From the NCBI GenBank assembly GCA_963755715.1, contig CAVWLW010000053.1:1-60565 (forward strand): 60,565 nt of DNA, read 5' to 3'. The notes beneath the pieces were generated by a model. It had not been told where the DNA came from, ran no database searches, and saw only the letters and a program-made list of their open reading frames with translations. Of the stretch, positions 1-60,565 are shown piece by piece (positions within the stretch are counted from its first letter, which is position 1; every line of letters begins with the position of its first letter). The stretch is from an uncultured delta proteobacterium (GTDB lineage: Bacteria; Desulfobacterota; Binatia; UBA9968). Position numbers and translations under genes: made by a program.

Positions 1-20
1 GTTAGAAACGTGTGTCATGG

Positions 21-422
21 TCAATCCCAAAGCGTATCGACCCAATCCCCTTCTTGAATAATAGCATCTGTGGTGATCAGCGGACAGCGGAGGTGGCGGG
101 CTGTCGCGACGATGGCTCTGTCCGCCGGGTCACGGATCGCAACAAGCGATACCGATTCGAGTAAAACTTCCAACGTATAGGGCTGGACTTGAAAGTTAGG
201 GGAACGTTCGAGCTCTTGGGCCCAGCGACGAAACGGCACAGCTAAGTGAACAACGCCTCTTTCTACTAGTCGGTTGATTTCTTCTAGAACGACAACCGGC
301 ACAATGATGGAGTGTTTGCCCTGCTCTGTCTCTTGTAAGATTCGACGTGCTCGTTTCCCCAGTCGCGGTTTACGGTTTGATGACCAGAAAACCAACGGAT
401 GGGTATCGGTGACGTAAATCAC
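21..422 (-). CDS. vapC: PIN-domain (VapC-like) toxin, type II TA system
   Basis: GTG start overlaps the antitoxin stop (GTGA). Sequence (M)IYVTDTH...VVLEE...RDPADRAIVATA...LITTD carries the PIN acidic residues. The upstream part of the 250-aa ORF call is spurious. Confidence 0.88.
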   Translation of the reverse strand: MIYVTDTHPLVFWSSNRKPRLGKRARRILQETEQGKHSIIVPVVVLEEINRLVERGVVHLAVPFRRWAQELERSPNFQVQPYTLEVLLESVSLVAIRDPADRAIVATARHLRCPLITTDAIIQEGDWVDTLWD

Positions 423-718
423 TTGAGCCCGGCAATGAGTCGTTCGAGGGATTGCTCCCTTTCCTTCTTGAGCTCGTTTAGCGCTTCGTCCAAATCGCCG
501 GCCAGAGTCATGCTGCCCCGGAGCTTTAACGGAGACTGACTTGCGAGCCTTCGATAGTGAGCGAGTTCTTCTTCTACCCTGCCATGCCATTCCGGATCCA
601 CGAGCACTGCCTTGACCTTGGACCGCTGGGCAATCGCGATGGGACCCTTCCCCTTGTCGACTTCCGCCACCAGGGTGCTGAGCTGGGCGCGCGCTTCGGT
701 TAACGATAACTGCTTCAT
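419..718 (-). CDS. Phd/YefM family antitoxin
   Basis: N-terminus MKQLSLTEARAQLSTLVAEV...PIAIAQRSKVKAVLV is Phd/YefM-like; GAGGAG RBS; lies directly upstream of the PIN toxin. Confidence 0.88.
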   Translation of the reverse strand: MKQLSLTEARAQLSTLVAEVDKGKGPIAIAQRSKVKAVLVDPEWHGRVEEELAHYRRLASQSPLKLRGSMTLAGDLDEALNELKKEREQSLERLIAGLK

Positions 719-734
719 AGGCGACTCCTCTAAC

Positions 735-773
735 TGTACAATTAAATGTACAATAGCTGTTAGCCACGGTCAA
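735..773 (-). promoter_or_regulatory. sigma70 promoter (TTGACC-17-TACATT) with paired TGTACA operator palindromes for the TA operon
   Basis: -35 at 768-773, -10 at 745-750. TGTACA at 735-740 and 747-752, 12 bp centre to centre, one overlapping the -10. Confidence 0.75.
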
Positions 774-848
774 TGGCTTTGATCGAACATCAATCTGCTA
801 TGGAAGCAACCCGCCGTGGCGAGCTCAGGGTGTGCCGATCTGTTTTCG

Positions 849-1610
849 CTAACTCACCTGCTTCGGCCGATAAAACTCAATGGCGTTTTTGTAGAAAACA
901 TTCGCCGCCTTTTCATCTCCCAATGTTTCTAGAACCAGCGTGTAATCGTCATCTTGATAGGGTCTCGGCGCGCGGGTGGACGGCAGGTCGGTGCCGAACA
1001 TGAGCGCCCGCGGATTGGCCGCGTAGAGGTCGGTCAGCGCGGAACGGACATCGAAGTCTACTCGGCCGAAGCCGGTGGCCTTCACCCGCACGCCTTTTTC
1101 CGCAAGTTTGAGCAGCGTTGGGAAACCTGCTTTGGAAAGACCGAGATGGTCGATGCTGACCGCCGGCAACGACATCAGCGTCTCATAGAGATCGGCCAGT
1201 TCGGTAGAATCGACATACAACTCGGTGTGCCAGCCGACGAGTCGGTGAACGCGCCGCGCAAAGTTTTCCAGGTGATGGATTTCTTCCGAGCCGCCGCGCT
1301 TGACGTTGAAACGGACGGCGCGAACTCCCGCGCTATTGAGCTCCTGCAACTCCTGATCCGAGACACTCTGCGGCACCTGCGTGACTCCGACAAAGGTCGG
1401 GCCAAGCACTTTCAGAGCATGGAATAGATAAGACTGATCGAAAGCCTGGAAAGAGCCGGACACCACCGCGCCACCGCAAAGTTCGACCGCTTTCAAACGC
1501 GCTAAATAATCCGCGCTGGTAAACGCGTCGGGCATGAATCCTTGATTGGGCACGACGGGAAAGTTCTTGTCGATGATATGAAAATGGCAATCAAAATATT
1601 TTTGCTTCAA
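849..1610 (-). CDS. Amidohydrolase family protein (LigI/2-pyrone-4,6-dicarboxylate lactonase-like)
   Basis: FDCHFHI metal motif, GVRAVRFN, IDHLG and MFGTDLP motifs. Confidence 0.8.
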   Translation of the reverse strand: MKQKYFDCHFHIIDKNFPVVPNQGFMPDAFTSADYLARLKAVELCGGAVVSGSFQAFDQSYLFHALKVLGPTFVGVTQVPQSVSDQELQELNSAGVRAVRFNVKRGGSEEIHHLENFARRVHRLVGWHTELYVDSTELADLYETLMSLPAVSIDHLGLSKAGFPTLLKLAEKGVRVKATGFGRVDFDVRSALTDLYAANPRALMFGTDLPSTRAPRPYQDDDYTLVLETLGDEKAANVFYKNAIEFYRPKQVS

Positions 1611-1690
1611 CGAATTCTCCTTTTCATTACTGCCGATGTTCCCGATAGTGACGGAAAATCGATCATATACGCTTACGCTGTTCCTGCGCT

Positions 1691-1727
1691 GTTCCGGGTT
1701 TTGGGTTGACTCGAGAAACTCGAAACT
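1691..1727. repeat. Heptamer-period imperfect inverted repeat
   Basis: GTTCCGG GTTTTGG GTT ... CTCGAG AAACTCG AAACT, just downstream of the MetE-like stop. Confidence 0.5.
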
Positions 1728-1748
1728 AACATCACCGGCCGCGCCACT

Positions 1749-2914
1749 CTAGGGCCACAGTTCCTTGCTCGCCAGTTCCGCCCCCTCCACCAACGCCTTG
1801 AGCTTCGCCCACTGGATCGATGGATGGACCTTGGCGCTGAAGGGGCCTTGGGAAAAGCCGCAGTCGGTGCCGGCAAGCACGTTTTCCCGCCCGACGAGTT
1901 TGGCCAGCCGTACGATGCGCTGCGCCACCAACTCGGGATGCTCGATCAAGTTGGTCGCATGGGTGACGACGCCGGGGATAAGCACCGTTCCCTCGGGCGG
2001 CTTGACGTCCCGCCACACCGTCCATTCATGCTCATGGCGCACGTTCGCCGCTTCGAACAGATAGGCACCGGCCTTGACCTTCAGAAATAGCGGCTGGATA
2101 TGCTTGATGGGGATGTCGGTGCTATGCGGCCCATGCCAGCTGCCCCAGCAGATATGGTAGCGGATGCGCTCTCGCGGAATGTCCGCCAGCGCGTAATTGG
2201 TCGCTTCGATCCGCGTTTCACAAAATTTCTGAAATTCCGTCAGATCGATGTTGGGCAGCAATTGGTCCCAGCGCGCGGTAATCCATGGATCGTCCAGTTG
2301 GACCAGAAAGCCGGCGTCGACAATCGCCTTATACTCTTGCTTGAGCGCATCCGCGATGGCGTAAAGGTAGGCTTCCTGACTCGGGTAGTACTCGTTGCGG
2401 CGGTCGGTCTCCACGGTAATCGGCGCGGCCACCGGCATGAACGCTTCTTCCACGCTTACGCCCCGAGCGCCGCCTTGAAATTGGCGATATCGATCTGGAG
2501 GAGTGTCGGATCGTAGGTGATCGGTCCGGTGCACACCCATTTCACGCTCGCCGGACGGTGGGATTGCGTAAGGCGGTCATACTCTCGATAGAAGTCGGCG
2601 AAGTCCCTGCGGTCCTTGCCCCGCGATACGCCGGACTCGCCGGGATTGCCCGGCCGGCGTTCGAATCCGCCCAGCCGTTCATTGATATAAGCCGCGAAGC
2701 CCGACTTGCCGAACTCTCCGTCGCTGACGACGTCGATGCCGACTTCGGCTTGCCTGCGCACCACCTCGGATACGCCCTTGCGCAGACTCTCGGCAAAGCT
2801 TTCCCGATCGTAGGGCTCTTTGTTTACCCTGGCGCGCATGGCATCGATAATCTCCACCGGGCGGGTCAGGCTGCCGACGTGGGTCGTAAGAATTCTTTCC
2901 GTGCTGCGCTTCAT
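1749..2914 (-). CDS. Cobalamin-independent methionine synthase II family (single-barrel MetE-like / epoxyalkane:CoM transferase-like) protein; 1 frameshift near 2460
   Basis: MKRSTERILTTHVGSL, VSDGEFGK, Zn ligands HICWG and GTDCGF. Two ORFs (2456-2914, 1749-2540) join at a G-run. Confidence 0.82.
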
Positions 2915-2991
2915 AGTGATCTCTTCGCTAGCGTTTCATTCATCGGCATCTCGCATAATCTGATTAATCTCGTCGGCGCCCGTGAATGTTT

Positions 2992-3972
2992 CTACGGCTT
3001 CCAGCCCGCTTGCGTCAACTCGCCGTCCGCTTTCTTTGCAAAGCTAAAATCGTAGGCGCGCTCGATGGGAACTTCCTTTGTGACTTTGAGGACCTCGCGA
3101 ACGATGTCGAGATCGTTTTTCTGGGTTTCTTCGTCGACCACGCCGTTGGTCGTAAAGGTTCCGATCATGCCGTCGTAAGTGCGCGCCGCCAATTCCCTGT
3201 CCAGCTCGGAAAATTTCATCATCGCATCCATCGCGACCTCGCGGTTCTGCTTGACCAGGCGCAGGGCTTTGAGCAGGGCACGCGTGAATCCGTGCATCAA
3301 CTTGGGTTTCCCTTTAATGAATTGGTCATTGGTTGCAATGGTGCCCCAGGAATTCTTCACTTCTTTGCCCAGATACAAGATCTCTTTCATACCTTGATCG
3401 AGGGCGGCAAAGCGCTCCTCCGAACTCAATAGCCCGGCATCCACGGCTCCCGTCTGTAGCGCCGCGAGGCGCTGGCCCGGCGGCAGGGCGAGAAATGTCA
3501 AATCCTTGTTGGCGTCGAGGCCATACTTTGGCGCAACCTTTTTCAACATAAACGTCGCCACCGCGGCGACTCCGGTCACGGCGATCTTTTTATTCTTTAG
3601 ATCTTTGAAAGCGCTGTACTGAGGCCGGACCATCAGCCACTGCAACACTTGATCGGTGACGGCCAGAACGGTTTTGAGCGGAGCATTGCCTTGCATGACG
3701 GCGACCAGGGCGCTGCTGCCGGAACCGGTGAAATCCATTTCGCCGGCGAGCACGGCTTGAAGGCCGGGGGTGGATGCCATGACGACGACATTGAGATCGA
3801 TCCCTTCCTCCTTCATATAACCCCGCTCCTTGGCGAGCGGAAAGATGATGAACTGAAACGACTTGGACGGCAGGGTGACGTTGATTTTATCGACGGCGAA
3901 TGCCGATTTGCCGGGAAGCAACAACACGCCGATCAGCAGCGCCGCGATCATCGACGGGATGATTTTTTTCAT
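2992..3972 (-). CDS. ABC-type substrate-binding protein, NMT1/THI5/SsuA-like
   Basis: Signal peptide; AKERGYMKEEGIDL, AVLAGEMDF, DLKNKKIAV, AALQTGAVDA motifs. Confidence 0.85.
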   Translation of the reverse strand: MKKIIPSMIAALLIGVLLLPGKSAFAVDKINVTLPSKSFQFIIFPLAKERGYMKEEGIDLNVVVMASTPGLQAVLAGEMDFTGSGSSALVAVMQGNAPLKTVLAVTDQVLQWLMVRPQYSAFKDLKNKKIAVTGVAAVATFMLKKVAPKYGLDANKDLTFLALPPGQRLAALQTGAVDAGLLSSEERFAALDQGMKEILYLGKEVKNSWGTIATNDQFIKGKPKLMHGFTRALLKALRLVKQNREVAMDAMMKFSELDRELAARTYDGMIGTFTTNGVVDEETQKNDLDIVREVLKVTKEVPIERAYDFSFAKKADGELTQAGWKP

Positions 3973-4435
3973 CGTTCAGTCCCTCCTGAAAATAAGATAC
4001 CGAGCAGGCACCGAAACCGGTCACGGCCTACATTATAAAAGCCAATTTTCTAAGTCGAGGGAAATTTAAGCGTTTAAGAGAAAGGCGGACATTGGCAGCA
4101 GAGCCGACATAATACTGCTAACGTGTTTCGTCCGGCTCCAATCCTAATCGATGCGCGCCACCATATTGGTTTTGCCAGGACGGCTAGTGACGGAGCGAAT
4201 TTTTTGAATCCACAAGTTGGCTTGGGGGAGGTATTGCAAAACCTAAAACAGGTAATGGAATCGCAGCTAACTACCAGCGGCTGGTGCGGATTCGCTTGCG
4301 GCGAAAGCAGAACCTAATTCGCGTCGAAGCTGCGGACATTGACAACTCGCGAGAGAAAATCCACAACGTCGCGGAGGAATTGCCGATCATCGACAGGAAA
4401 ATCGAATTGCAGACCGGCGCCCCGCGGGGAATTTC

Positions 4436-5225
4436 TCAATTCACTCCACCGATCAGCCGCGCATCATCGGACCGCACATATCCCGGAGGATTGCCGCGCT
4501 TGGAGCGCACTTCCAGCCAATCGCCGGCGGAACTTACGACGTTGAGCCGGGTCCCTCTGTCGATTTGCGAGATGACACGTGCAGCCGATGACGGATTTTC
4601 ATATACCGACGTCGGCCGGGTGGTCTCGTAGACTCCCGGCGCGGTGGTTCGTCTTGCCGCCACCGGCTGAGGAAGCGGCGCAGCGGCGTCCGGCGCGCGC
4701 GATGCAGTTCTTCTCGCGACCGGCGACCGACTCGCGTTCGAGTAATCTGTTTGACGCGTGGCGGCACCGAGCCGCTGCTGTGCCGCCGAAAGTTCTTTCT
4801 GGCTTTCTTCGAGTTTAGTCTTGATTGCCGGCGAGCTGATTGGAATTCTCGTTCAGTTGCTGCCGCGTTTGAGCGAGTTGCGTTTCCTGGCTTTGAATCG
4901 TCTGGTCTTTCGCTTGAAGCTGTTTTGAGTAGGCCTGTGACGATAGCAATAGCTCGCTGCGGTGGATGTAGCCGCCGGCAAAAAAGGCGATCGCAGCCAC
5001 AAGGAGCATGGCGCCCATCCAGATAAATTTTACCGGGATTGGGGATCTCCTGTAATTATCCGAGCCAATTCGTCGTTCCGACGATGGGTCGTCACGCTTG
5101 AGCCACCGAGGGGCAAACTGCGACGAGAAATCGGTCTTGCAATAACGACAATCCGTGGCATCTTCCGCGATACTGTTGGCACAGTGTGGGCAAAGCCGCG
5201 TCTCCGCGGTCGAATTTCCGCTCAT
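4436..5225 (-). CDS. Zinc-ribbon / TM / coiled-coil / SH3b membrane protein; 1 frameshift near 4828
   Basis: CPHC...CRYC at the N-terminus, hydrophobic helix FIWMGAMLLVAAIAFFAGGY, Q/E-rich coil that continues in another frame (AIKTKLEESQKELSAAQQRL), C-terminal SH3b-like GTRLNVVSSAGDWLEV...GYV. Confidence 0.7.
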
Positions 5226-5332
5226 GACCTTCCCTCCTTGGCGCAGTAGTTAACCGTATCCTCAGTATTGGGCGAAGGACCGGGAGGGCGTTTTTTTGAA
5301 ACACCCCTGTGCGGCGCCAAGCGCTATGTCTC

Positions 5333-5359
5333 TTAGACGTTTGGCAAACTCACTTGTGA
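5333..5359 (-). promoter_or_regulatory. Candidate ECF sigma promoter TCAC-N16-CGTCTAA
   Basis: Same motif and spacing as at 55320 and 57118; about 110 nt upstream of the SH3 gene start. Confidence 0.55.
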
Positions 5360-5461
5360 ATTTTTAGCCTCACGGCTGACCTGAGGAGGCCACCTGTCCG
5401 CCTGGGCAAGCCTTTGTCGGTAATCGGCGGGTTTTCTCCCATAATCATCGGAAGAGAGGAT

Positions 5462-6295
5462 TCCCATCCCCACGTGCTGCAATTGATGATGGATTCCTTG
5501 CGACTGGGTTCTGGAAATGCACGTCGATGGTTTTCGCTTCGATCTGGCGGCGACCTTGGCCAGGCGAGCTGCATGATGTCGATCGGCTCTCGGCGTTTTT
5601 CGATATTATTCATCAGGACCCCGTGATCAGGCAGGTCAAGTGATCGCCGAGCCCTGGGACGTTGGCGAAGGCGGTTACCAGGTGGGAAAATTCCCGCCTT
5701 TTGGATGGAGTGGAACGGTAAGGATCGCGATTTGTGCGCGATTACTGGCGCGGACAGGACCAGACCCTGAGGGATTTGCTTATCGCTTGACCGGCAGTTC
5801 GGATTTATACGAGGCCACCGGCAGGAGGCCCTATGCAAGCGTCAACTTCATCACCGCTCATGACGGGTTTACGCTTCATGATTTGGTTTCGTACAATGAA
5901 AAACACAACGAAGCTAACGGCGAAGACAATCGTGACGGCGAGAGTAACAACCGCCCTTGGAACTGCGGTGTCGAAGGACCCACCGACGATCGCTAAAGTG
6001 AATGCGCTGCGCAATCGCCAGAAGCGCAACTTTCTATCCACGCTCTTTCTATCCCAAGGCATCCCGATGCTCCTCGGGGGAGATGAAATCGGCCGCACCC
6101 AAAGGGGCAACAACAACGCTTACTGTCAGGACAACGAGATTTCCTGGTACGATTGGAGCTCGGCGGATACGTTACTCGAATTCGCCCGCTGGCTTATTCA
6201 GCTGCGCAAAGAGCATCCGGTGTTCACGGCGCAAGTGGTTTCAAGGCCGCCCCATTCACGGCGCAAAAGGCACGAACATCGGCTGGTTCACCCGT
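5462..6295 (+). pseudogene. glgX: Glycogen debranching enzyme GlgX, internal fragment with multiple frameshifts
   Basis: [89 protein letters not shown] spread over several frames; N- and C-terminal parts missing. Confidence 0.88.
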
Positions 6296-6362
6296 GCGGT
6301 TCTCGAGCGGTGCGTTGGCCTAGAAGAGCTGAGAATATTACCGGAGATCGCTGCTAGGCTCG

Positions 6363-7721
6363 TCAGACGGGTTGCCCCGAGAGCGCAGCGGCCGCGACTT
6401 TCCGGCCAGTGTTCCGGAGCAACTCTCTGTCGGCCTCGGGACTTTCCGCCGGCGGAACCCGAAGCACCGTGTTTCTGCAATAAGTCGAGATCGCATTGCC
6501 AACGCACGAGACGGCGCGCTTTGGATCTTCTCCTCGCTGCAACGCGCGAATTCCCTCGCGCAACAGCTTCCGAACCAGGGTGACACCGCGATCCGTGGCT
6601 CCCAAGTGTTCCAGTGCGTGGACGGCGATGGGCCGCTGGCTCTCTTGCGCCTCGTAGTCGCCAGGCTGGCGCTGACGATCTTCATAGGTGCGATTGATCG
6701 ATTGCGAGCTTCGCAGCGGGCGCGCGACCGAGCGCTGCTCGCTGTTCTCCGGCGCATAGCGGAACTGGAACGCGACCGTGTGGGTGTCATCAACCGGAAC
6801 CGTCCAGGCGGTCATGTACAGTGGCCCGAAATCCAGCTCTCCCGTCGGCCGAAAGCGGCTCGGCGCAAACTGATCGACGTTGGGCATGATGTAGTCACCC
6901 AGCCGTACCCAAATAAATTCACCTACTCGCCGAGTGTGGATACCGATCACGCCCAGCGGGCTTTCCTGCCACTCGAGCACCCTGGATTGAAAGTTCTCGC
7001 GAATCGCCGTGAGATCACGCTCGAATTCTTTGAGCCCAACGCTGAAGTAATCTTCCAAAGACCCGCCGCTCACGCTCGGACGGTAACCATCCAACTTTGC
7101 GCGCGCCTCCTCGGGGTCGTGGAGAAATACGAAATGCACCTGGTCCGCGTTATTCTCCGCCAACTGCAGCCAGTTGCAGTCATAGATGTATTTCTGTTCG
7201 GTTTCTCCGCCGGGCACCATCCGGTAGCCCGGCAGTTCGAATGAATCGTAGATCGGAAACTCGGGACGGTGCTCCGGAGGCCCCAGGTAGGCGAAGATCA
7301 GCCCTTTGTACTCGAGGGTCGGGTAAGCCCCATGGAAAAAACGGTCCTTGAACGTGCTATCGGGAGGCTCTCCCGGCGTCTCCAGCACCCGGCCGTCAAC
7401 GTCGTAGAGCCAGCCGTGATAGCAGCAGCGAATGCCGCAGCGCTCGACCATGCCAAATTCCAGCGACGTGCCGCGGTGGCTGCAGTGAAGCTCGAGCAGT
7501 CCGATTTTTCCGCGGCCGTCGCGAAAGAGTACGAGGTCCTCACCCATGACTCGGATGCGCTTCGGCAGGTCTTTCAGTGCGGCGGTCATCCCGACCGGGT
7601 GCCAGAAGCGGCGCAGATATTCACCGCAGGGCGTACCGGGTCCCACTTCGGTCAGTTCCCTGTCATGCTCCGGGACCTCTCTATGGTAGTAGCCGCTGAA
7701 CGGCTCCTTGATCAGCGCCAT
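6363..7721 (-). CDS. Rieske non-heme iron oxygenase, phthalate 4,5-dioxygenase-like alpha subunit
   Basis: VGPGTPCGEYLRRFWHP; Rieske CSHRGTSL...CCYHGW; mononuclear Fe site ENNADQVHFVFLH; EHLGATDRGV. Confidence 0.9.
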   Translation of the reverse strand: MALIKEPFSGYYHREVPEHDRELTEVGPGTPCGEYLRRFWHPVGMTAALKDLPKRIRVMGEDLVLFRDGRGKIGLLELHCSHRGTSLEFGMVERCGIRCCYHGWLYDVDGRVLETPGEPPDSTFKDRFFHGAYPTLEYKGLIFAYLGPPEHRPEFPIYDSFELPGYRMVPGGETEQKYIYDCNWLQLAENNADQVHFVFLHDPEEARAKLDGYRPSVSGGSLEDYFSVGLKEFERDLTAIRENFQSRVLEWQESPLGVIGIHTRRVGEFIWVRLGDYIMPNVDQFAPSRFRPTGELDFGPLYMTAWTVPVDDTHTVAFQFRYAPENSEQRSVARPLRSSQSINRTYEDRQRQPGDYEAQESQRPIAVHALEHLGATDRGVTLVRKLLREGIRALQRGEDPKRAVSCVGNAISTYCRNTVLRVPPAESPEADRELLRNTGRKVAAAALSGQPV

Positions 7722-7767
7722 GGTCTCGTCCTTCCGTCCCGTTTATTGAAATCTCTCATCGCCCGAT

Positions 7768-8733
7768 TCATGTCAGGTAGCCCGCCTCTCGATAATAGCG
7801 CGCGGCGCCAGGATGGAGTGGAATTTTCGTGTCCCACTGCTTTGTGATGGGCTGTGTCATGGTCGATGAGTAGGTAAGAAAAGGTATGGGCAGCATTTGG
7901 CTGTGCGTATAGCTCACCGTGACCGAGGCTTCCTCAATGCGTTTTTTGTTCCGGTCGATGCTCTTGGCTATCGTATGGATGATGTTTTCGTCTACTTCTG
8001 CGCGGGTGACCAGCAGATTATCGGATAGATCAATAGTCAGCAGCGGTTCTTGGATAGCCGGCAGGAATCCTGCGGGAATGATGTTGCGCGCATAACCCTC
8101 TTCCTCCAAGCCTGCCATCACGTGCTCGTCGAGCCCGATGAAGCGAAATCCATGGGCAGCGACGGTTTGCCAGACTCCTTCGTGAGAAGCATGGCCAACG
8201 ACCACATCCACGTCGCGCTTGCTGATCTCTTCATCGAGCGCCGTCAACCCTACGCCCACGTGCCACCATCGGCCGCCCCAGGCTTCGACGTCGGCCAGCG
8301 AGTAGCCGTACTGCCGCAAGATCGCATGCTCATGCTCGTACAATTCATCTGCGCGGACGCCCAATCGGACCGCGCGCTTCTCCCGGCCGATCTGCGCAAG
8401 GTCTTTGACGGGACACCAAGGCGCCAAAGCAAACAACTGTCGATCCAATCTGGGAAAGCGCGCGACGGAACGGAGATTGCTCAAAGGGTTTCCGACCCAG
8501 GAGCGCTTTCCTTCGAGCGCCCACGTCGCGCGAACCGCCGGGAAAACCCAGCCCAAGTCCAGCTCGCCACCGCACACCCAATCCGGGCGGTTGAGGGCGG
8601 GAGCGATGATCGCAACCGGAGCAGCGCCGCCAACGCTGCGCGCGAACACCTGGGTCATCCTGTATGAACCGGCCCATCCGACGCCGATCTTGACGCCCTG
8701 GAGAACGATATTGGACGGCAACTTGGTATCCAA
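7768..8733 (-). CDS. TAXI-family (PBP fold) protein lacking an obvious signal peptide
   Basis: NLRSVARFP, LLVTRAEVDENIIHTI and the C-terminal IPLHPGAARYYREAGYL are TAXI hallmarks. TTG start with GGGAGAG RBS; no hydrophobic N-terminal core. Confidence 0.75.
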   Translation of the reverse strand: MDTKLPSNIVLQGVKIGVGWAGSYRMTQVFARSVGGAAPVAIIAPALNRPDWVCGGELDLGWVFPAVRATWALEGKRSWVGNPLSNLRSVARFPRLDRQLFALAPWCPVKDLAQIGREKRAVRLGVRADELYEHEHAILRQYGYSLADVEAWGGRWWHVGVGLTALDEEISKRDVDVVVGHASHEGVWQTVAAHGFRFIGLDEHVMAGLEEEGYARNIIPAGFLPAIQEPLLTIDLSDNLLVTRAEVDENIIHTIAKSIDRNKKRIEEASVTVSYTHSQMLPIPFLTYSSTMTQPITKQWDTKIPLHPGAARYYREAGYLT

Positions 8734-8787
8734 GAGTGGTTCTCTCCCCAGTTATTTTCCGCTCGATTTAAACAATCCGGTATTTCT

Positions 8788-9600
8788 TCACGTCGTAAGA
8801 TCTATCAAGACGCCTTCCGGATCGGCAATCGCGTAATGTCCCAAGCTGCAAGAGTCGATATCCCTCTGGAGCGTGGCTCCGTTTCTGCCCACAAATATTT
8901 TCCTTGGAGCCGACTCAGGAAATGATTTTCCGAGGTCGTCCAGTTCCTTTTTCACTGCTTCGAGGTCTTCGACCTTGAAGCCGACATGATCGATTCCTTC
9001 AGTCATGGACCGGTACGAGTAGTTTTCGCACGGGCGAATAAGAAGGTACGACTTTCCATCGGTGAGACAAATTTCTCCCTCGCCGGAAAGGTTCTTGACC
9101 GTCGTGAGCTCAAAAACGTTTCGATAGAACTCGGCCAGGAGAGCGGGTTTCTTTGCTCGAATCGCAACGTGGTGCAAGTGGCGCGGCTGTTCCCAGCCCT
9201 CGTCCTTATACCCACCTCTGAGGTTGGCACCCCTCTCTTGGGCAATATCGATGTGAGTACCAACCGGGTCGGTGATTCTCATACCCGCAAAAGCGACTCC
9301 CTCGAGACCCTTGGTGAATATGGTATCGGGATAGTCTTGTTTTATCCTCGCTGTGACTTTATCCAGGTCTTGCAGCTGAAGTCCGAAGTGGTCCAGTCCC
9401 GAGCGGTATCCCGGCGGCCTGGGGTTCAAGGCCAGCCCTATGATTCCATCGCTGAGCTGACCCCGCGACCGGTTTGAGGGATCACGCTCGGCGACCCCGA
9501 GAGATGTAAAGAATCGCATGCCAAAGATTGTCTCGTAGAATCGAGCCGACCTCTCACACCCATCGCTCCAAATCGCACAGTGTCTGATCTTCGCATTCAT
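8788..9600 (-). CDS. VOC/glyoxalase superfamily protein with two VOC domains
   Basis: Duplicated motifs IRHCAI...RFYETIFGM...GLDHFG...DPVG and LHHVAI...EFYRNVFEL...GIDHVGF...DPEG. Confidence 0.82.
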   Translation of the reverse strand: MNAKIRHCAIWSDGCERSARFYETIFGMRFFTSLGVAERDPSNRSRGQLSDGIIGLALNPRPPGYRSGLDHFGLQLQDLDKVTARIKQDYPDTIFTKGLEGVAFAGMRITDPVGTHIDIAQERGANLRGGYKDEGWEQPRHLHHVAIRAKKPALLAEFYRNVFELTTVKNLSGEGEICLTDGKSYLLIRPCENYSYRSMTEGIDHVGFKVEDLEAVKKELDDLGKSFPESAPRKIFVGRNGATLQRDIDSCSLGHYAIADPEGVLIDLTT

Positions 9601-9959
9601 GGTCGCTCTTTCCTTCTTTCAATCTTTGGGGTAGCGATTTCTTGGCTAAACGCGACATCTCCGAGGAAAAAATCCAGCGCGTTTATGGGACCAAACTCCA
9701 CCAACGCGCCGGCCTCCTGATGAATTGTCACATCGTTAAACCGCCTCATAGACCTTTCCCGGGAATTACTAAAGTAAGCAGGATCATGTCAATGGTAGGT
9801 TTAACCAGCATGGACTGGCGGTGAACGAAAAGCCACAGGTTGTCGGTTGCCGGCCGGTCTTTACGCATGCTAACTTCGACGCTGCGGCCATGTTTGCTCT
9901 GCTCCCGAGGCGCATAAAAATTGGCGTCCATTTGCCGGGTGAGTGAAGGAGGACTGTTT

Positions 9960-11096
9960 ATGAAGAAGTTCTTCAAGCGCGGTAGCGCGCTGTTCTTCGC
10001 GGCAATTTTGAGTTCATTCCCCGTCATCGAATCGCTCGCACAAACCGTGAGGCAAAGCAAGGATTGGGAAAAAGAATGGGAGTCGACGATCCGGGCCGCA
10101 AAAAAAGATGGCAAGCTGGTTTTCCACTCCGGCAATTCGGTGGAACCCTATTTCCAAGAATTTGAGAAAAAGTTTCCGGAGATAAAGGCCACTCGATTGT
10201 TGACCCATGGGGGAAGCGCGGCCCATGAACGTCTAATCGCCGAACGAAGGGCCGGAGTTTACGTGGCGGACATTGTGCATCTGGGAGCGGGGTCCGGTTC
10301 CTTGTTGGCCGCCGCAGGGGCGCTCGATCCTCTCGAACCCTATATGGTTCTCCCCGAAGTTTTGGATCAGTCGAAATGGTTTGAAGGGCGACACTATTTC
10401 GCCGACAAAGAGGGAAAGTATCTTTTAAAATATGCCTCAAACCCAGGAGTGGACGTTTCGTACAATACTAACCTCGTGAATCCCGATAGCATAAAGTCCT
10501 ATTGGGATATTCTCGACGCTAAATGGAAAGGAAAGATTGTCGCTTACGACCCGCGCGCCCGCGGCTCACGTCTATTCAGCTACTTTTATTATAATCCGGA
10601 GCTCGGACCTCGTTACCTGAGGCGGCTCTTCAGTGAAATGGACCTTACCGCCAGCCGCGACCGTCGCCAGATGACCGATTGGTTGGCCGCGGGTAAATTT
10701 GCCATAGCGCTTCGCACCGCCCCGGATGCGTCAAATTTGGATGACGCAAAGATCCAGGGACTGCCTGTCAATTGGTTCAATCCAGGACACTTTAAAGAGG
10801 CAGTGGGTATAAGCGGCGGGCCCGCCCACATTGCCGTGGTCAACAGGGCCCCTCATCCCAATGCAGCGAAACTCTTTATTAACTGGTTCCTGTCTCGCGA
10901 TGGCCAGCTGATGGCCCAAAAAATCGCTGCTAAACATGGCGAGGGCATCGATTCGCTTAGAATGGATATTTCCAAGGACATGGTTCCTCCGGCTTTTCGC
11001 CGCGGAGAGAAAACCAAGTTTTTCGACATGGATGCTGCCGAGCATGCGAGCGACGATCCCGCTTTAAAGTTTATCAATGAGGTATGGAAAAGATAG
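9960..11096 (+). CDS. Extracellular solute-binding protein (AfuA/FbpA-like, Fe3+/thiamine/polyamine cluster)
   Basis: Signal peptide from ATG 9960; AAKKDGKLV, SYWDILDAKWKGKI, APHPNAAKLFINWFLSRDGQ. Confidence 0.85.
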   Translation: MKKFFKRGSALFFAAILSSFPVIESLAQTVRQSKDWEKEWESTIRAAKKDGKLVFHSGNSVEPYFQEFEKKFPEIKATRLLTHGGSAAHERLIAERRAGVYVADIVHLGAGSGSLLAAAGALDPLEPYMVLPEVLDQSKWFEGRHYFADKEGKYLLKYASNPGVDVSYNTNLVNPDSIKSYWDILDAKWKGKIVAYDPRARGSRLFSYFYYNPELGPRYLRRLFSEMDLTASRDRRQMTDWLAAGKFAIALRTAPDASNLDDAKIQGLPVNWFNPGHFKEAVGISGGPAHIAVVNRAPHPNAAKLFINWFLSRDGQLMAQKIAAKHGEGIDSLRMDISKDMVPPAFRRGEKTKFFDMDAAEHASDDPALKFINEVWKR

Positions 11097-11175
11097 GCAT
11101 AGCTTGCCCAGGAACGCCGCCTCTCGGCTATCCTGTCCAAGCGTTGGGTAATTGAAAAAAATCAAGGAGGCGTGA

Positions 11176-12246
11176 ATGAGCGAACGCCGGACGAATCGTA
11201 GCAAAACCCGAGAGCCCGAACCGATGGAAACAGATTACGACCAAGCGGTTCGTGCCAAAGAAATCCGCAACAAGCGCATGGTGGAAGGGAGAGTCATCGT
11301 CAAGGGTAAGGATTTGCCGTGGGAGCTCAACCGTCAGGGACGGATCAAGTTCTTTCTAACGGATCGATCAGAGGATGTCGCGGCCCCCGGCTGGCTTGTC
11401 TTCCAACAGGAGATTCATAAGCACTCGGGCATGCACCGGCATCAAGGCGGAACTTTTATCTTCATCTTAGGCGGCAAGGGATATAGCACGGTAAACGGCG
11501 TGCGCCACGATTGGGAGGCCGGCGATTTAGCCATTTTGCCCATGGTACCCGGAGGCGTTGCCCATCAACACTTCAATCTCGACCCCACTGTTCCTGCCCT
11601 GTGGATGAGGGTGGGTTATACGCCGAACAAGCGCCTCGTTGTTGCCAACTGGATCGAGCAGTTCGAGGTCAACCCGGATTGGGCAGATAAAAACAAATTA
11701 CAGGATCGGAAAGTGGCCCCGATAGTTAACCATGCGCGTACGACAAACAAAGATGACTCTCCGCGGGGGAACACCCTCTTCGACGCCCTGTTGCGGCTCC
11801 GCGACGAGCAACGAGAGCAGATGAAGCACGCTCGAATGGTCGTTCAGGGGAAATTGTTACCGTTGGAGATCAATCCGATGGGTTTGTTCCGCTGGTACGT
11901 TCATCCGGACATGAAAGATGTCGGATGTCACGCCCAAATGATTTACGTGCAGGAGATTCCGGGTGGGAGTCGTTCCGGCAAACAGCTTCATCAAGGTGGC
12001 AGGTTTCATTATGTCCTCGAGGGAAAAGGCAGCACCGTCATAGACGGGGTCCGCCATGATTGGGAAGAGAACGAAATTATCCTGCTCCCTCTCAGTTCCC
12101 ATGGCGTTGTCCATCAGCATTATAATTCAGACCCAAGTAAACCCGCCCGGTTGCTCGTATCCGAACCCAACTGGGTCCACGTTTGGGGAGTGGATCTGGG
12201 TTCGGGGTTAGAGATGCTGGAGCCGGCCCCGGAGTACCAAGGGTAG
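11176..12246 (+). CDS. Bicupin protein (gentisate 1,2-dioxygenase-like)
   Basis: Two homologous cupin halves: SGMHRHQGG...GKGYSTVNGVRHDWEAGD...HQHFN and SGKQLHQGG...GKGSTVIDGVRHDWEENE...HQHYN. Confidence 0.78.
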   Translation: MSERRTNRSKTREPEPMETDYDQAVRAKEIRNKRMVEGRVIVKGKDLPWELNRQGRIKFFLTDRSEDVAAPGWLVFQQEIHKHSGMHRHQGGTFIFILGGKGYSTVNGVRHDWEAGDLAILPMVPGGVAHQHFNLDPTVPALWMRVGYTPNKRLVVANWIEQFEVNPDWADKNKLQDRKVAPIVNHARTTNKDDSPRGNTLFDALLRLRDEQREQMKHARMVVQGKLLPLEINPMGLFRWYVHPDMKDVGCHAQMIYVQEIPGGSRSGKQLHQGGRFHYVLEGKGSTVIDGVRHDWEENEIILLPLSSHGVVHQHYNSDPSKPARLLVSEPNWVHVWGVDLGSGLEMLEPAPEYQG

Positions 12247-12565
12247 AGGTTAGATCAAACGGAAAGAAAACATTGCGTTCAGCCCAAAATCCGGCTGAGT
12301 TGTTCTCAGAGAACCAGTATTAAGCGGTCATCTATAAATTAAAAGGCAGGTTCGTCACGTTCGTCCGGCCCGCGCACCCCCGGAGAAAAGCAGGTCGCAG
12401 CCGGTTTTTATTTGACTGGAATCATCCACCGGTTCTCCAGGATTTTATGCGCCTCAGCGGCACGCCGGTGCCCTGCTACGACGAACGAACGAGAGATCTC
12501 GGGACATCCTTTATCGAGTTTACTCCTTAGAGAGAGGGTTAAGGAGGGCCCTTTACGAGGCTCCC

Positions 12566-13423
12566 TTATTTCAAAGCGACATTCAGCAGCCAGGCCAGTC
12601 TGATTCCGGCTTGAGCAAGCCGCCGTCGGACAATCGGACGGGCTTTCTCCACATAATCATCGGAGAGCTCCACCGATGGCCCGATATCGTACGCGTGCGA
12701 CCGCACTAGCATTAACGATTCATTGGTCCACTGTGTGGGATCGCCGGCCTGCCATTTAAGACGCTCCGCTTCCGTGAGATTGGCAGTAAGCCGCTTGGCG
12801 ACTTCTTCTTCGGTCCCGGTTTCCATCTCCACCAGGTCTGTGTCCCAGAAGAAGTGAAGATTCGTCGTCGCGCCTCTGTAAGACACACGAATACCGGTCC
12901 CGCCTGAATCCTTCGTTCGACCGGCATGAAGCGGCTGGTGCATGTCGCCTACCAGGTGCGCGACGTAGTGAAGCGCGAGTCTTCGCATCATGATCGGCGC
13001 ATTCTTATCCGCGACGACTGTTGAGAACCATTTGAGAGCTTCGACCATGCAGTTTCGCTCCGGGCAGTCGCGTGCTTGATCGTAACCATCGGCATTCTCC
13101 GAAATAGTGACGTAATGGAGCGGATCGAAATCTCGTATGCTTCGCCCCTCATGATCCGGCCAGATGGCGGCCTCCGCCAGGGTCATGTACCCGGGAAGTA
13201 TTTTTTCGACTTCCTTGCGCGCTTCGGCAGTGAGATTCGCCTGGGCGATCAAACCGACGATCCGGTGGCCTTTGTCGAACCACGAAAAAGCCGACGAGGC
13301 TGTCAGCAGAAAGACGAAAAACGTCGAGAGGAAAGTAGCTGTCAGTGAAGCGAACGAGGGTAGCATTACAAAACTTGTACGCTGACCCAGGCGGGTTGTC
13401 GAGGTCGGTGCCGGAAACAGCAC
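12566..13423 (-). CDS. S1/P1 nuclease, secreted (start may be the downstream ATG near 13368)
   Basis: Signal peptide then W.DKGH, AAIWPD, LHY, HLVGDMHQPLHAG, TNLHFFWD, RLAQAGIRLA. Confidence 0.9.
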   Translation of the reverse strand: MLFPAPTSTTRLGQRTSFVMLPSFASLTATFLSTFFVFLLTASSAFSWFDKGHRIVGLIAQANLTAEARKEVEKILPGYMTLAEAAIWPDHEGRSIRDFDPLHYVTISENADGYDQARDCPERNCMVEALKWFSTVVADKNAPIMMRRLALHYVAHLVGDMHQPLHAGRTKDSGGTGIRVSYRGATTNLHFFWDTDLVEMETGTEEEVAKRLTANLTEAERLKWQAGDPTQWTNESLMLVRSHAYDIGPSVELSDDYVEKARPIVRRRLAQAGIRLAWLLNVALK

Positions 13424-13540
13424 ATGTCAGGCCAGGGTAGGTCTCTTGTTTCCTAGCGTTGCTCAACTAATTTTAGCTTGAATTCGTCATTATCGCGTTG
13501 ATTTAAAACGCGAGCTCGCGGGATGAGGCCGGATTTGCGA

Positions 13541-13949
13541 TCAAGTGTTCGCATACATCGGCTTTCGATCGCGCAGCGCGAGCCAGCCGCGAACGATCCG
13601 GTAGATGGCCCACACACCGGCCGCGAAGAAAACCGCTACCGCAAGCGGGATACCGATGAAGGTAATAAACAGCATCGCGCCGATCACGCACCAGAGGAGG
13701 GCAAACCAAAACGTCCGGATCTGCCAGCGAAAGTGCGACTCGAGGAAGGTCCCTCTTGCCTCTCCCCGCTTTAGCGTAGTTGATGACCACAGCAATGATC
13801 GAAGGCACGCCAAAAACAAAGGCGCCGATAATGGTTGCGGCGGTCGTTATGCCGATTAGAAGGCTCAGGGCGTGCAAGGCATACACCAGGTGAGTAACGC
13901 TGACGAGCGCCGGCGCCGGTTCGGTGGTAAATTCGGTATTCTCGGCCAT
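13541..13949 (-). CDS. Small integral membrane protein (DUF4870/COG3671-like); 1 frameshift near 13770
   Basis: THLVYALHAL...IIAVVINY + KRGEARGTFLESHFRWQIRTFW...WAIYRIVRGWLAL across two frames. Confidence 0.75.
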
Positions 13950-13977
13950 TAGGGTTACTGCCTCAGCACAGGCGGAC

Positions 13978-15348
13978 TCATGACGCAGGGATCAACAACT
14001 CGACGATTTTCTTGACGTCGTCGACGGCTTCCAAGTTTTTAACTGTAGCAATCAGATCTTCAGCTTGCTTCGTTGCAATAACCAACTTGGCATTGCCGCG
14101 AAATTTATCCAGGACTTCGCTTTCGGTCATCGGGTTTTCAGGATGACCTTTGGCGACGCGCGCAGTGAAACTGTGGCGCGTGCCGTTTTTCAGCTCGACC
14201 GTGACCGGACAATACGGGCCGGGTTCCGGAATAGTTTCATCGCAAATGACGTGAACTTTGCTAAAGGCTTCCTGAACCTGCGGTTGATTGACTTTTTCAT
14301 CCGTGAACGTTGCCAGTTCCAGTTTGCCGTCTAGGAAGCACATGGCGACGACGTAGTTGATCGTGAACTTGCCGCGCAGACCGGTTTTGACTTCAGCGGC
14401 ATAGTGGCGCTGATAGCGCATGGGCGGAATACTGACTTCCATCTTCGCGATGTCGTCGTAACGGATATTGTGCTCGCGCTTCAGCTGCAGCGCCGCGTCG
14501 GCGGCAAGAAACTGCGGCGCGCTGCAGGGATGCCACTTGAGCCCCATACCAGGCGATTCCAAGAAATACGGCGTGCCGAGGTTCGCGATCATTTTTTCAT
14601 AGTCGCAATTGCCCGGACCGAAAAAGGTGTCGCAAAAACCGCGCGGCGCTTCGATAATCGCGGCGTCGGCGGTGAAACCTTCTTGAGCGAGCAACGCGGC
14701 TTCGGCGCCGTTACGCGCGGCATTGCCGGCGTGAAATGGCTTGACCATGGAGCCTTGCTGGCGATGAATACCGCCAGCGGCCGAAGCGGTGATACCGAGG
14801 GCGGCTTTCAGCTTTGTCGCATCGAGCTTCAATAAGCTGCCGCACGCGATGGCGGCGCCGAGGCTGCCGAATACCGGCGTGCTGTGAAAGCCGCGGTCCT
14901 GTACATTGGGACAATTAGCCGCGACCTTACAAATCACTTCGATGCCAAGCACGTAGGCTTTGAGAAGATCCTTGCCCGACGCGCCGATTTTTTCCGCCAG
15001 CGGCAGCGCTGCGCCGATCAACATGCTGGTCGGATGGCCGACATGTATAAACGCGTCCCAGTCGTCGAAATCGAGGGCGTGAGCTAACAGGCCGTTGGCA
15101 AAGGCCGCAGTGGAAACAGATGCCTTGACATGGGTGCCCCAGATCGAAGCTTCGGTAGCAACGCCGAGACGCTTGCAGTAGTCGAGGGCGATTTCCGCCG
15201 GTGGCGTCGAGACGCCGGCGAGCGCGACGCCAAGCACGTCCAAGATATGCATCGTGGCATTGACGCGCGTCTTCGCCGAGACCGCCGACAGGTCGGTTTC
15301 GGTGACGAAGCGAGCGATGGTGTCGGTAACCGGTGGAAGGGTTGCCAT
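13978..15348 (-). CDS. MmgE/PrpD family protein
   Basis: AAFANGLLAHALDFDD, GHPTS, RGFHST, KPFHAGNAARNG, KWHPC, KGHPENPM. Confidence 0.9.
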   Translation of the reverse strand: MATLPPVTDTIARFVTETDLSAVSAKTRVNATMHILDVLGVALAGVSTPPAEIALDYCKRLGVATEASIWGTHVKASVSTAAFANGLLAHALDFDDWDAFIHVGHPTSMLIGAALPLAEKIGASGKDLLKAYVLGIEVICKVAANCPNVQDRGFHSTPVFGSLGAAIACGSLLKLDATKLKAALGITASAAGGIHRQQGSMVKPFHAGNAARNGAEAALLAQEGFTADAAIIEAPRGFCDTFFGPGNCDYEKMIANLGTPYFLESPGMGLKWHPCSAPQFLAADAALQLKREHNIRYDDIAKMEVSIPPMRYQRHYAAEVKTGLRGKFTINYVVAMCFLDGKLELATFTDEKVNQPQVQEAFSKVHVICDETIPEPGPYCPVTVELKNGTRHSFTARVAKGHPENPMTESEVLDKFRGNAKLVIATKQAEDLIATVKNLEAVDDVKKIVELLIPAS

Positions 15349-15490
15349 CTTGAGCTCCTGCCAATAGGAAGATATGAAAGTCCATTATCCGAATTGGGAC
15401 CGGCTGTCTATCTGTGTTAGAAAAAGGCGCGAGGCTTGAGCCAAGAGGCGCGAGGAAAAAAACGAAGATGAAAGAGAAGAGGAGAGACGC

Positions 15491-16666
15491 ATGAAAGGTT
15501 GTTTAGATGGGATCAGAGTTTTGGAGTTGGGCAATTTCATTTCCGGACCGTACGGCGCGATGTTGCTCGCCGATATGGGCGCGGAAGTGATCAAAGTCGA
15601 AAATCCCAAGGGCGGTGATCCGTTTCGCGGCTGGGATTTCGGCGGTGATCAGCCGAACTTTTGGGCCTACAACCGCGGCAAGAAGAGCGTGACGCTCAAT
15701 TTGCAAACTGCGGAAGGAAAAGAAGTGTTCTACGGCTTGGTGAAAAAAGCCGACGTGGTGATGGATAACTATCGTCCCGGCGTCACCAAGAAGCTTGGCA
15801 TCGATTTCGAGTCGCTGCGCAAGATCAACGAAGGCATTGTTTGCTGTTCCATCACGGGAACAGGTCCGACCGGTCCCTACGTCAAGCGTCCCGCCTATGA
15901 CACGGTGGGCCAAGGCATGGGCGGGATGATGAGCGTCTTGATGGATCCGCAAAATCCTAAGCCCGTCGGTCCGGCCTACGCGGACTGTTTGAGCGGCATG
16001 TTTTCCGCGCTGGGAGTTTTGGGCGCGTTGATGGCGCGCAATCGGACGGGCAAAGGCCAGCAGGTCGACGCGACGATGGTCGGTTCGATTCTCGCGTTTT
16101 TAAATGCGCCGGCGACGGAAACGCTGGCGCACGGGCGCGTGCCCGGCCCGTACACACGCCCGCGCCAGTCGCAGACCTATGCCTTTGCGTGCGCCGACGG
16201 CGCGATGCTGGCGATTCATTTGTCTTCGCCGCAAAAATTTTGGGAAGGATTGTGCAAATCGGTCGAGCATCCCGAATTGATCGAAGACCCGCGCTTCAAT
16301 ACTCGACCGAACCGCCGAACCAATTACGACGAGCTCAACAAAACTTTCGCGGTGTTTTTCAAAGAACAGCCGCGGTCGGTCTGGGTCGAGCGGCTCGAGG
16401 CCAACGACGTGCCGCACACGCCGGTGTACAATTTGAAAGAAGTCTTCGACGATCCGCAGGTCAAGCACATGGGGATGCAGATCGCGATCGAACGCAAGGA
16501 TAAGCCGACGATTCGCACAGTAAAATTTCCTTTGAGTCACAGCGATACTCCGTCGGCTCATCCTGCGCCGCCCCCGGAGCTCGGTGAAAACAACGACGAG
16601 TTTCTAAAATCCTTGGGCTATGACGAGGCGAAGATCGCTGAGTTCAAGGAAAAGGGAATTATCTGA
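15491..16666 (+). CDS. Family III (CaiB/BaiF) CoA-transferase, copy 1
   Basis: LDGIRVLEL...GPYGAMLLADMGAEVIKVE, NRGKKS, NYRPG, catalytic-position Asp in YADCLSG, PPELGE. Confidence 0.92.
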   Translation: MKGCLDGIRVLELGNFISGPYGAMLLADMGAEVIKVENPKGGDPFRGWDFGGDQPNFWAYNRGKKSVTLNLQTAEGKEVFYGLVKKADVVMDNYRPGVTKKLGIDFESLRKINEGIVCCSITGTGPTGPYVKRPAYDTVGQGMGGMMSVLMDPQNPKPVGPAYADCLSGMFSALGVLGALMARNRTGKGQQVDATMVGSILAFLNAPATETLAHGRVPGPYTRPRQSQTYAFACADGAMLAIHLSSPQKFWEGLCKSVEHPELIEDPRFNTRPNRRTNYDELNKTFAVFFKEQPRSVWVERLEANDVPHTPVYNLKEVFDDPQVKHMGMQIAIERKDKPTIRTVKFPLSHSDTPSAHPAPPPELGENNDEFLKSLGYDEAKIAEFKEKGII

Positions 16667-16711
16667 TGCGCGGAAGGCGCTGCAACGGCGGACGACAAAC
16701 TGGAGAGCCAG

Positions 16712-17888
16712 ATGAACGGTTGTCTTGAAGGCATCAGGGTTTTGGAGTTGGGCAATTTTATTTCTGGGCCGTACGGGGCGATGTTGCTCGCTGATATGGG
16801 CGCGGAGGTGATCAAAATAGAAAATCCCAAGGGCGGCGATCCGTTTCGCGGTTGGGATCTCGGTGGCGATCAGCCAAATTTTTGGGCTTACAACCGCGGC
16901 AAGAAAGGCATTACGCTCAATCTGCAAACGCCGGAAGGAAAGGAGATTTTTCTCGCGCTCGCCAAGAATGCAGACGTGGTGCTCGACAATTACCGTCCCG
17001 GTGTGATGAAAAAACTCGGCATCGACTACGACACGGTGAGCAAAACGAACCCGGCAGTGATTTATCTCTCGATTACCGGCACAGGACCGACCGGTCCTTA
17101 TGTTAAGCGACCCGCGTACGACACCGTTGGCCAGGGATTGGGTGGCATGCTGAGCCTATTGATGGACGCGAAAAATCCCCGTCCTATCGGTCCCAACTAT
17201 GCCGACAGCTTGAGCGGGATGTTCGCCTGTATCGGCGTGCTCGGCGCGATCGCCGCGCGCGCGAAGACCGGCAAAGGCCAGCAGGTGGATACGACGATGG
17301 CAGGCTCGACTCTGGCGTTTCTTGATTGCGCCGGCGACGGATTCCCTCGCAACTGGCAAGATTCCCGGGCCATACACGCGGCCGATGCAATCACAGACCT
17401 ACGCGTTCACGGGTGCCGACGGAGCAATGTTCGCGATTCATCTTTCGTCGCCGCAAAAATTCTGGGAAGGTTTGTGCAAGGCCGCCGGTCATCCGGAACT
17501 GATCGACGATTCGCGCTTCAATACCCGGCCGAATCGCCGGAAGAACTACAACGAGTTGGCTAAAGTTTTCGGCGACTTTTTCAAAGAAAAGCCGCGCGCT
17601 CATTGGATGGAGCAATTGGAAGCGAACGACGTGCCATACACGCCGGTCTACGACATGCAGGAGGTTTTTGCGGACCCGCAGATCAAACACATGGGCCTAG
17701 AGATCGAAATAGCGCGCAAGGACAAGCCGAATATACGCACCGTGGCTTTCCCGAACGCATACAGCGATACCAAAAATCCCCATCCGCTGCCGCCTCCCGA
17801 ATTGGGCGAGCACAACGCCGAATATCTCAAGCCGCTCGGTTACAGCGATCAGCAGATCGCGGAGTTCAAGGAGAAGGGGATAATTTGA
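16712..17888 (+). CDS. Family III CoA-transferase, tandem paralogue; 1 frameshift near 17325
   Basis: Closely similar to copy 1 along its length; ORFs 16712-17563 and 17322-17888 join to a full-length protein ending EFKEKGII. Confidence 0.88.
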
Positions 17889-17945
17889 CGAATAGTTTTG
17901 CGACAATAGCCGCTAGCGGCCGCATGCTTATCGAGCTTTCTTTTA

Positions 17946-19124
17946 ATGATTCATTACGATGTGGTGATCCTCGGCGGTGGCGCTGCCGGTTTGATGTGCG
18001 CCATCGAGGCGGGCAAACGCGGCCGGCGCGTCTTGGTGATCGAGCGCAGCGAAAAAGTCGGCAAAAAAATTCTCATCTCCGGCGGCGGCCGCTGCAATTT
18101 CACCAACCTTCAAGTTACGCCGGAAAACTTCCTGTCCGCCAATCCCCATTTTTGCAAATCTGCGCTGGCGCGTTACACGCAGTGGGACTTTATCGCGATG
18201 GTGGAGCGACATGGGATCGCCTACCACGAAAAAGAGCTGGGGCAGCTGTTCTGCGACCAGTCGGCGAAGTTGATCGTCAAGATGCTCACCGATGAATGCC
18301 GCGCGGCGGGCGTACGGATCGAAACGGATTGCGTCGTGAGTTCAGCGCAGCGACACGCCGATAATTTCGCGCTGCAATCCAATCGTGGCGAGATGCGTGG
18401 GAGCTCGCTTGTCGTTGCCAGCGGCGGCCTTTCGGTGCCCAAAATGGGCGCGACCGGATTCGGTTATGAGCTGGCTAGGCAATTCGCTCACACCATCGAA
18501 CCGCCACGGGCGGGGCTCGTGCCACTTACTTTCGATGCCGACGATAGGGTGCGCTATCGCGATTTGTCCGGCGTCAGTTTGGCGGTCCAAGTTGCTTGCC
18601 GTCGCCAATCTTTTTCCCACGCCATGCTCTTCACTCATCGCGGCATCAGCGGTCCGGCAATTCTGCAAATATCTTCTTATTGGCACCCGGGCGATGTGCT
18701 ATCGGTCAATTTTTTGCCGCTGAGCGACAGCTTGGAATGGCTAAAAGAGCGGCAGTTATCCCGTCCGGAGTCTGAGCTGAAAACTGTGCTCGGTGAGTTC
18801 CTGCCGAAGCGCTTGGCGCAGCGTCTGTGTGAAATTCAGATCGACAATCGGCCATTGCGCCAATACACGCCTCAGGACTTGCGCGCGGTTTGTGAATTAC
18901 TACAAAATTGGCGCATCCGCCCGAGCGATACGGAAGGATATCGCACCGCGGAGGTTACGCTCGGTGGCGTGAGCACGGATGCGTTATCATCGACGACGAT
19001 GGAGTCGAAAAAAATCCCAGGTTTGTATTTTATCGGCGAAGTCGTCGATGTGACCGGCCATTTGGGCGGTTTCAATTTCCAATGGGCCTGGTCGTCCGGT
19101 TTCGCCGCGGGTCAAGTTGTGTAA
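17946..19124 (+). CDS. HI0933/YhiN (BaiN) family flavoprotein oxidoreductase
   Basis: GGGAAG, GKKILISGGGRCNFTN, LFTHRGISGPAIL, AEVTLGGV, GGFNFQWAWSSG. Confidence 0.92.
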   Translation: MIHYDVVILGGGAAGLMCAIEAGKRGRRVLVIERSEKVGKKILISGGGRCNFTNLQVTPENFLSANPHFCKSALARYTQWDFIAMVERHGIAYHEKELGQLFCDQSAKLIVKMLTDECRAAGVRIETDCVVSSAQRHADNFALQSNRGEMRGSSLVVASGGLSVPKMGATGFGYELARQFAHTIEPPRAGLVPLTFDADDRVRYRDLSGVSLAVQVACRRQSFSHAMLFTHRGISGPAILQISSYWHPGDVLSVNFLPLSDSLEWLKERQLSRPESELKTVLGEFLPKRLAQRLCEIQIDNRPLRQYTPQDLRAVCELLQNWRIRPSDTEGYRTAEVTLGGVSTDALSSTTMESKKIPGLYFIGEVVDVTGHLGGFNFQWAWSSGFAAGQVV

Positions 19125-19189
19125 GATGTTAAAACAAGACTCAAGGCGGCGAAATTTATTTACCTGAGATCCTAGTCAACCGCTTACTG

Positions 19190-19900
19190 CTACTCTTTTC
19201 CTAACTCCCGAGCCAGAAAATTTTCTGTCAGCGTCCAAGCTTGTTCGGCGAGAGCGGGATCGTAGCAGTCGCCATCGGCCATCGCGAAGCCGTGGCCGGC
19301 GCGATGGAAAAAGTGCCAGTCTAAGGGTTGGCCGTTAGCTTGAAAGCTCGCCATCAACCGCTGCTGCACCGGGATGCTGGCGACGTGGTCTTTTGCGCCG
19401 AAAAAGATCTGCGACGGACACTTGAAGTCTTTGACCGCCTCGTTGGGATGGCGCGGTCTTAACTTACTCGGTTCTTCGTCGCGGACGGACGGATAGTAGC
19501 CGACGAATCCGCGCACGCTGGGAGTGGCCGCGACGAAATGGATGCCGATGCGCCCGCCCATGCAGTAGCCGACGACGGCGCAACGTTTGGCGTCCACTTC
19601 GGGCCTGCTCGTCAAGTAACGCCATGCGCCGCTAATGATCTCCGTGAACTGGCCGTCGCTGGTTTTCTTTTGCGCTTCATGGACGCCGTCGGATTCGCCA
19701 AGCATCTTGTAGAGATCCGGCACGAAGGTCGTGTAGCCGAGCTTGGCGAAGTTACAAACATTGACCTTCATGTTTCCCGTAACGCCGAAATGGTGATGCA
19801 CGATCAGCACTCCGGGGCCGGGCTCTTTCCGGTCGGGATGAGCGAGGTAACCGGGGACGCCGTCTTTTTCGGCGATTAAATCGCGATTGATGATCTGCAT
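19190..19900 (-). CDS. Dienelactone hydrolase family protein
   Basis: GYCMGG nucleophile, FGAKD, AGHGF triad. Confidence 0.88.
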   Translation of the reverse strand: MQIINRDLIAEKDGVPGYLAHPDRKEPGPGVLIVHHHFGVTGNMKVNVCNFAKLGYTTFVPDLYKMLGESDGVHEAQKKTSDGQFTEIISGAWRYLTSRPEVDAKRCAVVGYCMGGRIGIHFVAATPSVRGFVGYYPSVRDEEPSKLRPRHPNEAVKDFKCPSQIFFGAKDHVASIPVQQRLMASFQANGQPLDWHFFHRAGHGFAMADGDCYDPALAEQAWTLTENFLARELGKE

Positions 19901-19916
19901 AAATTTGCCCTCCTCT

Positions 19917-20756
19917 TTACCGCGGCAGCGGCCAGCCGAGCCATTCCGCTATGCCTCGGCCCATGATCCATTCTAATTCGGTCGATGAAAGAGATTTCAT
20001 TTCTTCGGTGAATAGCGTCACGACTTGCTTGTACGGGCAAGGGAGATGGGAAAGGTCAGTACCCCAAAAACAGCGCTGCGGACCAAAAGCATCGACGACG
20101 CGGCGCACCAGCGGGTGCAGAGTTGGAAATGGATAAGGCTCGTCCACGTAGCAGGGCAGGGCCGAAACTTTAACCGCGACGTTGGGCAGCCGCGCCAGCT
20201 TGATGGTGTTGACAACGGAGGGTTCGAGCGATTTGCCGCGCAGAGAGGAGTTCAGTCCCATGTGGTCGATGATCATGCGCAGCCGCGGATGGCGCTCGGC
20301 AATCTCGCCGAGCTTGGGCACGGCAGCGGGCGCGAACGCCATCACCGGCACATCGTAACGTTCCGCGGCCTCCCAGAACCAATCGGCTGTGCCGTCTTCC
20401 AGCCATTGTCTCGTTTTGCCCGCGTTAAATGCCATCCGGATTCCAAGCATATTGGGCTGAGTTTTCCACGTCGCCATGAGCGCGCGGCTTTCAGGCTTTT
20501 GCAACGCGAGCCGGCCCATGACGCGAAAGCGGTCCGGATACAGGCGCGCCGCTTCGAGCGAAGTGTCATTACGGTCGGCTTCCCAGGTCGGTGGCACGAG
20601 CACGCAGCGCAGGACCCCGGCCCCGTCCATCTCGCGCAACAGCTCATCGTGCCCGAGCGGCACGGGACGATGCGGCGGCGAAGCATCTTCTCTGGCGTAT
20701 GGTTTTTCCGCTGTCTCGGGCGCCCAAATGTGGACTTGAGAATCGATAATGATCAT
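19917..20756 (-). CDS. Amidohydrolase family protein (sugar-lactonase-like)
   Basis: IIDSQVHIW, IIDHMG, NVAVKVS, FGPQRCFWGTD. Confidence 0.85.
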   Translation of the reverse strand: MIIIDSQVHIWAPETAEKPYAREDASPPHRPVPLGHDELLREMDGAGVLRCVLVPPTWEADRNDTSLEAARLYPDRFRVMGRLALQKPESRALMATWKTQPNMLGIRMAFNAGKTRQWLEDGTADWFWEAAERYDVPVMAFAPAAVPKLGEIAERHPRLRMIIDHMGLNSSLRGKSLEPSVVNTIKLARLPNVAVKVSALPCYVDEPYPFPTLHPLVRRVVDAFGPQRCFWGTDLSHLPCPYKQVVTLFTEEMKSLSSTELEWIMGRGIAEWLGWPLPR

Positions 20757-22360
20757 GACGGATTCATAGTCCGGCATTTATGTAGGTGCGTCAAGGGCGA
20801 AAGATTTCTCCTGGACCTACACTTGAAGTGTTGAAGGCGTCGAAATGACACAGAGAACGTTGCGTGCGCTTGCGCACCACTAGCTGAGTTGATTAGCTCG
20901 TTAGTTGCAAACAGTGCGCAAGCTGCACCATACGAGCTCGGATCTAAATGATGCCATGATAATATATCAGCCGCCTCTTCGCCGGTGCGGACGCAATCGG
21001 AGATGCCGACTCCGTGGTACGCGCTGCCGGCGAGGGCGAGGGTGGAAAATTGGCTCAGAGAAGCCTCGATTCGTTTAATGAGCGCTTCGTGGCCGACGTG
21101 GTATTGCGGCATGGAGTTTGGGTGGCGCCAGATGCGCGCGAAAATAGGCGGGGCGCTGACTCTGAGCAAATTTGCGAGTTCGTCACGGACATTTTTCTCC
21201 ATCGTCGCATCGTCAGCGTCGAACAATTCCGCTTGCAGCGCGCCACCGACAAAGGCGCGAAGTAAAACTTTATCCTCCGATGCCCTGCCGGGATATTTCA
21301 AACTGCTAAACGTGCAGGCCATGATCTTGCGCTGCTCTTTTGCCGGGACAACGAAGCCGAAACTATCCGGCGCGCGCGGAAAGTCCTCGCGGCGATAGGC
21401 GAGATTGACCGTTGCCGTGGAAGCATAAGAGATTTGCTTAAGCTCATTTGCAGCTTCTGGCGCATCTGCAGAGAGAATTTTGGCGGTTTGAAACGCCGGC
21501 GTGGCCAGGATCACGGCATCGGCAGCCATCGTTTCGCTGCCGGCGATCGTGATCCGCCAACTCTTTTTGTCTTCGGCGCAACTCAAGCGCGTGACCGGCG
21601 AATTGAAGCGGAGCGTCGATTCAGGCAGTCGTTTGGCGAGAGTGTCGACCAGTTCCTGCATTCCTCCCGCGAGCGTGACGAACAAGCTCCAGCGCGCGCC
21701 GCTGCCGGCTTCACGGTTGCGGGCGCGGCGTCGTTGTTCAGACCACATCGCCAAGATAACGCTGCGCTGCTGGCGCTCCATTTCTTTAAAGCGCGGCATG
21801 GTTGCAGCGAGGCTCAGTCGGTCCGGATCGGAGGCGTAGATGCCGCCGATTAGAGGTTGCGCGATACGCTCCAGGGCTTCACGGCCGAAACGGCGGCGCA
21901 CAAACGCGCCGAGACTTTCGTCATCGTTCAAGTGACCGCGCGGAATGAATAATTCGCCTGCCATGCGCAATTTACCGCGCCAGGAAAATATCGGGGTTCG
22001 AACAAACGGCCCCATGCGAGTGGGCGCGAGTAAGAAGAAACCTTCGGGCAGTGGTTCGAGTTTGCCCTCGTGGACGATATAAATTTTTTGATATTCGGCC
22101 TGGGTTGGAATCAGTCGGGATGTGAGGCCCAGGCGCTCGCAGAGACGGAGCGCCCAGGGTTTCTCCGTGATGAAAGAATCCGGTCCGGCTTCGACGAGAA
22201 AATCGCCGATTCGTTCCGTGGCGATGGCGCCGCCTAGCCGCTCGGTGGCTTCGAGGAGTGTAAGCTCGATGCTGAGGGATTTTTCTTTGGCAAGCTCGGT
22301 GATGCGGTGCGCGGCCGCCAGTCCCGCGATGCCGCCGCCGATGATGGCGACGCGCTTCAT
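20753..22360 (-). CDS. hemY: Proto-/coproporphyrinogen oxidase, HemY type
   Basis: MKRVAIIGGGIAGL, EAGPDSF, GGIYA, MPQYHVGH, YHGVGISDCV. Homology ends near 20970; the frame reads on through the repeat cluster. Confidence 0.9.
   Translation of the reverse strand: MKRVAIIGGGIAGLAAAHRITELAKEKSLSIELTLLEATERLGGAIATERIGDFLVEAGPDSFITEKPWALRLCERLGLTSRLIPTQAEYQKIYIVHEGKLEPLPEGFFLLAPTRMGPFVRTPIFSWRGKLRMAGELFIPRGHLNDDESLGAFVRRRFGREALERIAQPLIGGIYASDPDRLSLAATMPRFKEMERQQRSVILAMWSEQRRRARNREAGSGARWSLFVTLAGGMQELVDTLAKRLPESTLRFNSPVTRLSCAEDKKSWRITIAGSETMAADAVILATPAFQTAKILSADAPEAANELKQISYASTATVNLAYRREDFPRAPDSFGFVVPAKEQRKIMACTFSSLKYPGRASEDKVLLRAFVGGALQAELFDADDATMEKNVRDELANLLRVSAPPIFARIWRHPNSMPQYHVGHEALIKRIEASLSQFSTLALAGSAYHGVGISDCVRTGEEAADILSWHHLDPSSYGAACALFATNELINSASGAQAHATFSVSFRRLQHFKCRSRRNLSPLTHLHKCRTMNPS
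20802..20934. repeat. Cluster of palindromic intergenic (REP-like) elements
   Basis: AGATTTCTCC...GTCGAAATGACA (20802-20850), followed by the inverted pair CGTTGCGTGCGCTTGCGCACC (20858-20878) and GTGCGCAAGCTGCACCATACG (20914-20934). Confidence 0.55.
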
Positions 22361-22370
22361 AGTACAGGTC

Positions 22371-22420
22371 GAGGATGGAAGATGGATGATCGAGGATTGC
22401 AATTTCCCATCATCTATCCT
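22371..22420. repeat. Heptamer-period imperfect inverted repeat
   Basis: GAGGATG GAAGATG GATGATC GAGGATT followed by CCATCAT CTATCCT, between hemH and hemY. Confidence 0.55.
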
Positions 22421-23356
22421 TGGCTCGTATCTTCGCTTCAATGACCTCAGCTATCATTTGCACAAAAGTGGGATGATCGTTGGGGCAGCTGGCGCGGACG
22501 AAGCGAACGTTTACATCCTCGGCGATTTTTCTGGCTTCGATGTCGAGATCATAAAGCACTTCGACGTGATCGCAGACAAAGCCGATCGGTGCGACGACGA
22601 CTTCGTTGCGTCCTTCGTTCGCTAGTTTTCGAATGGCCTTGCCGATGTCAGGCTCCAGCCACGGATCGCTCGGTCTGCCGCTGCGACTTTGGTAGGCGAG
22701 CGACCAACGGTCACGATCGAGCTCGCTGGCGATCAAACGGGCAGTTTCTTCGAGCTGCTGCACATACGGTGATCGCGCTGCCATAGCGACTGGTAAACTG
22801 TGCGCCGTAAAAATCAGTGGTGTCGGAATTCTCGTCGCTCCGATGCGAGATTTGCGAATGACGCCTCGATCATATCCGTCCAAGAATTGAATCAAGCGCG
22901 GGTGATTGTGCCAACCAGTCGCAGTAATCGACCGCCGGGGCCTCGCTCGCCAATCTCGGCGCGCGCCTCAGCGACATTCTTTTGATAGCGTTCCCAGCTT
23001 GCTTCGGTTCGATGCGACGAAAGAATAAATCCCAACGAGCTTTCTCGAATCCCGTCATCGAACATTTTTTTAAGCGTGTCGCGGAAGAACGGGCTGGAGT
23101 TGCGCATCCCGACGTAGACCGGCAGCGCGTGGCCGCTTTCATTCAAGACTTTTTGAAGCGCTTTCGCCTGGCGAAAAGTGATTTCGTTGAGCGGCGACTT
23201 GCCGCCGACGGCTTCGTAGTGGTGGACGACTTCTTCAAGCCGTTGCGGCGGTATTGGAATGCCTTTGGTGACTCGGGCAAGAAACGGGCGAATCTCTTCA
23301 GGCGAAGTCGGGCCGCCAAAGGCGATCAAAAGCACGGCTTGATACGGTTGAGCCAT
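22410..23356 (-). CDS. hemH: Ferrochelatase (probably coproporphyrin ferrochelatase); several frameshifts between about 22820 and 23050
   Basis: VLLIAFGGP, HYEAVGGKSPL, VYVGMRN, IFTAHSLP, AYQSRSG...WLEPD, PIGFVCDHVEVLYDLD. Confidence 0.88.
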
Positions 23357-23366
23357 CGCGCGTGAG

Positions 23367-24401
23367 TTATCGCGAACTCAGTTCGTGGACCGCGTCGACC
23401 AACGCGATCACGTTGTCGACGGGCGTCTCAGGCAAAACTCCATGTCCCAAATTAAAAATATGTCCGGGACGTCCTTCGGCGCGGCGCAAAATATCCGCGA
23501 CGCGTGTCTTGATTTCTTTAGGCGATGCGAACAGCGCGACCGGGTCGAGATTGCCTTGGACCGCGACATCGTGCCCGACCGTGGCCCAGCCCTCATCGAG
23601 GTTCACGCGCCAATCCAAGCCGATTACATCGCCGCCGGCGGCGCGAATCTGTTTCAGCAATCCCGCCGTGCCCGTGCTGAAGTTGATGACTGGAACGCCT
23701 GGAGTGATCGCATCGATTACGGCTTTGGTGTAGGGCAGCACGAATTGTTCATAATCCGTCGGCGTCAGACAGCCGGCCCAGCTATCGAATAGCTGAACTG
23801 CCTGGACGCCGGCGGCGATCTGGCAATTCAAATATTCGGCCACGTCTTTGGCGAGCCGCTCCATCAGGCGCTTCCACGCTTCCGGCGCTGCGTAAAAAAG
23901 TTTTTTTGTGTGCACGTAATTGCGCGAGCCCCCGCCTTCGATCAGATAAGACGCGAGCGTAAAGGGCGCTCCCGCGAAACCGATGAGGGGCACTTTGCTC
24001 TTAAGCGTCTTGACGATTTGTTTTACCGCATCGTAAACGAAGGAAAGCTCTTGCTTCGGATCAAAATCCTTCAGGCCGTCGACGTCTTTGCCGCTACGCA
24101 CCGGATGATGGATGATCGGCCCGCCGTTTTTCGCATATTCCAATCCGACGCCCATCGGTTCGAGGATGAGCAAGATATCGGCGAACAGGATTGCTGCATC
24201 GACGCCCAGTCGTTCCACCGGTGTGATGGTAATTTCCGCAGCGAGATCGGGCTTCTTACATAATTCGAGAAAGTCATGCTGAGCGCGCAGCTTGCGATAT
24301 TCCGCCATATAGCGGCCGGCTTGTCGCATCAGCCAAACGGGAGTGTAAGAGGAATTTTCGCGCCGACAGGCAGCCAGGAAAGGATGGTTCGGCTTGGCCA
24401 T
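23367..24401 (-). CDS. hemE: Uroporphyrinogen decarboxylase
   Basis: PVWLMRQAGRY, DAAILFADIL, LIGFAGAPFTLASY, QLFDSWAG, QGNLDP, HIFNLGHG. Confidence 0.97.
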   Translation of the reverse strand: MAKPNHPFLAACRRENSSYTPVWLMRQAGRYMAEYRKLRAQHDFLELCKKPDLAAEITITPVERLGVDAAILFADILLILEPMGVGLEYAKNGGPIIHHPVRSGKDVDGLKDFDPKQELSFVYDAVKQIVKTLKSKVPLIGFAGAPFTLASYLIEGGGSRNYVHTKKLFYAAPEAWKRLMERLAKDVAEYLNCQIAAGVQAVQLFDSWAGCLTPTDYEQFVLPYTKAVIDAITPGVPVINFSTGTAGLLKQIRAAGGDVIGLDWRVNLDEGWATVGHDVAVQGNLDPVALFASPKEIKTRVADILRRAEGRPGHIFNLGHGVLPETPVDNVIALVDAVHELSSR

Positions 24402-24445
24402 GAGTGTTCGCGGTCACTAAACAGTATGAGGCTTCGGATAGAAAA

Positions 24446-25567
24446 TCAACCGGCGCGATGGCGCGGCGTGGCGGCGCCGATCGATGCTTCGCCGTATTTG
24501 CGGCGCAGATCGTCGATGCCCTTATAAAGCCGCTCGAAGGACTTGCGTTGGTCGCGGTTCAATAGCGGTTCTTGCCAGCCGGAGCTTTGCAGTGCGCTAG
24601 CGCTCACGCCGAGAAGCCGCACCGCTTTTCCTCGGCTGATATTTTGGCGCAATAGAGCGCTGACGGTTTCGAAGATTTCTTTATCGAAGCAGGTGGGCGA
24701 CGGCAGCGTGCGCGAGCGCGTAATCGTTTGGAAATTGGTATAGCGAATCTTGACGGTTAAACAGCGCGCAAAAAATTCTTCACGGCGCAGTCTGCCGCCT
24801 ACTTCTTCGACCAATTCCCATAGGATTTTTTCCATCTGGCCGATTTCTTTGACCGGTTGGTCCAGTGTCGTTTCGTTGCCGATCGAGTGGTCGTGACGAT
24901 GGGGCTGCTCTGCGGCTTGATCTAGATCCAAGTAGCGAGCTGCCAGTTCAGACCGCGCTAGTAGATCGCCGATGGTCGTGATGCTCTTCTGATTTAACGT
25001 CTTGTGCGTTTTCGGGCCGACCCCGGGAATCATTTCCACAGCCAGCGGCGCGAGAAAATCTTTTTCCGAACCGGCGGGCACATAAATGAGCCCGCGCGGC
25101 TTGGCCATCGTGGCGGCGATTTTTGCCGTCACTCTGCTGGTCGAGAGGCCGGCCGACGACGGCAAGCCGAGTTCGGTTTCGATGCGGCGAATGATCGTGT
25201 CGGCGGTTTTCAGCGGCGGGCCGAAAAGCCTCTCCGTGCCGGTAAGATCGACGAGACCTTCGTCAATGGAAAGAGCGTGAACTTCCGGCGAGTATTGCGC
25301 CAGCACGGCAAAAACTTTGCGGGAGAAATCCACGTAGGCGCGCCGGCGGTTGCGTAGAAAAATGCCCTGGGGACAAAGTTTTCTTGCTTGGAAACCCGGC
25401 ATCGCCGAATGCACGCCGAATTTGCGCGCTTCATAAGAAGCCGAGGTGACAACGCCGCGGCCCTCGCGCCCGCCGACGATCACCGGCTTGCCTCTCAAGC
25501 TCGGATCGAGAACCTGCTCCACCGAGGCGAAAAACGCGTCCATGTCGATGTGCAGATACCAGGCCAT
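24446..25567 (-). CDS. dinB: DNA polymerase IV (Y family)
   Basis: HIDMDAFFASVE, SASYEARKFGVHSAMP, SIDE, AKPRG, VRLLGV. Confidence 0.93.
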   Translation of the reverse strand: MAWYLHIDMDAFFASVEQVLDPSLRGKPVIVGGREGRGVVTSASYEARKFGVHSAMPGFQARKLCPQGIFLRNRRRAYVDFSRKVFAVLAQYSPEVHALSIDEGLVDLTGTERLFGPPLKTADTIIRRIETELGLPSSAGLSTSRVTAKIAATMAKPRGLIYVPAGSEKDFLAPLAVEMIPGVGPKTHKTLNQKSITTIGDLLARSELAARYLDLDQAAEQPHRHDHSIGNETTLDQPVKEIGQMEKILWELVEEVGGRLRREEFFARCLTVKIRYTNFQTITRSRTLPSPTCFDKEIFETVSALLRQNISRGKAVRLLGVSASALQSSGWQEPLLNRDQRKSFERLYKGIDDLRRKYGEASIGAATPRHRAG

Positions 25568-25592
25568 GCGTCGCGACCATCAGGCGCCGATC

Positions 25593-26594
25593 TCAGCGCG
25601 CGTAGAGTGAATTGATAAATCCAGACACGTCGAGCTTTTGCAGAAACGAATTGTCGTAAAAATCTTCCGGCTTGACTTGTTGGGCTTTGGGATTTTTTGC
25701 GACCTCCAGAACGGCTTGCACCGCTTCCTTGGTCATGAGCGGCAAGCGTTGAAAGACCGGCAGATGCTCGTCGTAGACCGCCTCGAGAATTTGCCGGTTG
25801 TCGGTCTTCATGTATTTGCCCATTATTTTCATGGTCGTCTCTTTGTCGCGCCGTATGACCGAGATCGCTTCGGTATAGCCGCGCAAATACCGGATCACCG
25901 CGTCCGGTTTTTGCTGGATGACTTTACGCGTCGTGACCACGCTGACAAAGATGAAAGGAATATTCAGCTCGGTGACGTTCAGGATATGCTTGAGGCCCAG
26001 CTCTTCAGCCTGGAAAGTGATCGGCGCGCTCATCAGCCCGGCGGCGGCATTGCCGGTTTTTAAAGTCGTTAGCAAAGCCGGGGCGCTGCCGGCGTACAGA
26101 ATCTTCACGTCCTTGTCGGGGACCAATCCGTATTTGCGCAACAGCATGCGGCCGGCGTAATCGGTCGATGCGGCCGGCTGCGTTGCCGCCAGCACTTTCC
26201 CCTTGAGATCCGCGACGGTCTTGACCGCGGGATCGCCGTACAGATGGAAGATAAATCGCGATGCCGTGTTGGCGATGTAAACCGTATCGGCGCCTTCCAA
26301 CGCCACGTCGATGCCCTGGTTACCGACCAGGCCGATCTCTTCCGTGCCGGCTACAATCGCTTGAATCGCCGTCGTTGCGGCGAGATAGGTAAGGCTGTGT
26401 TGCAGTCCGTGTTTGGTGAAGAGGCCCAGATCCTGAGCGATCCACGCCGGCGTCATGGTGCCGCCGAGGGCGTTGTAAACGCCGCGCAACGACGGCGCGT
26501 CTGCGGCGTTCAGTTGGCGCGCGAAAGAGAAACAAGCGAGCGTGACCAGCGCCATGCCGAGCGCCCGTCGGGCGCGCGCTGTGCGATTCTTCAT
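25593..26594 (-). CDS. ABC-type substrate-binding protein, NMT1/SsuA-like
   Basis: Signal peptide; WIAQDLGLFTKHGL, DLKGKVLA, GLVPDKDV, FYDNSF. Confidence 0.85.
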   Translation of the reverse strand: MKNRTARARRALGMALVTLACFSFARQLNAADAPSLRGVYNALGGTMTPAWIAQDLGLFTKHGLQHSLTYLAATTAIQAIVAGTEEIGLVGNQGIDVALEGADTVYIANTASRFIFHLYGDPAVKTVADLKGKVLAATQPAASTDYAGRMLLRKYGLVPDKDVKILYAGSAPALLTTLKTGNAAAGLMSAPITFQAEELGLKHILNVTELNIPFIFVSVVTTRKVIQQKPDAVIRYLRGYTEAISVIRRDKETTMKIMGKYMKTDNRQILEAVYDEHLPVFQRLPLMTKEAVQAVLEVAKNPKAQQVKPEDFYDNSFLQKLDVSGFINSLYAR

Positions 26595-26708
26595 AGTTGC
26601 CTCCCAAAGAATTGTCGCCCAATGCAGCGCCGAGGTTAGTGAGTGTCCGGCTTGCTGTCAAGGAGAAGGCGCGGTTTCAATGCGCGGAAAACGCGCTGGC
26701 GAACAATT

Positions 26709-28145
26709 TCAATCGCCTGGTCTCTTGCCGCGGATCGCCGAAGAGAATATCGCCAGCAAGGTGAAGAAATTCAGGACGTAAATCGTCGAGCTGAAGGAAC
26801 TCATAAAGATTGCCGGCGCGGCGCGCCAGCTTTCGGCCAAGCCGATTTGACCGCTATTCAGACCCGCGGCGGACAGAAGATAGCCGAACAAGGTCGCCGA
26901 TAGCGCCACCCCCATGGCCCCGCCGGTACGCGCCGTGGTCGCGATCATGCCGGCGGCGGCGCCGATTTTTTCCTGACTAACCGCGCCCAATATCGAACTT
27001 TGATTCGGCGCGTTAAACAGCGCCCAACCGATGCCCCAAAGCGCCAGGGGGAAAATTATTCTCACGAGCGACGAATCAAGGTCCAAAGTCGCCAAGAAAA
27101 ATTGCGCGACGGCGACAATCGCACAGCCGACGGTGCAGAGGAGGCGCGAACCGAGACGGTCCGACAGCGCGCCGGCGATCGGCGCCATAATCATAATGAT
27201 CACCGAGTCGGCAACGATGATCCAGCCGACTTGCGAGGGCGAGTAGCCGAGCAGGTTTTGCAAAAAAAATGGCAGCAAGAAGTTGATTGCCGATAAAGTT
27301 GCCGAAACCAAGAAAAGGCTTAGGATGCCGCCGCTAAAGAGGCGGGAACGAAACATCGACAGAGTCAAAATCGGCGCCTTTGCTTTGCCTTCGACCCGCA
27401 ATAAAAAAAATAGCATGATCACCGAGAGCGCCAATGTTAGCAGAAACATCGGATGGTACCAGCCGATGCGCGGCAGCTGGTCGATCGCGTAGATGAACAA
27501 GCCGTTGGTTACAAGCAGGAGAAGCGCGCCAGGAATATCGACGGCGGATTTTCCCGGCAATCGGGTCTCGGGAATGACCTTCCACGCCAAATAAGCGCCC
27601 CACAGGCTGAACGGCATGTTGATATAGAATATCCAGCGCCAGCCGATGGTATCGATCAGAAAACCGCCCAAGGATGGGCCGGTGAGAAAGCCGATATGAA
27701 ATGCCGTGGAAGTCAGACCGAGAGCGCGCCCGCGCTCTTCCGGCGGCAAGTTCACCGAGACGATCGCTCGGCCATTGGCCGCGATCATGGAACCGCCGAG
27801 CGCCTGCAGCGCGCGGAAAAAAATCAACTGGCCGGCGCTTTGCGACAAGCCGCAGATAGCCGAGGCGGTCACGAAAATCAGAAACCCGACGCTGTAAAAA
27901 CGGCGCCGGCCGAATAGATCGCCCAGCCGCCCCATGGTGATGATCAGACCGATCAGAACCAGATCATAGACCAAGATCGTCCATTGAATGGTCGTAAACG
28001 CGGCGTGGAACGTCGTGGTCAAGGTCGGCAGGGCGACCGTAATCGCGCGTTGATCGAGGCCGACAATAGTTTGGCCGATGCACACGCTCAACAGAATCAA
28101 CCTGGAGCTTTGTCGTAATCTCGCTGGCGCGGCCGTTGCAGTCAT
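26709..28145 (-). CDS. MFS transporter, DHA2 (14-TM) family
   Basis: VALPTL, GRLGDLFGRRR, RALQALGG, GWRWIFYINMP. Confidence 0.9.
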   Translation of the reverse strand: MTATAAPARLRQSSRLILLSVCIGQTIVGLDQRAITVALPTLTTTFHAAFTTIQWTILVYDLVLIGLIITMGRLGDLFGRRRFYSVGFLIFVTASAICGLSQSAGQLIFFRALQALGGSMIAANGRAIVSVNLPPEERGRALGLTSTAFHIGFLTGPSLGGFLIDTIGWRWIFYINMPFSLWGAYLAWKVIPETRLPGKSAVDIPGALLLLVTNGLFIYAIDQLPRIGWYHPMFLLTLALSVIMLFFLLRVEGKAKAPILTLSMFRSRLFSGGILSLFLVSATLSAINFLLPFFLQNLLGYSPSQVGWIIVADSVIIMIMAPIAGALSDRLGSRLLCTVGCAIVAVAQFFLATLDLDSSLVRIIFPLALWGIGWALFNAPNQSSILGAVSQEKIGAAAGMIATTARTGGAMGVALSATLFGYLLSAAGLNSGQIGLAESWRAAPAIFMSSFSSTIYVLNFFTLLAIFSSAIRGKRPGD

Positions 28146-28154
28146 CGGGTCTTT

Positions 28155-29615
28155 TTATCGCTGTCGGATTTCGCGGCGCGGGCCGCGCACCACCGAAAAT
28201 AACACCGAGAGAATCGTGAAGAAGTTGACGACATGAACCGTGTGATTGAACGAATGAACGAAAATCTCCGGAGCGTCGCCCCAAGATTGCGGCGATTCGA
28301 TTTGCGCCCGGCTCATGCCCGCCGCGCTGAGCCCATAGGTAAACAAAGTTGCTGAAAGCGCGACGCCCATCGCTCCGCCGGTGCGCGCCGTGGTCGTGTT
28401 CATTCCCGACGCGGTGCCGACTTCGTCGCGCGGCACCGAGCCCAGGATCGCGCTCTGGTTGGGCGAATTGAAAATCGCCCAACCCAAGCCGATCAAGAGC
28501 AACGGCGCGATGATGCGCCAGATCGATGCATCGATCGGCAATGAGGCAATAAAAAATTGGCCGATGACGATGATTGCCGATCCGATCGTGCAGAGCAGAC
28601 GCGAACCCATGCGATCCGACAACCAGCCTGCGATCGGCGCCACCAAGACGATGACCGCCGAGTTGGCGATGATAATCCAACCCATCTGCGTCGGCGAGAA
28701 CCGCAGGACGTCCTGCAAATAGAATGGCATGAGAAAGCTGATCGCCGATTGCGTCGAGGTGATGAAAAAAAGACTGAACATGGACGCCGTAAACAGCCGG
28801 ATACGAAACAGCGAAAAACTCAAAATCGGCATGGCTGAGCGAAGTTCAACGAACACGAATAAGGCTAGAGCGAGCGCGCACAGGATAAGGGTACCGGAGA
28901 CCAGTGGATCGCGCCAACCCACGTGGGGCATCTCATTCATGGCGAAAATAAAAAGACTGCAAGTCAACATGAGGAGGATCGCCCCGGGGAAATCGACCGA
29001 GACGCCTTTGACCTCTTCTTTACTTTCCTCCAACAATCTTAACGCCAGATACGCGCCCCAAATCCCGATCGGTAGATTGATGAAGAAAATCCAACGCCAA
29101 CCGATCGTGTCGATCAAGAAACCGCCCAAGGTCGGTCCGGTTAAGAAGCCCACGTGAAATGCCATGGAGGCAAAGCCCATCGCCTTACCGCGCTGGCTGG
29201 CGGGAAAGGCGACGGAAGCGATCGCTCTGCCGTTGGCCGAGATCATCGCGCCACCGATCGCCTGTAAACCGCGGAATAAAATAATTTGCGCCGCAGTTTG
29301 AGCGATACCGCAGAGCGCCGAACTAAGGACGAAAATCAAAAAACCACTGGCATAAAAGCGCCGCCGGCCGAACAGATCACCCAAGCGGCCGACGGTGATC
29401 ACGGTGCCGATCAACAACAAATCATAGATCAGTAAAACCCACTGAATCGTCGTCAGGCTGGTATTGAAAGTGACCGTCAGCGTGGGCAGCGCGACCAGCA
29501 AGGCCCGTTGGTCGAGACCGACGATAAATTGACCGACGCAAACGTTAAACAAAATTAGCGCAAGCCGTCTCTGCTGTGTCGACGGCGCATCGGCCGTTTG
29601 CGCTGCGGGATTCAT
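28155..29615 (-). CDS. MFS transporter, DHA2 family, tandem paralogue
   Basis: Same motifs; shares GLDQRA, AFH.GFLTGP.LGGFLIDTIGWRWIF and PNQS.ILG with its neighbour. Confidence 0.9.
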   Translation of the reverse strand: MNPAAQTADAPSTQQRRLALILFNVCVGQFIVGLDQRALLVALPTLTVTFNTSLTTIQWVLLIYDLLLIGTVITVGRLGDLFGRRRFYASGFLIFVLSSALCGIAQTAAQIILFRGLQAIGGAMISANGRAIASVAFPASQRGKAMGFASMAFHVGFLTGPTLGGFLIDTIGWRWIFFINLPIGIWGAYLALRLLEESKEEVKGVSVDFPGAILLMLTCSLFIFAMNEMPHVGWRDPLVSGTLILCALALALFVFVELRSAMPILSFSLFRIRLFTASMFSLFFITSTQSAISFLMPFYLQDVLRFSPTQMGWIIIANSAVIVLVAPIAGWLSDRMGSRLLCTIGSAIIVIGQFFIASLPIDASIWRIIAPLLLIGLGWAIFNSPNQSAILGSVPRDEVGTASGMNTTTARTGGAMGVALSATLFTYGLSAAGMSRAQIESPQSWGDAPEIFVHSFNHTVHVVNFFTILSVLFSVVRGPRREIRQR

Positions 29616-29714
29616 CGGATGAACCGAACGAAGTCGAAATGAGGCGAATGGCTGGCGCGTTCCGATGGTAGGTCGGCAAAAAAGGCAAAGACAATCATCG
29701 GCTCGCCTTCATTC

Positions 29715-29754
29715 AAAAAAAAACTAGAGGACGCGCGAATCGCGCGTCCTCTAG
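29715..29754 (-). terminator. Rho-independent terminator downstream of clpB
   Basis: 14-bp perfect stem CTAGAGGACGCGCG / CGCGCGTCCTCTAG (29724-29754) followed by a T9 tract on the minus strand. Confidence 0.9.
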
Positions 29755-29776
29755 GGAATATGGTTGTGAAGTGCGG

Positions 29777-29937
29777 TTAAGAAGATTTAGGCGGGAGGGT
29801 TTCTTTTAACTCCCGGCGAAGTTTTTCTTTTGCCCGCTTCCGCTGATCGGCTTTTTTGCTTTTAAAGACTTTCCCGGGCGGCGGAAGCTCTTTCCGTACC
29901 CGCGCCAAACCGAGCGGAATTCGCTTCGGCGACGCAT
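29777..29937 (-). CDS. Putative small Lys/Arg-rich protein (1-nt frameshift after the ATG, or TTG start at 29908)
   Basis: ATG directly follows the clpB TGA. The main frame reads SPKRIPLGLARVRKELPPPGKVFKSKKADQRKRAKEKLRRELKETLPPKSS* and ends just before the terminator. Confidence 0.45.
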
Positions 29938-32562
<2,625 letters not shown>

Positions 32563-32588
32563 TTTTAAGTTTCCTCAATTACAAGCAA

Positions 32589-32617
32589 AACCTAAGCATC
32601 GTTTTGCCGGCTGTCAA
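32589..32617 (-). promoter_or_regulatory. Candidate sigma70 promoter of clpB (TTGACA-17-TAGGTT)
   Basis: Perfect -35 at 32612-32617, 17-bp spacer, -10 at 32589-32594, 27 nt before the ATG. Confidence 0.6.
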
Positions 32618-32722
32618 GAAAACCCAGACAGGACAGAGAAATTGAAGAAAAATTCAGGCGATGGCCAAAAACGCTGGTTTCCCAGCGTGCGACGGCCACG
32701 GAAACCAAGCTCGAGAATCCGA

Positions 32723-33511
32723 TCAGGAGCCGTTTTTTCCGAGCTGAAAATATTCGAACATCGGTGCTTCGCAATGGCTGGCGCTGGTAAGGTCCATGCG
32801 CCGATCCGCCAGCACGATCCCGTCGTTGGTGCGAAGCATAAAAGGATAATCGGCGGGTTCAACCGGTGTGCCGCGCATTTTTTTTATCGCCATAGTGCGC
32901 TGGTACTTGCCGTTGATCTCGCCGATCTTGAGCAGAAAGACTCCGGAAGCGAGAAACTGCTCGATGCCGCCGGCGCTGGGCGAGGCTCCTTTCGGCAGAT
33001 GGGCGGTAAGCAGGTTGGTTGTATTGAGTTGCGATTGAATCAATTGAATCAATGAACGGGCCTGATCCTGGCTCGGGCTAGTGGCGTCGTTCGGCAGGAT
33101 GAGCGGCGTGATCGGATCGACGATCAGCAGGGTGGCGCTCAGTCGCTTTGCGTAGTTGCCGAGGTCGGCGATGATTTTTTGCGGATCGATGCCTTTCTCA
33201 GTCGCGCCGCCGCTACGGCCGCCAAAATAGGGCGAAGCATCCAAAATGACCAAACTTTTTTCTTGAATATACGGTTGAAGATCCCAGGAAAAGGATGCCG
33301 CCGATTCGACGATTTCGCCCGGGCGTTCGTCGACGGTCACGTAGACCGCCTTCTCGCCTCGTTTGAGAGCGCTCGAAAGAAACTGTAAACAGGCAATCGT
33401 TTTTCCCGTTCCCGTGTCGCCCGTCATGAGATAGGTGCGTCCTCGTACATAGCCGCCGTGAAGCAAACCGTCGAGGCCGATGATACCAGTGGAGATACGT
33501 GGGGAATCCAT
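32723..33511 (-). CDS. Single-domain KaiC-like (RAD55/RecA superfamily) ATPase, copy 2
   Basis: RISTGIIGLDGLLHGG, Walker A GDTGTGKT, YVTVDE, Walker B LIVDP, IKKMRGT. Confidence 0.88.
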   Translation of the reverse strand: MDSPRISTGIIGLDGLLHGGYVRGRTYLMTGDTGTGKTIACLQFLSSALKRGEKAVYVTVDERPGEIVESAASFSWDLQPYIQEKSLVILDASPYFGGRSGGATEKGIDPQKIIADLGNYAKRLSATLLIVDPITPLILPNDATSPSQDQARSLIQLIQSQLNTTNLLTAHLPKGASPSAGGIEQFLASGVFLLKIGEINGKYQRTMAIKKMRGTPVEPADYPFMLRTNDGIVLADRRMDLTSASHCEAPMFEYFQLGKNGS

Positions 33512-33527
33512 AGCTCGATCTTCCGAT

Positions 33528-34259
33528 TTAACGGGCCGAAGCCGGCGGCTGAACGACGATGCCTTGTCCTTTGACGATATCGAATTCGAGCTGCGTCGGT
33601 TTCACGTCGGTGCAGCGCATCTTCTCGACGATCAAGCTGCGCGCGAGAGCGCCGTTTTTCCAGACCATCTCGAGCACAATCGCGCCGGCGACGAGATATT
33701 CCTCCATGCCGTGCATGCTGCGTTCACCGGTACGCGGCACGGCGTAGGAGGTGAGCACGTTGGTGGTCGGCAGCGAAGAGCGCATCAGTTTGATCAGCAA
33801 ACGAATCTGGTCCTGGATGCGCACCGTGCTCGCGCGCAACAACACGAAAGGCCCCGCCGGATCGAGCACGAGTCTCTTGGCGCCGAGCTGCTTGACGAAG
33901 TTCCCGAGATCGCTGACGGCTCTTTGCACGTCGATATGTCGTTCGCTGCTCGCTCCCGGAAACGAGCTGAGATAAGTTCCGGCGTTAAGAATCGCCAAAT
34001 CCTTATTTTCGATATGAGGCTCAAAGTCCCAGCCCATGGAGGCGGCTTGCTCCAGTATGTCCATGGGATTTTCGTCGGCGCTGACAAAGATGCATTTTTC
34101 GTTGCGCTTCAGCCCCTCGGCAAGAAACTGCAAGGCGAAAATTGATTTTCCCGTGCCCGGTTCTCCGGTAATGAGGATCGAGCGGCCTTGAGGAAAACCG
34201 CCTTCGATGAGCGAGTCCAGTCCTAGGATTCCCGTGGGTACGCGTTCGGTCTGTAACAT
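33528..34259 (-). CDS. Single-domain KaiC-like (RAD55/RecA superfamily) ATPase, copy 1
   Basis: RVPTGILGLDSLIEGGFP, Walker A GEPGTGKS, FVSADE, LVLDP, EEYL, VEKMRCT. Confidence 0.88.
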   Translation of the reverse strand: MLQTERVPTGILGLDSLIEGGFPQGRSILITGEPGTGKSIFALQFLAEGLKRNEKCIFVSADENPMDILEQAASMGWDFEPHIENKDLAILNAGTYLSSFPGASSERHIDVQRAVSDLGNFVKQLGAKRLVLDPAGPFVLLRASTVRIQDQIRLLIKLMRSSLPTTNVLTSYAVPRTGERSMHGMEEYLVAGAIVLEMVWKNGALARSLIVEKMRCTDVKPTQLEFDIVKGQGIVVQPPASAR

Positions 34260-34324
34260 GATCGTCCTTTTACACTCAGGCTAGCGCTTCGTCGCTGCGA
34301 TGCGCGCCTTTGGCGACTGCCGCA

Positions 34325-37300
34325 TTACGATGACTTCCAACGTCTCTTCCAACCAAAACCGCCCTGCCAGCGGCGTGATGGAGAAATTTCATGGTCCTTG
34401 CCATTATTTGTGTGCAGGTTTTCAGCGCCCTCGAATTGCGCTTCTTGGACTTGATTTAACGGCGCGTCGCCGAGGATGAAATCGCCGCGTTCCAAGTTAT
34501 CGCGTGTTTCACTCTGCGCCAATTTTTCGCGCAAGGATTCGATTTCCTGACGGTAGGTTTGTTCGATCCCGTGCGACTCAGCCTGATGTTCCGCGTCGGC
34601 CCATTCCTTTTGGCTGAGCTCCGCCTGAAGCAGGGCAATCTGCGCTTGGAACTCGACCCGCATGCGCTCGCCTTCGCTGGTGAACGCGGCTTCGGCCTCG
34701 GTTGCGGCCGCTTCTACTTGGCTAAAGCGCTCGCGCAATCCATCCGCTTCGGCTTTGACGCGCACGAGCTCATCGTTGCGGTCTTGTAAAATCTGGTTTT
34801 TTTCTTGCGTTTCGCGAATCAGCCGGTCGAGCTCCCGCCGCAAGTTTTGCTCCAACTCTGGCTGCGCTTCGCCGCGCGCCTGGAGCTCGCTCGTCTTTTG
34901 CGCGACTTGGCGTTCCAAGTCGGCAATCCGCAGCCCATACTCTTCCTTGATCTGCACGGCTCGATCGATCGCCGTCCGCTCGGTTTGCTGCAGCTCGGTC
35001 GTCAATTCTGCAACGCGTTGATCGAGCAGGTGAGCTTGCGACTTGGATCGTTCGATTTCATGATCGCGCTCGCGGATTTGATTCCGCTCCTCGCTCATTT
35101 GGCTTTCGAGCTTTTGGATTTGGCTCTGGTGCGCGAGCGCCAAGTTTTCCAGAGCCGCTTGTTGCTGTGCCGACGCCCAGGCTTTTTGCTGCAGCTCACC
35201 GCGCGCCGCCGCCAGTTCCGTCTCGAGGTGGCTTCGAACTTGATTTTGCTCCCGTTCGGCGGCGGAGAGTTCCGTCTGGCGCCGCGTTTCCAGCTCATCC
35301 AAGCGCGATCGCAGTGCCGCAGCTTCGATCGCTACGGTTTCGTGCTCTCGCAGACGCTCTTTGAGCTGCGTTTCAATGGCGGTCTTCTGCTGTTCGAATT
35401 CACCAATCTGAAGAGTAAGTTCGGTGACACGCTGCCTTTCCTGGACGAGCTCATTGTCCTGGTTATTTTGCTTGATCTGATATTCATTGCGTAACTCGGC
35501 GATGGCCGCCTGATGTTGAGCCGCCACTGACGCGTTCTGCTGCAGCTCGCCGCGCGCCGCCGCCAGTTCGTCTTCGAATTTGACGCGCAGCTGCTCCTGC
35601 TCCCGCGTCGCCGCGGCAAGCTCCGTGTGACGGGACTCGAGATCATCGAGCCGCGAACGCAGAGTCGCGGCCTCCGAAGTTGCCGCTTCGAGATCCCGGC
35701 GATGCTCGCCCAGCACGCTTTCCAGATCCCGGTTACGCTGCTCGCTGGCGCTGATATTTTGATGAAGCTCGTCGACCCGCCGGCGTTCCTCGGCGAGCTC
35801 GTTTTCTCGATGGCTTCGGTCGGTTTGGTGTTCGACACTGAGCGCGACGAGCTTCGCTTGATGCTCGGCGTTGAGCTGTTCAATGTCTTTTTGTGACCGC
35901 GTCAGGGCATCTACAGCAGCTTCGCGCGCCGTCATTTTTTCCGCTAGTCGACTGAGGTGAGCTTTGAGATCGTTGATCTCAGCCATCCGGCTTTCGACCA
36001 GCAATTGTTTTTCCGCCAAATCGAGTTGCAGTTGGGCGATTTTGCTGTCGAGCTGGTGTTTGAGAGTCTCGCTGTCGGACTGAACTTTTTTTAATTCCAG
36101 TTCTTTCGCTTGTAAGCGGGTTTCGATCTCTTGGCGCAGAATAGTGGCCTGTTGCCCGTTTTGCTCAAGCTCGCGGCGCAACTGCTCCGACCGCGCCATC
36201 TCGCCCTCGATGCCGGTGTGCTCCACGCGCAAGCGGTCAAATTCTTTGCGCAGGGTTTCGGCATCGTTTTTCTCTTGTTGCAAGCGGTTGCGCAGCTCAG
36301 TGATTTCGTTGCCGTGCTCTTCTTCGATGGATCGAAAGCGTGATTCCTGCTCGTGCAGAGCGGCTTCGAGTTGTTCGTCCGCGCGCCGCTGCGTTGTTTC
36401 GAGTTCGTTCGCTTGAGCCTGCAGGCGCGCCTCTAGCTCCTGGCGAGATTCGGCAGCCTGGCCGAGCTGTTGGGTCAGCTCTTCGCGAGTGTTTTCTGAT
36501 CGCGCTTTTTGCTCTTCCAGACCGGCGATTGCGGTATGCAAGCGGACGAGCTCTAAATGGCCTTGCTGCTCTGCGAGCTCTCGTTCCTGCAAGCGATTTT
36601 GTAGTTGGTTGATTTCGTTGGTCGTTTGTTCTTCGAGCGATTTGAAATGAGCTTCGTGATCTCTACGCGCCTGTTGTACGAGCTCATGGGCGTTTGCCTG
36701 GAGGCCTCGCAGTTCATTGTCCTTGTCCCGCAGGCGCGCTTCCAGTTCCTGGCGAGCCAGCGTCTCCTGTTGTCGGCTCTGTTCCAGCTCGTTGCGGGAA
36801 TGCTCCAACTGGGATTTTTGCTCGTCGAGCGTGGCGATCTCAGAGCGCAGGCGCGTAAGCTCAGTGTTCGTGTGCTCGGCAGCCGATCGTTGCTCTTCCA
36901 GCTCGTTACGCAGTTGGCTGTTGTCCGCCGCCAGCCGCGCTTCGTTTGCCGCCGAATATTCTTCGCGCTCGTTCAGGGCAGATTCTTTCTGTGCCAGGGT
37001 ATCGCGCAGGTTGGATATTGCTGCTTCCGACGCGCGCCGTTTCTCTTCGGCGCGCTGTTGCTCTGCCAGGTTTTCCGCCGCGGCCGCTTCGTGGCGATTG
37101 ATCTGGTCGCGCAGGGCGGCCATCTCGGCGCGCGCGCTTTGCGCCGCAGTCTCGTGTTCTGCCATCGTGGCGCTGCTGCGCGCGAGGTCCTGCTGCAAGG
37201 ATTGGATTTTGCCATGCAAAGCCAGCTCGACGGCGCTCACGGCTTCCTGCCGTTCGGTCAGCGCGCGCTCGCGCCGGGCCACTTCGTGCTGCAAGCTCGC

Positions 37301-38326
37301 CAGCTCGTTTTCATGGGCGCGGCGCAAACTCGCCATTTCCTCGGCGCTGGCTTGCGCCAGTCGATCGGCGGCGCTTTCCAGCGCGGCGGCTCGCTGTTCG
37401 AGCGCGGCGCTTTGCGCCTGCACGCTGCGCACCTCAGCGTCGCGGCTCTCGATCAGGGCTTGTTCTTGCTCGAGCCGGCTGGCGAGCGTGAGGATCTCGT
37501 TTTTGAGGCCCTGTTCGGTCGCATTGGCCGTCCGGCGACTCTCTTCGAGCGCGGCATCGCGCTCGGCAAGAAGAGTCTGCAGACCGCCGACCTCGCTGTC
37601 GAAGCGCACGCGCATCCGCTCCAATTCCCGCGCCGCACTGGCCACGGCTTCCGTGCGGCTTGTTTCAAGCTCAGCCATCCGCCTCTGCATTTCAGGGATG
37701 GCAGCCCTGGCTTGTTGCAGCTCGGTTTCGGCGCTGCGCGACTGGTCTGATTTTTCTCGTAGCTGTTCTTGCAGTTGCGTGATTTGGTTTTGCAGAGCGT
37801 CTTGAAGTTGGCGCGCTACGAACTGCTCTTTTTGCCAGCTCTGTTGGTTTTCTTCCAGGCGCGCGCTTAAGGTGATCACTTCGGCTTCAAGCTCCCGGCG
37901 AGCGGCCGCGGATTGCCGCACTAGATCTTGCGCTTGCTCTTGAGCGCTTTCGCTTTGGCTGATTTGTTGGCGCAGATTTGCGGCGGCGGACTCGACGTCT
38001 TGAAGCTCGGCTTCCCGGCGGTCCAGTCGCTGCCGGACTTCGTCCAAGCCGCTCTCTAAAATTCGCACTTGTTCTCGAAGGCTTTGTTCTTGCGCGCTGG
38101 CGGCGCTTTGGCGTGCGGCCAGGACTTGTTCTTTTTCGGCGAGCGCGGCGCGTAAGCCGGTCAGTTCGGCTTGATGTTGCTCACGAGCGCGGGCACCCTC
38201 GTACGCTGCCGTCGCTTGGGATTGCTTAAAGTAAAGTTCGACGAGGCGCGATTGCGTCAGCAGGATTTCGATTTCGTTGAGCAACAGCGTCAACGGATCG
38301 CTGGCGGATTTGCTGGGTAAATCCAT
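34325..38326 (-). CDS. Giant coiled-coil protein (1333 aa), function unknown
   Basis: E/Q/R/L/A-rich, nearly proline-free heptad pattern over about 1270 aa; internal 103-aa and 116-aa repeats; no Walker motif or TM helix; C-terminus RRWQGGFGWKRRWKSS. Confidence 0.88.
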   Translation of the reverse strand: MDLPSKSASDPLTLLLNEIEILLTQSRLVELYFKQSQATAAYEGARAREQHQAELTGLRAALAEKEQVLAARQSAASAQEQSLREQVRILESGLDEVRQRLDRREAELQDVESAAANLRQQISQSESAQEQAQDLVRQSAAARRELEAEVITLSARLEENQQSWQKEQFVARQLQDALQNQITQLQEQLREKSDQSRSAETELQQARAAIPEMQRRMAELETSRTEAVASAARELERMRVRFDSEVGGLQTLLAERDAALEESRRTANATEQGLKNEILTLASRLEQEQALIESRDAEVRSVQAQSAALEQRAAALESAADRLAQASAEEMASLRRAHENELASLQHEVARRERALTERQEAVSAVELALHGKIQSLQQDLARSSATMAEHETAAQSARAEMAALRDQINRHEAAAAENLAEQQRAEEKRRASEAAISNLRDTLAQKESALNEREEYSAANEARLAADNSQLRNELEEQRSAAEHTNTELTRLRSEIATLDEQKSQLEHSRNELEQSRQQETLARQELEARLRDKDNELRGLQANAHELVQQARRDHEAHFKSLEEQTTNEINQLQNRLQERELAEQQGHLELVRLHTAIAGLEEQKARSENTREELTQQLGQAAESRQELEARLQAQANELETTQRRADEQLEAALHEQESRFRSIEEEHGNEITELRNRLQQEKNDAETLRKEFDRLRVEHTGIEGEMARSEQLRRELEQNGQQATILRQEIETRLQAKELELKKVQSDSETLKHQLDSKIAQLQLDLAEKQLLVESRMAEINDLKAHLSRLAEKMTAREAAVDALTRSQKDIEQLNAEHQAKLVALSVEHQTDRSHRENELAEERRRVDELHQNISASEQRNRDLESVLGEHRRDLEAATSEAATLRSRLDDLESRHTELAAATREQEQLRVKFEDELAAARGELQQNASVAAQHQAAIAELRNEYQIKQNNQDNELVQERQRVTELTLQIGEFEQQKTAIETQLKERLREHETVAIEAAALRSRLDELETRRQTELSAAEREQNQVRSHLETELAAARGELQQKAWASAQQQAALENLALAHQSQIQKLESQMSEERNQIRERDHEIERSKSQAHLLDQRVAELTTELQQTERTAIDRAVQIKEEYGLRIADLERQVAQKTSELQARGEAQPELEQNLRRELDRLIRETQEKNQILQDRNDELVRVKAEADGLRERFSQVEAAATEAEAAFTSEGERMRVEFQAQIALLQAELSQKEWADAEHQAESHGIEQTYRQEIESLREKLAQSETRDNLERGDFILGDAPLNQVQEAQFEGAENLHTNNGKDHEISPSRRWQGGFGWKRRWKSS
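35105..35803 (-). repeat. Two tandem ~116-aa (348-nt) intragenic repeats in the coiled-coil gene
   Basis: NELAEERRRV...EAATLRSRLDDLE...ELAAARGELQQ versus NELVQERQRV...EAAALRSRLDELE...ELAAARGELQQ; copies start at 35803 and 35455. Confidence 0.8.
36080..36862 (-). repeat. Three tandem 103-aa (309-nt) intragenic repeats (third partial) in the coiled-coil gene
   Basis: ELTRL...RQELEARL (36862), ELVRL...RQELEARL (36553), EFDRL...RQEIETRL (36244): exact 309-nt spacing. Confidence 0.82.
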
Positions 38327-38397
38327 GTTTACGGGCTCTGCTTATTGGTTGCGATCTTAGATTTTGATTGTCATCGAGATTCGACCATTGTCCGGCT

Positions 38398-38413
38398 AGC
38401 CAAAAACATGCCA
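38398..38413 (-). promoter_or_regulatory. Candidate sigma54 (-24/-12) promoter TGGCATGTTTTTGGCT
   Basis: GG-N10-GC spacing, close to the TGGCACG-N4-TTGC consensus; about 70 nt upstream of the coiled-coil ATG; A/T tract immediately upstream. Confidence 0.6.
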
Positions 38414-38683
38414 TTTAAAAAAACAGCAATTCTGCAATTTCAGATAGTTAGTACAAAGCCAAAACGCCAATCCGGCCGAAACGGAGAATTCTGGACAAAT
38501 GAGAGAATCTTCCGACAAAATTGTCATGATCTGTGCTAACGCAACCGAGTTGTGTCGGCAAGTGAGACCGCGCATTACGCTAGACGCTCCGCTGCGAGGC
38601 GTGGAAAATTGCCACGAGCACAATGACAGAACGCGACAAATGGCATTTGAAAAGGGCGACTCCTGCCGATAGAATTCCGCCAC

Positions 38684-39781
38684 ATGTCAGCTTATTTCCG
38701 CGCCAATATTGCGGCAATGGCCGGCTACATGCCGGGCGAGCAGCCGCAGGAAAACGGCATCATCAAGCTCAACACGAATGAGAATCCGTATGGGCCGTCG
38801 CCGCAAGTTTACGCTGCTCTAAGAAAATCGCTCAATCCGTCATTGCGTCTGTACCCGGAGCCGCAGAGCGATACGCTGCGATTAGCCGCCGCGAAAGTCT
38901 ACGGCGTGAAACCGGCTAATATTTTGGCCGGCAATGGATCGGATGAGATTCTATCGATTTTGCTGCGCTGCTTTGTCGGGCCGCGGGATCGAGTCGCCTA
39001 TCCGTTTCCGACCTATTCTCTTTATGACACTTTAATCGCGATCCAGGACGGTGTCGCGGCACCGGTCGCTTATCCGGCGGATTTTTCCCTGCCGGCGTCT
39101 CTCGCCGAGCAAAAAGCCGCGTTGACTTTCCTGTGCAATCCCAATGCGCCGTCCGGCACCCTGGTGACGCTGCCGGAGATCGAAAAACTCGCGCGTTCGC
39201 TCTCGGGACTCTTGGTGGTAGACGAGGCCTATGTCGACTTCGCTGCTAGCGAGGGCGCATCCTCGATTCCGCTTCTCTCCCGCCTTCCTAATCTGGTCGT
39301 GCTGCGGACTTTTTCCAAGTCATTCTCCTTGGCCGGCATGCGCATCGGGCTCGCGTTTGCCGCGGAGGAAATTATCGCCGGCATGATGAAAGTGAAGGAC
39401 TCGTACAATTTGAACCGCCTGAGCTTGATTGCGGCGACCGCCGCGCTGGCGGATCTGCCCTGGATGGGACGCAACGCGCGGCGCATTCAACGCGGTCGTA
39501 AAAGACTGACGAGTGGGCTCAAGCGCCTGAGCTACGACGTTTATCCCTCCCATGCGAATTTTATTCTGGCGCGCAAGCAGGGGCAAAATCAGAAAAGCGT
39601 CTACGAAGAGCTGAAGCGAAGAAAAATTCTCGTGCGTTACTTCGACCTGCCGGGCCTGCAAGATTGTTTGCGCATCACGGTCGGCGCGCCGGTGGAAATC
39701 CAGGCGTTGCTGACGGAGATGGCGGCGATCGCCGGCAGCCGTGAAACCGGCTCTCTGACAGCTGCGCAAAAGGAGGGTTAG
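38684..39781 (+). CDS. hisC: Histidinol-phosphate aminotransferase
   Basis: IKLNTNENPY, GNGSDE, CNPNAPSG, VVDEAY, RTFSKSFSLAGMRIG. Confidence 0.93.
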   Translation: MSAYFRANIAAMAGYMPGEQPQENGIIKLNTNENPYGPSPQVYAALRKSLNPSLRLYPEPQSDTLRLAAAKVYGVKPANILAGNGSDEILSILLRCFVGPRDRVAYPFPTYSLYDTLIAIQDGVAAPVAYPADFSLPASLAEQKAALTFLCNPNAPSGTLVTLPEIEKLARSLSGLLVVDEAYVDFAASEGASSIPLLSRLPNLVVLRTFSKSFSLAGMRIGLAFAAEEIIAGMMKVKDSYNLNRLSLIAATAALADLPWMGRNARRIQRGRKRLTSGLKRLSYDVYPSHANFILARKQGQNQKSVYEELKRRKILVRYFDLPGLQDCLRITVGAPVEIQALLTEMAAIAGSRETGSLTAAQKEG

Positions 39782-39783
39782 TC

Positions 39784-40197
39784 ATGGCACGGATCAAGAT
39801 TACCGACCTCGATCATATCGTGCTCAATGTCGGCGACATCGAGCAGTCGCTCAAATTTTATACGGAGGTTCTAGGCTTGAGCGGCGAGCGGGTCGACGAG
39901 TTCAAGGCCGGCAAGGTCGGGTTCCCTTCGGTGCGCATCAACGCTGGAACGATCATTGACTTGTTTCCGAACAAGGAACGTTCGGCTCCACGTGCCGGCG
40001 CCAAAGTCGACGGCAACTTGAATCATTTTTGCCTGGTGGTCGGCGCCGACGATTTTGCCGGCACCGTCGATTATCTAAAAGAAAAGCAAATCGGCATCCG
40101 CGAAGGGCCGGTGTCGCGATGGGGCGCCCGTGGCCGGGCGACCTCGGTTTATTTCCTCGATCCCGACGGCAACGAGATCGAGATTCGCTGTTACTGA
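39784..40197 (+). CDS. VOC/glyoxalase family protein
   Basis: LDHIVLNV, FYTEVLG, NHFCL, GARG...SVYFLDPDGNEIE. Confidence 0.88.
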   Translation: MARIKITDLDHIVLNVGDIEQSLKFYTEVLGLSGERVDEFKAGKVGFPSVRINAGTIIDLFPNKERSAPRAGAKVDGNLNHFCLVVGADDFAGTVDYLKEKQIGIREGPVSRWGARGRATSVYFLDPDGNEIEIRCY

Positions 40198-40223
40198 AAC
40201 TTGCCGACTTATCGCATGCCGGC

Positions 40224-41540
40224 TCAGGCGTTCGTGCTGCGTTCCAATCTATTTATTTTCACGATGCGCCTGCCTTCCATGTCGACGATCGTAAGCTTGT
40301 AGCCGTTTTCCTCGACCCACTCGCCGCCGCGCGGGATGCGCTTGAGCCTGGCCAGCATGAACCCCGCCAAGGTGTGATAGTCGGGCGATTCGTCAAAAGG
40401 CAGTTCAAAATCGGTTTTCAGATCTTTCAGCAGAGCCGAGCCTTGAATGACCAGGGAGCCGTCGGGCAGACGCTCTACCGGGCCGCGCTCTTCGCGGTCG
40501 TACTCGTCACGGATTTCGCCGACGATCTCTTCGACCAAATCTTCAAGCGTGGCGAGTCCCTCGACTTCGCCGAATTCATTGACCACCAAAGCCATCGCCA
40601 GCCGGCGGCGCTGCAGTTGCTTCAATAGCTCGCTCACCGGCAGAGTGCTCGGCACAAAAAAGGCGGGGTGGAGATGGTCGCGGAGGCGAAAGTCGCTCTT
40701 TTCCTGCAAAGCTTTGAAAACATCTTTGTTGTAAAGAATGCCGATCACCTTGTCCAATTCGCCTTCGTAAACCGGGATGCGCGAAAAGCCGCTTTCGACA
40801 AAGCTTTGGGCCACCTCAGCGAAGGAAGCGTGCACTTCGATCGCATGGATTTCCGTGCGCGGCACCATCACCGCTTTCACCGGCGTATCCGTGAACTCGA
40901 AGACGCTATGAATCAGCTTTTCTTCGGTCTCATTGAAAATTCCTTTGGCGGTGCCTTCGCGGATCAGTGATTTGACTTCGTCGACCGAAATGAAGCTGGC
41001 GCTCTCGTTTTGACCGCCGCCGAAGATTCTGAGCACCAGATTGCTCGATGCGGTTAATGCTTTGACAAAAAAAGCGCTCACGCGCGAGAGAAATTCGATC
41101 GGCCGGGCGACGAAACAGGCGATCTGCTCCGAATATCTAAGTGCGAGGGACTTGGGCACCAGCTCCCCGAGCACCAGCGATAAATAGGAAATCGGCAAGA
41201 CGACGATGACGAGCGCGATGGCTTCGGCCCAGCGGGCGACGAAAGGAAAAGGTGCCGCGGCGATCTGTGGCTTTAAGTAGCCGATGGCCGCCGCGCCGCC
41301 GATGGCCGACGCGAGGGAGCTGATCACCGTAACGCCGATCTGCACCGTGGCCAGGAATCGGTCAGGGTCCTCTTTCAGACGCGCGACCACCGCGGCCGCT
41401 TTGACGCCGCGTTCGAGCAAGGCGTCGATGCGGCTTTTGCGCATGGTAATCACGGCGATCTCCGAGGCGGCGAAAAAGCCGTTGGCGAAGATCAAGGCTA
41501 GAATCCAGATCGCTTCCAGCCAAAAATACTCTATGGTCAT
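40224..41540 (-). CDS. HlyC/CorC (CNNM) family CBS-domain membrane protein
   Basis: NGFFAASEIA, FLATVQIG, GELVPK, FSRIPVY, VNEFGEVEGLATLEDLVEEIVGEIRDE. Confidence 0.92.
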   Translation of the reverse strand: MTIEYFWLEAIWILALIFANGFFAASEIAVITMRKSRIDALLERGVKAAAVVARLKEDPDRFLATVQIGVTVISSLASAIGGAAAIGYLKPQIAAAPFPFVARWAEAIALVIVVLPISYLSLVLGELVPKSLALRYSEQIACFVARPIEFLSRVSAFFVKALTASSNLVLRIFGGGQNESASFISVDEVKSLIREGTAKGIFNETEEKLIHSVFEFTDTPVKAVMVPRTEIHAIEVHASFAEVAQSFVESGFSRIPVYEGELDKVIGILYNKDVFKALQEKSDFRLRDHLHPAFFVPSTLPVSELLKQLQRRRLAMALVVNEFGEVEGLATLEDLVEEIVGEIRDEYDREERGPVERLPDGSLVIQGSALLKDLKTDFELPFDESPDYHTLAGFMLARLKRIPRGGEWVEENGYKLTIVDMEGRRIVKINRLERSTNA

Positions 41541-41739
41541 CGTTGCAAGCTCCTAATTTTCACCGTCTGCATCAGCGGCGAAAAAGCCGGGCGTGTTTTG
41601 TAGAATTATCAAAAAATTGGACGAGAGACGGCCAGCGCTTGGCAGCGGGTGTGGACATTGACGAGTTGGTGGGGATTTTATCTCCCCCCTGGTAAAAGGC
41701 AAGTGCGCGGCGTTTACGCTTTTCGCGCTTTCGCGTAGG

Positions 41740-44016
41740 ATGGAATTCTTGGAGCGTATGGTGGCGGAACAATCCAACGACACGACGTCGGTTCAAGGCA
41801 CGATCGGCCGGATCACCTACCAGCACCCCGAAACGCATTACACCGTGGCGCGCTTGGATGAAGACGGTGGCCCCGCTATTACGATCGTCGGCGCGATCTT
41901 TCCGGTTTCCGAAGGCGAAGAGATCAAAGTCACGGGTGCGTGGAAGCGCCATCCGCGCTACGGCCTGCAGTTTCAGGTCGACCACTGGGAGAAGATCGAT
42001 CCCGCCACCCGCGAGGGCATCGAAAAATATCTCGGCTCCGGCATGATCAAGGGAATCGGTCCGACTTACGCGAAACGATTGGTGGCGGCTTTCGGTTTGG
42101 AAACGTTGAAAATCCTCTCGGAACAGCCGCTGCGGGTTCTCGAAGTCGACGGCATCGGCGAAGTGCGCGCCCATCGCATTATCCAGGCGTGGCAAGAGCA
42201 GCGCGGCATGCAGGACGTGATGGTGTTTTTGCAGGGCCATGGCGTAGGCGCTTCTTTGGCGCTCAGGATCTATCGAGTCTTTGGCGCCGACACGATCAAT
42301 CAAGTGCGGGAAAATCCTTACGCCTTGGCGCGACAGGTGCATGGCATCGGCTTTCTTTTGGCCGACCGCTTGGCGAATCACATCGGCATCCGCGGTGATT
42401 TTCCGCTGCGCGTGCAAGCGGGAGTTTTGCACGTGCTCGGCGAGATGGCGGATCGCGGCCATTGCTTCGCGCGCCTGGTGGCGCTCAAGCGCGATGCCGC
42501 GGCGCTCTTGAATATCGATGAAGACCCCGTGGACGCGGCCGTCGCCAGGCTGGCCGCCAGGGGCGAGTTAGTGACGCAGGAAGGCGCGGCGGATAGCGAT
42601 GTGCAAGTTTATTTGCAAGAGCTCTATCATGCCGAGCGTCGCGTCGCGTTGGCCTTGCAAAATCTTTTGGCAACGCCGTCGCGGTTGCAGCAGGAGCAAA
42701 TCGCCGGCCGGCGTAACTCCGCGCGCGGCGTCATCGATCTCGTCAGCCCGGAATTATTTGCGCCTTCGGCCGTGATCCTGGACGAAGATCAGATCCGCGC
42801 CACCGAGCAGGCGCTGCGCGAAAAAGTACTCGTCATCACCGGCGGGCCGGGCACGGGGAAAACCACTTTACTGACGGCGCTGCTCTCGATCCTGCGCCGC
42901 GCAAAAGCCAACTTCGCGCTGGCAGCCCCAACAGGGCGGGCGGCAAAACGCATGGCCGAGAGCGCCGGCGAGGAAGCGACGACCATCCACCGGTTGCTCG
43001 AATACAACCCGCGCGAGGGCGGCTTTCAGCGCAGCGAAGATAATCCTTTGCGCGTCGATTTTGTCATCGTCGATGAGACTTCGATGGTCGACTTGCCTTT
43101 GATGGATCATTTGCTGCGCGCCGTCGATCCGCATAGCCACCTGATTCTCGTCGGCGACGTCGACCAGTTGCCGTCGGTGGGGCCAGGCAGCGTGCTGCGC
43201 GATTTGATCGATTCCGGAGTTATTCCCAAAGTCGTGCTGCGGCGGATTTTCCGCCAGGACCGTCAGAGCCTGATCGTCGTCAACGCGCACCGCATCCTGC
43301 AAGGCCAATCACTGCTTTTGGCCGACCATACCGGCGCCAGCGACTTTGTTTTTCTGGCGCACGAGTCGGAAGAGGAAATTCTCGCGACGACAAAAACTCT
43401 TTTGCGCGAAGAAATCCCGCGCGCGCTGCGACTACAGGTGGACGAAGTCGCCCAGACAATCCAGGTGCTGACGCCGATGCACCGCGGTTTGTTGGGTACC
43501 ATCAACCTCAATCGCGAGCTGCAGGCCTTACTCAATCCCTCGGGCGTCACTTTGGAGCGCGGCGGCGCTACGTTGCGCCACGGCGATAAGGTCATGCAAC
43601 TGCGCAATAACTACGACAAGGGCGTTTTTAACGGCGACTTGGGACGCATCGCCGGCATCGACCGCGACGACGGCAGCGTGAAGGTCGATTTTCTCGACAA
43701 GGTGGTGGAGTACGAGTCCGATGAGCTCGACGAGATTAATTTAGCTTATGCGACATCCGTTCATAAGAGTCAGGGTAGCGAGTATCCGGTGGTCGTCCTG
43801 CCGCTGCACACTTCGCACTATTTATTGCTGCATCGAAGCATTCTCTATACCGCGGTGACGCGCGGCAAGAAGCTGGTTGTCATCGTCGGCAGCCGCAAAG
43901 CATTGGCGATGGCGATTCGCAATTTTCGCGTCGAGAAGCGCAACACCGGCTTAATGGAAAAGCTTTCGGCGTTGGCGAAGCCGAGTAGAATTTTGTCCGG
44001 GCAGTTCGACGGCTGA
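41740..44016 (+). CDS. recD2: ATP-dependent RecD-like DNA helicase (RecD2)
   Basis: YLGSGMIKGIGP HhH, GGPGTGKTT, APTGRAAKR, DETSM, GDVDQLPSVGPG, HKSQGSEY, YTAVTRGK. Confidence 0.93.
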   Translation: MEFLERMVAEQSNDTTSVQGTIGRITYQHPETHYTVARLDEDGGPAITIVGAIFPVSEGEEIKVTGAWKRHPRYGLQFQVDHWEKIDPATREGIEKYLGSGMIKGIGPTYAKRLVAAFGLETLKILSEQPLRVLEVDGIGEVRAHRIIQAWQEQRGMQDVMVFLQGHGVGASLALRIYRVFGADTINQVRENPYALARQVHGIGFLLADRLANHIGIRGDFPLRVQAGVLHVLGEMADRGHCFARLVALKRDAAALLNIDEDPVDAAVARLAARGELVTQEGAADSDVQVYLQELYHAERRVALALQNLLATPSRLQQEQIAGRRNSARGVIDLVSPELFAPSAVILDEDQIRATEQALREKVLVITGGPGTGKTTLLTALLSILRRAKANFALAAPTGRAAKRMAESAGEEATTIHRLLEYNPREGGFQRSEDNPLRVDFVIVDETSMVDLPLMDHLLRAVDPHSHLILVGDVDQLPSVGPGSVLRDLIDSGVIPKVVLRRIFRQDRQSLIVVNAHRILQGQSLLLADHTGASDFVFLAHESEEEILATTKTLLREEIPRALRLQVDEVAQTIQVLTPMHRGLLGTINLNRELQALLNPSGVTLERGGATLRHGDKVMQLRNNYDKGVFNGDLGRIAGIDRDDGSVKVDFLDKVVEYESDELDEINLAYATSVHKSQGSEYPVVVLPLHTSHYLLLHRSILYTAVTRGKKLVVIVGSRKALAMAIRNFRVEKRNTGLMEKLSALAKPSRILSGQFDG

Positions 44017-44095
44017 TCTGGGTGTTACCGTTTTCGGCGGCGAAAAAATCGCGGCAAAGCGCCTTATCACTCTGCTTGGGGAATTCTGCCGGCGG

Positions 44096-44797
44096 TTACT
44101 GAAACAGCCTTCCGAGTTTTTTGTCGGCGTGGACGATGCCGAGTTTTTTCAAGCAAGCCCAGAGCGTCGCTTGATTGCTGTTGATGACCGGCTTGTCGAG
44201 ATCGTTTTCCAGGTCTTCGACCGCTTCGATCATGCGCGTGTTCGTGCAACTTAAAAAATAGCCGTCGGCATCCGTTCGGGTATTTTCCTTTACGATGTTT
44301 TTCCACTCTTGCGGCGTCACGGTCGAGTAGGCGTGGGTTTCCAGACCGAGGCCTAATTCATGCAGCACGGTATAGCCGGTCTCGGTGAGATAGTTGACTT
44401 CGAGCTGATTGGTCGCTTTGACGTAAGGACTGATCAGCACCAGCTTTTTGATGCCGAACCGATCGAACGCTTGAGTGATCGCTTGCGCCGTCGTGATGGT
44501 CGGGCAACCGCTGGCCTGCTCGATGATTTCAATGATCGCTTTTTCGTGGGCAAGACCGCTTTCCATCGAATTCGCCGTACAGTGAAACACGATCATTCCC
44601 GGTTTTACGTCGGAGAGCGCTTCTGCCGCCTCGACCAGCGGCCGTTTGAGCTCGCTCAGCGGCTTACGGAATTTTCCGGTCATGCGCAGGCGGGTGACGT
44701 GAATGCCGACGCCCGGCGGCGCATAGGCATTGAACTGCGGCTCCGTCAGGCGATTGCCGGAAGGAATAATCAAGCCGATGCTGGCCGGCGCGCTCAT
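44096..44797 (-). CDS. Maleate cis-trans isomerase / arylmalonate decarboxylase (Asp/Glu racemase superfamily)
   Basis: IGLIIPSGN..EP, catalytic FHCTA and LSCTN, KPVINSNQA. Confidence 0.85.
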   Translation of the reverse strand: MSAPASIGLIIPSGNRLTEPQFNAYAPPGVGIHVTRLRMTGKFRKPLSELKRPLVEAAEALSDVKPGMIVFHCTANSMESGLAHEKAIIEIIEQASGCPTITTAQAITQAFDRFGIKKLVLISPYVKATNQLEVNYLTETGYTVLHELGLGLETHAYSTVTPQEWKNIVKENTRTDADGYFLSCTNTRMIEAVEDLENDLDKPVINSNQATLWACLKKLGIVHADKKLGRLFQ

Positions 44798-45888
44798 AAC
44801 CCAGCGGCTCCCAAGCTATAAAACCGCCGGGCATTGCCGTGCAGAAAAGCCGCTTTATCGGCGGCGCTGATCTCTTCGTTCTCGAGAAACTCGTTGATCT
44901 CGTGTTTGCAGAACTCGTTGTTGACTTCGTGTGGATAATCGCTGGAAAAAACCCAGGGCTTGTTGCCGATTCTTTTGATCGCATGGGCGATGTCCGGCTC
45001 TTCGCCTTCGCAGCCGACGAATATCCGTCCCGCGTCGATGTGGCGCGCGATATATTCGCTGACTTTCTCCTTGGGCCGAAGCTCGAGGAAGCGCTTGCGC
45101 GGATCGTGCTGAATGTGAGTTTCCCAGGAACGATCGAAACGCTCCAGACAAACGAGCATCCAAGCGATACCGCCTTCCAGGAAACCGAACTTGACGTTCG
45201 GGTACCTATCGAAGACGCCGTTAAACACCATGCCGCCGAAGGAGATCATCTGGCCGAAGGGATGCCCCAAAGAGTGCACCGGCGCATAGGGGCTCAGATC
45301 GTCCAATCCTAAATTTTCATGGGCGCCGCCATGGACGCCGATGGCACAGCCGAGCCGGTTAGCTTCTTCGTAGATCGGCCAGTAGCGTTGGTCACCGAGA
45401 TTGGACTGGATGCCGGTGGACGGCAGCATGGCGCCGCGCATGCCGAGCTCTTTGACGATTCGGCGCAGCTCTTCCACCGCGGCTGTCGGTTCCTGCAGCG
45501 GTATTAACCCCATCCCCTTAAAACGCGGGCTCCGTTTCATGTAGGTGTCATGGAGCCAGTCGTTGTAAGCCCTCGCAACGTCGATCGCCCAATCCCGGCT
45601 GACGATTTTTCCGAACGCTAAACCGAGGGTGGTGTAAAGCACGGTCGTTTCGATACCCACGTCTTCCAAAAAATCGACCCAGCCGTCGGGGCCGACTTTA
45701 TTGAACGCGCCCGGCTGGAAGTCATGCAGGTTGGCGGAGTGAAGATGATCGAGCGGCGGAAACGGATTAAAAAAACTATGGGTCTCGTACTTGTCGCGGT
45801 ACGACTTGGGCATGAAGTTGATGATCGCCTGGCAATCCTCGATCACATGGCCGTCGCCGTCGATAATCGTATGGCCGTTCAAAGGCAT
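44794..45888 (-). CDS. Amidohydrolase-2 family protein (decarboxylase/hydratase-like)
   Basis: IIDGDGHVIE, RAYNDWL, GVFDRYP, FLEGG, FSSDYPH. Confidence 0.87.
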   Translation of the reverse strand: MPLNGHTIIDGDGHVIEDCQAIINFMPKSYRDKYETHSFFNPFPPLDHLHSANLHDFQPGAFNKVGPDGWVDFLEDVGIETTVLYTTLGLAFGKIVSRDWAIDVARAYNDWLHDTYMKRSPRFKGMGLIPLQEPTAAVEELRRIVKELGMRGAMLPSTGIQSNLGDQRYWPIYEEANRLGCAIGVHGGAHENLGLDDLSPYAPVHSLGHPFGQMISFGGMVFNGVFDRYPNVKFGFLEGGIAWMLVCLERFDRSWETHIQHDPRKRFLELRPKEKVSEYIARHIDAGRIFVGCEGEEPDIAHAIKRIGNKPWVFSSDYPHEVNNEFCKHEINEFLENEEISAADKAAFLHGNARRFYSLGAAGL

Positions 45889-45960
45889 GGGTGAGTCCTC
45901 CTTCCAACTGACGTTTAGGTCATCAAGGCGCGGGGTTTTTGTCAAGACTTAATGCGCCTA

Positions 45961-46026
45961 GAGTCTGGCGTTTCGCGTCTGGCGTTTTTTTCCGAATGGA
46001 GACCGCAGACGCCGGACCCCAGACGG
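45961..46026. repeat. Heptamer-period imperfect inverted repeat
   Basis: GAGTCTG GCGTTTC GCGTCTG GCGTTTT ... AGACCGC AGACGCC GGACCCC AGACGG, directly after the channel gene stop. Confidence 0.55.
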
Positions 46027-46029
46027 AAC

Positions 46030-47103
46030 TTACGAGCCGTTTCCGCCGAACCATTTCGTATACAACTGATCGTAAGTGCCATTTTCTTTGAGTTTCAGTA
46101 ACGCTTCGTTGACCGGTTTACGATACGGGCTGTTGGAGGGAAAGACGATGCCGTAGTTTTCCTTGCGAAAGATTGCGCCAGCGGTTTGTACTTTGCCTTT
46201 CCCCTCATGCGCCGCGTAAAAGAGCAAGACGGGCGCGTCGTAAACCACGGCATCGACTTGGCCGTCTTGGAGCGCCTGATACGCTTCCTCCATCTTCGTA
46301 AATTCCACAGGCTCAACGCTACGCTGGCGCAAATATTCCACGGATGTGCTGCCCTTTATGCTGCCGACGCGTTTGCCGGGAAGATCCTCGGGGCCGTTAA
46401 TGTCGCCGCGCAATTGTTGGACAGTCAAAGAAGAAGTGACCGCCGCAGTGAAGTACGCGATAAAGACCACACTCATGAACATCCAGAGAACTGCGATGAC
46501 CCGCGCCGTCGCCGCGCGCGGCATCTGATCAGCCTGAGTCGCCAGCGTCGAAGCAGCCCACCAGCAGGCCTCGAAGATGCCCGGAAAATACCCTCGATGA
46601 GTCAGCATGCCAGTGGAGTTGCGCCGCTCAAAAAACCACACCAAATGCGCCATCAGGAGAAGAATAAATGCTACGCCTAAAACGTAGAGCAGGACGGTGG
46701 TTGACAACAAATTGGTCATGATCGCTTCGACAAAGCCACCACGGCCGCCTTGAACAGGAGTCAGGATTTGCAGCCCGGCATCGAACATCGGCTGGGAAAA
46801 ATCTAACTCCACCTCCCGATCGGCTGTGATCGAAATCGCCGCGATGCCGAGCGCCACGTTCTTCGACTTGACCGCATCGAGCAATTCTTTGACCGTCGGC
46901 TTGACGATAAATTCGGACTGCGCGTTCATCTGTTTGGCGATCTCTTGCCAGAGCTCGACGCTGAAGCCGGTAAGCTGGCCGCCTTGTTCATAGACGAACG
47001 GTTTGATGAGACGGGTTGCGACGCGAAGCTTTTGCTCTTTCGGTTGGGCAAAGGCGAAAGGAACGATCAGAACGAGAAGAGGCACAAACAGCAGTTTTTT
47101 CAT
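46030..47103 (-). CDS. Prokaryotic glutamate-receptor-like ligand-gated channel (S1-M1-P-M2-S2)
   Basis: Signal peptide; S1 (PFV...GFSVELW, AISITADRE, DFSQP); M1 and LVWFFER; pore WWAASTLATQ; M2 FIAYFTAAVTSSLTV; S2 (GSTS, AVVYDAP, YGIVFP). Confidence 0.85.
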   Translation of the reverse strand: MKKLLFVPLLVLIVPFAFAQPKEQKLRVATRLIKPFVYEQGGQLTGFSVELWQEIAKQMNAQSEFIVKPTVKELLDAVKSKNVALGIAAISITADREVELDFSQPMFDAGLQILTPVQGGRGGFVEAIMTNLLSTTVLLYVLGVAFILLLMAHLVWFFERRNSTGMLTHRGYFPGIFEACWWAASTLATQADQMPRAATARVIAVLWMFMSVVFIAYFTAAVTSSLTVQQLRGDINGPEDLPGKRVGSIKGSTSVEYLRQRSVEPVEFTKMEEAYQALQDGQVDAVVYDAPVLLFYAAHEGKGKVQTAGAIFRKENYGIVFPSNSPYRKPVNEALLKLKENGTYDQLYTKWFGGNGS

Positions 47104-47161
47104 TTGCTAAGCGTTCCGTCAGCGCGTTTTTAGCGGAGCATCCAAGAGTCGCGGTTGAAAA

Positions 47162-47813
47162 TTACTGTAAGGTTGCGGTCACCGTTAGGCCGGTTTCATT
47201 GCTGCTTGCCCGGTCGCGATAGCCGAGAATCTGGCGGGTGAGCTCGTGTAGGTTGGTCGTCGAACCACCGAGCGATACGGACTGGCCGTTGGGGACGATC
47301 AACTCCGTCGCTGCTTCGGTGAAGTCGATGGCGCCGGGCCGTTCCACAGAGAAGTAGCTGATTCTTGGTGTAAGGCGCAATTTGATTTGTCCGTCGGGCA
47401 AGCTCGCAGCGTTGACGCGGAGCGACGTACCGACATCGTTGAAGACGATCCGCCGCTCGATAGAGCCGATGCCGAGGGCGTAGTTGTGAAAATAGGCGAC
47501 TTCACTCTGCGGCACTCGGGTGGCGACGGTAAGGATGGACTCGCCGCCATCCACGACGAGAGTGAAGATTCCGCTGGAGCGCTGCACTGTGGTTTGCCGG
47601 TCTCCCGCCGTCAACCGGCCGGAAGGGTAAACCGTGCCTCTTCGGATAATGACGCTGCCTGAGCCTTGCACGTTTTCCTGGCTACTTGTGCCGGTCTGTT
47701 GGATTTGCAACACGACCTTGATGTTTCGGCGCGGTTGCGAATAGCCGATCGTAGTCGCGAGTGAAGCCAAAAACGAGCGACAAAATTATCGCAGAATAGA
47801 TGTTCAAGCGCAT
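47162..47813 (-). CDS. Secreted protein resembling an isolated secretin C-terminal beta-domain; frameshift in a T-run near 47772
   Basis: Signal peptide MRLNIYSAIILSLVF from ATG 47813; TLVVDGGESILTV, FNDVGTSLRV...DGQIKLRLTPRIS, EAATELIVPNGQSVSLGG match secretin C-domain patterns. Confidence 0.6.
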
Positions 47814-47831
47814 AGGCTGGGGACTACTCAG

Positions 47832-48784
47832 CTATCGACTCGCCGGCAGCAAAGAAAAGTCGACGGCCTTCTGCAGGTCGAAGTCCGCCGGGATCGGCCG
47901 CTCTTGGCGCAGGATATCGAGGTAGCCGCGCGCGACTTTGGGATTGAGTCTGCCGTCTTTGTTCAAGAGCCGAATCAAGGTCGCGTAGGTGTTTTCCGCT
48001 TCTTGTTGGTTCACTTTGAATTTGTCGACGATCATCTTCGTACTCTCGGCGCGGTTGGTGCGCAGCCAGGCCAGAGATTCCATGACCGCGGCTACCGTGC
48101 GGCGCACGGACTCGCGGTTGGTTTTAATCTCGTTTTGCGACGTTACCAAACCGACGTAGGGAATGTCGGCCAGATCGCCAAGCTGCATGAACTTTTTGTA
48201 GCCAAGCGACACCGCCTTGTCGTCGAACGGCGGCGTCAAGACCGTCGCGACGACGCGGTTGGAGGTCAATGCGCGAAAGCTGTCCGCCGTGCCGCCGGTG
48301 TTGATGGTGCTGACTTCCTTTTCGTTGATTTCTGATTTTTTCAAAAACGCCTGAAAGAAATAATACGGCGAGGTGCGGATGCCCTGAGAGCGCGACGGTT
48401 TTACCGATCAGATCTTGCGGCTTGTTGATGTCCTTTTGCGTGACTAATACCCAGGGCGAGCTGTCGCAAAAGCTGATCACGATGACCAAAGGTAATCCGG
48501 CTACTGCCGCGGAAATGCCGGTCGACACCGAGGTGAAGTAGTTGATGTTGCCGGCGACCACGGCTTGAGGCTGGATCGTCGTGCCCATCTGAATGTACTC
48601 GGACTCGATGCTATATTTTTTGTAGATGCCTTTTTCCTGGGCGACGTAAAACGGCATGTACGAAAACGCCAGGGAGGGAAAGCCGATTCTGATTTTATAG
48701 GGGCTCTCCGCTCGCATGAGCGATGCCCAGAAAAAAAACCACGGCCGTGAACAAGAAGACGAAGAATAAACTTCTGAGCTTCAT
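47832..48784 (-). CDS. ABC-type substrate-binding protein, NMT1/SsuA-like; frameshifts near 48735 and 48385
   Basis: Signal peptide; PFYVAQEKGIYKKY, DLIGKTVA, VDFSLL across ORFs 48124-48717 and 47832-48344. Confidence 0.78.
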
Positions 48785-48795
48785 TGTTTCGTTCC

Positions 48796-49995
48796 TTACG
48801 CGTTGGCCGCCTTGGCGCTGCCGTTCTCCCAACTCTGGCGCGCCGTCTTGAGAGCGTTGGGCTGGGGCAAATTTTTCAGCTTAAAGAATTCGATGGCAGT
48901 CTTGTTGAGCAGCTTTTCTTTTTGCGCGAAGGAAAGATCTTTGCCGTCGACGACGTCCTTCACCGAGTAAGGGAAGTGGCAGTCCCAGTGACAATAGTCG
49001 GAAGCGTACATGACGGTGTTCTCGCCGTTGGCGGCAAAGACGCGGTCTAGACCCGTCTCTTCGGATTCGCAGGTCAAGGTAACTTGTTCACCGCGGATGA
49101 TGTCGCTCGGACGCCGTTTTAGATCCGGCATCTGCGGCGCGAGCTTTTCGATGTGTTCATCGAAGCGCTCGGCCCAAAACGGCAGCCAACCGGCGCCGCC
49201 TTCCATGAAGCCGACGCGCAATTTCGGGTAACGATCAAAGACGCCTTCGCCGATCATGTGCATCATGGCGATCATCAGTTCGAACGGGAAGGCCGTCATG
49301 TGCACGTAGGCGTATTTGCGCAAGCGCTCGCTGCCGGCGCCCATGACGCCGGAAACACCGAGGACGCCGTCATGGCCGGTTTGCGGATGAACGCTGAGCG
49401 GCATTTCGATCGCCTGAGCGCAATCGTAGATCGGATCGAACATGCGATCGCCCATATTATTTAAACCGTAAACGTTGGTCGGGAGCATCGCCGTTATTGC
49501 CCCGGCTTTCTTTAGATATTCGAGCTCCTTCACCGCGGCGGGCGGATCCTGACAGGGGATCAAGCCGACGGCGAGCAAGCGCTTTGGATCAGTGGAGCAG
49601 TATTCGACCAGCCACTCGTTCACCGCGTGGCAAAGCACGGCGGCCAATTCCTTGTTCATGAGGCCATTGACCGTGAGCGCGATCTGGGTGCCGAACAAGA
49701 TCGCGACATCGATGCCTTCCTCGTCCATATCTTTGAGTCGGGCGACGGGATCGACCATGCCAGCGCGGTAGCCGCGCGCCTTGTCGGTCATCGGACCCGA
49801 TACCCCGGGAGCCAGTCCTTGGGACGACGACCACAAGCGCCCTTCCAAGAGAATACGCGAATTGCCTTCGTTGTCCTGCAATCGAATCGGCGCCTGCGAT
49901 CGCCACTTTTCCGGCATGCGCGGCGCTAAATCGACATTGCCTTCATAGACATGGCCGTCGGCGTCAATGACGAGCACGTTATCAAAATTTTCCAT
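48796..49995 (-). CDS. Amidohydrolase-2 family protein
   Basis: VIDADGHVYE, DPVARLKDMDEEGIDVAIL, GVFDRYPKL, MEGGAGW, YASDYCHWD. Confidence 0.87.
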   Translation of the reverse strand: MENFDNVLVIDADGHVYEGNVDLAPRMPEKWRSQAPIRLQDNEGNSRILLEGRLWSSSQGLAPGVSGPMTDKARGYRAGMVDPVARLKDMDEEGIDVAILFGTQIALTVNGLMNKELAAVLCHAVNEWLVEYCSTDPKRLLAVGLIPCQDPPAAVKELEYLKKAGAITAMLPTNVYGLNNMGDRMFDPIYDCAQAIEMPLSVHPQTGHDGVLGVSGVMGAGSERLRKYAYVHMTAFPFELMIAMMHMIGEGVFDRYPKLRVGFMEGGAGWLPFWAERFDEHIEKLAPQMPDLKRRPSDIIRGEQVTLTCESEETGLDRVFAANGENTVMYASDYCHWDCHFPYSVKDVVDGKDLSFAQKEKLLNKTAIEFFKLKNLPQPNALKTARQSWENGSAKAANA

Positions 49996-50155
49996 CGGGC
50001 GATCCTCCGCGCTATTCTCGCTTCAATTATTTCTAATGGCTCAAGACCTACCATAGCAAAAGTCTTTCGGGCAACTATAAACTAAAAGGCATTCCCGCGA
50101 TCAGTGCCGTGCGTGGTTTGAAACCGATCGGCCAATTCGATATTCAAACAGATAG

Positions 50156-51375
50156 ATGCGGCAAATCTTGAGAAACTGTCTGCAGGGTAAATTGTTAAAT
50201 CGCGCCGAAGCGCTAAACCTTGTCGGCGCGCAGGGCGATGAGCGTGCAAGCCTTGCTCGCCACGGCGGCGCAGTTGCGCGATCGGCACAAGGGACGGATC
50301 GTCACCTTCTCGCCGAAGGTATTCGTGCCGCTGACCAATTTGTGCCGGGATTTTTGCGGTTACTGCACCTTTCGCAAGGCGCCGGACGAAGCCGGCGCCA
50401 AGACCATGACGCTCGAAGAAGTGTTGCGCGTGGTGCAGCAAGGCAAGCTGCTCGGCTGCACTGAAGTCTTGTTTAGTCTCGGCGATAAGCCGGAAGCGAT
50501 CTATCCCGAGATGAAAAGCTTCCTGAACGAACGCGGCCATCAGCGCACGCTCGATTATTTATACGAGGCTTGCCGCGCCGTCTTGGAAGAAACCGGATTG
50601 TTGCCGCACTCCAACCCCGGCGTGATGGGCCAAGGGGATCTGCAGCGACTTAGAGACGTGAATCCGAGTATGGGCTTAATGCTCGAAAGCGTCAGCGAGC
50701 GATTATTGCTCGCGGGCGGCGCGCACGACAATGCGCCGGATAAAAAGCCCGCCGTGCGCTTGCGCACGCTTGGAGTCGGCCGGCAAACTTCGCGTTCCGT
50801 TTACCACCGGAATTCTGATCGGCATCGGTGAAAATTGGCAGGAACGAATCGATTCGCTGCTGGCGATTCGCGATCTGCACGAGCGCTACGGCCACATTCA
50901 AGAAGTCATCGTGCAAAACTTTCGCGCGAAACCCACCATCCCCATGCGCGGACATCCCGATGCCACGCGCGATGACATGATGAAAACGATCGCATTGGCG
51001 CGTCTGATATTCGGCGGCGCAATGAATATCCAAGCGCCGCCCAATTTGACGCCGGACGGTTACGAGCTTTACCTGGACGCGGGCATCAACGACTGGGGCG
51101 GCGTGTCGCCGCTGACGCCGGATTTCATCAATCCCGAAGCGCCCTGGCCGGCTTTACGCTTGTTGCAGGAAAAAAGCGCCCAAGCGGGATTCGAATTAAA
51201 AGCGCGCTTGCCGATCTATCCTGAGTACATTCGTGAAGAATTTCTCGCGCCATCGTTGATTGCCTACGTCGAGCAACTCTCAGGCACAGACGGCTTGGTG
51301 CGTAATAACGGGCCACTCGCAAATTTCTCGACAACCCAACGCTCCATCGCATCATCGATCCCAAGGCTCGTTTAA
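50156..51375 (+). CDS. cofG: FO synthase subunit CofG (radical SAM); frameshifts near 50243 and 50768
   Basis: VTFSPKVFVPLTNLCRDFCGYCTF, LLPHSNPG, SMGLMLE, FTTGILIGIGE, HIQEVIVQNF, IQAPPNL, GINDWGGVSP, NPEAPWP. Confidence 0.9.
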
Positions 51376-52301
51376 TGATCGTCGTTCTCACCGGCGGTAC
51401 CGGCGGCGCTAAATTGATCGAAGGGCTGGCGGCCGAGACGGATCCTGCCGAGCTGACGATCATCTGTAACACGGGCGATGATTCGATTTTCCACGGCCTA
51501 TACGTTTCGCCGGACATCGACACAATCATCTATACGTTGGCTGGACTCACCGACAGCGACAAAGGTTGGGGCATTAAAGACGACACTTTCAATGCTTTGG
51601 ACCAGCTTGGCCGGTTGGGCGATGACACGTGGTTTAGACTTGGCGACAAAGACCTAGCGACGCACATCACGCGCACTCGACTCTTGAATGAAGGTTTCAG
51701 ATTGTCGCAAGCGACCGACAGAATCCGCCGCGCCCTGGGCATCAAGGCGACGATCTTGCCCATGGCCGACGAGCGCGTTGAAACGCGCGTGCAGACGTCG
51801 CAGGGAGAAATTTCCTTTCAGGAATTTTTCGTCAAGGAACACTGGTCGAGCGAAGTAACGGCGATTCGCTTCGCTCGTGTCGAATCGAGCCGGCCCGCGC
51901 CGGGCGTGCTTGAGGCGATTGAGCGCGCGACAGCGATCATCGTTGCTCCGAGCAATCCGATCACCAGTATCGGACCGATCCTCGCTGTGCCGGGAATTCG
52001 CTCGGCCTTGACGGCGAGCAGCGCACCGAAGATCGGCGTCAGTCCGATCATCGGCGCAAGCGCGATTTCCGGTCCGGCGCACAAACTAATGAAAGCGTGC
52101 GGGCGGGAAGCGTCCGCGCTCGGCGTGGCGCAGGGCTATGAGGATTTCCTCGACACGCTGTTGATCGCGGCAGAAGACAAGGACATGATGGAACCGATTG
52201 CGAAATTGCGGCTCCATGCCGTTGCCACCGATATCTTCATGACTTCGTCGAGCGATAAGCGCCGTTTGGCGCGCCAAGTCTTGGCCTTGGCTGGAAAATA
52301 G
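51375..52301 (+). CDS. cofD: 2-phospho-L-lactate transferase
   Basis: GGTGGAKL, NTGDD, VSPDIDT, WFRLGDKD, FQEFFV, PSNPITSIGPIL, VSPIIG. Confidence 0.93.
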   Translation: MIVVLTGGTGGAKLIEGLAAETDPAELTIICNTGDDSIFHGLYVSPDIDTIIYTLAGLTDSDKGWGIKDDTFNALDQLGRLGDDTWFRLGDKDLATHITRTRLLNEGFRLSQATDRIRRALGIKATILPMADERVETRVQTSQGEISFQEFFVKEHWSSEVTAIRFARVESSRPAPGVLEAIERATAIIVAPSNPITSIGPILAVPGIRSALTASSAPKIGVSPIIGASAISGPAHKLMKACGREASALGVAQGYEDFLDTLLIAAEDKDMMEPIAKLRLHAVATDIFMTSSSDKRRLARQVLALAGK

Positions 52302-52328
52302 TCTAAGAAAATTCTTTCTGAATCGCTT

Positions 52329-53018
52329 ATGAACGTCGCCGCATTGATGCCCGTCAAGGGATTTCGCAACGCCAAGCAGCGCCTCAATCCGCTTTTGAAC
52401 AGCGTGGCGCGCGAGCACTTGGCGGAAATCATGTTTCGCGACGTTTTACGCCAGGTGAGATTGGCGCGCGGACTGGCCGCCACGTTCGTCGTTACCGGCG
52501 ACGATCGCGTCGCGGCCATCGCCGCGACGGCAGGGGCGGAAGTGATTCGCGAAAAATCGGAAAACGGCGAAACCGGCGCCGTCGACTTTGCGCGCAAGGA
52601 ATTGAAGAGCGCCGGCTGCGAGGCGGTCTTGATCATGCCCGGCGACATGCCGCTGCTGCGCGCGAGCGACGTCGAGTCGGTTTTAGCGCAGGTTCCCCAA
52701 GACGCCAGGGCGCCATTCGCTTTGCTCGTGCCGTCGCACGATCGTCTCGGCACCAATGCGCTGCTCTTGGCGCCGCCCGACGTGATCGAGCTGCGCTTCG
52801 GCTATGACAGCTTCGCGTTCCATATGAGCCGCGTGGCAGCGCAGGGATTGCCGGTTCGCTTTTTCGAAAACGAGCGCATCGCATTGGATATCGACGAACC
52901 CAAGGATCTCGAACGGTTTCTCTCCTATGGTTTTGAAGACAGCGAAGCGGCCCGAGTGGCGCGCCAACTGTTGGCTGAACCGCACACGGGTCAATCGCCG
53001 CGCTCCGGTGACGCATGA
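52329..53018 (+). CDS. cofC: Phospholactate/PEP guanylyltransferase
   Basis: PVKGFRNAKQRL, MPGDMPLL, GTNALL, FGYDSFAFH, LDIDEPKDL. Confidence 0.92.
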   Translation: MNVAALMPVKGFRNAKQRLNPLLNSVAREHLAEIMFRDVLRQVRLARGLAATFVVTGDDRVAAIAATAGAEVIREKSENGETGAVDFARKELKSAGCEAVLIMPGDMPLLRASDVESVLAQVPQDARAPFALLVPSHDRLGTNALLLAPPDVIELRFGYDSFAFHMSRVAAQGLPVRFFENERIALDIDEPKDLERFLSYGFEDSEAARVARQLLAEPHTGQSPRSGDA

Positions 53019-53767
53019 AGCGGCTCGAATTGCTCGGCCTTGAAAACATCGGCGAAGTAAAAGCGGGCGATTCGCTGGCGGAACTGATTGTCGCCGCCTG
53101 TTCGGTTCAGGGGATCGAGCTGGCCGATAACGACGTGTTGGTGGTTGCGCAAAAAATCGTCTCGAAGGCTGAAGGGCGCACGATCAAATTAAAAAGCGTT
53201 CAACCGTCTGAGCGCGCTCAACAACTGGCGGCCCAACTCGACAAGGAACCGGAGCTTGTCGAGGTGATTCTCGGCGAGAGCCGCAGCGTCATTCGCAGCG
53301 CCGGGAGGGCCTTGATCGTCGAAACCCATCATGGCTTGATCTGCGCCAACGCCGGCGTCGATCAATCGAACGTGGGCTTGAATCAGGTCAGCTTGTTGCC
53401 TGAAGATCCGGATCGCTCGGCGCGTGAAGTGCGCAGCGAAATACACCAGCGCACCGGTAAGAAGCCGGCGGTTATTATCAGCGACAGCTTCGGTCGGACC
53501 TGGCGTCTGGGCACCGTCGACGTGGCGATCGGCGTCGCCGGTATGAAACCGATCAAAGATGAAAGAGGAGCGCGTGATCGCTACGGCTATCAACTCAAGG
53601 CAGCGGTGGCGGCGGTGGCGGATGAAATCGCCGCCGCGGCGGAATTGGTGATGGGCAAACGCGCGGCGCTGCCCGTCGTTCTTGTGCGTGGTTTCGACAT
53701 GGAAAAAAAGGAGGATGGATCGGCGCAGGAGCTTCTCCGGCCAAAAGCCGAGGATCTTTTTCGCTAG
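53015..53767 (+). CDS. cofE: F420-0:L-glutamate ligase (single domain)
   Basis: VVAQKIVSKAEGR, ETHHGLICANAGVDQSN, LLPEDPD, ISDSFGRTWR, ADEIAAAA, DLFR. Confidence 0.93.
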   Translation: MKRLELLGLENIGEVKAGDSLAELIVAACSVQGIELADNDVLVVAQKIVSKAEGRTIKLKSVQPSERAQQLAAQLDKEPELVEVILGESRSVIRSAGRALIVETHHGLICANAGVDQSNVGLNQVSLLPEDPDRSAREVRSEIHQRTGKKPAVIISDSFGRTWRLGTVDVAIGVAGMKPIKDERGARDRYGYQLKAAVAAVADEIAAAAELVMGKRAALPVVLVRGFDMEKKEDGSAQELLRPKAEDLFR

Positions 53768-53781
53768 CTCTTGGAGAAACT

Positions 53782-54435
53782 ATGGATCAATTTAGCGTGG
53801 CAATCGTCGGCGGCACCGGCAACCTGGGCAGTGCCCTGGCGCTGCGCCTCGGTGCGCCGGGGGTAAGAATTATCATCGGCTCGCGCGACGAGGCCAAAGC
53901 CAAAAAGGCAGTAGACACATTAAAACCGAAACTGCGCGCCGGCGAAATGCTCGGTACAACCAATCAAGAGGCGGTTAAAGGCGCCGACTTCGTGGTGATC
54001 GCGGTTCCCTATGAGGGGCACGCGCAGATGGTATCGGACCTCCGCGGTCAACTCGCGGGCAAGATCGTCATCGACACGGTGGTGCCGCTCGACAAGGTAA
54101 AGCCGTTCGTGCCAGCCGCCGGCTCTGCGTTGCAGGAGGCGCAACAGATCCTCAGCGGCGAGGCGCCGGTCATCGGCGCGCTGCATAACATTTCCGCCGT
54201 GGATTTAGGCGACGTGGAAGCGCCGCTCGGCGACGTTTTGGTCTGCGGTGATGACAGCGCAGCCAAACAGAAAGTGATGGAAATCATTCAACGCATCGGT
54301 GCTAGCGCCTACGATGGCGGTCCGTCCAGTAATGCTTACGTAATTGAAGGCCTGACGGGTGTGATCATTTATCTCAATCGAAAATACAAATCGAAGCACG
54401 GCAGCATCAAAATCACCGGCATCGGCAATCATTGA
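53782..54435 (+). CDS. npdG: NADPH-dependent F420 reductase (Fno)
   Basis: IVGGTGNLG, IGSR, AVPY, VVPL, ALHNISA, VCGDD, E.LT..I.LN..YK; lies in the cof cluster. Confidence 0.9.
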   Translation: MDQFSVAIVGGTGNLGSALALRLGAPGVRIIIGSRDEAKAKKAVDTLKPKLRAGEMLGTTNQEAVKGADFVVIAVPYEGHAQMVSDLRGQLAGKIVIDTVVPLDKVKPFVPAAGSALQEAQQILSGEAPVIGALHNISAVDLGDVEAPLGDVLVCGDDSAAKQKVMEIIQRIGASAYDGGPSSNAYVIEGLTGVIIYLNRKYKSKHGSIKITGIGNH

Positions 54436-54782
54436 GAGCGCCGCCACAGTTATTATGGTGCGCTTGATCGCCAGGTAAAAAATAACGGTATCTTAACATT
54501 TTTGTCGGCGGGGACTGGGTTCGTAACCGCCCCCGCGGACAAAAGAGCGCCTAACTTTCCTCAGGTTATCGTCGTCCAAGCTCTGGCTCACTAATTGCCT
54601 ATGGCTAGTCGCCATATGGCGAACAAAAACCGCGCGTTCCTTCAAAGCGATCCCGTCCAGCGTGTAGGTGACGGACCTGCCCGTGGTTACGCCCGCGCTC
54701 ACACCGAACAGGCAAATGGCAAAGGCCATAACAAGTAATTAAATCCGTTGATAGCAGCTAAGCTTATCGGAGGCAAACTAGC

Positions 54783-55214
54783 ATGGACAAGCACAGACGA
54801 TCATTTTTAGTGTTTTCTCTCTTTGCCGCCGGCTTCCTGTGCGAATACGGTTCGGGGCTGGCGCTGGACGTAAACCGCCCGGCGCATTTCCTTCCGGAAG
54901 AGCGCCGCGCGATCGAAGATTACTACCGCCAGGGGAGCAAGGGTAAAGCTAAGGGATTGCCGCCCGGACTCGCGAAACGCGGCGGTAAATTGCCGCCGGG
55001 GTTACAGAAGCATTTGGACAAAAATGGTCAATTGCCGCCCGGCTTGCAGAAACGACTCGAACCGTTGCCGGTTGAGCTGGACCACCGGTTGCCGCGGCTA
55101 CCCGAGTATTGGGAGCGGGTGGTTCTTGAGAGAGACGTGATTCTCATCGACCGGCGTACCAATCGGATTCTCGATATCATCGAAAACGTGATTGCAGTGG
55201 CGACCGGCCAATAA
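54783..55214 (+). CDS. Exported protein with LPPGL(A/Q)K repeats (RcnB-like C-terminus)
   Basis: Signal-like N-terminus; GLPPGLAK, LPPGLQK, LPPGLQK; RLPRLP...DVILID...ILDII; GGAGG RBS. Confidence 0.72.
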   Translation: MDKHRRSFLVFSLFAAGFLCEYGSGLALDVNRPAHFLPEERRAIEDYYRQGSKGKAKGLPPGLAKRGGKLPPGLQKHLDKNGQLPPGLQKRLEPLPVELDHRLPRLPEYWERVVLERDVILIDRRTNRILDIIENVIAVATGQ

Positions 55215-55319
55215 GCTTTCGCCTCTCCGCCTGTGGGCCAGGGCGCGTACCCGCACACGCCAAATTTTCCTTCTGATATTCACAGCTTAACTGATTTTGA
55301 GTAAAGCGCGTTTGGGTGT

Positions 55320-55346
55320 TAACCTTTAATGCCTAAGTGCGTCTAA
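55320..55346 (+). promoter_or_regulatory. Candidate autoregulatory ECF promoter TAAC-N16-CGTCTAA
   Basis: AAC/CGT cores at the typical ECF spacing, 45 nt upstream of the sigma factor ATG. Confidence 0.65.
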
Positions 55347-55390
55347 ACGTTTGTAACGGGCAGGAAGGTTCGCGGCACGTCAAAACACTT

Positions 55391-55966
55391 ATGGCCGACC
55401 GACAAGAACTCCGTGACGAAGAGTTGGTGTCCCTGTGTCAACAAGGCGAGCGGCAGTGCTTTGAAATCCTCGTGCGCCGGTATATGGAAAAGGCGTTTCA
55501 TATTGCATTTAATTTCACTCGCGATGCGGAAACGGCAAAAGACTTATCGCAAGACGCGTTTTTGCGCGCCTTCGCGAATATCAAGCAGTTCGACGGCCGG
55601 TCAACTTTTTACACCTGGTTTTATCGTATCGTGGTAAACCTGTGCTTGGATCACGCGCGGCGTCACAATCGCGTGACTTGGGAATCTCTCGATCGTCTGA
55701 GCGAGGAGCCGGGCGAGCAGAGACAATTAGCCGACTCGACGTTTGTGCCCGAGCAGGAAGCCATCGCCGGCGAAGCGAAGCGAAAAGCCGATCAAACTCT
55801 CGAAGCGATGCCGAATAAACAGCGCACGGCGTTTCTGTTAAGAAACCATCAGGGACTATCGATCGCGGATATTGCGAAAGTCATGAAAACAACGGAGGGC
55901 ACGGTTCGGGTCTATTTACATCGAGCCGTGGCGGCATTGCGTCAGAGCCTGATGGAATTTGTTTAG
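55391..55966 (+). CDS. ECF sigma factor (sigma-70 group 4)
   Basis: DEELV, AKDLSQDAFLRA, FYTWFYRIVVNLCLD, region 4 LSIADIAKVM...GTVRVYLHRA. Confidence 0.92.
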   Translation: MADRQELRDEELVSLCQQGERQCFEILVRRYMEKAFHIAFNFTRDAETAKDLSQDAFLRAFANIKQFDGRSTFYTWFYRIVVNLCLDHARRHNRVTWESLDRLSEEPGEQRQLADSTFVPEQEAIAGEAKRKADQTLEAMPNKQRTAFLLRNHQGLSIADIAKVMKTTEGTVRVYLHRAVAALRQSLMEFV

Positions 55967-55976
55967 GGGGAAGAAT

Positions 55977-56539
55977 ATGAAACAACGGGCACCACTGCAA
56001 AGCGCATGCAAGAGTTTCGAAGAAGACCTAGTGCTTTACTATTACGGCGAAACAGACGAAGTCGAACAGCGTCGCGTGCAACAGCACCTTTCGCAGTGTG
56101 TTTCTTGCCAAGGTTTTCTCGACGATTTGCGTCGATGGCTGCCGCAAATCGCTAAATCCGAGCCTATGGCGCCAGCTTTTTGGGATGATTATTATCGCGA
56201 GACCGTGAGCCAAACTGGCACGCCAGGAGGAGCAGCAAGCACTGGTGGCGTGCCCTGTTCGCGCCTAGACCGATGTGGATGGTGCCGGCATTCGGCACAG
56301 TCGGCGTAGCGGTCTTGGTGGTTGGGTTGTTATTTGGCAAGGGCAATTTGAGCTCATTTATACAGCGGCCGGCGGAAAGAATTCCGCAGGAAATATTGGC
56401 CGACGAAAATCAATTGCAATTCTTCGAATCCATGGACTTGCTCGAATCACTGGGCAAGCTCGAGAAGCAGGATGACCCGAACACCGATTCGACGAACAGC
56501 CAATCGATTCGAGGAAGAATGCAACAGGATATCGTCTAA
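55977..56539 (+). CDS. Zinc-binding (ZAS/zf-HC2) transmembrane anti-sigma factor; frameshift near 56210
   Basis: HLSQCVSC motif, FWDDY, then TM MVPAFGTVGVAVLVVGLLF and QFFESMDLLE in the next frame. Confidence 0.8.
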
Positions 56540-56570
56540 TTTGTGATGTTCCCGTTAGTTGGACAGTAAG

Positions 56571-56849
56571 ATGAAAGCGCGCAATACAGTAGCTTGGATA
56601 TTCGGTTTGTTTTTGCTCCTGAGCTCTCAAGGGCTCATGGCTGCCAGCGACAACTGGCGCAATCTGACGCCGCCGGAAAAAGATAAAGTTTTGCAAAACT
56701 ATCAACGTTGGGAGAAGCTGCCGCCCCAAGATAAAGAGCACCTGCGCGATGAGTGGAATCGCTGGCAACGTTTGCCGAACGACGAACGCGAGCGAATCAA
56801 GCAGCGTTATGACAGACAGCGGCGCGATCGCCGCGACGACAGCCGCTGA
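56571..56849 (+). CDS. DUF3106-like periplasmic helical-repeat protein
   Basis: Signal peptide; W..L.P.E[KR] repeats (WRNLTPPEK, WEKLPPQDK, WQRLPNDER); follows the anti-sigma gene. Confidence 0.78.
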   Translation: MKARNTVAWIFGLFLLLSSQGLMAASDNWRNLTPPEKDKVLQNYQRWEKLPPQDKEHLRDEWNRWQRLPNDERERIKQRYDRQRRDRRDDSR

Positions 56850-57117
56850 GCCCGCCGAATTTCATTTCTTTCTCAATGCAACTAAAGCGTTCAGTGTAAT
56901 CAAAATATTTTCCCGCTTGTGCTAGCGATCTTATAGAGCTTCGCAGAACTCGCCGCGCAGCGGCGAATTTGCAATTGGCAATATCGGAAACCCCGCTCCT
57001 GACGGCTTCCGTATAGACTTCTCGATTTCTTTTATCACGAATTTACGCTGCTGTTGTTTCAACCGAAATACTGCCGCGCTCGCTGAATAGTTCGCGCGTA
57101 TTGCGATTTTCCTCACC

Positions 57118-57144
57118 TCACAAACGGCTGCCAAATACGTCTAA
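57118..57144 (+). promoter_or_regulatory. Candidate ECF promoter TCAC-N16-CGTCTAA
   Basis: Same motif as at 55320 and 5333; about 70 nt upstream of the lipoprotein ATG. Confidence 0.6.
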
Positions 57145-57212
57145 GAAGTAGAGTGGAGCGCCAAAGGATCACGGCTTCACTGTGCGGATTTTTCCTGCGG
57201 AAAGGAGGCACT

Positions 57213-57401
57213 ATGAAAACCATCGGGCTGTTGACATTGTTGACGCTCGGCGTCGTTGTTGCGTCGGGCTGTCACTGGCACCACCATCGTTCTAACTATT
57301 CCGACGGTATATTCCCGCTAACTCCTCATCGTGCTGCTCCGGTTTCGCGTGAACCCGGAGCAGCGCCCTTCCTCTCCTGCGCGCGCTTTTACATCGCGTA
57401 A
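57213..57401 (+). CDS. Small His-rich lipoprotein (may truly end near 57321 if one extra base is an error)
   Basis: AAAGGAGG RBS; MKTIGLLTLLTLGVVVASG|CHWHHHRSNY lipobox. Confidence 0.62.
   Translation: MKTIGLLTLLTLGVVVASGCHWHHHRSNYSDGIFPLTPHRAAPVSREPGAAPFLSCARFYIA
57333..57364. terminator. GC-rich hairpin between convergent genes
   Basis: GCTGCTCCGG ... CCGGAGCAGC 10-bp stem; no strong U-tract. Confidence 0.45.
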
Positions 57402-58512
57402 TACGCGGCGCAATTGTCCCAGAGAATTTTTTTCTTGTCCGCGTTACTGATCGGGAGCTTGAGAAAGTGGTGAACCGCTTCGGGATATTTTGAATCGCCG
57501 TGCGGATAGTCGGTGGAAAAAACCACATTTTGACCGCCCATGTAGTCGATCACATGCGTCAATGTCGCCTCGTCCGGCTCCACCGAGACGATGCATTGGC
57601 GCTTGAAATATTCGCTCGGCGCCATTTTTACATCCGGCGCCCAAACATCGCCTTCACGCTCCCAACCTTCGTCCAAGCGCCACAACAGCCACGGTAACCA
57701 ACTGCAATTGGCTTCGAGAAAAGCGACCCGCAGGCGCGGATGGCGGGCGAGAACGCCGCCGGCGCAAAAACTGCCGAGCGCCAACATTTGCTCCATCGGT
57801 TGAGCATAAACTCGACGCAGCATCAGGTTGGGCTCGAGGCGCTCGCCGATTTGTTGCTTGCCCTGTGCCGGTGGATTCATGAAAGCCCAAGGCGAGATTC
57901 CGCTCTTCCAGCGCGTTCCAAAGCGGCTCGTAGTACTCGTCGTGCCACTGATGATTTACTAACGGATTGGCGCGTAAAAACACAGCGCGAAAGCCCAGTT
58001 CATCGGCGCAGCGGCGCGCTTCCGAAACGGCGTCGTTCATGGTGTAAGGCGAGATCATGCCGGCGCCGATCAAACGCTTGGGATCTTTTTGGCAAAAATC
58101 ATAAAGCCAGTCGTTGTAAGCGCGCGCAATCGCGGCGGCGAACTCGGCGTCCATATCCGGCACGACCAACGCGCGCAGACCGCGAGTCGGGTAGAGCACG
58201 GCAACGTCGATGCCTTCGACGTCCATCGCTTCGAGCTGCACTTCCGGCGTCCAACCGCGCTCGGCGTCTGAGCGGTACACGCTTTGATTTCTTTCGAAGT
58301 TTTGCCCGCGCGCCGAATCGTTCTGGCGCGTCGTCGTGCGCGCCCATTCCCGGCCGTCAGGATAAACCATGCGCAGATCGCGCACATTGCTGCTGGTGAC
58401 CCCGCGCGGCGCGCGCGCCTTTGAACTTGCTGTCGATGTAGCGCTCCCAAAGATCCGGCGGTTCCATGATATGCATGTCGCTGTCGAGAATCTTAAAACC
58501 GTTTTTGGCCAT
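57389..58512 (-). CDS. Amidohydrolase-2 family protein; frameshifts near 58400 and 57875
   Basis: ILDSDMHIMEPPDLW, AMDVEGIDVAVLYPT, RAYNDWL, FLEANCSW, FSTDYPHGD across three ORFs. Confidence 0.83.
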
Positions 58513-58578
58513 GGTTGGGTCTCCTGCCGCTGGCCGATGAGATTGAATCAAAGTGAACTGGGATGGGAAAGAAATTCA

Positions 58579-58664
58579 TGGTGCCGGAGGGGGGACTTGA
58601 ACCCCCACAGGGTTACCCCTACCGGATTTTGAGTCCGGCGCGTCTGCCATTCCACCACTCCGGC
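58579..58664 (-). tRNA. tRNA-Leu (anticodon CAA)
   Basis: GCCGGAGTGGTGGAATGGCAGACGCG-CCGGA CTCAAAA TCCGG-long variable arm-GGGGGTTCAAGTCCCCC-CTCCGGCACCA; CCA encoded. Confidence 0.96.
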
Positions 58665-58740
58665 ACGGTAAGGAATTCAATAACTTATAACAGCTTCGTT
58701 TTCAATCATGAGCGCCGAATTTTTCGGATTCAAGCCGAGT

Positions 58741-59205
58741 TCAAGCGCCAGCAGTCGCTTTTGCTCTAGCTGCTGACTTTGGTTTCGGTGGAGCCATCAA
58801 GCCAGCTTTTGAAAACGCTTCGATAAGCTGCGCGTCGGAAAAATTCACATAGCCATCATGCACGCCGTTGGGCTTGTGACCGCTAGCCGCCATTACGATA
58901 TCTCTCGGCACGCCGAACGATGTCCATCGCGTGATCGCGCTTCTGCGCAAATCATGCGGACGGAAATCATCATCGGGCAACTGCTTTTTCCTCACCCCTG
59001 TCGCAACGGCTTTTAACCAGGCTTCGCGCACGTTCTTGATCACGCGGCCATTCCTGCGCGTGAACACATGTCCGCCGACGTTTGGAATCTTCGCTTGCTC
59101 GCGGCGCAACTCTTCCAACACCTGCCTTAACTCCCATGATTCAGCCAGCGGACGGGCAGCCGCTCTTTTGAATACAATCATTCGATTTTCCCGACCGATC
59201 TCCAA
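58741..59205 (-). mobile_element. Tyrosine recombinase/integrase C-terminal remnant
   Basis: HVFTRRNG, FRPHDLRRSAIT, MAASGH, GYV (H-x-x-R, G-H, Y catalytic motifs); N-terminal domains and the first catalytic Arg region are absent. Confidence 0.82.
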
Positions 59206-59427
59206 CCGCCGTCATTTTCCGGCGGGTATCGGGAAAATGCTGCCGATCAATCACCCCGCGCTGTTGCCTCACAGCCGGGGCGCGGCAGCAAAAAGTTCAC
59301 TTGATTGGGAATCAAGTTCGTTCTAGCTCGGAGCACGCCGAGCACAACTGCGCAGGCTGATCGGCAAGGAATTTGGGCGCAGGTATCAGGGAAACCCTGA
59401 TACCTAAATAACGGCTAGTGAAATACA

Positions 59428-60462
59428 GTGAAAATCGTGAACTGTATCTTGAAAATGCCAGTGCGCGTCTACTTGGAGTTTTTGCGTAGATGCGAACTGA
59501 CAAGCCGCGAGTACGCGGTGCTGAAAAGTTCTCACGTTGAGCCGATTCTGCCGGGCGACTACAACGTCGAAACCCTTTGCGACGTGAACGACGCAGACCT
59601 ATTACTTGACCGCGCCAAGCAGCTTAGCCCCCAGGCAATCCCTTACATTGAACGAGCTTTGACCTCGGTGCGTCACCTATGGCTCTGCTCTGAAGGCTCT
59701 AATTTTCTCTCCACGACAACCAGTATTCAGGATTCCGGATTGCTCGATGTTTTGGTTCCGCTCTTTGAAAAACAGACGGGTTATTCTGTCAAAACTGTTT
59801 CTGTAGGAACTGGCCGAGCACTCACGCTGGCGGCACTGGGTAAGGTGGATGTGGCGCTGATACATGCGCCGAGTCTGGAGAAACAATATATCGCAGAGGG
59901 GAAATTGCTAAATCGTCGATTAGTCATGTACAACGATTTCGTTATCATCGGCCCCAAAGACGACCCTGCAAAAGTGCGCTCAGCCACGAGCGCCAGTGGA
60001 GCGCTCAGAGCAATCGAGCAAGCAAAGGCGAATTTTGTTTCGCGTGGTGACAACTCAGGCACTCACGTTCTGGAAAAATCGCTTTGGAAAGCTGCCGGGA
60101 TCGACCCAAAAGGCGGTTGGTATATTGAAACGCGGCAAGGCATGGGTGCCACGCTGGGCATTGCCAATGAGCGCAACGCTTATACGATCACAGATCGTGG
60201 AACCTACTTAGCTTTGTGCAACAGGGTCAACTTGCCAATCTTGATCGAAGGCGACCGAGCACTCTTGAACCTCTACTCCGTCATGGAAGTGAATCCCGCC
60301 AACAGTCCACTCATCAATTCGGTTGGGGGAAAGGCCTTTGCGGACTTCATGGTTGCACCTGAAACCCAGAACGTGATCCGCAACTTCGGCGTGGAGAAAT
60401 TCGGTCGGTCATTGTTTATTCCCGTCGCGGGAAAAAAAGAGGACGAACTCGGCAGTAATTGA
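59428..60462 (+). CDS. tupA: Tungstate-binding protein TupA (from about 59710) fused to an unrelated ~90-aa N-terminal segment; no signal peptide
   Basis: STTTSIQDSGLL, VGTGRAL, IHAP, MYNDFVIIGP, FVSRGDNSGTH, GMGATL, YTITDRGTY. Confidence 0.8.
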   Translation: MKIVNCILKMPVRVYLEFLRRCELTSREYAVLKSSHVEPILPGDYNVETLCDVNDADLLLDRAKQLSPQAIPYIERALTSVRHLWLCSEGSNFLSTTTSIQDSGLLDVLVPLFEKQTGYSVKTVSVGTGRALTLAALGKVDVALIHAPSLEKQYIAEGKLLNRRLVMYNDFVIIGPKDDPAKVRSATSASGALRAIEQAKANFVSRGDNSGTHVLEKSLWKAAGIDPKGGWYIETRQGMGATLGIANERNAYTITDRGTYLALCNRVNLPILIEGDRALLNLYSVMEVNPANSPLINSVGGKAFADFMVAPETQNVIRNFGVEKFGRSLFIPVAGKKEDELGSN

Positions 60463-60565
60463 TTTCGCTCGGCAACCTTGCTGTGCCAGTTTTGTGCTGG
60501 TTCTATCAGCAAACAGACGCAATCACGGACAGAGATGAGCGGAGATAGGCGCTGATTTTCTGTTG

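Follow-up and report, generated by a model that had tools for sequence, protein, structure and literature searches.

A locus upstream of clpB in an uncultured delta proteobacterium raised the question of whether a giant coiled-coil gene and two genes for single-domain KaiC-like ATPases formed one module, and what such a module might do. The window (the whole stretch of DNA analysed, 60,565 nucleotides) carried these genes on its minus strand in the order coiled coil–ATPase A–ATPase B–clpB (Table 1), with intergenic gaps of 65 nt (34260–34324, rod to A) and 16 nt (33512–33527, A to B); the ORF coordinates agreed exactly with the three co-oriented genes and two gaps of an earlier, sequence-only reading of this DNA. 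The 65-nt gap showed no significant RNA structure (z = -0.03), and no terminator-like hairpin was seen on this strand ahead of the clpB 3' end. Across the genus the gene order coiled coil–A–B–clpB recurred, and comparison of genus and sister-lineage loci identified its position as a stable chromosomal site. A scan of the 22 neighbouring ORFs gave no member of any Kai, gas-vesicle, archaellum, or kinase family, in line with the absence of nearby kinase, gvp, and archaellum genes noted previously. Shadow ORFs were abundant on the opposite strand.

Table 1. Positions of the genes, protein segments, and regulatory elements of the locus in the window
Feature	Position	Strand	Basis
Giant coiled-coil protein (P0001), 1333 aa	34325..38326	-	ORF; orthologues at the same position in 12/12 genus loci
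N-terminal head, residues 9-45 (SDPxxLLLNEIEILLxQxRLxELYxKQxQAT)	38192..38302	-	Alignment A5, 10 orthologues
First ~120-aa tandem-repeat block, residues 441-760	36047..37006	-	Off-diagonal Smith-Waterman 168-186
Second ~120-aa tandem-repeat block, residues 801-1120	34967..35926	-	Off-diagonal Smith-Waterman 208-232
Conserved C-terminal module, residues 1214-1333	34328..34687	-	Alignments A2, A4
ATPase A (P0002), single-domain KaiC-like (CI-like) RecA-fold, 243 aa	33528..34259	-	ORF, Pfam, alignments
ATPase B (P0003), second single-domain KaiC-like ATPase, 262 aa	32723..33511	-	ORF, Pfam, tree
clpB, downstream neighbour, outside the module	29938..32562	-	Family scan of neighbours
Intrinsic-terminator-like hairpin after clpB, 14-bp stem plus T run	29724..29754	-	Sole strong one on this strand
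Sigma-54 type -24/-12 element TGGCATGTTTTTGGCT (GG-N10-GC), 71 nt before the coiled-coil ATG	38398..38413	-	Motif scan, footprinting
Candidate enhancer (UAS): GACAATTTTGTCG then TTTGTCCAG	38493..38524	-	Conservation of upstream regions
IHF-like element TAACTATCTGAAATT, between upstream element and promoter	38436..38450	-	Conserved block
clpB promoter-like block: TTGACA (32612-32617) plus TGCTTAGGT (32590-32598)	32590..32617	-	Conservation

The 1333-aa protein had been called all coiled coil, and its composition bore this out: hydrophobic periodicity peaked at 3.54 residues, E, A, L, Q, and R together made up 64% of residues, and the whole chain held 6 prolines. This periodicity and scarcity of helix breakers placed it among coiled-coil rods, which are a structural class and not a homology family. 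The Pfam scan of this protein returned no family match, no transmembrane segment, and no known lipid-binding domain, and in the protein atlas, where scores below 0.9 were leads only, the rod met generic coiled-coil clusters only, one of them made up of crescentin rods (0.87). SMC (TIGR02168) was rejected as an identity for the rod: the match of 66.8 bits (cut-off 567) covered coiled-coil stretches only, and the rod had neither an ABC-type ATPase head nor a hinge. Orthologues from 12 genus loci ranged from 255 to 1685 aa, with conserved ends and a fast-evolving, length-variable middle built of ~120-aa tandem repeats (shuffled control segments scored 52 +/- 10, maximum 91). The C-terminal module comprised (i) a coiled segment QAQ[IL]ALLQAELSQKEWA, (ii) a short motif F[VI][LM]G[DE]xxL at residues 1283–1290, and (iii) a Trp/Arg-rich tail RRWQGGFGWKRRWKSS at residues 1318–1333 (bases 34328–34375), which was strongly basic in the alignment; on composition alone, this basic-aromatic tail suggests a membrane or other polyanionic surface as its target. 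A profile of the module matched only 102 proteins in a set of 1.84 billion representatives, with the match nearly always at the extreme C-terminus, and the rod family is restricted to a Binatia-type lineage of uncultured soil bacteria.

The two proteins read as KaiC-like ATPases of about 250 aa (243 and 262 aa) both matched Pfam KaiC PF06745, for which a whole-domain match above the curated cut-off of 26.6 bits was required: A at 5.7e-59 and 199.7 bits (profile positions 1–229 of 231), B at 1.2e-52 and 179.1 bits, and a third protein of the same genome, ATPase C (see below), at 198.6 bits. ATPase A kept Walker A GEPGTGKS, the acidic pair D62–E63, Walker B D133, and the arginine-finger residue R215, and B likewise kept both Walker motifs, the D–E acidic pair, and the arginine of KMRxT in the alignment. 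G35/G37/K38, D62/E63, D133, and R215 were invariant or nearly so in alignment A1 (12 sequences; D62 nearly invariant), and the catalytic motif residues were all invariant in alignment A3 (32 A-type sequences). When aligned with the two halves of KaiC (chain 8zn5_B), A scored 137 bits against CI and 45 bits against CII, and B 117 and 42 bits; because both resembled the CI half, the two could not be taken for a split KaiC, as had been supposed.

Four known families were tried as assignments and rejected: (i) circadian KaiC (NF006799/TIGR02655; A 136.2 bits, B 125.8 bits, cut-off 408), with 243/262 aa here against ~500 aa for CI plus CII; (ii) ArlH/FlaH (NF052589; A 51.6 bits, B 46.2 bits, cut-off 215), with no archaellum family among the 22 neighbours; (iii) KaiC_arch_4 (TIGR03881; A 136 bits, B 100.2 bits, C 123.6 bits, cut-off 247.8, archaeal members 369–376); and (iv) GvpD, with a single 26.5-bit match to profile positions 9–52 of 189 and no gvp genes among the neighbours. 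The source genome (93.6% complete) contained no match to kaiB (PF07689) or kaiA (PF07688), while the Synechococcus control was detected, in agreement with the claimed lack of both genes.

The coiled coil and ATPase A form the conserved core of the locus. In 12/12 genus loci the rod was followed by A, and the rod module was not found in any of the four genus genomes that had no A orthologue, the positive control being found. Among 56 metagenome loci (those reaching 400 nt or more past the rod C-terminal module), an A-type gene followed the module in every one, starting 20–232 nt downstream, and the best query for that gene was A in all cases and in none B or C. ATPase B, by comparison, has been at the site upstream of clpB for longer and is facultative: it followed A in 41 of 49 metagenome loci and was missing in the other 8, was absent in genome G015, where rod and A stayed, was frameshifted in G019, and was decayed in L061, where the rod gene itself was a short remnant behind the same promoter, directly before A and B. 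B orthologues occurred without any rod in L065 and L068, B clustered, with support 100/99, with the single KaiC-like gene that other Binatia lineages carry upstream of clpB, and its C-terminal tail motif MFEYFQL predated the rod. Since the rod could be lost with A and B kept, and B with rod and A kept, no component depended strictly on another. Co-conservation of all three genes thus stood for rod and A and failed for B, and an obligatory A–B pair was not supported, in view of the older single-gene clade of B and its absences. These counts overstate the independent support, because the genomes are closely related and many of the metagenome loci nearly duplicate one another.

The proposed sigma-54 promoter drew its support from comparison among orthologues: in the window alone, 2-mismatch -24/-12 matches occurred at chance level (26 found, 27.95 expected), while the TGGCATGTTTTTGGCT block was kept in 10/10 orthologous upstream regions within a spacer that was otherwise poorly conserved, and also in L061. 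A suitably spaced GG-N10-GC conserved among orthologues was accompanied in the source genome by one rpoN (PF04552 match) and 31 enhancer-binding proteins (PF00158 matches), and the promoter claim was supported. About 85–110 nt upstream of the -24 element lay two TGTC[CG] repeats, within a block gacatttt-tgtcc..N..tttgtcca that was found in 9/10 of the orthologous upstream regions aligned (G008 had no recognisable copy) and was likewise kept in L061; judged by motif and conservation, this block is a candidate enhancer (UAS). The element TAACTATCTGAAATT, which we take to resemble the IHF consensus, coincided with a conserved block TAACTAnCTGATTTT in the same alignment. The promoter that had been assigned to clpB itself was matched by a promoter-like block, CTTGACA..TGCTTAnnT, kept in 14/15 clpB upstream regions, other families included. 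Taken as a whole, the earlier interpretation retained its sigma-54, rod/A co-conservation, and no-kai parts and lost the split KaiC and the obligatory A–B pair.

The same genome contained a second module, composed of a 634-aa helical rod and ATPase C behind the same promoter type, and TGGCAyNNNNNTTGGCT preceded this module in 8/8 genomes. The 634-aa protein, predicted as all-helical at low confidence (pLDDT 50), was encoded directly upstream of C in 12 of the 16 genus genomes covered and was not found in the 4 genomes where C had other neighbours. Between the two rod families, hhalign gave probabilities of 6% (heads) and 1.6% (tails); these families are not demonstrably homologous, and "two copies of one system" applies to the two modules as an analogy only.

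The best explanation, to which we give about an even chance, is a sigma-54-driven module of soil Binatia-type bacteria whose core is the rod plus ATPase A, with A switching the rod. ATPase B would already have stood upstream of clpB, would have been taken into the transcription unit once the rod-plus-A pair had come to lie before it, and would be dispensable in some relatives. An enhancer-binding protein acting at the TGTCC repeats would turn the operon on under a specific condition. The rod would dimerise into a tether or scaffold roughly 0.18–0.19 micrometres long, a length that follows from ~1250 helical residues and the helix rise of 0.15 nm per residue; one conserved end would attach to a surface (the membrane or another polyanionic surface), and other conserved elements would dock ATPase A, whose nucleotide or autophosphorylation state might serve as a slow switch on rod assembly, disassembly, or partner binding. 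We infer this scaffold-plus-ATPase-switch mechanism, in which the switching step resembles the way the single-domain KaiC-like ArlH works on the archaellum scaffold formed by ArlX/ArlI. A more ambitious reading, namely an undescribed bacterial tether or cytoskeletal system in which a KaiC-type RecA ATPase is a slow timer, driven by nucleotide or phosphorylation state, on the assembly or attachment of a ~0.2-micrometre rod, with length set by repeat number, two analogous versions per genome, and a dedicated sigma-54 regulon, is put forward tentatively and with more doubt than belief. If true, bacteria would have their own equivalent of the single-domain KaiC-like switches that archaea use on large machines.

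Rod, A, and the facultative B make up a real, lineage-restricted, and apparently undescribed gene module, and none of the described systems matches the pair of a rod and a KaiC-type ATPase. Crescentin, Scy, FilP, and AglZ are likewise long heptad rods, with no specific sequence relation to the rod described here, and none of them is known to work with a KaiC-type ATPase or to be under sigma-54 control. In the Psp response, sigma-54-dependent PspA is a helical, membrane-directed protein and in this would resemble the rod, but the rod gave no PspA/IM30 Pfam match and exceeds PspA about sixfold in length. Known anti-phage defence systems (PADLOC) gave weak matches only, to coiled coil or P-loop (LmuB 16.5 bits, mad8 25.4 bits), and were rejected. 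The KaiC of Rhodobacter sphaeroides is reportedly double-domain with the coiled coil as a short C-terminal extension, whereas the coiled coil here belongs to a giant protein of its own, encoded beside a single-domain ATPase; in that species a coiled coil is reported to be functionally joined to a KaiC ATPase (bioRxiv 10.1101/2022.11.28.518275). Cyanobacterial KaiC shares PF06745 with A and B, which align over its full CI half and keep its catalytic motifs, but it joins CI and CII and works with kaiA and kaiB, while A and B have one domain each in a genome in which neither gene was found. The nearest sequence relatives outside Binatia were archaeal KaiC_arch_4 proteins (30–34% identity, the same single-domain size); downstream of their genes lies a conserved ~284-aa ORF that belongs to no family, and not a coiled coil. 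ArlH (FlaH) and ArlX of the crenarchaeal archaellum offer the likeness of a single-domain KaiC-like RecA-fold protein, and ArlH binds a scaffold protein and switches assembly by its ATP-binding or autophosphorylation state (PMC8978795); that system is, however, archaeal and encoded with archaellum genes, against a bacterial host and none among the neighbours here, and ArlX, a short, ring-forming membrane protein that has a transmembrane helix, stands against a soluble-looking rod of 255–1685 aa. Bacterial KaiC homologues (Pseudomonas and others) are reported to adjoin histidine kinases and response regulators and to be linked to stress resistance (bioRxiv 10.1101/2022.01.26.477890); sister Binatia lineages matched the association with kinases and regulators by KaiC-like, REC-KaiC-like, and hybrid (REC-HisKA-HATPase) kinase genes in that order at the same site and no rod, whereas the present genus had a rod and a sigma-54 promoter there and no kinase or receiver genes.

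This sister-lineage arrangement speaks for a rival reading that we consider rather unlikely, in which rod and ATPases are co-regulated but functionally separate, the rod being a crescentin/Scy/FilP-like structural or cytoskeletal protein induced by stress or another condition and the ATPases signalling hubs with other targets (two-component proteins, clpB expression), so that adjacency would reflect a shared regulon and not a complex. It accords with the reported association of bacterial KaiC homologues with kinases, regulators, and stress resistance (bioRxiv 10.1101/2022.01.26.477890), with the B orthologues that have no rod, and with the loss of the rod beside a retained A and B in L061; it is opposed by the adjacency of rod and A in 56/56 loci and their joint absence from 4/4 genomes, by the second, independent rod-plus-ATPase pairing, and by the lack of a REC-KaiC-like partner among all nine PF06745 matches of the source genome. 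That A and B form a split KaiC or an obligatory hetero-oligomeric ring controlling the filament is improbable: the co-oriented genes 16 nt apart, the B gene after A in 41/49 loci, and the catalytic motifs, by which both proteins appear intact, would fit such a ring, but both are CI-like, with no CII-like protein of the two, the tree places B with the older single gene of this site (100/99), its tail motif is older than the rod, it is lost or damaged in the cases listed above, and the second module has a single ATPase.

Similarly low in probability is a nucleic-acid machine for repair, segregation, or defence, in which the rod would be an SMC/Rad50-like tether with its basic tail on DNA or RNA and a RecA-superfamily ATPase as partner. 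The rod weakly matched SMC coiled-coil regions and the coiled-coil parts of LmuB/JetC, A and B weakly matched RecA/RadA/DnaB, and the rod tail is strongly basic; all these matches, however, lay far below family cut-offs and touched coiled coil or P-loop only, the rod had no ATPase head, hinge, or nuclease, and the module occupied a stable chromosomal site with no linked DNA-metabolism or mobile-element genes among the neighbours scanned, recD2 lying 3.4 kb away with three unrelated genes between. Chance neighbours, with the large ORF a compositional artefact or an unrelated gene, are very improbable indeed: the window-wide sigma-54 motif count and the many opposite-strand shadow ORFs would suit that reading, which the conservation data contradict, namely rod ends and reading frame conserved across genomes, linkage in 56/56 loci, and the promoter footprint in 10/10 regions. 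It is also countered by RNA libraries, analysed as assembled contigs, in which, DNA carry-over being possible, 4/4 soil runs from 4 studies contained pieces of all three genes.

Comparison of related loci pointed to a transcription unit that is conserved, restricted to one lineage, and headed by a sigma-54-type promoter. Its core comprises the giant coiled-coil protein P0001 (rod) and the single-domain KaiC-like ATPase A (P0002); the second such ATPase, B (P0003), is a facultative and older neighbour of this core. The intergenic gaps were 65 nt (rod–A), 16 nt (A–B), and 160 nt (B–clpB), and the sequence-only reading had been right in all particulars of this layout (ORFs, gaps, KaiC matches, and coiled coil). 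A 95-aa ORF overlapping the regulatory region had no Pfam match and no conserved counterpart in related loci, and it is probably not a gene. Elsewhere in the window, ferrochelatase was found in two ORFs with a 4-nt overlap, namely 154 aa (profile positions 2–144) and 161 aa (positions 183–316); the gene may be truly split, or the break may stem from a frameshift or an error in the assembly.

Coordinates of the features discussed (window positions unless a contig or locus is named)
Feature	Position	Strand	Remarks
Sigma-54-type promoter	38398-38413	minus	TGGCATGTTTTTGGCT; GG-N10-GC spacing, 71 nt 5' of rod ATG
Rod P0001	34325-38326	minus	1333 aa ORF
ATPase A (P0002)	33528-34259	minus	243 aa ORF
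ATPase B (P0003)	32723-33511	minus	262 aa ORF
clpB promoter-like block	32590-32617		CTTGACA..TGCTTAnnT
clpB	29938-32562	minus	Same orientation as rod, A, and B
Aminotransferase gene	38684-39781		Divergent, upstream of rod
95-aa ORF	38396-38683	minus	Probably not a gene
Ferrochelatase ORFs	22410-23356	minus	Two ORFs
Short rod gene of genome G022	L045:7109-7876		255 aa
Sigma-54-like site, own genome	C75 ~28295	minus	TGGCT -12 variant
Receiver–degenerate KaiC-like fusion (DUF7504 region)	L055:6751-7965, L053:5741-7180, L063:2152-3363, L109:4496-5686
B-like genes of other Binatia genera	L110:5682-6635, L054:7077-8006		Without rod gene
ORF 3' of archaeal KaiC_arch_4 gene	L069:7816-8664, L070:7780-8634, L082:7797-8651, L073:7776-8651

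The order rod–A, then clpB, was found in all 12 same-genus loci fetched, and 10 of them had a B-type ORF, B being missing in G015 and reduced to out-of-frame remnants in G019. When metagenome contigs were scanned with the rod C-terminal module, 63 loci were retrieved: an A-type gene (71–100% identical to A, with A always the best query) followed rod after 20–232 nt in 56/56 loci with at least 400 nt downstream, and among the 49 loci where the downstream sequence reached 1300 nt or more, A was followed by B in 41 and directly by clpB in 8; many of these loci were near-duplicates, so that they do not count as independent cases. No rod module was found in any of the four genus genomes without an A orthologue (completeness 84–97%; positive control detected). 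Linkage was thus strict for rod with A, and B was facultative. Contig L061 harbored A and B together with a rod remnant of about 30 codons (..SVLLLNEIE..), and both the upstream element and the promoter in front of it were intact; rod was apparently deleted secondarily, which implies that A and B are also driven by the sigma-54 promoter. Matches to A at E <= 1e-10 were present in 30 of 41 relatives, a tally that includes the unpublished genome G005, which enters no other result (24/24 in f1, 5/5 in f2, and 0/11 in f3). Of 301 genomes drawn evenly from the phylum, only 2 had matches at E <= 1e-35, namely the own genome and a second member of its family.

P0001 matched no Pfam family, and its sole family matches were sub-threshold ones to SMC coiled-coil stretches; it displayed a hydrophobic periodicity peaking at 3.54 residues and contained 6 prolines among 1333 residues. 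Tandem repeats of about 120 aa formed two rod blocks (residues 441–760 and 801–1120), scoring 168–232 versus 52 +/- 10 in shuffled segments in a windowed Smith-Waterman scan; self-BLAST of the rod detected no internal repeats. Across genus loci, rod varied from 255 to 1685 aa and was 27–57% identical to that of the window, versus 72–87% for A among relatives. Both rod ends were strongly conserved across orthologues: (i) the N-terminal head SDPxxLLLNEIDILLAQTRLMELYLKQAQAT, and (ii) in the C-terminal part, the segment QAQLALLQAELSQKEWALEER, the short motif F[VI][LM]G[DE]PxL, and the Trp/Arg-rich tail RRWQSGFGWKRRW[KR]S. Searched against 1.84 billion representative proteins, a profile of the C-terminal 120 residues had 102 matches only, almost all of them at the extreme C-terminus, and residues 1190–1333 retrieved generic coiled-coil clusters only from a protein atlas (best 0.91). 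The rod gene of G022 retained the C-terminal module and had lost the N-terminal head, and its upstream neighbours differed from those of other rod loci; it could be an informative natural truncation.

The Pfam KaiC domain spanned A (5.7e-59) and B (1.2e-52) over their full length, and both scored far below the curated cut-offs of the circadian KaiC, ArlH, and archaeal KaiC_arch families. Alignments of A, B, and their relatives retained Walker A (GxxGxGK[ST]), D62-E63, Walker B D133, and the KMRxT arginine, and both ATPases look catalytically competent. Against solved KaiC structures, the bit scores for CI and CII were 137 and 45 with A, and 117 and 42 with B; since both aligned best to the N-terminal (CI) half, they are two CI-like paralogues, and the earlier idea of a split KaiC, with A and B as its two halves, falls away. 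The B-type C-terminal extension ended in MFEYF[DQ] in the genus and in LQ[PA]FEPEK in distant rod-less orthologues, so this tail is older than rod.

The window contained 26 two-mismatch matches to the sigma-54 consensus, about as many as chance predicts (27.95), and the motif by itself is no proof of a promoter. The TGGCATGTTTTTGGCT block was present in 10/10 aligned orthologous rod upstream regions (identical in seven) within an otherwise poorly conserved spacer, and it was accompanied by a pair of conserved TGTCC-containing repeats about 85–110 nt further upstream and, between these repeats and the promoter, by a conserved IHF-like TAACTAnCTGATTTT, presumably akin to the IHF consensus. The own genome encoded one rpoN and 31 sigma-54 activators, and none of these 31 enhancer-binding protein genes lay near either rod module (the second is described below). 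In a loose TGTCC-type scan of this genome, 9 of 89 sigma-54-like sites had at least one element upstream; in a strict scan, 33 of 68 matches were apparently intergenic with a downstream ORF, and three upstream TGTC[CG] elements occurred at the two rod promoters only, which is no more than suggestive of a common enhancer motif. A further sigma-54-like site on contig C75 of the own genome preceded an unrelated ORF of about 50 codons for a very basic small protein.

No attenuator or terminator was found in the 65-nt rod–A gap, where RNA structure was not significant (z = -0.03), and the only strong terminator-like hairpin on the strand of these genes lay 3' of clpB. The clpB promoter-like block was almost invariant across several Binatia families; it resembles a promoter of the housekeeping type with an extended -10 more than a classical heat-shock promoter. 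clpB is thus a neighbour with independent expression, and the promoter of its own that had been assigned to it was borne out by conservation of the block in 14/15 upstream regions, other families included.

Pieces of the rod, A, and B genes were present at >=92% identity, some with zero mismatch, in RNA-library contigs from four soil runs of four studies, and one piece started inside A, crossed the 65-nt gap, and covered the final 16 nt of rod. None of the contigs shown spanned a gene junction by at least 31 nt on both sides, contig ends lay near 34314/34315, and 37854–38750 was among the stretches without cover; no meaning can be read into these ends or gaps. Such assembled contigs carry no information on transcript ends, strand, or level and may include DNA carry-over, and they lend weak support to expression of the three genes.

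The clpB-upstream site displayed different KaiC-like arrangements among Binatia: (i) a single B-like gene between the aminotransferase gene and clpB in L065 and L068, and (ii) a KaiC-like gene followed by a receiver–degenerate KaiC-like fusion and a receiver–HisKA–HATPase kinase in L063, L064, genome G331, and family f2. The fusion-containing sets of L063 and L109 (G331) lay just upstream of clpB; the f2 version (L053 and L055) had no adjacent clpB. The short spacers of the rod-less lineages at the clpB site contained no sigma-54 motif. In a maximum-likelihood tree of 40 proteins, B grouped as sister to the L065/L068 single gene (support 100/99), and A, C (the third single-domain KaiC-like ATPase of the own genome), and the receiver-associated type formed separate clades; the position of B and the rod-less sites together identify B as an old resident, in front of which rod, A, and the promoter were added. 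Within one class, a KaiC-like/two-component module has thus been exchanged for a KaiC-like/rod module at this site. The B-like proteins of L110 and L054, from other Binatia genera, had the tail motif IFEAWNP or DIFKEWEP, and sigma-54-like motifs were located 58 and 31 nt upstream of their genes.

The own genome contained an analogous second rod-plus-ATPase module, in which the gene of a 634-aa helical protein lay directly 5' of C (50% identical to A). Of 16 genus genomes inspected, 12 had this pairing; in the other four, C had other neighbours (enolase and endonuclease III), and no 634-aa homologue was found genome-wide (control detected). TGGCAyNNNNNTTGGCT preceded the 634-aa gene in 8/8 genomes, although two of the ORF calls were over-extended and included the motif. 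The 634-aa family had conserved ends (N-terminal helix and basic C-terminal end ..ELREKSGRWKVRR), and its AlphaFold2 model was all helical and poor (pLDDT 50 and pTM 0.19). The two rod families were without demonstrable homology in hhalign (probability 6.3% for heads and 1.6% for tails), and hence the second module is termed analogous rather than paralogous.

Single-domain KaiC-like ATPases are abundant, with functions known in very few, chiefly ArlH, and to our knowledge they are almost unstudied in bacteria. No publication that pairs a KaiC-like ATPase with a giant coiled-coil gene, and nothing on Binatia in connection with KaiC, sigma-54, or coiled coils, was found in a literature search covering texts without their supplementary files. 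We regard the module as a single-domain KaiC-like ATPase whose partner is lineage-specific, and there is a fair chance that it forms a new scaffold–switch system. The rod would act as a tether or scaffold with its conserved ends as candidate binding sites, its Trp/Arg tail suggesting a membrane or other polyanionic surface, and A may act on the rod as a nucleotide- or phosphorylation-state switch, by analogy with ArlH, which acts in this way on ArlX/ArlI (PMC8978795).

In the main rival reading, rod and the ATPases belong to one regulon and act separately; it is kept in play by the kinase-linked KaiC-like arrangement in sister lineages and by reports on KaiC homologues in Pseudomonas (bioRxiv 10.1101/2022.01.26.477890). 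Complex prediction for A with the rod C-terminal 120 residues gave 0.00/0.00 versus a mark of 0.32, the fold of the partner itself being uncertain, and this speaks neither for nor against binding. The scaffold–switch reading is directly testable on a clean, strictly linked pair (rod and A) with candidate docking elements (N-terminal head, F-x-x-G-D-x-x-L motif, and Trp/Arg tail) and a promoter of defined architecture; the own genome offers the analogous second module for comparison, and relatives offer natural 'knock-outs' (rod in L061; B in G015 and the eight metagenome loci). If the ATPase does control a rod scaffold, the KaiC switch principle would reach bacterial cell architecture, beyond clocks and archaella.

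The nearest relatives of A and B beyond this group were archaeal single-domain proteins (30–34% identity), which were true TIGR03881 members and whose genes had no coiled-coil neighbours. Downstream of each of the archaeal KaiC_arch_4 genes (Thermoproteota/Bathyarchaeia) lay a conserved ORF of about 282–291 aa; it belonged to no NCBIfam or Pfam family and may encode a partner protein.
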